A stretch of 7,579 nucleotides of DNA from Escherichia coli (GTDB taxonomy: Bacteria > Pseudomonadota > Gammaproteobacteria > Enterobacterales > Enterobacteriaceae). Shown here piece by piece: positions 1-7,579 of the stretch. Numbering within the stretch: position 1 is the stretch's first letter; each line of letters starts with the position of its first letter. The stretch lies in the NCBI RefSeq assembly GCF_003334305.1, contig NZ_QOWS01000045.1; one strand, written 5' to 3'. The translations under genes were made by a program, and so were the position numbers. The notes under the pieces are model-generated. The model was not told the origin of the DNA. It worked only from the letters and a program-made list of their open reading frames with translations, and searched no databases.

Positions 1-361
<361 letters not shown>

Positions 362-482
362 GTAGCCTCCGGAATGAAAAAAATTCGATACAGCAACTTC
401 GCTGCAATGTATTCATTGCGGTAATACAGGTCTGTTTTTTTTTGCATTCGAATTCCGGGGAGGAATGTGATTTTGTGGAGCA

Positions 483-504
483 AACCGGGGGCATTGCCCC
501 GGTT
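483..504 (-). other. GC-rich hairpin (8-bp perfect stem AACCGGGG / CCCCGGTT, 6-nt loop) between alpA and the GTPase fragment
   Basis: Perfect inverted repeat read directly from the sequence, 22 nt downstream of the alpA stop. There is no adjacent U-tract on either strand, so it is not a canonical intrinsic terminator; it may be an attenuator, processing or stability element. Confidence 0.3.
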
Positions 505-526
505 CACTGATACGGTGAAATGATAT

Positions 527-766
527 CTAACGTCGCATTACCCATTCATTCAGTTCTGACTCCAGCCAGCCAACGGATTGCCTTCCCAAGCGTTTTTGTT
601 TTGGAAATGTTCCATCGTAGCGTGGCGATTTTGGATTAAGCCAGTCGTATATGGTTGAGCGTGAAATTCCCATTTTTTTCATGACATCTTTTAGCCTCAA
701 GATCCTCGGTGAATCAGGAATATTTGCGTAACTGGATGTATGTAAGGAGGGAGGGTTCTGTAACAT
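527..766 (-). CDS. alpA: AlpA-family (phage/island) helix-turn-helix transcriptional regulator / excisionase-like protein
   Basis: The translation contains RILRLKDVMKKMGISRSTIYDWLNPKSPRYDGTFPKQKRLGRQSVGWLESELNEWV, which closely matches the AlpA (Phage_AlpA) core as I recall it (RILRL...TIYDWL...FP...GWxExExxEW). There is an AAGGAA Shine-Dalgarno about 6 nt upstream of ATG 764..766. It has about 12 extra N-terminal residues compared with my recollection of E. coli AlpA, so the exact start is uncertain. Confidence 0.8.
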   Translation of the reverse strand: MLQNPPSLHTSSYANIPDSPRILRLKDVMKKMGISRSTIYDWLNPKSPRYDGTFPKQKRLGRQSVGWLESELNEWVMRR

Positions 767-879
767 CTAGGCTTCCTTAGTATGAGTTTGTTCAGGTGGG
801 TCCATATTGCCAACCACGCTGGGGCTGTCATACACTGGAAGTAACATTAAAATAAAATCACTTTAGGGATTTACTTTTC

Positions 880-1761
880 ATGAAGGATGTGAGTGCGAAT
901 TTTTTTGATGATTTCTATCTGCAAGTTTGTACCGCTTGTGAGGACAAACTTCTTGAGCTGGAATGGAAACTTGAAGTCGAAAAAAAGGAGAGCAACCAGG
1001 ATGTTCTGCGCACTTACAGGCAAAGAGCCTATGATAAAATTGAAGAATTTAAAATTATTGAGTATTCAAAAATACAATGTCAATATTTTGTAGATATGAC
1101 TAATAGCGACAATATACGCTACTCACAAGAGTTTATAAATGTTGATGGAATAATGGTTGAGAAACCTTTTATTTATAAGGAAACATATGCAGAATATCGG
1201 ATTGAAATTCGAGGAAAAATGGACGGGTATAAACTGACAGGATTAGCAAGACTATATGATGCACATTATGAATATATATATCTATCTATGGCTTTAGAAG
1301 ATTTTTACTGGGCGCAGTTCCAATATTCATTGGGCAATAAAAAAGAAAGTTGTAAGTTTCTTCTTGATGCTTATTCTTATATGAATGTCTGTATTTCGCG
1401 AGATGATAACCGAGACTTACCGAGTTTTTATCGATTAAGAAGTGGTTTTGATAAAGTATGCAGAAGAGCGCGCTCAAGCGCTGGAGGGAAAAATAAACTT
1501 GCAGAACTTGAATATATTAAAGATACAGTTGTTATCTTACTTGAAGATATTCCTTCACATAGCGACTGGAAAAATAAACGTCAACTTCTTGAATATTTAA
1601 TGCCCTATATTTGTAATAATGATAAAAAGGTCAATCCAGATAAATGGATAAATGATACAGGCGATAGAGAGGAAACTATCCGCCGCAGACTTAATAAATG
1701 GTCTACAGGTGATCTAAAAGTAGAGATTGATAAAGTCCTAAAGAACAATACTAACAATTAA
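880..1761 (+). CDS. hypothetical protein (293 aa), AT-rich orphan gene of unknown function
   Basis: A long uninterrupted ORF in a visibly AT-rich segment, which in AT-rich DNA is unlikely by chance. The translation is rich in K/E/Y/N/D with no motif I recognise. A possible sigma70 promoter TTGCCA-N18-TACACT lies at 807..836. The RBS is weak (AGGGA about 13 nt upstream of the ATG). Confidence 0.55.
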   Translation: MKDVSANFFDDFYLQVCTACEDKLLELEWKLEVEKKESNQDVLRTYRQRAYDKIEEFKIIEYSKIQCQYFVDMTNSDNIRYSQEFINVDGIMVEKPFIYKETYAEYRIEIRGKMDGYKLTGLARLYDAHYEYIYLSMALEDFYWAQFQYSLGNKKESCKFLLDAYSYMNVCISRDDNRDLPSFYRLRSGFDKVCRRARSSAGGKNKLAELEYIKDTVVILLEDIPSHSDWKNKRQLLEYLMPYICNNDKKVNPDKWINDTGDREETIRRRLNKWSTGDLKVEIDKVLKNNTNN

Positions 1762-1992
1762 TATTATTATGGTTTTGATATTTTTATGTCTATCAGGAGG
1801 GCTACTATACGATCAGTCTTGATGGGTTTGAAATTACATCGCTATGAAAATACCCCACATAAATCTATTGGAAAACCAATCATTGTTAATATGACTATTG
1901 TTATGATGACTGTTGTAATTGTGTCTACACGAGAAATTGAATGAAATTTATAGGTTTGAAGTAGCCTTAGTGGTAGTCGAAAATAATTATGT

Positions 1993-2025
1993 AAATGGGC
2001 CTGCATTTTGCAAGAAGGCCCATTT
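1993..2025 (-). terminator. Candidate intrinsic terminator hairpin (AAATGGGCC - 15-nt loop - GGCCCATTT) closing the minus-strand cassette
   Basis: A 9-bp perfect inverted repeat starts 4 nt after the stop of the 2029..2343 ORF. On the minus-strand transcript it is followed by ACAUAAUUAUUUU (a moderately U-rich tract). It sits between convergent genes. Confidence 0.35.
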
Positions 2026-2028
2026 ACG

Positions 2029-2343
2029 TCAGGGGTAAATTATATATCCCATAATCGCACAGATTAACCGGTAATCACTCACGTAGAAGATTTCCGGATT
2101 CTCAGTGCTTTGTTCACCGATAAAGAAGACTTGAGCTCTCTCTTTAGCTTTTTTATTTACTGCTTCTTTTGCTTCTTCCTGCACAGTTTCAAGCTCATTC
2201 AAAAGCATAGTCTTTTTTGGCTTTTGACCAGTCTCCCCACTCAATGTGTAGTTTATAGCTACGCGAGGGCTTAAACTTACCAGATTCGTCTTTTGCCCAT
2301 TCTCCCGAGAGCGGAATGACAATTCGGTTTTCGTCTTGCTCAA
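2029..2343 (-). CDS. hypothetical small protein; either an independent or translationally coupled ORF (alternative ATG at 2206..2208 gives 59 aa) or the frameshifted C-terminal part of the 2195..2941 gene
   Basis: The ORF overlaps the preceding 248-aa ORF by 149 nt in a different frame. The annotated start is a TTG with no clear RBS. An internal ATG at 2206..2208 overlaps the upstream stop (ATGCTTTTGAATGA), a typical coupling arrangement. The ORF ends 4 nt before the terminator hairpin. Confidence 0.3.
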   Translation of the reverse strand: MSKTKTELSFRSRENGQKTNLVSLSPRVAINYTLSGETGQKPKKTMLLNELETVQEEAKEAVNKKAKERAQVFFIGEQSTENPEIFYVSDYRLICAIMGYIIYP

Positions 2344-2941
2344 ATTTCTGCCATAACAACTGCGAATAAAAAACTCGGCGCTCAGGGTAGGGTTGAACCG
2401 GGTCTTTTAGTTTTTTAAACACGGTCATGTAAGTATCGGCATTAATACCTGGGATATTTAATGACATACCACGGTCATACGGGAAGCGAATAAATGCCCT
2501 ACAAATCTGGCGAATAGCATTAACCGGGCGGCGGGATTGCCGCGCTGGAGCATTTCCCCCGCTGGATGCTGACGATGTAGAACGTATTGGATTGGTGTTG
2601 TTGTCGCTACCAGTAGTGCCAGGATCAACAACGGGTCGTTGTTCAATCAATTTTAACCCTGCGGGCATCAAACCCGGTGCGCTGTCTAGCATGTTGCGGA
2701 CGCTTTTTTTCTGTCCCTGCTTAACCACTGTGCTTTCAGCATCTGCATCACAGTTAATATGCTCTTTTCCAGGCATTTTATTAAACGACGGTCTTTTCTT
2801 ACTTCCTTTTTGCCAAGCGGAAGGATACATCTCAATCCCACATCCCCAGCATACGTAACCGTTCGTATCTACAACATCAAGTAACCAAAGATCTTCTGCC
2901 TCAATAATCTCACTGGTATATTTATTACGTGCAGATTCCAT
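2195..2941 (-). CDS. hypothetical protein with N-terminal Cys/His cluster (CWGC...HINC, zinc-ribbon-like), a low-complexity S/T/G/N-rich linker and a C-terminal domain; probable accessory gene of the upstream NTPase
   Basis: Very strong RBS (AAGGAGA 5 nt upstream of ATG 2939..2941). It starts 45 nt after the stop of the 1283-aa gene on the same strand, consistent with an operon. The CxxC...HxxC spacing was read from the translation; no family is recognised. Confidence 0.65.
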   Translation of the reverse strand: MESARNKYTSEIIEAEDLWLLDVVDTNGYVCWGCGIEMYPSAWQKGSKKRPSFNKMPGKEHINCDADAESTVVKQGQKKSVRNMLDSAPGLMPAGLKLIEQRPVVDPGTTGSDNNTNPIRSTSSASSGGNAPARQSRRPVNAIRQICRAFIRFPYDRGMSLNIPGINADTYMTVFKKLKDPVQPYPERRVFYSQLLWQKFEQDENRIVIPLSGEWAKDESGKFKPSRSYKLHIEWGDWSKAKKDYAFE

Positions 2942-2986
2942 GATTTCTCCTTTAAACAGAATTCCTGTGAAGACGGCAACTAGCCT

Positions 2987-5900
2987 TTATTCAAACCGTT
3001 GTTCCAATGCCTCATCTTCCAATCGCTCACGTTCTTTTTCCTTTTCAACCCAGTCAGTCAGTTTTTCATAAACAGCTCTAGCCGACTTAGAAATGTCTGC
3101 ACGCTCGTGGGTGACCAACTGGCCTATCGCTTCAACCCTAGGTTGCATCACGTTCGCACGACTACCGAACCATGATGAAGGTGCTACGTGTTCGGCAAAG
3201 ATCTCAAGGACGGCTCGTGGCTCGGGTGAGGCTTCTAGAAATCTCAGAGCATCATCCTGCAAGCAAATAGGACTTTGCTCCCCGTCTTTTGACCATAGAT
3301 TAATACCTGAAGCGACTGAAGCCCAAACCTGAGGGTCTTTAGTGGTCCTGCACCATTCAATCAAAATATCTACATCGATTTTCGCAATAGGAGACTGATG
3401 TGAATCATCATGATTGATGAAATGCAGCCGCCTCTGTTGTTGATCCTCCGTACCATCAAAAATGCGACTGAGAAATTCTTTTGGCATCCATGCAGCGGTG
3501 ATACCGATAGCGTCTTCGAAAGAATAAATGTAGCCAAAATGCTCATCAACAACAGCGAAGATTGTATTCAGCCATTCTAGCTTTTCAGCCTCGTTGCCAT
3601 CGAAGCGCAATGTGGCATCGATAACACGTTCCATTGCATAATCCAGATATCCGCCGAGATCGTTGTGATCTCTTTGGAACCTCTGGATTGCAGCGGATAT
3701 TCCGATTGTTCGTAGCGCAAGACCTAGTGTATCCGTAGCATCTCCTTTATCAGCTAGTTTCATACTCAGTGCTTCCAATACTACTTCATCACCATTCGGT
3801 TTACTCAGCAGCCTTTGAGCTAGCTCGAGGACCCTGCTTTCTGGCAAATTAGAGAATTGCTCACCCCACAGAATTGCCCCATACATATGGGGCTGTATGT
3901 CAGAGTCATCCAGAAGCGACATGCAACGATCCAGATCGATTTCAGTAAACTCCTGCCAAGGATGAAGGTTGACTAATTCGAATCGAAGTTCGGAATGTTG
4001 TGCACACTGATCGAGCAGTTCCTGCGCTAATGCTGAATCGATAGAATGAGTCTCTTCAATGAAACCTCGAATGACCGAAACATCACGTTGAGATTTGTGT
4101 TGTAGATCCAATTGAATGACTAGTTGTTGCCAATAAATTCGTAGGTCAGGAGCCCCGTTAGCTAAGCCTTTACCAAATTCGACGCGATACGGCATTCCAT
4201 CCCGCAAAAAAAGATTAGGGCACAACTCATCAAGTCCATGGGAAGATACTGCAAATTCGTGCCCCAACTTGAAAGCTTTGGCACAAAGTATTTTCCTGAT
4301 TTCACTGAATTTATTAGTTCCTTGGTGCTCATAATCAGCATCTAGAGCCCAAAAATCGCGCCTATTACTGAGTACATAAGCCATGATTGCCGAAACCAAG
4401 TCTTTAGGTTCTAATTCTCGTTCCAATGTCACAAGTATTTCCGGCAATGGTTCTACGTCTTCGTTATCTTTTCTTTTTGTATGGAAAAAGTAGATTGTTG
4501 AGCGGACAGCTTTCCAGCCTTCACCCCAAGGGCGATGGGCATGTAACTTACGAGCCGCATCAATTAATTTTGACCTTATTCCTCCATGACGCCAAATCCA
4601 GCGAAATTTATCAGCCAAGATCCGCCTGGCATCATCTTCAAGCTCGGGCACTCCTGAGGTTCCTAATCTCACCAAAATATCGATGAAGGCGAATAGCCAC
4701 GCAACAAGTTCATCGTAACTGGGTCGAAATCCATAATCTCTTGGCCTAGCACCAAACTCATTAATTCCGAATCCTGTCCACGGAGGTCCGCCGAGAGCAG
4801 TTTCAAGCATTTCGATCCCCATCCTTCTACGTTCGGCCATACTTGAATCAATGCATTCATTCATGATCGCAACACGTTGTTCTAAAGAGGCATGGGTACC
4901 GGATAGATAAGGTTGGAAAAACCTCTTTATCTTATTTCGAGCCGAATCATAATTATTGCTCGCGCTTTCCTGGTCTGCGATACGGATTAAGAGCTTAATG
5001 CATCGTTCAAAGTATTTCGATTCATATGCAAGTAACTGCAACAATTTGATAATTGCTGTTCGTTGTGGGTTGTAGCGTGATTTAAAATGCTCAAAATTAG
5101 ACGTAACAAGCGTTTCTTCAATCCTCTCAAGCAAAGCTCCTGGGGCAACTGGAGCGATATAATTTAGAATGCGTGTCGATACATCATCTAGGTCTATTAT
5201 TTTTCCAAGCAGCCCTTCGGGCTGTAACCAAGCTTCAACAATCTCTTTAGCCACAGCATGGCTATGCAATAGTCCCAACCTGTGCGCGAACGACATCAAT
5301 AATCGTTGCCGATCCGGAGCTTCAAAGGTCGTTCTAAGTTGATCAATCGGAATACTATTAAGTGCAGATGCTGCCAACTTGTTAGCAATGGCATGGGGAA
5401 GGATGGCTCTCCAGTGGGATCTTTTCTGAACAATGTGACGTTCCATCAACTTCGTAACAGCTTTGAATAACTGGATTTTGGGATACCCAGAGAGCACACC
5501 CAATATTTCCAGTTCATCGGTAGCTGCATCTGGACTAGATATCGAGAACGAATACACCAGTGACAATATTTCAGCTTGCTCCCGTAAATGGCCGTCGGGA
5601 TGATTACGTTGTTCAAACAAGCGATTAAACAACTGCGCATCTGAAAGTAGGGCTAAACTCTCACCTTCTTCCACTCTTTCCGCTATAGCCAAAGCCACTC
5701 TTGCATTCCCATCTGCGAACTCTGCAATCCGACGGGCATTATTCTGACCAATAGAAGGGAAGCGACGGATAAGAAGTTGCTCTGCCACGTCTGGACCATC
5801 TGTCTCAATGTGGATGACCTCAGTTGTCTGTGGTTTGTCATCCCTAATGTCGTACTCGATCGTGATGAGACTTACTTCTTTCCCTGCGGCTGATACTTTG

Positions 5901-6838
5901 CTGGCAAGCGAAGCATGGAGTTCTGATGGGCAATTATCAAGGATCATAATTGCTCGCCGGCCTTCAGCGAGCAGGTTATCAAGCATTGCTGTAGCCGACG
6001 GTACTGGCTCATAGCCAGTATCAACATAAATAGCTACTGTTCGGTCAAGCGCATCTGTTCCAACAGTTTCATCAAAGAGCGCCTGAACGATTCGAGTCTT
6101 CCCAACACCAGACAATCCTGTAATACGAACAGCCTTGTTTGTCGAACGGATCAGTGCTCGCATTGGGTTAATTGCTTCATCAATTTTGAGTTTTTGCCCC
6201 TTTCCCGATGGTAAAGTAATGGTTACGCCTGGGGCTGAGATTAAAGTGTCTATAACACCTTGTGGTGGATTGCTCCAGGCTCCGTAGGGTTGCCAACCGG
6301 AATACCCTTGCCCAAGCTTTGCTTTTACCCACAGCATGACTGATGGATGTTGGCGCAACCATTGGATGAGTTTGGAGCGGTCGTAGAAATCAAGATGAAG
6401 ATAACTTTCGTTAGGATCATCTTTTACTGCATCCCTCATCGCTTTGAGACGATCCTTCTTTCCTGACGGCGAGCAATCATCACCCAGGCTGACAATGATG
6501 TAACTGCCTTGCTTTCTGGCTTGTTCAGAAATGATGGGAGAAAGTGCTTTGCCGGTGCCAATTTCCCTCTCAATTGCAGACTTAGGCATCTTATGTTTCT
6601 TTGCCTGAAAGACCGTATCAGGTCTTACAAGAAAGCCTGCTTTCAGTTGATCAATTGGAACCTGAACATGGATGTCAATTCCTCCGTCAGGGGCTGTAAT
6701 TGAACCAGACCAATTTACACATGCTGGGCTATGGCCGTGCATTGCCACTTCAGCTTCTGCTAGCCGAGCGATCAGCTCTTCCAGCTGGATATCGGAGAGC
6801 CGAAGTAATTCGTCCTTTTCAATGTCAAAGATTGCCAC
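2987..6838 (-). CDS. Large multidomain defence-type protein: N-terminal Mrr-like PD-(D/E)xK nuclease domain + STAND/AAA+-type P-loop NTPase + long C-terminal helical (probable sensor) region; Avs-like antiviral STAND candidate
   Basis: A 1283-aa ORF with no internal stop. The Mrr-like signature is DGGID (aa 51-55, nt 6674..6688) plus QAK (aa 78-80, nt 6599..6607). Walker A GLSGVGKT is at aa 241-248 (nt 6095..6118), Walker B IMILDN around aa 297-302 (nt 5933..5950) and a GNAR lid/sensor-like motif at aa 377-380 (nt 5699..5710). The remaining roughly 850 aa are predominantly helical-looking sequence. The start is a GTG with an in-frame TAG 12 nt upstream and a weak SD, so the start codon is uncertain. 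Confidence 0.85.
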   Translation of the reverse strand: MAIFDIEKDELLRLSDIQLEELIARLAEAEVAMHGHSPACVNWSGSITAPDGGIDIHVQVPIDQLKAGFLVRPDTVFQAKKHKMPKSAIEREIGTGKALSPIISEQARKQGSYIIVSLGDDCSPSGKKDRLKAMRDAVKDDPNESYLHLDFYDRSKLIQWLRQHPSVMLWVKAKLGQGYSGWQPYGAWSNPPQGVIDTLISAPGVTITLPSGKGQKLKIDEAINPMRALIRSTNKAVRITGLSGVGKTRIVQALFDETVGTDALDRTVAIYVDTGYEPVPSATAMLDNLLAEGRRAIMILDNCPSELHASLASKVSAAGKEVSLITIEYDIRDDKPQTTEVIHIETDGPDVAEQLLIRRFPSIGQNNARRIAEFADGNARVALAIAERVEEGESLALLSDAQLFNRLFEQRNHPDGHLREQAEILSLVYSFSISSPDAATDELEILGVLSGYPKIQLFKAVTKLMERHIVQKRSHWRAILPHAIANKLAASALNSIPIDQLRTTFEAPDRQRLLMSFAHRLGLLHSHAVAKEIVEAWLQPEGLLGKIIDLDDVSTRILNYIAPVAPGALLERIEETLVTSNFEHFKSRYNPQRTAIIKLLQLLAYESKYFERCIKLLIRIADQESASNNYDSARNKIKRFFQPYLSGTHASLEQRVAIMNECIDSSMAERRRMGIEMLETALGGPPWTGFGINEFGARPRDYGFRPSYDELVAWLFAFIDILVRLGTSGVPELEDDARRILADKFRWIWRHGGIRSKLIDAARKLHAHRPWGEGWKAVRSTIYFFHTKRKDNEDVEPLPEILVTLERELEPKDLVSAIMAYVLSNRRDFWALDADYEHQGTNKFSEIRKILCAKAFKLGHEFAVSSHGLDELCPNLFLRDGMPYRVEFGKGLANGAPDLRIYWQQLVIQLDLQHKSQRDVSVIRGFIEETHSIDSALAQELLDQCAQHSELRFELVNLHPWQEFTEIDLDRCMSLLDDSDIQPHMYGAILWGEQFSNLPESRVLELAQRLLSKPNGDEVVLEALSMKLADKGDATDTLGLALRTIGISAAIQRFQRDHNDLGGYLDYAMERVIDATLRFDGNEAEKLEWLNTIFAVVDEHFGYIYSFEDAIGITAAWMPKEFLSRIFDGTEDQQQRRLHFINHDDSHQSPIAKIDVDILIEWCRTTKDPQVWASVASGINLWSKDGEQSPICLQDDALRFLEASPEPRAVLEIFAEHVAPSSWFGSRANVMQPRVEAIGQLVTHERADISKSARAVYEKLTDWVEKEKERERLEDEALEQRFE

Positions 6839-7232
6839 TTTTAAACCCTATAAAAGATATTGCGACCATAGAAAAAGTTGCTCTTAGTCTAACCAATGAG
6901 GGAAGAGATGTCCGCTGAACATTTACAATTAAAACCATCCACTTCAATTGGTTAAGATGTTCTGACTCAGAACTGTGATGTCGATCATACCTACTTTTAC
7001 GTAGAGCTATCAGTATGTATGAAACTAAGGTCTAGTATGAACAAAGGACAGGCTCATGCTTTATATGACTGTGAGGTTAACGAGCATTCTAGGTGCAAAA
7101 AGTTCCACTAACTTGATGATTTTTTATTCTTGAGGTGGTTTAGTGCGAGTTTAAAAATTTGGCTAATGTTTAAGATCAATAAATAAGTCCTGATTTTTTA
7201 CTCTTTAGCAATTTTGTTAGCATTTTGTGTAC

Positions 7233-7252
7233 ATTAAAAATGAATTTTTAAT
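7233..7252. promoter_or_regulatory. Perfect palindrome ATTAAAAAT-GA-ATTTTTAAT (9-bp arms, 2-bp spacer); candidate operator in the divergent promoter region
   Basis: Read directly from the sequence. It lies about 54 nt upstream of the RBS-equipped ATG at 7306 and within the AT-rich region upstream of the large minus-strand gene. AT-rich DNA gives such palindromes by chance at some rate, hence the low confidence. Confidence 0.25.
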
Positions 7253-7305
7253 ATTAGTTTTTTTTAGATTTGGTTGTTTAAAATTTTATTGGGTGGAGTA
7301 CCAAT

Positions 7306-7540
7306 ATGAAATGGATAAAAAGCACTTAACCTTCAGCAATGGGCAGATTCTATTCCTGCAAAAGTTATTTTTCCAGCACTAATCGCTGATCTTATACGTG
7401 CAACGGCTAACAGTATTACTGAAATTAGATTTCCTAATGGTGATAAGGGACAGGTTAGAGGTTATGACGGTGTACTTAAAGCCGAGGGGGTGGCCCCCTA
7501 TGTGATCTTACCCAGCAATAGTGGACACGCGGCTAAGTGA
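7306..7540 (+). pseudogene. Small plus-strand reading frame interrupted by a frameshift at an A5 run (MKWIKST-stop in frame; 73 stop-free codons follow in the +1 frame)
   Basis: ATG 7306..7308 has a good RBS (GGTGGAG, 7-nt spacer) but hits TAA after 7 codons. The next frame is open from 7319 to TGA 7538..7540 and has no ATG/GTG/TTG near its start. Removing one A from the run at 7317..7321 would fuse the two into a 78-aa ORF. Confidence 0.2.
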
Positions 7541-7567
7541 GTAAACTCTCAGTCAGAGGTGACTCAC

Positions 7568-7579
7568 ATGACAAAAACA
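7568..7579 (+). CDS. 5' end of a plus-strand gene running off the window (MTKT...)
   Basis: ATG 7568..7570 is preceded by GAGGTG (7556..7561) with a 6-nt spacer. Only 4 codons are in the window, so the product is unknown. This ATG is in the same frame as the open stretch 7319..7537, separated only by the TGA at 7538. Confidence 0.3.

Follow-up and report, generated by a model that had tools for sequence, protein, structure and literature searches.

A GC-rich RNA stem-loop just past an AlpA-family gene in an ssrA-linked island of Escherichia coli

The GC-rich hairpin at positions 483-504 of the window, by which we mean the whole 7,579-nt stretch of Escherichia coli DNA analysed here, is an RNA stem-loop lying just past an AlpA-family gene, and as such it is an ordinary feature. 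It forms as a structure of the sense strand, it is conserved across genera, and it lies between alpA and a promoter homologue that precedes a GTPase operon. The reading that we favour, at a probability of about 0.5, is that of a leaky intrinsic terminator or a protective stem-loop at the 3' end of the alpA transcript.

Sequence, fold and genomic setting

The AlpA-family helix-turn-helix gene (527-766, minus strand) has 79 codons and a stop codon at 529-527, matches Phage_AlpA (PF05930, E=3.4e-21), and is named in RefSeq a helix-turn-helix or AlpA family transcriptional regulator. An intergenic region of 165 nt separates it from the 5' fragment of a YfjP/YeeP/YkfA-type GTPase gene (62-361, minus strand; about 96-99 codons, with P-loop GTPase matches). 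Within this region, the hairpin core reads on the plus strand as AACCGGGG (483-490), the loop GCATTG (491-496) and CCCCGGTT (497-504), which corresponds on the sense RNA (483-504, minus strand) to an 8-bp stem, AACCGGGG / CCCCGGUU, with the 6-nt loop CAAUGC. The original prediction of an 8-bp stem made entirely of Watson-Crick pairs was correct in both coordinates and pairing, and so was its distance of 22 nt from the alpA stop, the gap being 526-505 on the minus strand. On the other side of the hairpin lies a C-rich, G-poor linker, CUCCACAAAAUCACAUUCCUCCCCGGAAUUCG (448-478, minus strand), that is common to several genera.

In the minus-strand RNA, four more pairs, G505-U482, U506-G481, G507-C480 and A508-U479 (two G-U, one G-C and one A-U), lengthen the stem to 12 bp (479-508). 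This extension exists on the alpA-sense RNA only, the same four positions being mismatches on the plus strand. The sense segment of 40 nt folds with -19.7 kcal/mol (z = -3.2), a value equalled by none of 200 dinucleotide shuffles, and the antisense segment with -16.9 kcal/mol (z = -2.6). In the inverted-repeat listing of the window, the core arms are 100% complementary over 8 nt and 6 nt apart. Since the window has ten perfect inverted repeats of at least 8 nt within 40 nt, an 8-bp inverted repeat is unremarkable by itself, and we judged the hairpin to be real because of its G+C content, its intergenic position and its conservation. The pattern GGGG-N6-CCCC has a single site in the 7.6-kb window, the hairpin core, with 0.06 expected.

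Over 330-800, the window matches the ssrA (tmRNA)-linked island found in E. coli O104:H4 and in many other strains with 100% identity, and this island sequence is present in 158 of 5426 complete genomes. In O104:H4 the island occupies the CP4-57 position, where the sense strand carries, in this order, ssrA, integrase, two large hypothetical genes and smaller genes, followed by the alpA-like gene, the truncated GTPase gene, an IS3-family transposase and ypjA fragments. The cargo between integrase and alpA is the PD-Lambda-4 anti-phage system (window 2195-6838, minus strand), with PD-Lambda-4_A at 2987-6838 (a 1283-aa ORF with a full-length PADLOC match of 2531.7 bits) and PD-Lambda-4_B at 2195-2941 (a 248-aa ORF, PADLOC E=2e-164). 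Relatives carry different cargo at the same place, for instance an Eco57I-type methylase in strain A3.

A second structure was observed at window 1991-2027, between convergent genes and directly past the stop codon of a small minus-strand gene, the last of the PD-Lambda-4 cluster. It is a perfect 12-bp inverted repeat (GTAAATGGGCCT / AGGCCCATTTAC) with a 13-nt loop, followed on the minus strand by AUAAUUAUUUU, and is probably the terminator of the PD-Lambda-4 operon. Distant AlpA-family genes (loci L020-L023 and L026-L027) are also followed by long palindromes, unrelated to the hairpin, such as GCTATTTTTGCTA..TAGCAAAAATAGC and a 13-bp stem, GTATCAGTTGTGA..TCACAACTGATAC, and then by a DUF3987/YfjI-like gene. 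Genes of the alpA type may quite generally have a structured element at their 3' side. The distant homologues as a set (L014-L035) were discarded as evidence on the hairpin itself, as other genes follow them, some with unrelated hairpins or palindromes.

Conservation of the stem as RNA

Homologues were searched for with baits that excluded the hairpin, either the AlpA protein or a 26-nt pattern downstream of it. Scanning a genome collection with the AlpA protein gave 25 loci and revealed the alpA-hairpin-GTPase arrangement in Chimaeribacter, Intestinirhabdus and Photorhabdus as well. With the 26-nt pattern, metagenomes yielded 11 loci, five of which were new variants. Viral contigs, searched for further variants, gave an identical copy only. 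The alignment comprises 12 distinct, closely related sequences from E. coli variants, the three genera mentioned and gut metagenomes.

Conservation across related islands had been set beforehand as a check on the element, and the stem is indeed kept in all 12 distinct homologues, with energies between -13.1 and -21.6 kcal/mol. Standard pairs occupy 94.2% of the 138 pair cells, compared to 30-61% for slid partners. Substitutions in the central G-C run of the stem are all compatible with the structure, and mismatches at the stem base are confined to few copies (C-A in ES5, A-G in A3). Two pairs change on both sides, a number equalled by 22 of 500 column shuffles: G-C in the window becomes A-U in Intestinirhabdus (5' arm AACCGGAGG, loop CAATG, 3' arm CCTCCGGTT), and A-U becomes U-A in the metagenomic sequence mgL036 (5' arm ATCCGGGGG, loop CAATA, 3' arm CCCCCGGAT). 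With 12 related sequences, the covariation support in this alignment appears real yet modest.

Four further cells hold G-U pairs that arose from C-to-U changes within the 3' arm, two of them in Photorhabdus (5' arm AACCGGGGGC, loop GAT, 3' arm GCTTCCGGTT) and one each in the metagenomic sequences mgL037 and mgL042. The sense hairpin is more stable than the antisense one in 9 of the 12 sequences. The loop, by contrast with the stem, varies among homologues both in sequence and in length (3-6 nt), the outer AACC and GGTT are spaced by 14, 15 or 16 nt, and the stem begins 18-28 nt after the stop codon, past a spacer of variable sequence (505-526, minus strand, in the window). Because loop and arm spacing vary in this way, an RNA stem is favoured over a rigid protein operator. 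A 46-codon ORF (354-494, minus strand) that would start at the ATG in the hairpin loop was also considered and rejected, as this ATG is lost in Chimaeribacter (CAATTC) and in mgL036 (CAATAC).

These data bear directly on an alternative in which the inverted repeat acts as DNA, as an operator for a dimeric helix-turn-helix protein, the binder being AlpA itself or a WYL/HTH regulator encoded past the GTPase. The centre of the palindrome would then lie about 78 bp before the putative start site of the GTPase operon, ahead of a weak promoter possibly in need of activation, and in E. coli PICIs proteins of the AlpA family act as DNA-binding activators (PMC6092414). In the window the 8-bp palindrome is perfect, and the double changes of Intestinirhabdus and mgL036 keep its DNA symmetry. 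The variable half-site spacing (14-16 nt) and loop do not provide the symmetric half-sites at fixed spacing that such a dimer calls for, and in Photorhabdus, mgL037 and mgL042 the arms are asymmetric as DNA and pair only through G-U on the sense RNA, the strand to which the stem extension is also limited. Moreover, the palindrome resembles a simple G/C run and is missing from the paralogous GTPase promoters. We consider an operator improbable, and the earlier suggestion of a protein-binding palindrome was not supported by this comparison.

Termination, stabilisation and the GTPase operon

Regarding the class of element, the hairpin shares much with the Rho-independent terminators of E. coli: a stable sense-RNA stem, 8-12 bp long and rich in G+C, a short loop, a co-oriented position 18-28 nt past a stop codon, and a G/C core flanked by A residues 5' and by U residues 3'. 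It differs from them in its 3' tail, where a run of about 5 or more U in 8 nt directly after the stem is absent. The number of U there is 2 in Intestinirhabdus, 3 in most copies and 4 in Photorhabdus, interrupted by G and C. The earlier remark that there is no U-tract was essentially right, since two of the U in the sense tail UUUGCUCC already lie within the stem. With 2-4 U after the stem and no call from a consensus terminator scan, a canonical intrinsic terminator was rejected; a d'Aubenton-Carafa-type score, with values that are only indicative, ranged from -20 to +7.5, near or below threshold.

Compared with the stem-loops that stabilise mRNAs at their 3' ends, the hairpin likewise ends a short regulator gene and keeps its structure but not its loop sequence; in contrast to the REP/BIME family, it is single-copy and island-specific, and its stabilising role is putative. 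A dispersed repeat of the REP/BIME type was in fact discarded, as the hairpin occurs in 157 of 5426 genomes, at a median of one place per genome and always in the same island. It is absent from plasmid and phage collections, and Rfam 15 gave no match in the alpA-GTPase intergenic region at E<=1.

Downstream of the hairpin, an anchored alignment of 16 GTPase upstream regions revealed a promoter-like element (421-447, minus strand) with a -35-like hexamer ATGCAA (447-442), a 15-nt spacer (441-427) and a -10-like hexamer TATTAC (426-421), the -35-like hexamer being about 35 nt from the end of the hairpin. Genomic SELEX with the RpoD holoenzyme reported TTGAAA-15-TATCAT for both yfjPQ and ykfA of K-12 (Shimada et al. 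2014, PMC3946193). The block in the window aligns with these promoters at every position, shares their 15-nt spacer and falls into the same distance class to the GTPase start. Its hexamers are weaker than theirs, and it is a candidate promoter that neighbours the hairpin but does not belong to it; the consensus scan did not call ATGCAA-15-TATTAC. The -10-like hexamer is TATCAT in K-12 yfjP and TATTAT in the Ag43/Cah-linked copies, while homologues of the window type have TATTAC, TACTAC or TAATAC, all with C at the last position.

The homopolymer noted earlier at 435-443 was confirmed as T9 on the plus strand and A9 on the sense strand (443-435), where it falls within the -35/spacer part of the promoter-like element. 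The accompanying claim that it is indel-prone was contradicted by the alignment, in which all 12 distinct homologues agree in the length of the run (A9, or A8 plus T). Paralogous GTPase genes mostly lack an upstream alpA, and for some the neighbour is a divergent gene at a distance of only 113 nt; because of this, they must have their own promoter. From the sequence comparison, the GTPase operon of the window probably has an independent, weak promoter too, and the suggestion that the hairpin separates alpA and GTPase expression is fair as regards its position between alpA and an apparently separately promoted operon.

Following the preferred reading, translation of alpA would stop at 529-527, and RNA polymerase would then make the 12-bp G+C-rich stem (508-479) with about three U after it. 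This stem would most likely be a weak, leaky intrinsic terminator, and would also block 3'-exonucleases on transcripts ended or trimmed at the hairpin. The alpA unit would thus be closed about 35 nt upstream of the separate promoter-like element (447-421) for the YfjP-type GTPase operon, and the hairpin would limit alpA read-through into the GTPase promoter and its structured leader. Both the effect of the hairpin on RNA, be it termination or stabilisation, and the activity of the promoter homologue in the family of the window are inferences. The reading as a leaky terminator is suggested by the site of the hairpin, where a gene-end terminator or insulator is expected; against it stands the U-tract, a weak and unconserved terminator feature. 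As the promoter homologue is poor, the GTPase operon may instead depend on read-through from alpA, in which case the hairpin would be an attenuator and not an insulator.

The same observations can be arranged into an alternative without termination, where one transcript covers alpA and the GTPase operon and the stem-loop determines processing or stability. The stem-loop would serve as a landmark for RNase III or RNase E, or as a barrier to 3'-exonucleases after cleavage, leading to unequal half-lives of the alpA and GTPase parts. The poor, unconserved U-tract, the weakness of the downstream promoter homologue in the window's family and the retention of the hairpin as a sense-strand RNA structure are all in agreement with it. 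Paralogous GTPase operons, however, clearly do without an upstream alpA and use a homologous promoter block, and cleavage-site features are not recognisable in the sequence. In predicted folds, moreover, the ribosome-binding site of the GTPase gene is sequestered within read-through RNA, a point against productive co-expression. Overall, we regard processing of a common transcript as unlikely.

The leader involved in these folds deserves description in its own right. YfjP/YeeP/YkfA-type GTPase genes are found in 4790 of 5426 E. coli genomes, and their leader architecture recurs in at least five sequence families (window 359-447, minus strand; loci L005-L010 and L049-L053). Every family has a hairpin between the promoter and the Shine-Dalgarno sequence. 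For K-12 yfjP and the Ag43/Cah-linked copies this hairpin is a strong intrinsic terminator; the family of the window has a weaker one with U7. In the window (377-406, minus strand) this leader hairpin is UGCAGCGAAGUUGCUGUA (406-389), followed by UCGAA and U7 (383-377); the corresponding T run at 377-383, before the Shine-Dalgarno sequence, has 6 or 7 T among homologues. Rfam searches of six paralogous loci gave no match to the leader, only IS102/isrC downstream of the GTPase gene, and the available portion of a Term-seq study's supplements showed no entry for the K-12 GTPase paralogues.

RNA from the promoter region is complementary to the region of the Shine-Dalgarno sequence and AUG, with duplex z values of -1.5 to -5.2 in nine representatives; for seven of the nine, at most 5 of 300 shuffles were as good. 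In the window, predicted folds pair the GTPase Shine-Dalgarno GGAGG (370-366) and the ATG (361-359; together 359-370, minus strand) with a CAGACCUGUAUUACCGCAAUGAA segment (433-411). According to these models the full fold-back would exist only in read-through transcripts, and it recalls the fold-back inhibition described for IS10. The GTPase leader may therefore be an undescribed attenuation and fold-back leader. A different anti-Shine-Dalgarno pairing, between CCUCCCCGGAAU (about 461-449) and AUUCCGGAGG, was rejected because of a U-C mismatch in 7 of the 12 sequences. It has one compensatory case, in Chimaeribacter (CCGCAAU/AUUGCGG), and once the coding start is included both RNAalifold and RNAfold favour a CAGACCUGUA...CAAUGAA helix over it.

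A tentative and rather doubtful extension would join the two structures into two layers that keep outside transcription from expressing the GTPase operon, the hairpin being the first and the undescribed cis-regulatory leader the second. The second layer would consist of the weak promoter, the leader terminator hairpin and the fold-back of promoter RNA onto the Shine-Dalgarno sequence and start codon. Translation would then be reserved for transcripts from the proper promoter, or for those that an island regulator, for instance the AlpA-family protein, has modified.

A regulator of the same name in Pseudomonas aeruginosa, AlpA, works by antitermination through an ABE in the promoter plus a downstream terminator (PMC7969949). 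The likeness consists of the regulator name and of a leader hairpin that lies between a promoter and the first operon gene; the hairpin of the window, by contrast, lies upstream of the promoter and not downstream. A search for the ABE motif (GGGACGN5GGTA between -35 and -10) found none near the locus, only ABE-like matches with 2 mismatches elsewhere, at chance level. When the AlpA-family protein of the window was searched against PDB sequences, the only hit was 8c3t, an 'AlpA family phage regulatory protein', at E=0.25. Antitermination of the P. aeruginosa AlpA type was rejected, the proteins having no detectable relation and the ABE motif being absent. The common name appears to be a coincidence.

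A module joint and insertion target

Inside E. coli nearly all copies of the hairpin are identical, the three divergent strains being R32_14_1F, ES5 and A3. ES5 and A3 have ~100% identity to the window from the 3' arm of the hairpin through the whole GTPase fragment; their alpA genes match it in about 18-29 of 30 positions per block (~60-95%), and further upstream the sequences cannot be aligned. Each of the two divergent alpA alleles, between which 10-40% of the positions differ per 30-nt block, has a 5' arm complementary to the one common 3' arm. Because the identity pattern breaks at the hairpin, we place there the joint of exchange between an int-cargo-alpA module and a GTPase-operon module, with a mosaic boundary at about 503-532 of the window (relative to loci L002 and L003). 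The near-perfect intergenic conservation within E. coli was not accepted as a sign of selection, as the GTPase coding sequence is equally invariant, which points to a shared recombinant module.

The hairpin has also been hit by an insertion sequence. In E. coli JE86-ST02, the IS4-family element IS421 (IS186-like) lies inside the hairpin with a 12-bp target duplication, GGGCAATGCCCC (locus L047, 2501-2530 and 3840-3880, corresponding to window 487-500). IS186 has the target consensus GGGG(N6/N7)CCCC (PMC6925257), to which the hairpin core GGGG-CAATGC-CCCC is an exact fit, and the observed insertion has a duplication of the 10-13-bp class. This likeness is a vulnerability of the hairpin sequence and not a function. 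The hairpin 37-mer occurs at two places in 3 of 157 records; the one that was checked is the IS421 split of JE86-ST02, and the double places in all three may reflect such IS splits.

The downstream gene is damaged as well. It is intact (294 aa) in relatives, and in the identical locus of O104:H4 the GTPase gene is annotated as truncated, beside an IS3-family transposase; from that RefSeq annotation, the first ~70 bases of the window (1-73) appear to be part of an IS3-family element. With the GTPase gene cut, the operon downstream of the hairpin is dead in the genome type of the window.

This truncation, together with the mosaic boundary, the IS421 insertion with its duplication and the weak shuffle statistics of the covariation, is what one would cite for a hairpin of no selected function: a chance G/C palindrome carried with the island and notable only as a recombination joint and IS186/IS421 target. 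Such a palindrome would not readily account for a stem kept in four genera and with two divergent alpA alleles, nor for two compensatory changes and a central G-C run that changes only in structure-compatible ways. We hold the absence of function to be quite unlikely.

The boundary at the hairpin also raised the question of an attachment site, in which the hairpin plus GCUCCACAAAAU would be a decayed ssrA 3' end (T-arm, acceptor strand and CCA), the relic att site of an int-cargo-alpA element. On visual inspection, GCTCCAC-AAAAT is similar to GCTCCACCAAAAT at the 3' end of ssrA, and the match lies 3' of a G/C hairpin, in direct orientation, at the mosaic boundary. Its local alignment score of 19, however, is equalled by 121 of 2000 shuffles and exceeded at an unrelated place of the window. 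The hairpin shares no word of 10 nt or more with the ssrA 3' end; across the 24-kb locus, the sole such word is an unrelated 11-mer, and ARAGORN has no matches in the window. The similarity is thus at chance level, and we rejected this highly improbable origin.

Taken globally, the hairpin marks the joint at which int-cargo-alpA modules are swapped against a constant GTPase-operon module, and its GGGG-N6-CCCC core is a natural landing site for IS186/IS421, which can uncouple these modules from each other. For experiments, the GTPase leader would be the more rewarding target. The hairpin itself carries little weight, and mainly helps to draw the borders of transcription units in ssrA-integrated, CP4-57-like islands with anti-phage cargo.

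Follow-up and report, generated by a model that had tools for sequence, protein, structure and literature searches.

Stl master repressors of SaPI/PICI elements are encoded between the integrase gene and a divergent regulatory/excision operon, contain an N-terminal HTH and derive from a gene (i.e. stl) that is co-directional with int. Regulators of the BrxR/CapW type, which are WYL proteins, are located at the head of diverse defence systems. For prophage CP4-57 of E. coli K-12, overexpression of AlpA induces excision (PMC10107115), and the alpA promoter of CP4So, a related ssrA element of Shewanella, is repressed by H-NS (PMC5148205). The defence system PD-lambda-4 has been renamed Avs8 in recent preprints, where it appears as a STAND NTPase that carries an Mrr nuclease domain and senses major capsid proteins; Avs8 is a two-gene operon and protects strain MG1655 when expressed alone (bioRxiv 10.1101/2025.07.02.662641). 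No study of the function of the gene described below was found in the literature on yfjH, PD-lambda-4, alpA-linked hotspots or CP4-57 excision.

The gene is carried by a 7,579-nucleotide stretch of E. coli DNA (i.e. the window), and the name X is used for the gene at 880-1761, its protein and the relatives in its family. The 7.6-kb window was 100% identical to E. coli chromosomes, and 130 of 5,426 complete genomes contained at least 80% of it. In strain ECOR29, the window forms part of an ssrA (tmRNA) island, where it lies between smpB/ssrA and the gab operon side, and the RefSeq order is an IS3-family copy, a yfjP-like GTPase gene without its C-terminus, alpA, the 293-aa hypothetical (X), ORFs of 51, 248 and 1283 aa, a small remnant gene, a second IS3 copy, an integrase gene without its C-terminus and ssrA. 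The integrase of the window's host has been truncated by IS3, the GTPase gene is also truncated and the two IS3 copies flank the segment. X itself is a real, intact protein-coding gene, and its product is already listed in RefSeq as hypothetical for about 150 complete E. coli genomes. The features of the locus are listed in Table 1.

Table 1. Features in and around gene X, numbered from the first nucleotide of the window.
Feature	Position	Strand	Basis and remarks
alpA (79 aa, Phage_AlpA HTH)	527..766	-	ORF listing, RefSeq annotation; divergent neighbour of X throughout
Divergent alpA/X control region	767..879	.	113 bp; 112-128 bp in the lineages aligned (9- and 14-lineage alignments)
Predicted sigma-70-type X promoter	807..836	+	-35 TTGCCA (807-812), 18-nt spacer, -10 TACACT (831-836); consensus scan and alignment
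TTTACTTTT	870..878	+	At most 1 base before the X start codon; alignment
X, 293-aa YfjH-like protein, RefSeq hypothetical WP_000655916.1	880..1761	+	ATG start; ORF listing, RefSeq annotation
AT-rich spacer between X and the defence cassette	1762..2028	.	GC 0.33; not conserved between islands with different cargo
Perfect 12-bp inverted repeat, 13-nt loop	1991..2027	.	Adjoins the end of the PD-lambda-4 operon
PD-lambda-4B (Avs8B)	2029..2941	-	Split into 248 aa (2195-2941) and 51 aa
PD-lambda-4A (Avs8A), STAND NTPase with Mrr nuclease domain	2987..6838	-	PADLOC E = 0, full length, 1283 aa

A sequence-only reading of this DNA had described an AT-rich gene with an abrupt compositional shift, sharing its promoter region divergently with alpA and convergent on a defence cassette. 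These features were borne out. The GC content was 0.334 for positions 880-2030, as compared to 0.451 for 1-879 and 0.450 for 2031-6900, and the GC profile placed the start of the lowest-GC 1151-nt window of the whole sequence at 841 (binomial z = -8 versus the PD-lambda-4 region). GC at third codon positions was 0.265 in the X ORF and 0.40-0.44 in alpA and PD-lambda-4A/B. X is divergent from alpA across the 113-bp spacer and convergent on PD-lambda-4B/A, for which the PADLOC E-values were 2e-164 and 0, respectively. Low GC (0.33-0.38 in six loci) was found in the X family across hosts and is not special to the window copy; as it is common to all alleles in all hosts, the compositional step coincides with a recombination boundary and with a family trait. 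Comparison of X alleles produced dN/dS values of 0.23-0.53, as compared to 0.06-0.38 for the GTPase gene, indicating that X is under purifying selection of a more relaxed kind.

The control region contains two conserved elements. Hexamers of the predicted X promoter (i.e. -35-like TTGCC(A/G) and -10-like TACACT/TAGACT) were recognisable in most of the distant X-type lineages. The element TTTACTTTT was invariant in all 12 X-type lineages, even at 23-29% protein identity, and was missing from the YfjH branch; the window contains a single copy, with no extra ones beyond chance. On the other side of X, the inverted repeat at 1991-2027 resembles a terminator hairpin but lacks a T-run and was not called by a terminator scan. 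The spacer also contains a 52-aa ORF (1786-1944) that has no RefSeq annotation. An Rfam scan of the window produced no match.

The neighbouring operon was identified by the 248-aa product, which matched PD-Lambda-4_B at positions 1-245 of the 303-position profile. Alignment to an intact 303-aa Citrobacter gene attributed the split of PD-lambda-4B to a single additional base within the T-run at 2213-2218. Linkage of X with this operon is nearly complete in E. coli, this X allele being present in 149 genomes and PD-lambda-4 in 159; at least 80% of the X query segment was found at 99% identity or more in 140 of the 149. X is a physical neighbour of PD-lambda-4/Avs8 but matches neither PADLOC model, and its homologues accompany four other systems.

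The sequence-only reading had also termed the product an orphan without a recognisable motif, and on this point only the second half stands. X matched nothing in Pfam (even at E <= 10), NCBIfam, PADLOC or PHROGs, with none of the PADLOC-DB v2 families matching at E <= 0.01. Homologues were nonetheless obtained in about 50 Enterobacterales clusters. In a search of 5.8 billion proteins, homologues fell into 19 clusters, all from Enterobacterales and none below 54% identity; only 20 matches, of which six were full-length, came from an exhaustive profile search covering 1.84 billion representatives; and a narrower X-family alignment matched only three species-representative genomes. Profile searches, including that of the 1.84 billion representatives, found no X homologues outside Enterobacterales. 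A combined X and YfjH profile recovered 51 clusters, all annotated as 'hypothetical', without a Pfam domain and without a domain fusion. Every homologue was located in a mobile island. As the composition is distinct and all homologues lie in mobile islands, the earlier idea survives on these two counts.

The relation to YfjH (i.e. b2623 of prophage CP4-57) was detected at two levels. BLASTP aligned the C-terminal 130 residues of X to K-12 YfjH with 26% identity (E 2e-6, 143 columns), and comparison of the two families by hhalign gave a probability of 96% (E 4e-9, 209 columns), with 86% in another comparison; about 70 N-terminal residues of X remained unaligned. No informative fold match was obtained. 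YfjH is phrog_19089 (HMM 1.4e-112), a family of 'unknown function', and has no significant match in Pfam. The most distant member of the X family, P0027, matched phrog_19089 at 5.5e-8, but the window X did not match this HMM even at E <= 1, and X was therefore placed in the YfjH superfamily, where it forms a divergent branch, and not in phrog_19089. On sequence comparison, the X family is a small Enterobacterales group that is distantly homologous to K-12 YfjH. The two proteins share the same site and orientation (i.e. between a P4-type integrase at ssrA and alpA), a similar size, low GC and the lack of a Pfam domain. They differ in that X is paired with a 79-aa AlpA and YfjH with a 70-aa form, and in that defence cargo parts X from the integrase in islands of the window type, unlike K-12 yfjH.

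Pairing with alpA was the most constant property of the family. In all 14 distinct contexts examined, alpA was beside X and divergent from it, the hosts being E. coli, Citrobacter, Photorhabdus, Lelliottia, Budvicia, Intestinirhabdus, Chimaeribacter and islands of the K-12/Raoultella type. The gap between alpA and X was 112-128 bp in every context but one, a decayed Photorhabdus copy with a 1.5-kb insertion at this point; decayed X copies (i.e. L029) are the exception. X was located on the integrase side of alpA in the window, in K-12, where yfjH is flanked by intA and by a divergent alpA, and in every other context. An integrase gene follows X directly, convergent and 17-243 bp away, in K-12 and in the Raoultella-type (L021/22), Lelliottia (L019) and Budvicia (L025-27) loci; L019 and L025-27 have unrelated island backbones, without smpB/ssrA beside the integrase. 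Deep co-divergence was observed between X and AlpA (Spearman 0.79) and was absent between X and Int (Spearman -0.13).

Between X and the integrase, the window-type ssrA islands contained five different defence cargoes as assigned with PADLOC. PD-lambda-4/Avs8, of which PD-lambda-4A fills this slot in the window, was also present in Citrobacter koseri. The other islands carried Hachiman (L002-6), a Lamassu-like SMC system with a PD-Lambda-4_B homologue and a KAP NTPase (L011-14), three ThsB/TIR genes with a patatin phospholipase (L015), or an MBL-Hachiman arrangement of MBL, protease-HamA, HamB and a TPR protein (L016/17, L030). As the pairing with alpA is constant across the five cargoes and in islands with none between X and the integrase, X belongs with the int-alpA module as a conserved partner that borders a defence hotspot, and is not part of the cargo. 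The simplest reading is that int-X-alpA is an ancestral module and that the gap between the convergent X and int genes later became the insertion slot for defence genes in the window-type ssrA islands.

X behaves like a component of the exchanged cassette and differs between islands far more than the genes beside it. Protein identities were 80-100% for AlpA and 92-99% for the GTPase but only 54-88% for X. The window and L015, which carry different cargoes, had identities of 99.7% for the integrase, 92% for AlpA and 58% for X, and comparison of L007 with L015 produced 100% for AlpA, 98% for the GTPase and 59.5% for X. In several independent pairs, sliding DNA identity dropped at about 786, just beyond the start of alpA, from 95-100% to about 70-78%, and became random (about 25%) after about 1730-1790. 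The compositional break is thus sharp because there is a recombination breakpoint at the alpA promoter. For the L002/L012 pair, identity broke inside X at about 1386, the result being a mosaic gene in which the N-terminal two-thirds are identical and the cargoes differ. Values of dS between X alleles were about 0.9-1.2, as compared to 0.02-0.35 for backbone genes, indicating that the X alleles are old and not merely fast-evolving. With recombination breakpoints located at or inside X, each cargo therefore travels with its own old and diverged X allele.

The protein was modelled with AlphaFold2 from a 32-sequence alignment (pLDDT 83.6, pTM 0.63; an earlier model had a pLDDT of 73). In the model, a helical hairpin at the N-terminus (8-65) is followed by a single beta-hairpin (85-94), a bundle of helices (103-209) and a small helical domain at the C-terminus (212-291). 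X is hydrophilic (GRAVY -0.72; maximum hydropathy 0.73), has no transmembrane segment by hydropathy and is predicted to be a soluble, almost wholly alpha-helical protein. Foldseek searches with this model produced only uncharacterised Enterobacterales relatives in AFDB50 and nothing at E <= 0.001 in the PDB; overall, the fold searches gave generic helical bundles or uncharacterised relatives and no effector-like fold. Both family profiles produced only chance-level matches to PDB sequences (E >= 0.39). No HTH or other DNA-binding domain and no WYL domain was detected in X by Pfam (E <= 10) or by Foldseek against the PDB (E <= 0.001). In the 32-sequence alignment of X and YfjH, only W144 and G202 are invariant, and G90, K95, Y99, A138, G203, K206, W230, K233 and W274 are nearly so. 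An invariant stretch of the form S-S-x-G-G-x-x-K was considered by eye as a Walker A motif and dropped on grounds of spacing and the all-alpha fold, and was likewise dropped by eye as a helix-hairpin-helix or a KGG stress repeat. No D, E, H, C or S is conserved across the superfamily alignment; as conserved acidic, His, Cys and Ser residues are lacking, X reads as a binding or scaffolding protein rather than as an enzyme or classical toxin.

Tentatively, we favour the possibility that X acts on the AlpA/Int switch as a non-enzymatic accessory factor or regulator, and that its AT-rich DNA may aid silencing in cis. X would then be a binding or regulatory protein that modulates the expression or activity of alpA or int, and hence excision or induction of the island, and would not itself be an immune effector. 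The AT-rich body and promoter of X would probably also expose the alpA control region to silencing of the H-NS/Hha type. This reading is favoured because of the universal pairing with alpA in a fixed geometry, which ancestrally included the integrase, and because of the published work on AlpA-driven excision and on H-NS. By analogy, CP4So is similar in being integrated at ssrA and in having AlpA and IntA, and its silenced alpA control region would fit the AT-rich stretch that starts at the alpA promoter; the two cases differ in that X homologues were found only in Enterobacterales.

Several observations weigh against a role in the switch. No DNA-binding or other domain is detectable in X, and most natural alpA-int modules are without X, whose family is tiny, so that X is not essential for AlpA/Int function. 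The intergenic region of L016 was 93-98% identical to that of the window in two sliding windows, yet the X proteins are only 56-57% identical, which argues against allele-specific recognition of an operator. Co-divergence of X and AlpA could result from adjacency alone. The only experimental hint for YfjH, a block of RcaT on overexpression (bioRxiv 10.1101/2020.06.22.160242), differs in kind from control of excision. For the window's own host, a role in excision is moot since the integrase has been truncated by IS3.

The same hint is the starting point for the view that X/YfjH is an anti-defence factor, which would neutralise the immune effectors of the host or of rivals and so favour the island or a helper phage. 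We consider this, the main rival reading, unlikely. K-12 YfjH was recovered on overexpression, alongside other prophage genes, as a blocker of the retron-Sen2 toxin RcaT (bioRxiv 10.1101/2020.06.22.160242; reviewed in PMC11951105), but such screens also yield indirect blockers, with chaperones and proteases in the same list, and at about 26% identity the phenotype of YfjH may not transfer to X. Rapid evolution of X would suit such a factor, as would its AT-richness, its allelic diversity and its resemblance to a non-enzymatic binder; residues 146-245 have a local dN/dS of at least 1 between the window and Citrobacter, the closest pair, although the counts are small and this is a hint only. An anti-defence function would not account for the constant spacer or for the strict pairing with a divergent alpA, and tblastn of X detected no match in phage and plasmid collections, where anti-defence genes are usually common.

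In a further reading, X/YfjH may form a new, fold-unclassified family of sensor-regulators or counter-defence proteins within the int-alpA switch of defence islands in Enterobacterales, coupling phage infection or immune activity to AlpA-driven excision or induction through protein-protein contacts, with the diverged alleles recognising different partners in the manner of an Stl that has no HTH; as a whole, this is quite improbable. X resembles Stl in its position, in the divergence of alleles between otherwise similar islands and in being largely helical. The differences are that X lacks an HTH, is convergent with int and has no similarity to Stl in sequence or fold.

The sequence-only reading had suggested single-gene immunity or toxin-like cargo. 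A stand-alone abortive infection or toxin-like gene would suit a defence-island site, an AT-rich and monocistronic gene with its own promoter-like site and no known domain, and an arms race would fit the allelic diversity and relaxed constraint. This suggestion was not supported and is quite unlikely: X is present whatever the cargo, and also without cargo before the integrase; its strict link to alpA is not a known property of Abi genes; and neither a PADLOC, phage or plasmid match, an effector-like fold, a membrane segment nor an invariant residue of catalytic type was found for it.

Separately, X was considered as a third component of PD-lambda-4. This was ruled out by its occurrence with other cargoes and by the published sufficiency of the two-gene Avs8; since Avs8A and B alone protect MG1655 (bioRxiv 10.1101/2025.07.02.662641), X is not a missing part of the system. 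Avs8 also functions without X as a regulator, which bears on the idea that X, like BrxR/CapW, controls whichever defence cassette follows it. X does resemble those proteins as one conserved gene upstream of many unrelated defence cassettes, each cargo type has its own X allele, and for four of the five cargo types the leading cargo genes are found 420-650 bp downstream of X and in its orientation. Regulation of the cargo is nevertheless very unlikely. X lacks the wHTH and WYL domains of BrxR/CapW, is tied to alpA and not to the cargo, and occurs before the integrase without cargo; in the window and in Citrobacter the cargo runs in the opposite direction to X; and the identical N-terminal two-thirds of X in L002 and L012 precede different cargoes. 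Finally, it is hardly credible that X is a functionless and decaying remnant, silenced by H-NS and with AT-rich DNA that counts in cis only, as might be argued from its very low GC, the eroded host island (i.e. flanking IS3 copies and truncated GTPase and integrase genes) and the action of H-NS on the alpA promoter of a related element (PMC5148205), since the ORF has stayed intact in different genera whose proteins share 23-88% identity, overall dN/dS is well below 1, its length, start region and promoter-like hexamers are conserved, and decayed copies are the exception.

The new elements of this analysis are the link to YfjH, the int-X-alpA module, the role of X as a marker of the edge nearest alpA in a defence hotspot and the pattern of one allele per cargo. 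As the family is small, the wider impact is limited unless a regulatory role, as in the favoured AlpA/Int switch, or a counter-defence role is demonstrated, and the findings are only moderately surprising; they are useful for annotation and for the mining of defence systems. K-12 yfjH can now be assigned to a defined family and a conserved genomic role, and its start codon can probably be corrected. X is a fixed landmark on the alpA side of the hotspot, the other edge of which is the ssrA integrase, and the bracket of alpA, X, cargo and int provides a simple way to mine new anti-phage systems in Enterobacterales.

Directly upstream of the start codon of X (the gene for the 293-aa YfjH-like protein), the element TTTACTTTT was aligned in the window and in the compared island loci L002, L007, L011, L012, L015, L016, L019, L020, L023, L024 and L025. 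The element was unchanged in all 12 of these 12 X-type lineages despite protein identities as low as 23–29%, and is absent from the YfjH branch. This sequence may act as an operator or in translation, or it may belong to the alpA promoter on the opposite strand. For K-12 yfjH, the annotated start probably lies 27 codons too far upstream, with Met28 preferred, as the rest of the family has a length of about 291 aa, Met28 is nearly invariant across the family, the PHROG alignment starts from residue 28 and the yfjH-alpA spacer is restored to a family-like 124 bp when measured from Met28, versus 43 bp from the annotated start. One copy of the alpA-X module, in Photorhabdus tasmaniensis (L029), has decayed; there, an insertion of about 1.5 kb, carrying a 283-aa ORF, separates alpA from an X copy that lacks its N-terminus and contains a frameshift.

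Coordinates of features in the window and in the compared island loci
Feature	Locus	Position	Strand	Detail
TTTACTTTT element	window	870-878		alignment
Direct repeats, pair 1	window	1758-1779 with 1886-1907		imperfect
Direct repeats, pair 2	window	1819-1832 with 1947-1960		imperfect
Inverted repeat	window	1991-2027		perfect 12-bp arms GTAAATGGGCCT / AGGCCCATTTAC, 13-nt loop
PD-lambda-4B/Avs8B, split	window	2029-2941	-	T-run at 2213-2218
ORF left over from Avs8B split	window	2029-2184		51 aa, separate
N-terminal gene remnant	window	7306-7540	+	cut by IS3
IS3-family copies bracketing segment	window	1-5, 7567-7579		
IS3-family copies bracketing segment	L001 (ECOR29)	13828-15005, 22567-23729		
PD-Lambda-4_B homologue, then KAP-family NTPase	L011	18697-19614, 19738 onward		
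PD-Lambda-4_B homologue, then KAP-family NTPase	L012	18228-19160, 19266 onward		
yfjH annotated start region	L018 (K-12 NC_000913.3)	4521-4601		
Decayed alpA-X module	L029 (Photorhabdus tasmaniensis)	7455-9923		

Both pairs of direct repeats have an identical offset of 128 nt, which suggests an ancient duplication of about 128 bp within the AT-rich spacer. The inverted repeat, placed just past the end of the Avs8 operon, lacks a T-run and was hence not called by the terminator scan. At the other end of the window, GC content was 0.30–0.36 across 6900–7500, so that the stretch around the gene remnant is also AT-rich; the Avs8 promoter is presumably located here. The remnant corresponds to a 77-aa protein in ECOR29 (WP_000871156.1), as compared to which the window has one more A in the A-run at about 7316–7320, shifting the frame.

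The two flanking IS3-family copies in ECOR29 are in opposite orientation, truncating a yfjP-like GTPase gene (window 62–361) on one side and, on the other, an integrase gene that lacks its C-terminus. Because of these truncations, the ECOR29 island is eroded and has probably lost self-excision. Additional insertions of IS1, ISEc23 or IS100 were observed in the same region of other strains.

The Avs8B T-run consists of six Ts on the plus strand in the window versus five in Citrobacter koseri (L007), and due to this additional base the ORF stops at 248 aa, as compared to the full 303 positions in the PADLOC profile, the Citrobacter protein and the L012 protein. The split region was matched by 159 E. 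coli genomes, nearly all at ≥99% identity. In L011 and L012, which are islands with Lamassu-like cargo, the homologue of this component is full-length (PADLOC E 2.6e-185), exhibits 77–78% nucleotide identity to window 2033–2951 and sits, downstream of a Lamassu-like LmuB system, beside a KAP-family NTPase and not beside Avs8A. As this homologue adjoins a KAP NTPase and not Avs8A, the B component may be common to different NTPase sensors.

Follow-up and report, generated by a model that had tools for sequence, protein, structure and literature searches.

A hairpin between convergent genes as the likely terminator of the Avs8 (PD-lambda-4) unit in an Escherichia coli island

The hairpin that separates two convergent genes at positions 1991-2027 of the window (the whole stretch of 7579 nt analysed here) is real, statistically significant and evolutionarily maintained. 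It is most likely an ordinary, unannotated terminator: we put at roughly 60% the probability that it serves as the Rho-independent (intrinsic) terminator closing the minus-strand unit Avs8A-Avs8B (PD-lambda-4), and it may act on both strands. Speaking for this reading are that it is the best fold of the window, that only 1 nt parts it from the last stop codon on the minus strand, and that its minus-strand tail is the U-richer of the two. Speaking against it are a tail that starts with AUAA, a 13-nt spacer, a stem base rich in A-U pairs, and the fact that a simple terminator scan did not list it, presumably because that scan takes loops of 3-8 nt only and allows no bulges.

The Avs8 island and its intergenic hairpin

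The window matches, at 100% identity, a chromosomal island of some 130-150 complete E. coli genomes, among them ECOR29, 55989 and strains of O104:H4; in strain 2014C-4135 the island occupies an IS-rich region near ssrA. It is >99.9% identical over ~145 genomes, that is to say, nearly clonal. Its minus strand encodes Avs8A (PD-Lambda-4_A; 2987-6838), a 1283-aa STAND NTPase with an Mrr nuclease domain that matches its PADLOC profile from end to end (1-1283 of 1283, E = 0), and then, toward the hairpin, the two pieces of Avs8B that are considered below. Avs8A of the window is annotated as WP_000963924.1, the accession of the ECOR07 Avs8A of a recent preprint (bioRxiv 10.1101/2025.07.02.662641), which renamed PD-lambda-4 as Avs8, described it as a STAND NTPase by which major capsid proteins are sensed, and reported Avs8B to be dispensable for defence. 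The sequence-only reading had spoken of a "defence operon", correctly: PADLOC and the accessions identify the minus-strand genes as this known system. Converging on them is a plus-strand gene for a hypothetical protein of 293 aa (880-1761; open reading frame and annotation), which stops 229 nt before the hairpin. Its product has no family match in Pfam, PHROG, NCBIfam or PADLOC, and in E. coli the gene is present only together with this Avs8 block.

The hairpin is built on a perfect 12-bp inverted repeat, GTAAATGGGCCT (1991-2002) and AGGCCCATTTAC (2016-2027), with 13 nt between the arms; as transcribed from the minus strand, and as located by the inverted repeat together with RNA folds, the 5' arm reads GUAAAUGGGCCU (2016-2027) and the 3' arm AGGCCCAUUUAC (1991-2002). 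In the loop region (2003-2015, where minimum-free-energy and centroid structures agree) GCA (2003-2005) pairs with TGC (2009-2011), in plus-strand letters, to form an inner 3-bp helix that leaves a 4-nt bulge; along the minus-strand RNA one meets the bulge UCUU (2015-2012), the helix GCA (2011-2009)/UGC (2005-2003) and the AAA triloop (2008-2006). Seven of the 12 stem pairs are G-C: five in a contiguous GGGCC/GGCCC core, the other two being the outermost pair and one that adjoins the inner helix. The lowest six pairs are mostly A-U.

The 37-nt element folds with an RNA free energy of -19.4 kcal/mol, the same on each strand. Folded within 81 nt of its surroundings, the minus-strand RNA reaches -20.9 kcal/mol (z = -3.8; none of 200 shuffles did as well) and the plus-strand RNA -22.6 kcal/mol (z = -2.55). 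When both strands of the window were scanned in sliding 40-nt windows (15,080 of them, with a background of mean -5.2 and sd 3.2 kcal/mol), the hairpin was the most stable fold of all, at -21.1 kcal/mol; among 200 Markov-1 simulated windows only one contained a perfect inverted repeat as long (>= 12 nt, spacer 3-20 nt). The folding-energy calculation that had been proposed as a check thus finds a stronger hairpin than was described. The perfect 9-bp stem noted before (1993-2001/2017-2025) is there, as the inner part of the longer one, and it does stand where the two genes converge, with the last open reading frame of the minus strand directly before it; its distance from the stop codon, given as 4 nt, has to be amended, for the TGA that ends the C-terminal reading frame of Avs8B (2031-2029, minus strand) leaves 3 nt to the 9-bp stem and 1 nt to the full one.

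The sequence belongs to this locus and to no other. A 56-nt query (E <= 10) hit 148 places spread over 147 genomes, every one of them this locus, so that the hairpin is single-copy per genome; none of the 147 E. coli genomes shows a change in it. In an island so nearly clonal this is to be expected, and variation within the species is uninformative. Like REP and BIME elements, the hairpin is an extragenic, GC-containing palindrome in a 3' UTR between convergent genes, but it occurs once per genome and lacks a REP-like consensus; it is not a member of that class of dispersed palindromes, which can be ruled out. So can a known structured RNA family: the Rfam 15 covariance models give no match at 1991-2027, even at E <= 1. 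A candidate minus-strand promoter overlapping the hairpin (TTGCAA-16-CATAAT, 2013->1986) was also rejected, since it matches at only 9 of 12 positions; promoter-like matches in the window number 15 vs 17.5 in shuffles, which is chance level.

The two strands differ in what follows the stem. On the minus strand it is AUAAUUAUUUU (1990->1980, as read from the sequence), which has 7 U in 11 nt, is free of G and C, and holds 5 U in the 8-nt windows that start 1 or 2 nt past the stem. This tail opens with AUAA, and its sole U-run (UUUU) lies 8-11 nt downstream of the full stem. On the plus strand GUCAGGGG comes after the stem; the tail GUCAGGGGUAAA has only 1-2 U of 8. The estimated energy of a 9-nt RNA:DNA hybrid is -5.3 kcal/mol for the minus-strand tail vs -15.1 kcal/mol for the plus-strand tail (by nearest-neighbour parameters after Sugimoto et al. 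1995). That the minus strand has a U-rich stretch and the plus strand no U-tract had been remarked from the letters alone, and both remarks hold good. (A technical note: a score of the d'Aubenton-Carafa type, computed with ViennaRNA energies, was set aside as uncalibrated, since rrnB T1 and lambda tR2 came out negative in it; of this calculation only the relative T-scores for the full stem are given, 1.16 on the minus strand vs 0.57 on the plus strand.)

The terminator scan found no other terminator-like site between Avs8A and the 293-aa gene, and its pass over the region downstream of that gene found no canonical terminator for it: what lies there, at 1789-1826, is a weak hairpin with a long loop and UUUGAAAUU after it. 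The earlier statement that the 293-aa gene is without an obvious intrinsic terminator is borne out to that extent. Base composition also differs by strand: the plus-strand 3' UTR of the 293-aa gene is G-rich (C/G = 0.63), and minus-strand RNA beyond the hairpin is C-rich and G-poor (C/G = 1.59). Also between the 293-aa gene and the hairpin lies a 15-nt tandem repeat, ATTGTTAAGATGACT (1882-1916; 2.3 copies, 85% matches). Two short open reading frames that touch this region were set aside: one of 54 aa on the minus strand (1842-2006), unannotated, whose start lies inside the hairpin loop without a Shine-Dalgarno sequence, and one of 52 aa on the plus strand (1786-1944), also unannotated.

Set beside the intrinsic terminators of E. 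coli, the hairpin has a stable stem-loop with a GC core placed directly after the last open reading frame of a unit, an A/U-only, U-rich stretch on its 3' side, and an A-rich stretch on its 5' side that pairs with the first U residues. It departs from them in that its U-tract is interrupted and its stem base is A-U rich: where a typical loop has ~3-8 nt there is a 13-nt spacer, partly closed by the 3-bp inner helix, and where a U-tract of ~7-9 nt would abut the stem there are 5 U in 8 at a distance of 1-2 nt, in a tail that opens with AUAA. Termination here is probably partial, of modest efficiency: this is what one should expect of a proximal tail AUAA, an A-U-rich stem base and a long spacer.

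In the sequence of events that we propose, RNA polymerase would run past the stop codon of the B gene; the nascent RNA would fold into 12 bp plus the inner 3 bp at about -19 kcal/mol; the RNA:DNA hybrid over AUAAUUAUUUU, consisting of A/U pairs only, would be weak; and polymerase would pause and release, with transcript 3' ends predicted at ~1980-1990. Read-through RNA would be untranslated and C-rich, and Rho could finish what the hairpin had begun. Termination at this place would shield the convergent 293-aa gene from antisense transcription. The act of termination, and its efficiency, we infer; the structure, its statistical significance, its position, the asymmetry of its tails, its homology and its partial covariation are there to be read. 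If the reading is right, the transcription unit of Avs8 (PD-lambda-4) has its 3' end at the hairpin, and knowing this may be of some use in cloning the system with its native signals and in RNA-seq of ECOR07, 55989 and O104:H4 strains; the practical value is small.

The interrupted Avs8B gene

A full-length PD-Lambda-4_B gene is not met with in the window: the gene is split into open reading frames of 248 and 51 aa. The N-terminal fragment (2195-2941, minus strand; WP_000443183.1) matches residues 1-245 of the 303 in the PADLOC profile (E = 2.1e-164), and the C-terminal fragment, a separate 51-aa coding sequence (2029-2184, minus strand), matches residues 254-303 (E = 5.5e-24). The break is a +1 frameshift in a run of six A residues (2213-2218; minus strand GCCAAAAAAGAC) where the intact allele has A5. 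With one A fewer, an open reading frame of 303 aa, the length of the PADLOC profile, is restored, and intact homologues are continuous across the break (...WSKAKRT..ELEAAQ..). The intact A5 allele is carried by 3 of 148 complete E. coli genomes; in FEX669 it is annotated as a 303-aa coding sequence and is followed by an identical hairpin. As judged from these alignments, the stop codon that adjoins the hairpin is the end of a pseudogene fragment. Ribosomes translating the A6 allele should therefore stop at 2197-2195, leaving ~165 nt of untranslated RNA before the hairpin.

Might the frameshift be a programmed one? A perfect 8-bp inverted repeat (2199-2206/2220-2227, TCAAAAGC/GCTTTTGA) brackets the A6 run, and the frame-A stop codon comes directly after. 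Programmed frameshifting is nevertheless unlikely, because the run is short, there is no known stimulator, and the shift needed is +1.

WP_000443183.1, the truncated form, is the protein named ECOR07 Avs8B in the Avs8 preprint (bioRxiv 10.1101/2025.07.02.662641), and no mention of the frameshift was found in the Avs8 literature searched. What has been called Avs8B (248 aa) is then the front part of a frameshifted 303-aa gene, which fits its dispensability and argues against its being a component of the system. Other B genes that are linked to Avs8A are broken as well, independently and in other genera, by an insertion of the IS3 family in one locus (L016) and by truncation in three (L011, L015 and L018), the B gene lying at ~5001-5800 in each of these four. 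Intact B homologues (301-316 aa) are found without Avs8A, beside Qat, ABC-three-component and other systems (the loci listed with this intact set are L002-L004, L006-L010, L012, L013 and L017). B thus has the look of a module of its own and not of a part of Avs8. Its repeated breakage beside Avs8A, if that is what has happened, would explain why Avs8B could be dispensed with, and the frameshift is likely to be of more use to the defence field than the hairpin itself.

What B might do is not made obvious by its sequence: the repaired protein of 303 aa has no match in Pfam, PHROG, NCBIfam or among PDB sequences. Four residues that are invariant in the alignment of B proteins, C31, C34, H61 and C64, look like a zinc-binding motif. 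An AF2 model (mean pLDDT 66.7) is disordered over residues 69-142 and has a beta-rich C-terminal half, for which Foldseek returned weak matches only (E ~0.01), to OB-fold ssDNA-binding proteins; no function is claimed on that basis.

Homologous hairpins behind B genes in related loci

B genes of related bacteria permit a look at the history of the hairpin. Scanning with the B-protein alignment, one genome per species, yielded 18 loci, to which three divergent E. coli loci were added by BLAST. Wherever the next gene is convergent there is a GC-rich hairpin right behind the B stop codon: in nine of nine such loci, the window and eight relatives (L002, L004, L005, L010, L012, L013, L014 and L016). 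Where the next gene is co-directional the hairpin is absent, in six of six (L003, L006-L009 and L017). A further locus, L020, has a hairpin that overlaps the stop codon, with its next open reading frame co-directional at +115.

These hairpins share a common form, TGACGTAAA...GGCCTTC-loop-GAAGGCC, to which the arms of the window's hairpin can be aligned; the window has in common with them (L002, L004, L005, L010, L013, L014, L016 and L020, in other enterobacterial islands) a place just past the stop codon of B, the TGACGTAAA context on the 5' side and the GGCC core. Paired changes are found in the stem: GGCCAC/GTGGCC in L012 and ..TCTC/GAGA.. in L004. RNAalifold recovers the stem, with changes on both sides in 4 of 8 pairs, and the covariation score of 0.289 compares with 0.192 in shuffles, 4 of 500 of which reach it; slid controls are all lower. 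For an alignment of ten sequences this is modest but consistent evidence. The structure has evidently been maintained where B meets a convergent gene, as the comparison among loci suggests and as would be expected of a terminator, and the window's hairpin would descend from one conserved after B-type genes that converge with another gene.

The direction in which these hairpins point is another matter. Read along the B strand, eight relatives have an A-tract before the stem (GUAAAAAAA in L016, for instance, or GAAAAAGA in both L002 and L013) and non-U sequence after it; the U-tract is therefore on the opposite strand. By its flanks, then, the hairpin of the relatives looks like a terminator of the convergent gene, which is of yagK/yfjJ type or an integrase gene. 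The window is the exception. An A->C change has broken its upper ancestral stem (GAAGGCC -> GCAGGCC), 7 bp have been added at the foot of the stem (GTAAATG/CATTTAC), and an A/U-only, U-rich tail faces the B/Avs8 side. Its 12 perfect pairs make a stem longer and more stable than any relative's (-19.4 vs -9.5 to -17.5 kcal/mol among those that bear a hairpin). The window's hairpin looks to have switched polarity relative to its relatives; a terminator of convergent genes that has turned towards Avs8 in this island would be the apter description. With the U-tract on the opposite strand in eight relatives, the window's minus-strand tail could also be fortuitous.

What became of the ancestral convergent partner? 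A possible degraded 3' end of a yagK/yfjJ-type gene (inovirus Gp2 family) can be traced by DNA alignment at 1934-1985 on the plus strand. This segment is colinear with the 3' end of the yagK-like gene of L016, at the same offset from the hairpin (z = 4.3; 0 of 500 shuffles); its alignments to the yagK-like genes of other loci have weaker scores, and the FEX669 allele is slightly closer to the relatives' yagK-type genes. tblastn with YagK/Gp2, YagM and YagL proteins finds nothing in 1762-1990. That 1934-1985 is a decayed yagK remnant is accordingly probable but not established.

It is tempting to suppose that the working direction of the terminator has been handed over between convergent genes, and that the hairpin belongs to the "B" module and not to Avs8 proper; we offer this tentatively, at well short of even odds. 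The yagK or integrase gene may have decayed to ~50 nt, the stem may have been rebuilt downwards, and the U-rich tail may have come to face Avs8. The comparison offers a neat case of a convergent-gene terminator that keeps its place as its sequence and its apparent polarity alter.

Competing explanations

Could the palindrome also end plus-strand transcription, that of the 293-aa gene, and so be a bidirectional terminator? It might do so by way of the short AUUUAC stretch found past the GC core on either strand, or else by positioning the collision of RNA polymerases, as described for convergent E. coli gene pairs. One hairpin stands between two convergent genes and forms equally well on both strands, its flanks are symmetric (AAAU-GGGCC...GGCCC-AUUU), and it is the sole strong structure in the interval, in which the 293-aa gene has no canonical terminator; the G-rich plus-strand 3' UTR would be a poor Rho substrate, and the homologous hairpin of the relatives has its U-tract on the plus-equivalent strand. 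A preprint, in the passage that cites Ju et al. 2019 (bioRxiv 10.1101/2022.10.23.513370), describes convergent E. coli gene pairs as having non-classical terminators, and the bidirectional terminators reported there resemble the window's hairpin in being one palindrome between convergent genes that forms on both strands and has A/U-symmetric flanks. Unlike them, the hairpin has a U-rich distal tail on a single strand, and its distances from the two genes are unequal, 229 nt and 1 nt. Past AUUUAC, moreover, the plus-strand tail GUCAGGGG makes a very stable hybrid, the distance to the 293-aa gene's stop codon is long, and a collision mechanism needs transcription of both strands. We consider a bidirectional terminator possible but the less likely case, and a terminator of the Avs8 unit remains the preferred reading. 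The hairpin could also be a mere leftover: the terminator of a lost yagK/yfjJ-type gene that has no role in termination now and at most protects mRNA 3' ends from exonucleases after Rho-dependent or run-off termination. The alignment of 1934-1985 with the 3' ends of the relatives' yagK-like genes, the relatives' U-tract facing the yagK-type gene, and the damage to the ancestral upper stem GGCCTTC/GAAGGCC all suit such a history. Decay, however, predicts something other than a stem that is more stable than its relatives', and the lower stem and the A/U-only tail are new on the Avs8 side; a leftover of this kind is improbable.

A perfect 12-bp palindrome might instead act as DNA, bound by a dimeric regulator or recombinase, or it might mark a recombination breakpoint that edges the exchangeable defence cargo: the homology of the window to the L005 Avs8 locus does end at 1994, within the distal arm. 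But neither the window nor the rest of the genome holds a second copy or a related site, terminators are commonly found at module edges anyway, and among the relatives the arm sequences vary while their pairing is kept, a sign that selection acts on the structure and not on a recognition sequence. A DNA-level site is, on this evidence, very improbable. As for a functionless inverted repeat thrown up by chance, nothing specific recommends it beyond the AT-richness of the region; set against its rarity in simulated windows, its first rank among all the folds scanned, and a position right after the stop codon that is conserved in relatives, it is hardly credible. A terminator that closes the Avs8 unit is what we are left to prefer. 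The sequence-only reading, that the hairpin likely terminates the defence operon, survives in its location, in the defence genes before it, in its minus-strand tail, and in that no canonical terminator was found for the 293-aa gene; it is weakened by the poverty of the U-tract, by an adjoining stop codon that comes from a frameshifted fragment, and by relatives whose U-tract is on the other strand.

The hairpin at 1991-2027 has a near equal elsewhere in the window. The second strongest local hairpin (483-490/497-504, AACCGGGG/CCCCGGTT, ~-20 kcal/mol) lies on the far side of the 293-aa gene, ~20 nt downstream, on the minus strand, of the stop codon of a gene annotated as an AlpA-like HTH/excisionase (527-766, minus strand), and is followed by UUUGCUCC; it is probably the terminator of that gene.

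What the first reader, a model, noticed from the sequence alone, without database searches (positions are those of the whole stretch)
2029..2941. Two small co-oriented ORFs downstream of the NTPase: possible accessory subunits or a frameshifted single gene
The 248-aa ORF has a near-consensus RBS and starts 45 nt after the NTPase stop. Its N-terminus carries CWGC...HINC (zinc-ribbon-like), followed by a low-complexity S/T/G/N-rich linker. The 104-aa ORF overlaps its last 149 nt in another frame, and both frames look protein-like there. Avs-type proteins usually act alone, so a conserved downstream partner pair would make this an atypical multi-gene system. Alternatively one gene of about 300 aa has been split by a frameshift.
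Basis: partly seen in the sequence, partly recalled or inferred. Interest (0 to 1): 0.6.

Follow-up and report, generated by a model that had tools for sequence, protein, structure and literature searches.

The report
Frameshift-split avs8B gene beside Avs8A
The two small ORFs are one known gene, the second gene (avs8B) of the E. coli anti-phage system PD-lambda-4/Avs8, cut in two by a single extra A; this broken copy is the common E. coli allele and also the allele that was reported as dispensable.

Summary
The window holds a 248-aa ORF (2195..2941, minus strand) and a 104-aa ORF (2029..2343, minus strand) that overlap by 149 nt. They lie 45 nt downstream of a 1283-aa NTPase.

The NTPase is PD-Lambda-4_A (Avs8A). 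The two ORFs match one 303-position PADLOC profile, PD-Lambda-4_B, end to end: positions 1-245 and 238-303. The break is one extra A in an A run (A6 here, + strand T6 at 2213-2218). Intact E. coli and Klebsiella aerogenes alleles have A5, and more distant homologs have no run.

Nearly all of about 120 homolog clusters are single ORFs of 300-305 aa. Their substitutions follow one frame on each side of the run, so the overlap is not dual coding.

About 145 of 148 complete E. coli genomes that carry the locus have the split allele, so it is not a sequencing error. The 248-aa product is WP_000443183.1, the "Avs8B" reported as dispensable.

Intact B is predicted to be a C2HC zinc ribbon, a disordered linker and an OB-like barrel. 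The frameshift removes the helix and the last three strands of that barrel.

B homologs sit beside many different defence systems, and Avs8A also occurs without B. B is therefore not a dedicated subunit. The system is already known, so interest is low to moderate.

The parts
2987..6838 (-). avs8A (PD-Lambda-4_A): the 1283-aa Mrr-nuclease/STAND NTPase sensor-effector and first gene of the operon
   Evidence: PADLOC PD-Lambda-4_A scores 2531.7 bits over residues 1-1283 of a 1283-position profile. The CDS at this position in E. coli 55989 is WP_000963924.1, which is the accession given for ECOR07 Avs8A.
2942..2986 (-). 45-nt avs8A-avs8B intergenic spacer with a Shine-Dalgarno (AGGAG, + strand 2947-2951) 5 nt before the avs8B ATG
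   Evidence: Read directly from the sequence. The same spacing of about 45-50 nt is seen in homologous A-B loci L004, L045 and L046.
2213..2941 (-). avs8B, N-terminal 243 codons in the original reading frame: zinc ribbon, linker and first part of the OB-like barrel. The lower coordinate includes the extra A
   Evidence: PADLOC PD-Lambda-4_B profile positions 1-245. Alignment with 51 homologs. Substitutions show third-position bias in this frame.
2213..2218 (-). Frameshift site: A6 run on the coding strand (GCC AAA AAA GAC), one A longer than the intact allele (GCC AAA AAG ACT)
   Evidence: Nucleotide alignment with the intact E. coli alleles L002, L015 and L016, and with RIT714, Salmonella and Qat-linked E. 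coli. K. aerogenes L045 has A5. Searches with 80-nt and 79-nt queries give about 145 genomes with A6 and 3 with A5.
2195..2212 (-). Out-of-frame tail of the truncated product (D-Y-A-F-E-stop) created by the frameshift
   Evidence: Three-frame translation of the region. This tail is absent from all homologs.
2029..2211 (-). avs8B C-terminal 60 codons plus stop, now in the +1 frame: the long helix and last three strands of the OB-like barrel. It contains the in-frame ATG at 2208 and the GTG at 2184 that PGAP uses for a 51-aa CDS
   Evidence: PADLOC profile positions 238-303. Invariant residues F272, Q277, F285, D289, R291 and C294. Substitutions fall 79/64/257 on codon positions 1/2/3 in this frame. 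PGAP annotates WP_001358523.1 here.
2212..2343 (-). Mechanical 5' extension of the 104-aa ORF (TTG start at 2343). It is an open alternative frame over avs8B and is not coding
   Evidence: There is no profile match before residue 39. In this frame 69% of substitutions hit codon position 2. No Shine-Dalgarno precedes the TTG.
1991..2027 (-). Perfect 12-bp inverted repeat with a 13-nt loop, 1 nt after the full-length avs8B stop and followed on the minus strand by ATAATTATTTTCG. It is the likely operon terminator
   Evidence: Found with the repeat finder. The consensus terminator scan missed it because that scan allows loops of 3-8 only. Its role as a terminator is an inference.

Best explanation
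The region is the 3' half of the known two-gene anti-phage operon PD-lambda-4 (Avs8). The two small ORFs are one gene, avs8B. It normally encodes a 303-aa protein and is broken here by insertion of one A into an A5 run (A6 at window 2213-2218).

Translation from the strong RBS at 2941 gives a 248-aa product: 243 native residues plus DYAFE. This product keeps the C2HC zinc ribbon, the disordered linker and the first strands of the C-terminal OB-like barrel. It lacks the long helix and the last three, highly conserved, strands. The 104-aa ORF is the stranded 3' end of the gene (native from T244) plus a meaningless open-frame extension.

The truncated B is most likely non-functional or at best crippled. 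Defence at this locus is carried out by Avs8A alone, which binds HK97-fold major capsid protein and switches on its Mrr-type DNase. That part has been shown experimentally by others, using proteins with the accessions that annotate this locus in E. coli 55989.

Intact B is inferred, not shown, to be an autonomous nucleic-acid-binding module. It lives in the defence-cargo region of P4/CP4-like islands and is not a dedicated Avs8 subunit.
For: One profile, two ORFs: the 248-aa ORF matches PD-Lambda-4_B positions 1-245 (544 bits) and the 104-aa ORF matches positions 238-303 (102 bits).

At 50% clustering, 485 representatives have E-values up to 0.001, mostly about 300 aa.

The shift site: the window has GCC-AAAAAA-GAC. 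Three intact E. coli alleles and K. aerogenes have GCC-AAAAA-GAC, RIT714 has AAAAGG, and more distant homologs have AAGCGT or AAACGT.

Natural repaired allele: the exact repaired 303-aa sequence exists in E. coli on 21 contigs.

Single frame on each side: substitutions fall 58/29/190 upstream of the run and 79/64/257 downstream, on codon positions 1/2/3.

Conserved C-terminus: the 60 C-terminal residues hold 6 invariant and about 10 nearly invariant positions.

Not an error: about 145 of 148 complete E. coli genomes that carry the locus have A6.

C-terminal piece is expendable: in strain EC20-4B-2 an IS1 element lies directly downstream of the 248-aa ORF in place of the C-terminal piece, while avs8A is annotated intact.

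Literature: ECOR07 Avs8B is WP_000443183.1, the accession of the 747-nt CDS at this position in E. coli 55989. Avs8A alone gave full lambda defence and Avs8B was dispensable.

B is not tied to Avs8A: Avs8A occurs without B in Buttiauxella and Salmonella. B occurs beside Qat, Avs1, Lamassu, type II CBASS, type I RM and others.
Against: The split allele is by far the commonest E. coli allele and shows no further decay. That could mean it is tolerated or even useful. However, the haplotype is very young (the window is 99.97% identical to 55989 and the 1.2-kb region is at least 99% identical in 146 of 150 genomes), so lack of decay says little.

An in-frame ATG (2208) lies 11 nt before the stop of the 248-aa ORF, so the C-terminal 59 aa could be made by translational coupling. 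Gene callers annotate it.

Four independent disruptions in other lineages cluster at residues 239-256. This hints that a cut at this domain boundary may be specially tolerated.

Confidence: 0.85

Rival explanations
1. The gene is split but still functional. The 248-aa N-terminal piece and a separately translated 51-59-aa C-terminal piece (start at ATG 2208 or GTG 2184) reassemble into a working B protein, so the locus really does encode two small partner proteins.
For: ATG 2208 overlaps the end of the upstream ORF (ATGCTTTTGAATGA), an arrangement that could permit coupling. The cut falls at the start of the helix between barrel strands, which is a plausible split point. Independent disruptions at residues 240, 247 and 251-256 occur in Pseudomonas frederiksbergensis, Superficieibacter and Photorhabdus. 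The allele predominates in E. coli.
Against: No Shine-Dalgarno precedes ATG 2208 or GTG 2184. In Superficieibacter the C-terminal part is replaced by unrelated sequence rather than kept. In E. coli EC20-4B-2 an IS1 lies in place of the C-terminal piece. The 248-aa ORF was dispensable for lambda defence. The haplotype is too young for its frequency to indicate selection.
Confidence: 0.1
2. Recoding: ribosomal +1 frameshifting or transcriptional slippage on the A6 run yields some full-length 303-aa B alongside the 248-aa form, as a programmed two-isoform gene.
For: The shift lies in a homopolymeric A run, and Lys codons AAA and AAG allow tRNA re-pairing.
Against: The required shift is +1, whereas A-rich heptamers of the dnaX or IS type promote -1 (established knowledge of those sites). 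In the 0 frame the run is C-AAA-AAA-G followed by the ordinary codon GAC, with no stop codon at the site as in prfB. The site is not conserved: relatives encode the protein directly, with A5 or no run at all. Six A's is shorter than the runs known to give efficient RNA polymerase slippage in E. coli (own knowledge).
Confidence: 0.04
3. Phase variation: the A5/A6 run is a contingency switch that turns B on and off within populations.
For: Both run lengths occur in E. coli. The repaired protein with an otherwise identical sequence exists on 21 contigs.
Against: The three A5 complete genomes lie on distinct island haplotypes (99.6, 97.7 and 96.3% identity to the window, with a full-length GTPase gene annotated where the window haplotype has a truncated one and an IS3). 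They are not scattered within the A6 haplotype. Runs of 5-6 nt switch rarely compared with known contingency tracts (own knowledge). Other lineages have no run.
Confidence: 0.04
4. Sequencing or assembly error in a homopolymer: the real genome has an intact 303-aa gene.
For: Homopolymer indels are a common error type.
Against: The identical 80-nt segment is present in 144 complete genomes, including E. coli 55989 and at least nine separately deposited O104:H4 assemblies. At least 1000 contigs encode the exact 248-aa product.
Confidence: 0.01

Closest known systems
PD-lambda-4 / Avs8 anti-phage system (Vassallo et al. 2022, PMC9519451; bioRxiv 10.1101/2025.07.02.662641; bioRxiv 10.64898/2026.01.04.697583)
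   Same: The CDSs at these positions in E. coli 55989 carry the accessions given for the ECOR07 proteins studied: A = WP_000963924.1 and the 248-aa B = WP_000443183.1. The operon order is A then B, with a 45-nt gap. A is a full-length PADLOC match.
   Different: Nothing differs in sequence. What is added here is that the B of the E. coli reference allele is a frameshift-truncated version of a conserved 303-aa protein. The papers available to me do not mention this.
CoiA N-terminal / zinc_ribbon_11 zinc-ribbon domains (PF06054, PF11682)
   Same: Published HHpred gives about 93% probability for B residues 1-66 or 1-69. The C-x2-C ... H-x2-C ligands are conserved.
   Different: Pfam hmmscan finds no significant match to B or its homologs. 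The rest of B does not resemble CoiA. No nuclease motif was seen, and the C-terminal domain looks like an OB fold.
OB-fold nucleic-acid-binding domains (RPA, Stn1/Ten1, SSB, AIM2/p202 HIN, class IIb aaRS anticodon-binding domain)
   Same: All top structural matches are OB folds. The predicted topology is strands, then a helix, then strands. Conserved aromatic and basic residues include W197, W215, Y229, W238, F272, F285, R137, R144, R148 and R291.
Partner-promiscuous defence-island genes such as the WYL-domain regulators BrxR/CapW (comparison from my own knowledge)
   Same: B is a small protein found directly beside many unrelated defence systems: Avs8, Avs1, Qat, Lamassu, CBASS, type I RM and PDC candidates. 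It often has its own intergenic region of 90-460 nt.
   Different: B has no HTH or WYL match by sequence; one distant structural neighbour in AFDB is annotated as WYL. B usually lies 3' of the system rather than upstream or divergent. A regulatory role is pure hypothesis.
Homopolymer frameshift pseudogenes in bacterial accessory genomes
   Same: A single-base insertion in a short A run truncates the protein and leaves a downstream orphan ORF that annotation pipelines call as a separate hypothetical protein.
   Different: PGAP does not flag it as a pseudogene. The truncated form has become the de facto reference for the family member that was studied experimentally.

Membership tests
PD-lambda-4 / Avs8 defence system | A component: a STAND NTPase of about 1283 aa that matches PD-Lambda-4_A over its full length | tested here: met
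   2531.7 bits over residues 1-1283 of a 1283-position profile. The CDS at this position in E. coli 55989 is WP_000963924.1, the ECOR07 Avs8A accession.
PD-lambda-4 / Avs8 defence system | B component encoded immediately downstream and in the same orientation | tested here: met
   both small ORFs match PD-Lambda-4_B. The gap is 45 nt and an RBS is present.
PD-lambda-4 / Avs8 defence system | B component intact, as a single ORF of about 303 aa like the family profile | tested here: not met
   The profile is covered by two ORFs in different frames (positions 1-245 and 238-303). There is a 1-nt insertion relative to intact alleles.
PD-lambda-4 / Avs8 defence system | Protection against phage lambda, with activation by HK97-fold major capsid protein | not testable with these tools
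   Reported for proteins with the accessions that annotate this locus in E. coli 55989, in bioRxiv 10.1101/2025.07.02.662641 and in Vassallo 2022.
Obligate two-subunit (A+B) system | A and B always co-occur, and B is required for defence | tested here: not met
   Avs8A homologs in Buttiauxella (L047) and Salmonella (L048) have no B-like sequence. Only 5 of 28 species-level B loci have Avs8A next to them. B was reported dispensable, although only the truncated allele was tested.
Overlapping (dual-coding) genes | Purifying selection visible in both reading frames across the overlap | tested here: not met
   substitutions fall 58/29/190 on codon positions 1/2/3 of the 248-aa frame, so they land mostly on position 2 of the other frame. 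There is no profile match for residues 1-38 of the 104-aa ORF.
Programmed ribosomal frameshift / transcriptional slippage genes | A shift site of the right kind and direction that is conserved among homologs | tested here: not met
   A +1 shift is needed. The run is absent or one base shorter in all homologs, which encode the protein in a single frame.
Zinc-ribbon domain (C2HC) | Four conserved metal ligands in two knuckles | tested here: met
   C34, H61 and C64 are invariant and C31 is kept in at least 90% of 52 sequences. The model shows beta-strands around both knuckles. Metal binding itself was not tested.
OB-fold nucleic-acid-binding proteins | A five-stranded barrel with a helix between strands 3 and 4, and binding of nucleic acid | tested here: inconclusive

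The most novel reading that the evidence does not exclude
Intact Avs8B (303 aa: zinc ribbon, disordered linker, OB-like barrel) is not an Avs8 subunit. It is a widespread, uncharacterised, autonomous defence-island module, either a stand-alone anti-phage gene or a nucleic-acid-sensing regulator or helper. It is swapped between, or retained beside, very different systems: Avs8, Avs1, Qat, Lamassu, type II CBASS and type I RM. Its published 'dispensability' reflects only that the common E. coli allele tested is a frameshift-truncated pseudogene.
Probability: 0.35. Interest if true: 0.6.

Novelty: already known. Interest (0 to 1): 0.3.

Why it matters
For the finding as posed, the answer is ordinary. 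It is a known defence operon whose second gene carries a homopolymer frameshift, not a new multi-subunit Avs system.

Two points are still useful to people working on Avs8 and on defence islands.

1. The "Avs8B" used as the reference (WP_000443183.1, 248 aa) is a truncated allele. It lacks the most conserved part of the protein. The conclusion that B is dispensable has therefore not been tested for the intact 303-aa protein, which occurs naturally in K. aerogenes, Yersinia enterocolitica and a minority of E. coli.

2. The B family has 485 representatives at 50% identity, spans several phyla by fold search, and has no Pfam, NCBIfam or PDB match. It is a consistent neighbour of many unrelated defence systems. 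That makes it a candidate for an unstudied independent module.

Annotation pipelines currently call the two fragments as separate hypothetical proteins rather than as one pseudogene.

Tried and rejected
Searches that found nothing for B or its fragments:
- NCBIfam, for both small ORFs, the NTPase and the 293-aa ORF.
- Pfam, for the repaired B and its 51 homologs.
- Sequence search of PDB chains with the profile.
- PHROGs.

C-terminally extended relatives of 370-520 aa were scanned in the hope of finding an informative fused domain. They gave only PD-Lambda-4_B in PADLOC and nothing in Pfam, and the extensions look low-complexity.

The consensus terminator scan found nothing. The hairpin after the gene was found only with the repeat finder.

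The Vassallo 2022 main text and supplement gave HHpred tables. In the parts read they gave no accession or length for PD-lambda-4B and no per-gene deletion test.

Literature searches for 'QatE' and for the protein accession found nothing further on the B family.

The idea that B is a fixed backbone gene next to an integrase was considered. P4-type integrases and YfjJ/YagK-like genes lie within 1-9 kb in many Enterobacterales loci. Elsewhere B abuts housekeeping genes or another defence gene, so the idea is neither confirmed nor excluded.

The large genes flanking avs8A on its other side have no PADLOC match.

Sequencing error, programmed frameshift, phase variation and dual coding were considered and rejected, for the reasons given under the rival explanations.

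Full report
**1. What is in the window**

On the minus strand there is a 1283-aa ORF (2987..6838), then a 45-nt gap, then a 248-aa ORF (2195..2941). A 104-aa ORF (2029..2343) overlaps the last 149 nt of the 248-aa ORF in another frame. The 248-aa ORF is preceded by AAAGGAGAAATC-ATG.

**2. Identity of the locus**

Against PADLOC-DB the 1283-aa protein matches PD-Lambda-4_A over its full length (2531.7 bits). The 248-aa ORF matches positions 1-245 of the 303-position profile PD-Lambda-4_B. Residues 39-104 of the 104-aa ORF match positions 238-303 of the same profile.

The DNA is at least 99% identical to 146 of 150 matching complete E. coli genomes, including 55989 and the O104:H4 outbreak lineage. 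In E. coli 55989 the three CDSs are annotated as hypothetical proteins: WP_000963924.1, WP_000443183.1 and a 51-aa WP_001358523.1.

PD-lambda-4 was found by functional selection as an "ATPase, hypothetical" pair (Vassallo et al. 2022, supplement). It has since been renamed Avs8. Avs8A binds HK97-fold major capsid proteins and activates its N-terminal Mrr-type DNase. ECOR07 Avs8A and Avs8B carry these same two accessions. Avs8A alone gave full lambda defence, whereas Avs8B was dispensable and inactive on its own (bioRxiv 10.1101/2025.07.02.662641). A second preprint confirms capsid sensing.

**3. One gene or two**

Four lines of evidence point to one gene split by a frameshift.

- *The shift site.* The 104-aa frame is +1 relative to the 248-aa frame. 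The switch in homology falls in GCC AAA AAA GAC. Removing one A gives a 303-aa protein made of ORF1 residues 1-243 plus ORF2 residues 45-104.
- *Homolog length.* A search with that repaired protein returned 123 clusters from Enterobacterales and Pseudomonas. Nearly all are 300-305 aa and cover 99-100% of the query.
- *Nucleotide alignment.* Three E. coli genomes (FEX669, R32_14_1F and RMDEC465) have GCC AAA AAG ACT, which is A5. A 91%-identical homolog has AAAAGG, and more distant ones have AAGCGT or AAACGT. K. aerogenes, whose Avs8A is 94% identical, has A5 and an intact 303-aa B.
Against 10 homologous genes, substitutions in the overlap region fall 58/29/190 on codon positions 1/2/3 of the 248-aa frame. 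After the run they fall 79/64/257 in the 104-aa frame. So there is one reading frame on each side of the run. The 5' extension of the 104-aa ORF (2212..2343) is just an open alternative frame.

**4. Not an artefact and not recoding**

An 80-nt query across the run is 100% identical in 144 of 148 complete genomes. The A5 version is identical in only 3.

The A5 genomes lie on diverged island haplotypes (99.6, 97.7 and 96.3% identity). In them a full-length GTPase gene is annotated where the window haplotype has a truncated one and an IS3. A5 is therefore the ancestral state. A6 is a single derived mutation that spread with one island variant.

Programmed frameshifting is unlikely. The required direction is +1, no stop codon lies at the site, and the site is not conserved.

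In strain EC20-4B-2 an IS1 lies directly after the 248-aa ORF in place of the C-terminal piece, while avs8A is annotated intact.

A perfect 12-bp hairpin lies 1 nt after the full-length stop codon (1991-2027). This marks the likely original 3' end of the operon.

**5. What the frameshift removes**

In an alignment of 52 family members, the C-terminal 60 residues are among the best conserved. F272, Q277, F285, D289, R291 and C294 are invariant.

The AlphaFold2 model has mean pLDDT 77 and pTM 0.69. It shows these elements:

- an N-terminal beta-rich zinc-ribbon region, with C34, H61 and C64 invariant and C31 nearly so;
- helices at residues 65-85;
- a disordered linker at 104-133;
- a C-terminal domain with strands at 190-234, a long helix at 240-262 and three more strands at 268-298.

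The frameshift at residue 243/244 falls at the start of the helix. The 248-aa product therefore lacks the helix and the last three strands of the barrel. I infer that it cannot fold into the native domain; this is not shown.

No Pfam, NCBIfam, PHROG or PDB sequence match exists for the family. Published HHpred links residues 1-66 to the CoiA N-terminus and to zinc_ribbon_11.

**6. Is B a partner of Avs8A?**

No, at least not a dedicated one.

Among 28 species-representative loci that encode a B homolog, the neighbouring system varies:

- Avs8A lies upstream in 5 loci.
- QatABCD lies upstream in 2 of them, and also in Salmonella and E. coli loci found separately.
- A divergent Qat-like operon follows B in 4 loci.
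- Other neighbours identified with PADLOC are Avs1a/Avs1b (Erwinia), Lamassu LmuA/LmuB followed by an anti-phage dGTPase (Lelliottia), and type I RM with or without type II or type IV enzymes (Gilliamella, Frischella, Pseudomonas).
- Type II CBASS (SAVED-HNH, cyclase, E1-E2 and JAB, plus an exonuclease) neighbours B in five Pseudomonas species.
- PDC-S06 and PDC-S20 candidates and a weak LeoA/LeoBC-like match also occur.

B proteins that are 75-91% identical to the window's sit beside entirely different systems. B often has its own upstream intergenic region of 90-460 nt.

Conversely, Avs8A homologs in Buttiauxella and Salmonella have no B-like sequence nearby.

Profile and fold searches show a large family of about 300-aa uncharacterised proteins in Proteobacteria, Actinobacteria and Bacteroidota. 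Vassallo et al. had noted 39% identity of PD-lambda-4B to a defence-enriched seed cluster of Gao et al..

I conclude that B is a promiscuous resident of defence islands. Whether it is a stand-alone defence gene, a regulator or helper, or an island-associated gene cannot be decided here.

**7. Mechanism, and what is shown versus inferred**

Shown here:
- one ancestral gene;
- a +1 A insertion;
- a truncated product that lacks the conserved C-terminus;
- the population frequency of the split allele;
- the lack of obligate A-B linkage.

Shown by others, on proteins with the accessions that annotate this locus in E. coli 55989:
- Avs8A alone senses capsid protein and degrades DNA;
- the 248-aa ORF is dispensable.

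Inferred:
- the truncated B is non-functional;
- intact B binds nucleic acid through a zinc ribbon and an OB-like barrel and acts independently of Avs8A.

**8. An oddity**

Independent disruptions in other lineages cluster near the same point:

- a 2-nt insertion at about residue 240 in P. frederiksbergensis;
- loss of homology after residue 247 in Superficieibacter;
- an IS3-family insertion between residues 251 and 256 in Photorhabdus khanii.

With the window's event, that makes 4 of 7 observed disruptions within 17 residues. It keeps alive the minor possibility that a cut at this boundary is specially tolerated or even favoured.

**9. Verdict**

The system is already known.

Interest is low to moderate. 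The useful residue is that the reference "Avs8B" is a pseudogene-like allele, so the function of intact B, a widespread gene with many different defence-system neighbours, remains untested.

Noticed in passing
L017-L043, L007, L014 (loci encoding B homologs); B in the window is at 2029-2941: PD-Lambda-4_B homologs lie directly beside many different defence systems: Avs8A, QatABCD (either side), Avs1a/b, Lamassu, type II CBASS, type I RM with or without type II/IV enzymes, and PDC-S06/S20. B is usually co-oriented and 3' of the system. B proteins 75-91% identical to the window's have different neighbours.
   Followed up: partly
L042:5691-6577; L023:10001-10741; L028:10001-12114; window 2213-2218: Four independent disruptions of B fall within residues 239-256: a 2-nt insertion, replacement of the C-terminus, an IS3-family insertion, and the +1 A in the window. 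All lie at the start of the long helix before the last three strands. This may be chance (n = 7 events in all), or it may be a tolerated or favoured break point.
   Followed up: partly
window 1991-2027: A perfect 12-bp inverted repeat with a 13-nt loop lies 1 nt after the avs8B stop and is followed on the minus strand by ATAATTATTTTCG. It is the likely operon terminator. The consensus terminator scan missed it because of the loop length.
   Followed up: partly
window 880-1761 (+): A 293-aa ORF (WP_000655916.1) converges on avs8B. It has no match in PADLOC or NCBIfam and only an insignificant PHROG hit (E = 0.088). It is conserved at this position in E. coli islands of both the A5 and A6 haplotypes, and tblastn found no homolog in the loci from other genera.
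   Followed up: partly
window 62-361 (-), 527-766 (-); L001:2929-4462: The island backbone here is a truncated YeeP/YkfA-like GTPase gene next to an IS3 element, plus an AlpA-family excisionase/regulator gene. The A5 haplotypes have a full-length GTPase gene annotated and further backbone genes (YfjI/DUF3987 and HTH proteins). The window's island is therefore a degraded CP4/P4-like element.
   Followed up: partly
window 7306-7579 (+); L001:11407-13201; L045:1-3545; L004:1-3796: A very large gene (1248 aa in E. coli and K. aerogenes, divergent from avs8A; 1536 aa and co-oriented in Enterobacteriaceae RIT714) flanks avs8A and has no PADLOC match. In E. coli FEX669 and RMDEC465 a DEAD/DEAH helicase gene is found there instead. 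It may be further uncharacterised cargo of the same defence hotspot.
   Followed up: partly
L003:5288-6012 (E. coli EC20-4B-2) and hit H1 (EC6622): IS1 insertions lie at or next to the avs8B remnant. In EC20-4B-2 the IS1 sits directly after the 248-aa ORF in place of the C-terminal fragment, while avs8A is annotated intact.
   Followed up: partly
L016:5850-6760 (E. coli RMDEC465): This A5 genome carries a different 1-nt deletion at gene position 528, which splits B into ORFs of 177 and 109 aa. It could be a second independent inactivation or an assembly error in that record.
   Followed up: no

Follow-up and report, generated by a model that had tools for sequence, protein, structure and literature searches.

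The window analysed here, a 7,579-nucleotide stretch of an Escherichia coli contig, corresponds exactly to positions 12001-19579 of L001, and E. coli chromosomes contain it at 100% identity. In a six-frame ORF list, positions 2987..6838 are covered by a single minus-strand ORF of 1,283 aa, and a second gene lies 45 nt downstream on the shared strand in two frames, an arrangement that matches the PADLOC two-gene definition of PD-Lambda-4 (Table 1). Ends of two different IS3-family members occupy positions 1-77 and 7503-7579, which accounts for our finding no long inverted repeat linking the window ends. An N-terminal gene fragment (7301-7502) lies beside the right-hand IS3; the 3 bp flanking this element on its two sides differ, so that a simple insertion into that gene was not established. 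For a 293-aa ORF, PADLOC, NCBIfam, PHROGs and Pfam gave no match, and its homologues form just 19 clusters, none of them named. Scanning the window for Rfam families and tRNAs also returned nothing.

Table 1. Features of the avs8 locus, in window coordinates
Feature	Position	Strand	Remark
avs8A (PD-λ-4 A) CDS	2987..6838	-	1283 aa; starts with GTG; coordinates include the stop codon
N-terminal effector domain, 'Mrr-like', ~aa 1-180	6299..6838	-	predicted PD-(D/E)xK restriction-endonuclease fold
DGGID, aa 51-55	6674..6688	-	D51 and D55 invariant; directly before strand β2
QAK, aa 78-80	6599..6607	-	Q78 and K80 invariant; (Q/E)xK half-motif, end of β3
STAND-type NTPase module, ~aa 205-480 (approximate limits)	5399..6226	-	P-loop, then helical and winged-helix-like parts
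Walker A GLSGVGKT, aa 241-248	6095..6118	-	
Walker B IMILDN, aa 297-302	5933..5950	-	
GNARVALAIA, aa 377-386	5681..5710	-	helical domain after P-loop core
C-terminal sensor region, ~aa 481-1283	2990..5398	-	helical up to aa 640 in model; TPR-like per literature
avs8B (PD-λ-4 B), shortened 248-aa allele	2195..2941	-	RefSeq WP_000443183.1; PADLOC PD-Lambda-4_B positions 1-245 of 303
A6 homopolymer, avs8B frame break	2213..2218	-	one A removed gives a 303-aa protein
Out-of-frame avs8B remainder (aa 244-303 of intact protein)	2029..2212	-	PADLOC PD-Lambda-4_B 238-303, +1-frame ORF
Strong hairpin directly after stop codon of 303-aa frame	1991..2027	-	probable operon terminator
Upstream region common to FEX669 Avs8 locus	6839..7024	-	presumably carries the native promoter

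We are highly confident that the large ORF is avs8A (PD-λ-4 A), a single-chain immune receptor activated by phage capsid protein. The PADLOC PD-Lambda-4_A profile aligns over its whole length (residues 1-1283 on profile positions 1-1283, E = 0, 2531.7 bits), and in a 100% identical chromosome RefSeq annotates a CDS with matching coordinates as WP_000963924.1, the accession given for ECOR07 Avs8A in a preprint's accession list. The GTG start is supported by homologues that begin at the equal position (MAIFDIEKD / MPIFELEKD) and by the identical RefSeq CDS. A sequence-only reading of the window had proposed an antiviral protein of the Avs type, with nuclease, STAND NTPase and sensor, in an island cargo site, leaving its family open. 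The profile match and the identity to ECOR07 Avs8A bear out this proposal and settle the family as Avs8, a named and characterised subtype rather than a new clade. PD-λ-4, as Avs8 was first called, was found functionally in 2022 (Vassallo et al. 2022), and the trigger and effector of Avs8A were worked out in 2025-2026. Thus, the gene, its trigger and its effector were already published, and as a discovery avs8A offers no new finding.

The N-terminal domain carries the residues expected of a nuclease core. Across 44 aligned homologues (identities of 39-95%), D51, D55, Q78 and K80 are invariant and E28 is nearly so. The predicted structure has a restriction-endonuclease-like α/β fold, in which a strand (56-59) comes right after D55 and another (74-80) ends in Q78-K80; both D51 and D55 are candidates for the catalytic aspartate. 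Pfam Mrr_cat (PF04471) matched neither Avs8A (aa 1-1200) nor any of the 44 homologues, a Foldseek search with the isolated nuclease domain returned no match, and hhalign gave no match between the domain alignment and Mrr of E. coli K-12, the single-sequence template making this a weak test. Thus, the 'Mrr' label rests on fold and motif and not on profile membership.

The central module is better recognized by structure than by profile. In the same 44 homologues the Walker A residues G241, L242, S243, G244, G246 and K247 are invariant, as are D301, N302 and C303 at Walker B, whose hhhhD pattern (297-301) sits on a strand (E296-301) of a structure model covering aa 1-640 (pLDDT 84). G377 and N378 are also invariant and R380 nearly so, in a motif that may resemble the NB-ARC GLPL/lid motif. 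The model has strand-helix topology at the P-loop and is helical from about aa 350. Its best Foldseek matches in the PDB are the STAND-TPR protein 6mfv (1.1e-6), EfAvs5 (9jap) and NOD2 (5irm), with AVAST5 (9nc9), SAMD9 and CED-4 also among the top matches; the multi-domain nature of the query keeps global TM-scores low (0.2-0.3). As modelled, the NTPase is closer to the NLR/Apaf-type STAND fold than to other AAA+ proteins. The motif positions that had been read from the letters alone are exact according to the ORF list and a scripted motif search, and at the level of fold both the nuclease and the STAND assignment are borne out. The earlier description of a helical C-terminus of about 850 aa agrees with the model up to aa 640, the last residue that the model spans.

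Profile searches would have given little of this. The best Pfam-A match of Avs8A is AAA_16 (E 0.0084, aa 234-261), AAA_22 is also below threshold, nSTAND3 reaches E 0.53, and the C-terminal region up to aa 1200 has no Pfam match. Of the profiles that the sequence-only reading had named for checking, Mrr_cat, NACHT and NB-ARC give nothing significant in Avs8A, and 0 of 44 homologues match them at E<=0.001; in the homologues, too, AAA_16/AAA_22 stay below threshold. That reading had also named the lack of any profile hit as grounds for rejection, a rule that, taken literally, would wrongly reject Avs8A. NCBIfam and PHROGs yielded nothing for Avs8A or Avs8B, and PDB sequences (phmmer, hmmsearch) contained no relative of either. 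HHpred, as reported by Vassallo et al. (2022), matched PD-λ-4 A to NB-ARC, AAA_35 and ATPase_2 at 97.5-98.0% probability. The Pfam matches, which are to generic AAA_16/AAA_22 only, and the appearance of RFC, ORC and FtsH after the STAND proteins in the Foldseek results, might suggest a housekeeping or mobile-element AAA+ ATPase of the clamp-loader, ORC or transposition-helper type instead of an immune receptor. However, the top structural matches are STAND/NLR proteins, the NTPase is fused to an N-terminal nuclease, and the gene is accessory, the locus being present in 148 of 5,426 complete E. coli genomes. Published defence and DNase assays already refute such a role, and we regard it as exceedingly improbable.

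Two preprints characterise Avs8A (bioRxiv 10.1101/2025.07.02.662641; bioRxiv 10.64898/2026.01.04.697583). According to the literature, the ECOR07 protein confers defence on cells challenged with λvir or several BASEL phages, is active from its own promoter, and is toxic together with λ gpE, which it binds directly (KD ~127 nM; 14 nM for the Bas21 capsid protein). To degrade dsDNA it needs capsid protein together with Mg2+ and ATP, a requirement for ATP hydrolysis being flagged by the authors themselves as not conclusive. Defence is lost in nuclease active-site mutants, and assembled capsids do not act as a trigger. These preprints describe the sensor as TPR-like, wrapping around the major capsid protein and binding its A-domain. 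The trigger is the major capsid protein, whereas the sequence-only reading had suggested tests with terminase or portal proteins. Given its identity to the ECOR07 protein, these assays show the protein encoded here to be an Avs/STAND-class DNase that a phage protein activates.

In the best-supported mechanism, Avs8A is inactive in the uninfected cell. Upon infection, the C-terminal TPR-like sensor binds HK97-fold major capsid protein that has been synthesised but not yet assembled, and this binding, with ATP at the STAND NTPase, switches the receptor on; as in Avs3 and Avs4, the switch probably involves assembly of a tetramer. The activated N-terminal PD-(D/E)xK nuclease then degrades phage and host dsDNA, which would leave no progeny, probably an abortive-infection outcome.

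Among known systems, Avs8/PD-λ-4 of ECOR07, also from E. coli, is the present system: gene A is identical and gene B is the same shortened form of 248 aa. What is particular to the window is only its genomic setting, with its two IS3-family flanks and, in strain A7, the P2-like prophage that the Avs8 locus adjoins. EcAvs4 (PDB 8dgf) also joins an Mrr-like nuclease, a STAND module and a TPR region, yet it has no detectable sequence similarity to Avs8A, exceeds it in length (solved chain of 1540 residues) and senses the phage portal, whereas the trigger of Avs8A is the major capsid protein. Hydrolysable ATP is reportedly needed by Avs8A and not by Avs4, according to a preprint that flags the requirement as not conclusive. 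Avs7 and Avs10 (Erebus/Hypnos/bNACHT64) share the trigger class of Avs8A, an HK97-fold major capsid protein engaged at the A-domain interface, and follow the same STAND logic, but their sensor architectures differ. SeAvs7 additionally has a Cap4-type nuclease and incorporates EF-Tu, whereas no such host factor has been reported for Avs8. The major capsid protein also triggers CapRel(SJ46) and the Lit protease; these are not STAND NTPases and have different effectors. A preprint (bioRxiv 10.64898/2026.01.04.697583) describes them as recognising short sequence motifs instead of wrapping the whole fold.

The surroundings raise the question of whether this copy is active. Homology to the Avs8 island of FEX669 ends at window position 7024, 186 nt upstream of the avs8A start codon, with unrelated sequence beyond and, at a distance of 665 nt from the start codon, the end of an IS3. 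Within the common segment, a weak -35/-10 match (7013..6984) carries no evidence of function. This break in upstream homology, the flanking IS3-family ends, and the damage to both a neighbouring GTPase gene and avs8B would suit a silent relic that is unexpressed or non-protective in the strain. However, the 1,283-aa ORF is intact and identical to a protein active from its native promoter, database records place that very protein on at least 1,000 contigs, and many unrelated isolates carry the 7.6-kb arrangement with 100% identity. Native carriers of the gene include ECOR07, ECOR29 and A7. We therefore consider a relic unlikely, and the avs8A copy of the present strain is presumably expressed.

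The downstream gene departs from its family. Avs8B homologues measure 300-305 aa, with a conserved length of 303 aa compared with 248 aa here, and the invariant family residues E249, F272, Q277, F285, D289, R291 and C294 fall in the part that is out of frame. The hairpin after the 303-aa frame is predicted to be stable as RNA (-20.9 kcal/mol, z -4.83), with 0 of 200 shuffles equally stable. Of the 148 complete E. coli genomes carrying the locus, 145 are consistent with the identical frameshift, and intact alleles, such as those of strains FEX669, R32_14_1F and RMDEC465, have a genomic A5 in place of A6. Programmed frameshifting at the A6 run would need a +1 shift (or one A lost), whereas A-AAA-AAG sites typically promote a -1 shift, and the run is short for transcriptional slippage; together with the A5 of intact alleles, these points favour a simple frameshift mutation. 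Pfam returned nothing for 37 Avs8B homologues, and HHpred gave weak CoiA/zinc-ribbon matches to PD-λ-4 B aa 1-69 (Vassallo et al. 2022).

Whether avs8A acts alone or as half of an obligate pair, with the downstream gene required for sensing or regulation, can be weighed on these data. PD-λ-4 was defined as two genes (Vassallo et al. 2022, PADLOC) and PADLOC includes a B model, while the 45-nt gap, common strand and hairpin placed after the full-length B frame are consistent with co-transcription. However, Avs8A alone equals the operon in λ defence and transposon hits fall only in A (preprint), which largely refutes a requirement for λ. Additionally, B is frameshift-shortened both here and in ECOR07, whose Avs8B has the same accession as the allele in the window, so the tested ECOR07 allele is the 248-aa form. 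Intact Avs8B homologues adjoin Lamassu or Qat without Avs8A, or no large defence gene at all, and the gene downstream of a distant Avs8A homologue is unrelated to Avs8B. We thus judge an obligate pair very unlikely, and the occurrence beside Lamassu and Qat indicates that Avs8B is probably not a dedicated Avs8 component.

The case of avs8A provides a positive control for reading raw sequence, since a nuclease-STAND-sensor immune receptor was correctly inferred where Pfam-level searches return nothing. For the family, the published conclusion that Avs8B is dispensable rests on the shortened allele. Because most E. coli carriers have a frameshifted B, and B homologues also stand beside unrelated systems, annotation rules that demand the A and the B gene of PD-Lambda-4 together may score loci wrongly. 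It is conceivable, if on balance doubtful, that Avs8B is an independent conserved 303-aa protein marking the edge of a slot for defence cargo in P4-type integrase islands, where different bacteria place it immediately behind Avs8A, Lamassu or Qat. On this view most E. coli copies, among them the only tested allele (that of ECOR07), are frameshift pseudogenes without the most conserved C-terminal motifs, and the intact protein possibly retains a role. If so, intact Avs8B could serve island mobility or regulation, stand-alone defence, or the modulation of multiple systems.

We identify the large gene of this stretch as avs8A (PD-λ-4 A), which encodes a named and mechanistically characterised protein; it was thus already known and is no discovery. 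The PADLOC-DB profile PD-Lambda-4_A covers the ORF end to end (residues 1-1283 on positions 1-1283, 2531.7 bits), and the next ORF downstream, avs8B, matches PD-Lambda-4_B. All 7579 bases of the window recur with 100% identity in E. coli chromosomes, among them those of strains A7 and ECOR29, and equal positions 12001-19579 of our compared locus L001 base for base. RefSeq names the two genes in an identical chromosome WP_000963924.1 and WP_000443183.1, which are the Avs8A and Avs8B accessions of strain ECOR07 (bioRxiv 10.1101/2025.07.02.662641). The full-length PADLOC match, a check that the sequence-only reading had proposed, and the accession shared with ECOR07 support its interpretation of an antiviral, Avs-like protein. 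The exact protein occurs on at least 1000 contigs, and the Avs8 locus, scored by an 89-nt probe within avs8B, is present in 148 of 5426 complete E. coli genomes.

PD-λ-4 was found through functional selection and listed as 'ATPase, hypothetical', with HHpred ATPase matches to AAA_35, ATPase_2 and NB-ARC at aa 224-392 (Vassallo et al. 2022, PMC9519451); 'Avs8 (PD-λ-4)' has been placed among STAND families sensing the major capsid protein (bioRxiv 10.64898/2026.01.04.697583). Published work on the identical sequence found that Avs8, under its native promoter, blocked λvir and BASEL phages Bas21-25, Bas46 and Bas49, and plasmids expressing λ gpE or Bas21-25 capsid proteins gave no transformants in Avs8 cells. 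Purified Avs8A bound gpE (KD 127 nM) and Bas21 capsid protein (14 nM), and degraded linear dsDNA only with capsid protein, Mg2+ and ATP, for which AMP-PNP was no replacement; assembled virions did not activate it. Defence was lost in nuclease active-site mutants of Avs8A, Avs8B was dispensable, and AlphaFold3 favoured an Avs8A tetramer. Avs8A may oligomerise, with an outcome that may be abortive.

Profile searches recover almost nothing of this protein: only AAA_16 came up in Pfam, around the P-loop (E 0.0084-0.02), NCBIfam and PHROGs searches gave no match, and a sequence search of PDB chains found no relative; the Pfam profiles Mrr_cat, NACHT and NB-ARC, to which the sequence-only reading had pointed, matched none of 44 avs8A homologues. 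The ORF and motifs that it had picked out were recovered exactly by ORF list and script (DGGID 51-55, QAK 78-80, GLSGVGKT 241-248, IMILDN 297-302, GNARVALAIA 377-386) and are conserved in the 44 homologues (39-95% identity), where D51, D55, Q78, K80, Walker A G241-K247, D301, G377 and N378 are invariant. For an AlphaFold2 model of aa 1-640, built from the 44-sequence alignment (mean pLDDT 84), the top Foldseek PDB matches were 6mfv STAND-TPR (1.1e-6), EfAvs5, NOD2, AVAST5, SAMD9 and CED-4, and clamp-loader and ORC AAA+ proteins ranked after the STAND proteins. D55 directly precedes β2 and Q78-x-K80 ends β3, the usual PD-(D/E)xK geometry. By fold and by motif, the label 'Mrr-like nuclease + STAND NTPase' thus holds: the STAND assignment agrees with the best structural matches, and the nuclease assignment stands as PD-(D/E)xK geometry, not as Pfam Mrr_cat membership.

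The earlier proposal of an island cargo site is a fair one, as window 78-7024 is 97.7% identical to the CP4-57/P4-type island of E. coli FEX669, which is ordered helicase, avs8A, intact avs8B, 293-aa ORF, AlpA-like regulator, GTPase ... YfjI. GC content around the 293-aa ORF is 31-35%, versus about 46% for avs8A. PADLOC, NCBIfam, PHROGs and Pfam gave no match to this ORF. Its homologues form only 19 clusters; every named cluster belongs to Enterobacterales, and a function is given for none. By position, a 389-aa gene without annotation occupies its slot in locus L019. The AlpA-type protein matches the MADS MAD1 models only weakly and partially, and this is not to be taken for a MADS system.

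The two window ends are different IS3-family elements, the right one being IS3 itself. The gene fragment running into it has its ATG in another frame, and the frame seems to change close to a short run of A. Beyond IS3, the chromosome of strain A7 continues with a P2-like prophage, and a DUF4145 ORF there adjoins the prophage portal gene (L001 20761-21219). A simple IS3 insertion into the fragmented gene is not established, because the 3-bp flanks do not match between the sides of the element.

Features of the window and arrangements of B homologues in compared loci
Feature	Location	Strand	Remarks
IS3-family end, left	1-77		ends ...CCACTACA at 70-77
YeeP/YfjP-like GTPase gene	74-361		truncated by left IS3-family end
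AlpA-type helix-turn-helix protein	527-766	-	79 aa; PHROG excisionase/regulator families, E 7e-11
293-aa ORF	880-1761	+	convergent with avs8B
Hairpin	1991-2027	-	12-bp stem; -20.9 kcal/mol, z -4.8
avs8B, whole split extent	2029-2941	-	
avs8B as read	2195-2941	-	248 aa
A6 run	2213-2218	-	avs8B frame break; one-base frameshift
avs8A ORF	2987-6838	-	1283 aa, GTG start; sole long ORF of window
N-terminal gene fragment (…WADSIPAKVIFPALIADLIRATANSITEIRFPNGDKGQVRGYDGVLKAEGVAPY)	7301-7502	+	runs into IS3 end
IS3 left end, right side of window	7503-7579		TGATCTTACCCAGC... from 7503
Lamassu LmuA-C-B, then intact B	L012 4138-8912	same	PADLOC
Lamassu LmuA-?-LmuB operon, then intact B	L017 2423-13597	same	PADLOC
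QatABCD, then intact B	L007/L008 1050-6915	same	Salmonella
QatABCD, then intact B	L022 1069-8566	same	E. coli
Avs8A, then intact B	L002, L019	same	
Avs8A, then B	L013	same	B split as in window
Avs8A remnant aa 995-1283, then intact B	L020/L021	same	Serratia; IS-truncated
Intact B, no large co-oriented defence gene	L003, L009		Pseudomonas

Judged by probe identity, most E. coli carriers have a frameshifted avs8B. The last 60 codons of its family profile resume in the +1 frame (PADLOC positions 238-303), and removing one A from the A6 run yields exactly 303 aa; in organisms ranging from Enterobacterales to Pseudomonas, nearly all homologues (38-91% identity) are 300-305 aa long. Among the residues lost with the tail, E249, F272, Q277, F285, D289, R291 and C294 are invariant. 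Three of the 148 carriers among complete E. coli genomes match an intact A5 probe perfectly and have the intact allele; the other 145 are 95-99% identical to it, with about one position different. All nine genomes inspected among these 145 have a one-base gap (90 nt against the 89-nt probe) and thus carry A6, as in the window. Additionally, the ECOR07 allele behind the dispensability result is the truncated 248-aa accession. The hairpin downstream, undetected by a simple terminator scan, adjoins the stop codon of the 303-aa frame, not the premature stop, and is likely the operon terminator.

Intact homologues of B also follow other defence systems directly. The one next to Lamassu is 82% identical, and in the E. 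coli QatABCD locus the gene after B is a P4-type integrase. In loci that have both genes, B is better conserved than A: identity in L019 is 91% for B and 72% for A, and in Serratia plymuthica (L020/L021 5085-5951) an IS3-family element left only the last 289 residues of Avs8A (53% identity) beside an intact, 86% identical B. An unrelated gene lies downstream of a distant Avs8A homologue. In the Salmonella loci, a short out-of-context fragment (386-614) resembling Avs8A aa 87-163 persists upstream of Qat, which suggests that Qat took the place of an earlier Avs8A in this slot. A similar fragment occurs in L014/L015 (2386-2614) at equal spacing from B; judged only by fragment and spacing, the arrangement looks like that of the QatABCD loci.

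Neither the frameshift in most E. coli carriers nor the presence of B beside other defence systems was found in the two Avs8 papers examined, and Pfam and PDB searches gave no relative of B. On the simplest reading, B would belong to the backbone, or mark the edge, of a cargo slot in P4-type islands and would not be a subunit of Avs8.

What the first reader, a model, noticed from the sequence alone, without database searches (positions are those of the whole stretch)
7306..7579. Plus-strand frame with a start, a frameshift at an A5 run and an in-frame TGA before the next ATG
ATG 7306 with a good RBS terminates after 7 codons. A +1 frame then runs 73 codons without a stop (…ITEIRFPNGDKGQVRGYDGVLKAEGVAPYV…) to TGA 7538. 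The ATG at 7568 (RBS GAGGTG) is in that same frame. The options are a two-gene operon whose first gene has a homopolymer indel (genuine pseudogene, sequencing error, or slippage-prone tract), or one longer gene carrying both a frameshift and a nonsense mutation. Either way a second, possibly decayed, locus sits divergent to the NTPase.
Basis: seen in the sequence. Interest (0 to 1): 0.45.

Follow-up and report, generated by a model that had tools for sequence, protein, structure and literature searches.

The report
IS3-truncated stub of a large gene
The short broken reading frame is the first 196 bases of a 3.7-kb gene that an IS3 insertion sequence cut off, so it is an ordinary dead gene remnant, although the intact gene belongs to a large uncharacterised family that sits beside a known anti-phage system.

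Summary
The TGA at 7538 and the ATG at 7568 are both IS3 sequence. The TGA is IS3's own stop in that reading frame, and the ATG starts the IS3 transposase gene orfA. Window 7306-7502 is the 5' end (196 nt plus one extra A) of a 3747-nt, 1248-codon gene. That gene is intact in 58 complete E. coli genomes, for example 55989 (WP_000871158.1). Another 80 genomes share the identical stub-IS3 junction. Removing two IS3 copies and their 3-bp duplications from strain GE3 rebuilds the 55989 gene at 3747/3747 nt. The window is 100% identical to E. coli A7. In A7 the DNA beyond IS3 is also deleted, so IS3 abuts a truncated P2-like prophage. The A5 run is private to A7 (1 of 138 genomes; the rest have A4). 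It is either a late mutation in an already dead gene or an assembly error. The finding is an ordinary pseudogene remnant. As a by-product, the parent protein family (about 1250 aa, 3351 cluster representatives, no Pfam, PADLOC or PDB sequence match) has a predicted nuclease, a P-loop-less AAA+/STAND-like domain and a helical solenoid.

The parts
7291..7298 (+). Shine-Dalgarno-like GGGTGGAG, 7 nt upstream of the native start codon
   Evidence: Read directly from the sequence. It is identical in genomes where the gene is intact.
7306..7502 (+). 5' remnant of the 1248-codon gene (WP_000871158.1 family): 196 native nt (codons 1-65 plus the first base of codon 66) and one extra A
   Evidence: Identical to GE3 and 55989 apart from the extra A. 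The rebuilt GE3 gene equals the 55989 gene at 3747/3747 nt. The intact CDS is annotated in 55989.
7317..7321 (+). A5 homopolymer in codon 5; the +1 frameshift allele private to strain A7
   Evidence: A4 in GE3. A5 in 1 of 138 genomes and A4 in 137. It is the only difference from A28 over 3085 nt, and one of two differences from 55989 over 9197 nt.
7306..7329 (+). Seven-codon ORF (MKWIKST*) left by the frameshift
7500..7502 (+). ATG, the left copy of the 3-bp IS3 target-site duplication (not a start codon)
   Evidence: In GE3 the same IS3 is flanked by ATG on both sides. In A7 the right-hand copy is missing.
7503..7579 (+). First 77 nt of a 1258-bp IS3 element (left inverted repeat about 7503-7541); it runs off the window
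   Evidence: The IRL sequence TGATCTTACCC... is found at 7503. The full element is 1258 bp in A7, with 28/39 matching terminal inverted repeats and orfA/orfB. It is annotated as an IS3-like element transposase. The left end occurs in 4281 of 5426 E. coli genomes.
7538..7540 (+). TGA inside the IS3 left end; it terminates any frame-2 translation entering the element
   Evidence: IS3 has stops in all three frames within its first 42 nt (translations: '*', 'DLTQQ*', 'ILPSNSGHAAK*').
7568..7579 (+). Start of IS3 orfA (MTKT...), preceded by its own GAGGTG ribosome-binding site
   Evidence: The annotated transposase CDS starts at L001 9719, which is window 7568.
6839..7305 (.). AT-rich (32% GC) divergent intergenic region between Avs8A and the stub
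   Evidence: The promoter scan was not above background and there were no Rfam hits.
2987..6838 (-). Context: Avs8A / PD-Lambda-4_A, the divergent 'NTPase' neighbour, intact
   Evidence: Full-length PADLOC match, 2531 bits. The accession WP_000963924.1 is the ECOR07 Avs8A characterised in bioRxiv 10.1101/2025.07.02.662641.

Best explanation
Window 7306-7502 is the dead 5' stub of a 3747-nt gene for a 1248-aa protein (WP_000871158.1 in E. coli 55989). The gene lies between the Avs8 (PD-lambda-4) defence operon and the integrase of the genomic island at ssrA. An IS3 element (1258 bp) inserted after nucleotide 196 of the gene, in the same orientation, and duplicated the triplet ATG. Translation from the native start therefore runs 65 codons into IS3 and stops at the element's own frame-2 TGA (7538). 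The next ATG (7568) is IS3 orfA. In the lineage of this window (E. coli A7), the DNA to the right of IS3 was later deleted. The lost DNA includes the remaining 3551 nt of the gene, the island integrase and the early half of a P2-like prophage integrated at ssrA. As a result the IS3 right end now abuts a truncated DUF4145 gene beside the phage portal gene. One extra A in the A4 run of codon 5 is present in this assembly only. Shown directly: the sequence identities, the IS3 boundaries, the target duplications, the empty site in other genomes, the deletion joints and the allele counts. Inferred: the order of events, a single origin for the insertion, the deletion mechanism (recombination between two IS3 copies or intramolecular transposition), and that the stub has no function.
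For: The window is 100% identical to A7. IS3 IRL is at 7503, the element is 1258 bp, and the transposase CDS starts at 7568. In GE3 the same insertion is flanked by ATG/ATG, and a second IS3 in the same gene by TAT/TAT. Removing both gives one 1248-codon ORF that matches the intact 55989 gene at 3747/3747 nt. The site is empty in 58 genomes, the identical stub-IS3 junction is in 80, and 58 + 80 = 138 genomes carry the stub. A5 occurs only in A7. The right flanks in A7 and A28 lack the ATG duplication and join prophage DNA at two nested points: L005 4343, and L005 6501, which is 240 nt inside DUF4145. The A7 order is ssrA, ogr, tail and head genes, portal, DUF4145 fragment, IS3, stub. The gene is real: 427 homologs of about 1250 aa at 45-83% identity over the full length and 3351 cluster representatives.
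Against: Nothing contradicts the IS3-truncation reading. Four points remain open. (1) Sequence alone cannot show whether the extra A is a real mutation or a homopolymer assembly error. (2) I did not prove that the rest of the gene is absent from the whole A7 chromosome. It is absent from the ssrA interval, and A7 was not among the 60 listed of 149 genomes that carry the next 1266 nt. (3) A single origin for the 80 shared junctions is inferred from identical position and orientation, not from a phylogeny. (4) Only complete E. coli genomes were surveyed.
Confidence: 0.95

Rival explanations
1. First reader, option 1: a two-gene operon whose first gene (7306-7540) has a homopolymer indel and whose second gene starts at ATG 7568.
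For: The A-run indel is real relative to 137 other genomes. In A4 genomes RefSeq annotates a 78-aa CDS, WP_000871156.1, followed 27 nt later by another CDS.
Against: The 'second gene' is the IS3 transposase, present in 4281 of 5426 genomes at a median of 3 copies. The 78-aa CDS is a chimera of 65 native codons, one junction codon and 11 IS3-encoded codons before the stop. The empty site in 58 genomes shows one continuous 1248-codon gene.
Confidence: 0.01
2. First reader, option 2: one longer gene carrying both a frameshift and a point nonsense mutation (TGA 7538), continuing from ATG 7568.
For: There was indeed one longer gene, and the frameshift is there.
Against: TGA 7538 is wild-type IS3 sequence, not a mutated sense codon. 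The native gene continues ...APY-VPDGDSFWEFGV..., and that sequence is not in the window at all. The same frame for 7568 is coincidental: it is IS3 orfA.
Confidence: 0.02
3. The extra A is not biological. It is a homopolymer error in the A7 assembly, so the true A7 sequence is the A4 stub seen in the other 79 IS3-bearing genomes.
For: The allele is a singleton (1 of 138). It is the only difference from A28 over 3085 nt and one of two differences from 55989 over 9197 nt. Homopolymer indels are the typical long-read assembly error (general knowledge). GE3 has a similar private A5-to-A4 change at window 1624.
Against: A7 shows no other homopolymer indel in 9.6 kb of comparison. A gene already killed by IS3 is free to accumulate such mutations. 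No reads are available to decide.
Confidence: 0.45
4. The A-run is a programmed frameshift site or a phase-variable (contingency) tract that switches the gene on and off.
For: A homopolymer early in a probable defence-island gene is the usual layout of phase-variable loci (general knowledge).
Against: Tract length is invariant (A4) in 137 of 138 genomes, including all 58 with an intact gene. A 4-5 nt run is far shorter than known slippage tracts. In A7 nothing is left downstream to switch.
Confidence: 0.01
5. The stub has gained a new role, for example as a small protein, or as a promoter and leader that drives read-through expression of IS3 orfA, which lies in the same orientation.
For: The native promoter region, ribosome-binding site and start codon are intact and point into IS3. 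In A4 genomes the stop at 7538 lies 27 nt before the orfA start.
Against: The stub ends at residue 65-66, in the middle of the most conserved block of the N-terminal domain and before the invariant S71, W73 and E74. IS3 carries stops in all three frames at its end, which fits insulation from incoming translation. There are no expression data, and the promoter scan was not above background.
Confidence: 0.04

Closest known systems
IS3 insertion into a chromosomal gene (IS3 family, IS3 group; 1258 bp, orfA/orfB with programmed -1 frameshift, 3-bp target duplication)
   Same: The element is 1258 bp with imperfect terminal inverted repeats (TGATC...GATCA). It has orfA and orfB and is annotated with a programmed frameshift. 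In GE3 it is flanked by 3-bp duplications (ATG, TAT). It is multicopy in most E. coli genomes.
   Different: In this genome the right-hand duplication is gone, because the flanking DNA was deleted up to a P2-like prophage. Only the first 77 nt of the element lie in the window.
IS-anchored adjacent deletions, or recombination between IS copies, in genomic islands
   Same: One IS end stays fixed (same left junction in A7, A28 and GE3) while the other end joins different distal points. The A28 and A7 joints are nested.
   Different: The mechanism is not resolved. No ancestor with a second, directly repeated IS3 in the prophage was found.
Avs (antiviral STAND NTPase) proteins such as Avs4 and the neighbouring Avs8A / PD-lambda-4_A. 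This comparison is for the intact parent protein, not the stub.
   Different: The family has no Walker A GK[ST]; an invariant AADSPDEV replaces the P-loop. There is no PADLOC, NCBIfam, Pfam or PDB sequence match. The profile comparison with Avs8A has only 11% probability. The canonical ExK lysine is a glycine (E74-F-G76). There is no experimental evidence of defence.
phrog_18693 (PHROGs family of unknown function)
   Same: End-to-end match, residues 1-1248 to profile positions 1-1255 of 1258, 1851 bits.
   Different: The PHROG carries no functional annotation, so membership adds only that relatives occur in phage or prophage genomes.

Membership tests
IS3 insertion sequence | Imperfect terminal inverted repeats starting 5'-TG and ending CA-3' | tested here: met
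   IRL TGATCTTACCC... against the reverse complement of IRR TGATCCTACCC..., 28/39 matches. IRL starts at window 7503.
IS3 insertion sequence | About 1.25-kb element with overlapping orfA and orfB and a programmed -1 frameshift | tested here: met
   The element is 1258 bp in A7. orfA (MTKTVSTSKKPRKQH...) and orfB are in adjacent frames. RefSeq annotates 'IS3-like element IS3 family transposase, programmed frameshift'. Only nt 1-77 lie in the window.
IS3 insertion sequence | 3-bp target-site duplication | tested here: met
   ATG/ATG and TAT/TAT flank the two copies in GE3. It is not met at the A7 and A28 right flanks, which are deletion joints.
Pseudogene remnant of the WP_000871158.1 gene | Nucleotide identity to the 5' end of an intact gene at the orthologous locus | tested here: met
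   196/196 nt once the extra A is removed. The intact 3747-nt CDS sits at the same position in 55989, and 58 genomes have the empty site.
Pseudogene remnant of the WP_000871158.1 gene | The rest of the coding sequence is missing or disrupted | tested here: met
   IS3 begins at 7503. In A7 the far side is a DUF4145 fragment and prophage DNA.
Phase-variable or programmed-frameshift homopolymer locus | Tract length varies among or within strains and toggles an otherwise intact ORF | tested here: not met
   A4 in 137 of 138 genomes and A5 only in A7. There is no intact ORF downstream in A7.
   ATG 7568 is the IS3 orfA start.
STAND/Avs antiviral NTPases (parent protein) | P-loop NTPase with Walker A GxxxxGK[ST] | tested here: not met
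   No conserved GK[ST] in 120 family members. The position between strand 216-220 and helix 224-236 is an invariant AAD222-S-P-D-E226-V.
STAND/Avs antiviral NTPases (parent protein) | AAA+/STAND-like alpha/beta fold following an N-terminal effector domain | tested here: inconclusive
STAND/Avs antiviral NTPases (parent protein) | Recognised by curated defence-system sequence models | tested here: not met
   No PADLOC v2.0.0 hit and no NCBIfam hit. hhalign against Avs8A gives 11% probability.
STAND/Avs antiviral NTPases (parent protein) | Protection against phage | not testable with these tools
   No literature mentions the accessions.
PD-(D/E)xK nuclease superfamily (N-terminal domain of the parent protein) | alpha-beta-beta-beta-alpha-beta core fold | tested here: met
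PD-(D/E)xK nuclease superfamily (N-terminal domain of the parent protein) | Catalytic D ... (D/E)xK motif | tested here: inconclusive
   D54 and E74 are invariant and sit on the expected strands, but the +2 position is an invariant G76. Invariant K47 or K84 might substitute. The stub ends at residue 65-66, before E74.

The most novel reading that the evidence does not exclude
The gene destroyed here belongs to a very large, length-conserved, unstudied family: about 1250 aa, 3351 cluster representatives, found from Proteobacteria to Bacteroidota, Firmicutes, Cyanobacteria and Methanococcus, and also phrog_18693. Its predicted build is a PD-(D/E)xK-like nuclease, then an AAA+/STAND-like domain that has lost its P-loop, then an alpha-solenoid. 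That resembles Avs sensors, and it lies in integrase-bounded or defence islands, here back to back with Avs8. It could be a new nucleotide-independent Avs-like immune sensor. The two independent IS3 hits in GE3 and the deletions in A7 and A28 would then be loss of a costly or redundant defence gene.
Probability: 0.3. Interest if true: 0.55.

Novelty: already known. Interest (0 to 1): 0.12.

Why it matters
For the finding itself it matters little. It is a routine IS3-generated pseudogene, and recognising the IS3 end at 7503 removes the apparent puzzle of a frameshift plus a nonsense codon plus a same-frame ATG.

It has two practical uses. First, RefSeq's 78-aa 'hypothetical protein' WP_000871156.1 and the 432/433-aa and 750/751-aa 'hypothetical proteins' in GE3-type genomes are fragments of a single gene, partly fused to IS3 sequence. 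They should be annotated as pseudogene pieces.

Second, the locus points to an intact, widespread and completely uncharacterised 1250-aa family next to a validated defence system. That family is a reasonable candidate for experimental anti-phage testing.

Tried and rejected
1. Sequence-model identification of the parent protein found nothing significant.
2. Paralogy with the neighbour Avs8A was not established. BLASTP gave only borderline but collinear hits (E about 0.02). hhalign of the family profile against the single Avs8A sequence gave 11% probability, so this is inconclusive. I ran no further search on building an Avs8A profile.
3. I looked for the rest of the gene in A7. A7 was not among the 60 listed of 149 genomes that hold the next 1266 nt. 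That is not proof of absence, but the annotated ssrA interval of A7 has no room for it.
4. The promoter and terminator scan of 6800-7579 was not above shuffles. Rfam found nothing in the window. The repeat scan found only one weak 18-nt direct pair.
6. A literature search for the protein accessions and the PHROG id returned nothing.
7. ORF length as evidence was rejected: 73 open codons is within chance for this composition.

Full report
OBSERVATION. The coordinates are exact.
- ATG 7306, 7 nt after GGGTGGAG, reads MKWIKST and stops at TAA 7327.
- The A5 run is 7317-7321.
- The +1 frame is open from 7319 to TGA 7538 (73 codons).
- ATG 7568 is in that same frame.
A stop-free run of 73 codons is not remarkable at this composition. 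The window has 17 such runs, against 10.5 +/- 3.0 in shuffles. ORF length alone therefore proves nothing.

A megablast of 6850-7579 against complete E. coli genomes found one 100% match, strain A7 (NZ_CP028767.1). The right end of the query was annotated everywhere as an IS3 transposase and matched 4281 of 5426 genomes. The whole window equals A7 (L001 2152-9730). The IS3 left inverted repeat (TGATCTTACCCAGC...) starts at window 7503, and in A7 the element is 1258 bp. The annotated transposase CDS starts at L001 9719, which is window 7568. IS3 has stop codons in all three frames within its first 42 nt, and the frame-2 stop is the TGA at 7538. The '73-codon frame' is therefore 61 codons of gene (7319-7501), one codon spanning the junction, and 11 codons (ILPSNSGHAAK) plus the stop read from the IS3 end. 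The 'next ATG' is IS3 orfA.

THE GENE THAT WAS HIT. In strain GE3 the same IS3 sits at the same site, flanked by ATG on both sides. A second, inverted IS3 lies 1266 nt further on, flanked by TAT on both sides. Removing both elements and one copy of each duplication gives a single 1248-codon ORF that starts at the finding's ATG. This reconstruction matches, at 3747 of 3747 nt, an intact gene annotated in E. coli 55989 (WP_000871158.1, 'hypothetical protein'). There the gene lies between the Avs8 operon and the integrase of the island at ssrA. Among complete E. coli genomes:
- 138 carry the 5' end of the gene.
- 58 of these have the uninterrupted site.
- 80 have the identical stub-IS3 junction.
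The most economical reading is one ancestral insertion, but that is an inference.

THE FRAMESHIFT. GE3, 55989 and A28 have A4 where the window has A5. In a 90-nt search, only A7 of 138 genomes has A5. With A4 the start reads MKWIKALNLQQWADS..., which matches the conserved N-terminus of the family, where W3 is invariant. Over 9.2 kb A7 differs from 55989 by one SNP plus this base. Over 3.1 kb it differs from A28 by this base alone. I cannot tell a recent neutral mutation from a homopolymer assembly error and put the odds at roughly even. The invariance of A4 excludes phase variation or programmed frameshifting.

WHAT ELSE HAPPENED IN THIS GENOME. In A7 the right flank of IS3 lacks the ATG duplication. 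It continues into the C-terminal part of a DUF4145 gene next to the portal gene of a P2-like prophage. Reading on, the A7 order is stub, IS3, DUF4145 fragment, portal, terminase, capsid, lysis and tail genes, D, ogr, a reverse-transcriptase-domain gene, ssrA, smpB. Three things are missing from this interval: the remaining 3551 nt of the gene, the island integrase and the early half of the prophage. Strain A28 has the same left junction and an identical IS3. Its right joint lies 2.2 kb further out, so a 434-aa gene and the full DUF4145 gene survive there. The A7 joint maps 240 nt inside that DUF4145 gene. These are nested deletions anchored on the IS3 right end. They could have arisen by recombination between IS3 copies or by intramolecular transposition, and I could not decide between the two.

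THE PARENT PROTEIN (context, not the finding).
- Homologs: 427 in the word-indexed search, nearly all 1245-1260 aa and 45-83% identical over the full length, and none named. An exhaustive search with residues 1-430 finds 3351 cluster representatives, 1274 of them at E <= 1e-30.
- Spread: AFDB relatives span many phyla, including Methanococcus. The protein matches phrog_18693 end to end.
- Models that find nothing: PADLOC, NCBIfam, Pfam and PDB sequence searches.
- Residues 431-1248 (pLDDT 84): an all-alpha solenoid with only generic HEAT/TOG-like matches.
- Motifs: the family has no Walker A, and an invariant AADSPDEV sits where the P-loop should be. D54 and E74 are invariant, but the canonical lysine position is G76.
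- Variant form: a subset has an N-terminal HTH_3 extension, which explains the stray 'XRE regulator' labels.
- Genomic context: distant homologs lie in integrase-bounded or variable islands with no fixed partner gene.
- Relation to Avs8A: similarity is limited to one motif-like segment and is not significant.
The stub ends at residue 65-66, inside the most conserved block and before S71, W73 and E74, so it cannot encode a folded domain.

NEIGHBOUR. The divergent 1283-aa protein is PD-Lambda-4_A over its full length. This system has been renamed Avs8, a STAND NTPase with an Mrr nuclease domain that senses phage major capsid proteins (bioRxiv 10.1101/2025.07.02.662641 and 10.64898/2026.01.04.697583). 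The A7 accessions WP_000963924.1 and WP_000443183.1 are the ECOR07 Avs8A and Avs8B used in that work.

VERDICT. The feature is an ordinary IS3-truncated pseudogene stub with a private one-base homopolymer change. Interest is low. The only forward-looking element is that the intact gene belongs to a large uncharacterised family with an Avs-like but P-loop-less architecture.

Noticed in passing
window 2029-2941 (- strand); A6 run at 2213-2218: Avs8B / PD-Lambda-4_B is split relative to the 303-position PADLOC profile. ORF 2195-2941 covers profile 1-245 and ORF 2029-2343 covers 238-303. Removing one A from the A6 run in GCCAAAAAAGAC would read ...KAKKTMLLNELETVQ... and join the two (by eye). The same 248-aa allele (WP_000443183.1) is annotated in A7, GE3, 55989 and A28. 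It is also the ECOR07 Avs8B reported as dispensable, so that result may have been obtained with a frameshift-truncated allele.
   Followed up: partly
window 2987-6838 (-) and 2195-2941 (-): The window carries an intact Avs8 (PD-lambda-4) anti-phage system. Its protein accessions are identical to the experimentally characterised ECOR07 system.
   Followed up: yes
window 1-361; L001 979-2512: The left edge of the window is the start of another IS3-family transposase gene (WP_085968792.1). It truncates a YeeP-like GTPase pseudogene (window 62-361, - strand). The Avs8 island segment is therefore bracketed by IS3-family elements on both sides.
   Followed up: no
window 1624 (ORF 880-1761, +): GE3 has a private A5-to-A4 change in GATAAAAAGG, which shortens the 293-aa hypothetical protein to a 257-aa annotated CDS. 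This is a second single-genome homopolymer indel in the same island, in the same sequence context as the one in the finding.
   Followed up: partly
L001 10912-11370; L004 23268-39501; L005 4343-6959: A7 carries a P2-like prophage remnant at ssrA that lacks its integrase and early region. It has a reverse-transcriptase-domain gene next to ogr, and a DUF4145 gene missing its first 240 nt next to the portal gene. A28 retains a 434-aa gene plus the full DUF4145 gene at this cargo position. The IS3-anchored deletions are nested.
   Followed up: partly
L002 9457-15725 (GE3): RefSeq annotates three separate 'hypothetical proteins' (WP_000871156.1, 78 aa; WP_000532680.1, 432/433 aa; WP_000188801.1, 750/751 aa). 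All three are fragments of one IS3-disrupted gene, and two of them borrow start or stop codons from IS3 ends. UniProt labels the 432-aa piece 'Addiction module'.
   Followed up: yes
NZ_CP010178.1 (strain H15), hits H8 and H102: In H15 the stub is on the minus strand at 2575094-2575822, but the next 1266-nt gene segment is on the plus strand about 4.4 kb away. This suggests an inversion between the two inverted IS3 copies.
   Followed up: no
parent protein residues 529-644 vs Avs8A residues 558-665: There is a local motif resemblance (AEAAPGPFLDALEQLL / APVAPGALLERIEETL; ALEALAWEQTYLLRAAICLAKLA / LLQLLAYESKYFERCIKLLIRIA). The BLASTP hits are collinear but statistically weak. The two divergently transcribed giants may share remote ancestry.
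   Followed up: partly
P0226, P0227, P0236, P0262 (family members of 1338-1359 aa): A subset of the family carries an N-terminal HTH_3 (XRE-type) domain of about 90-115 residues fused ahead of the nuclease-like domain.
   Followed up: partly
window 7117-7134 and 7191-7208: An 18-nt imperfect direct repeat (TGATTTTTTAYTCTTKAG) with 74-nt spacing lies in the AT-rich divergent intergenic region. It may be a chance match in low-complexity DNA.
   Followed up: no
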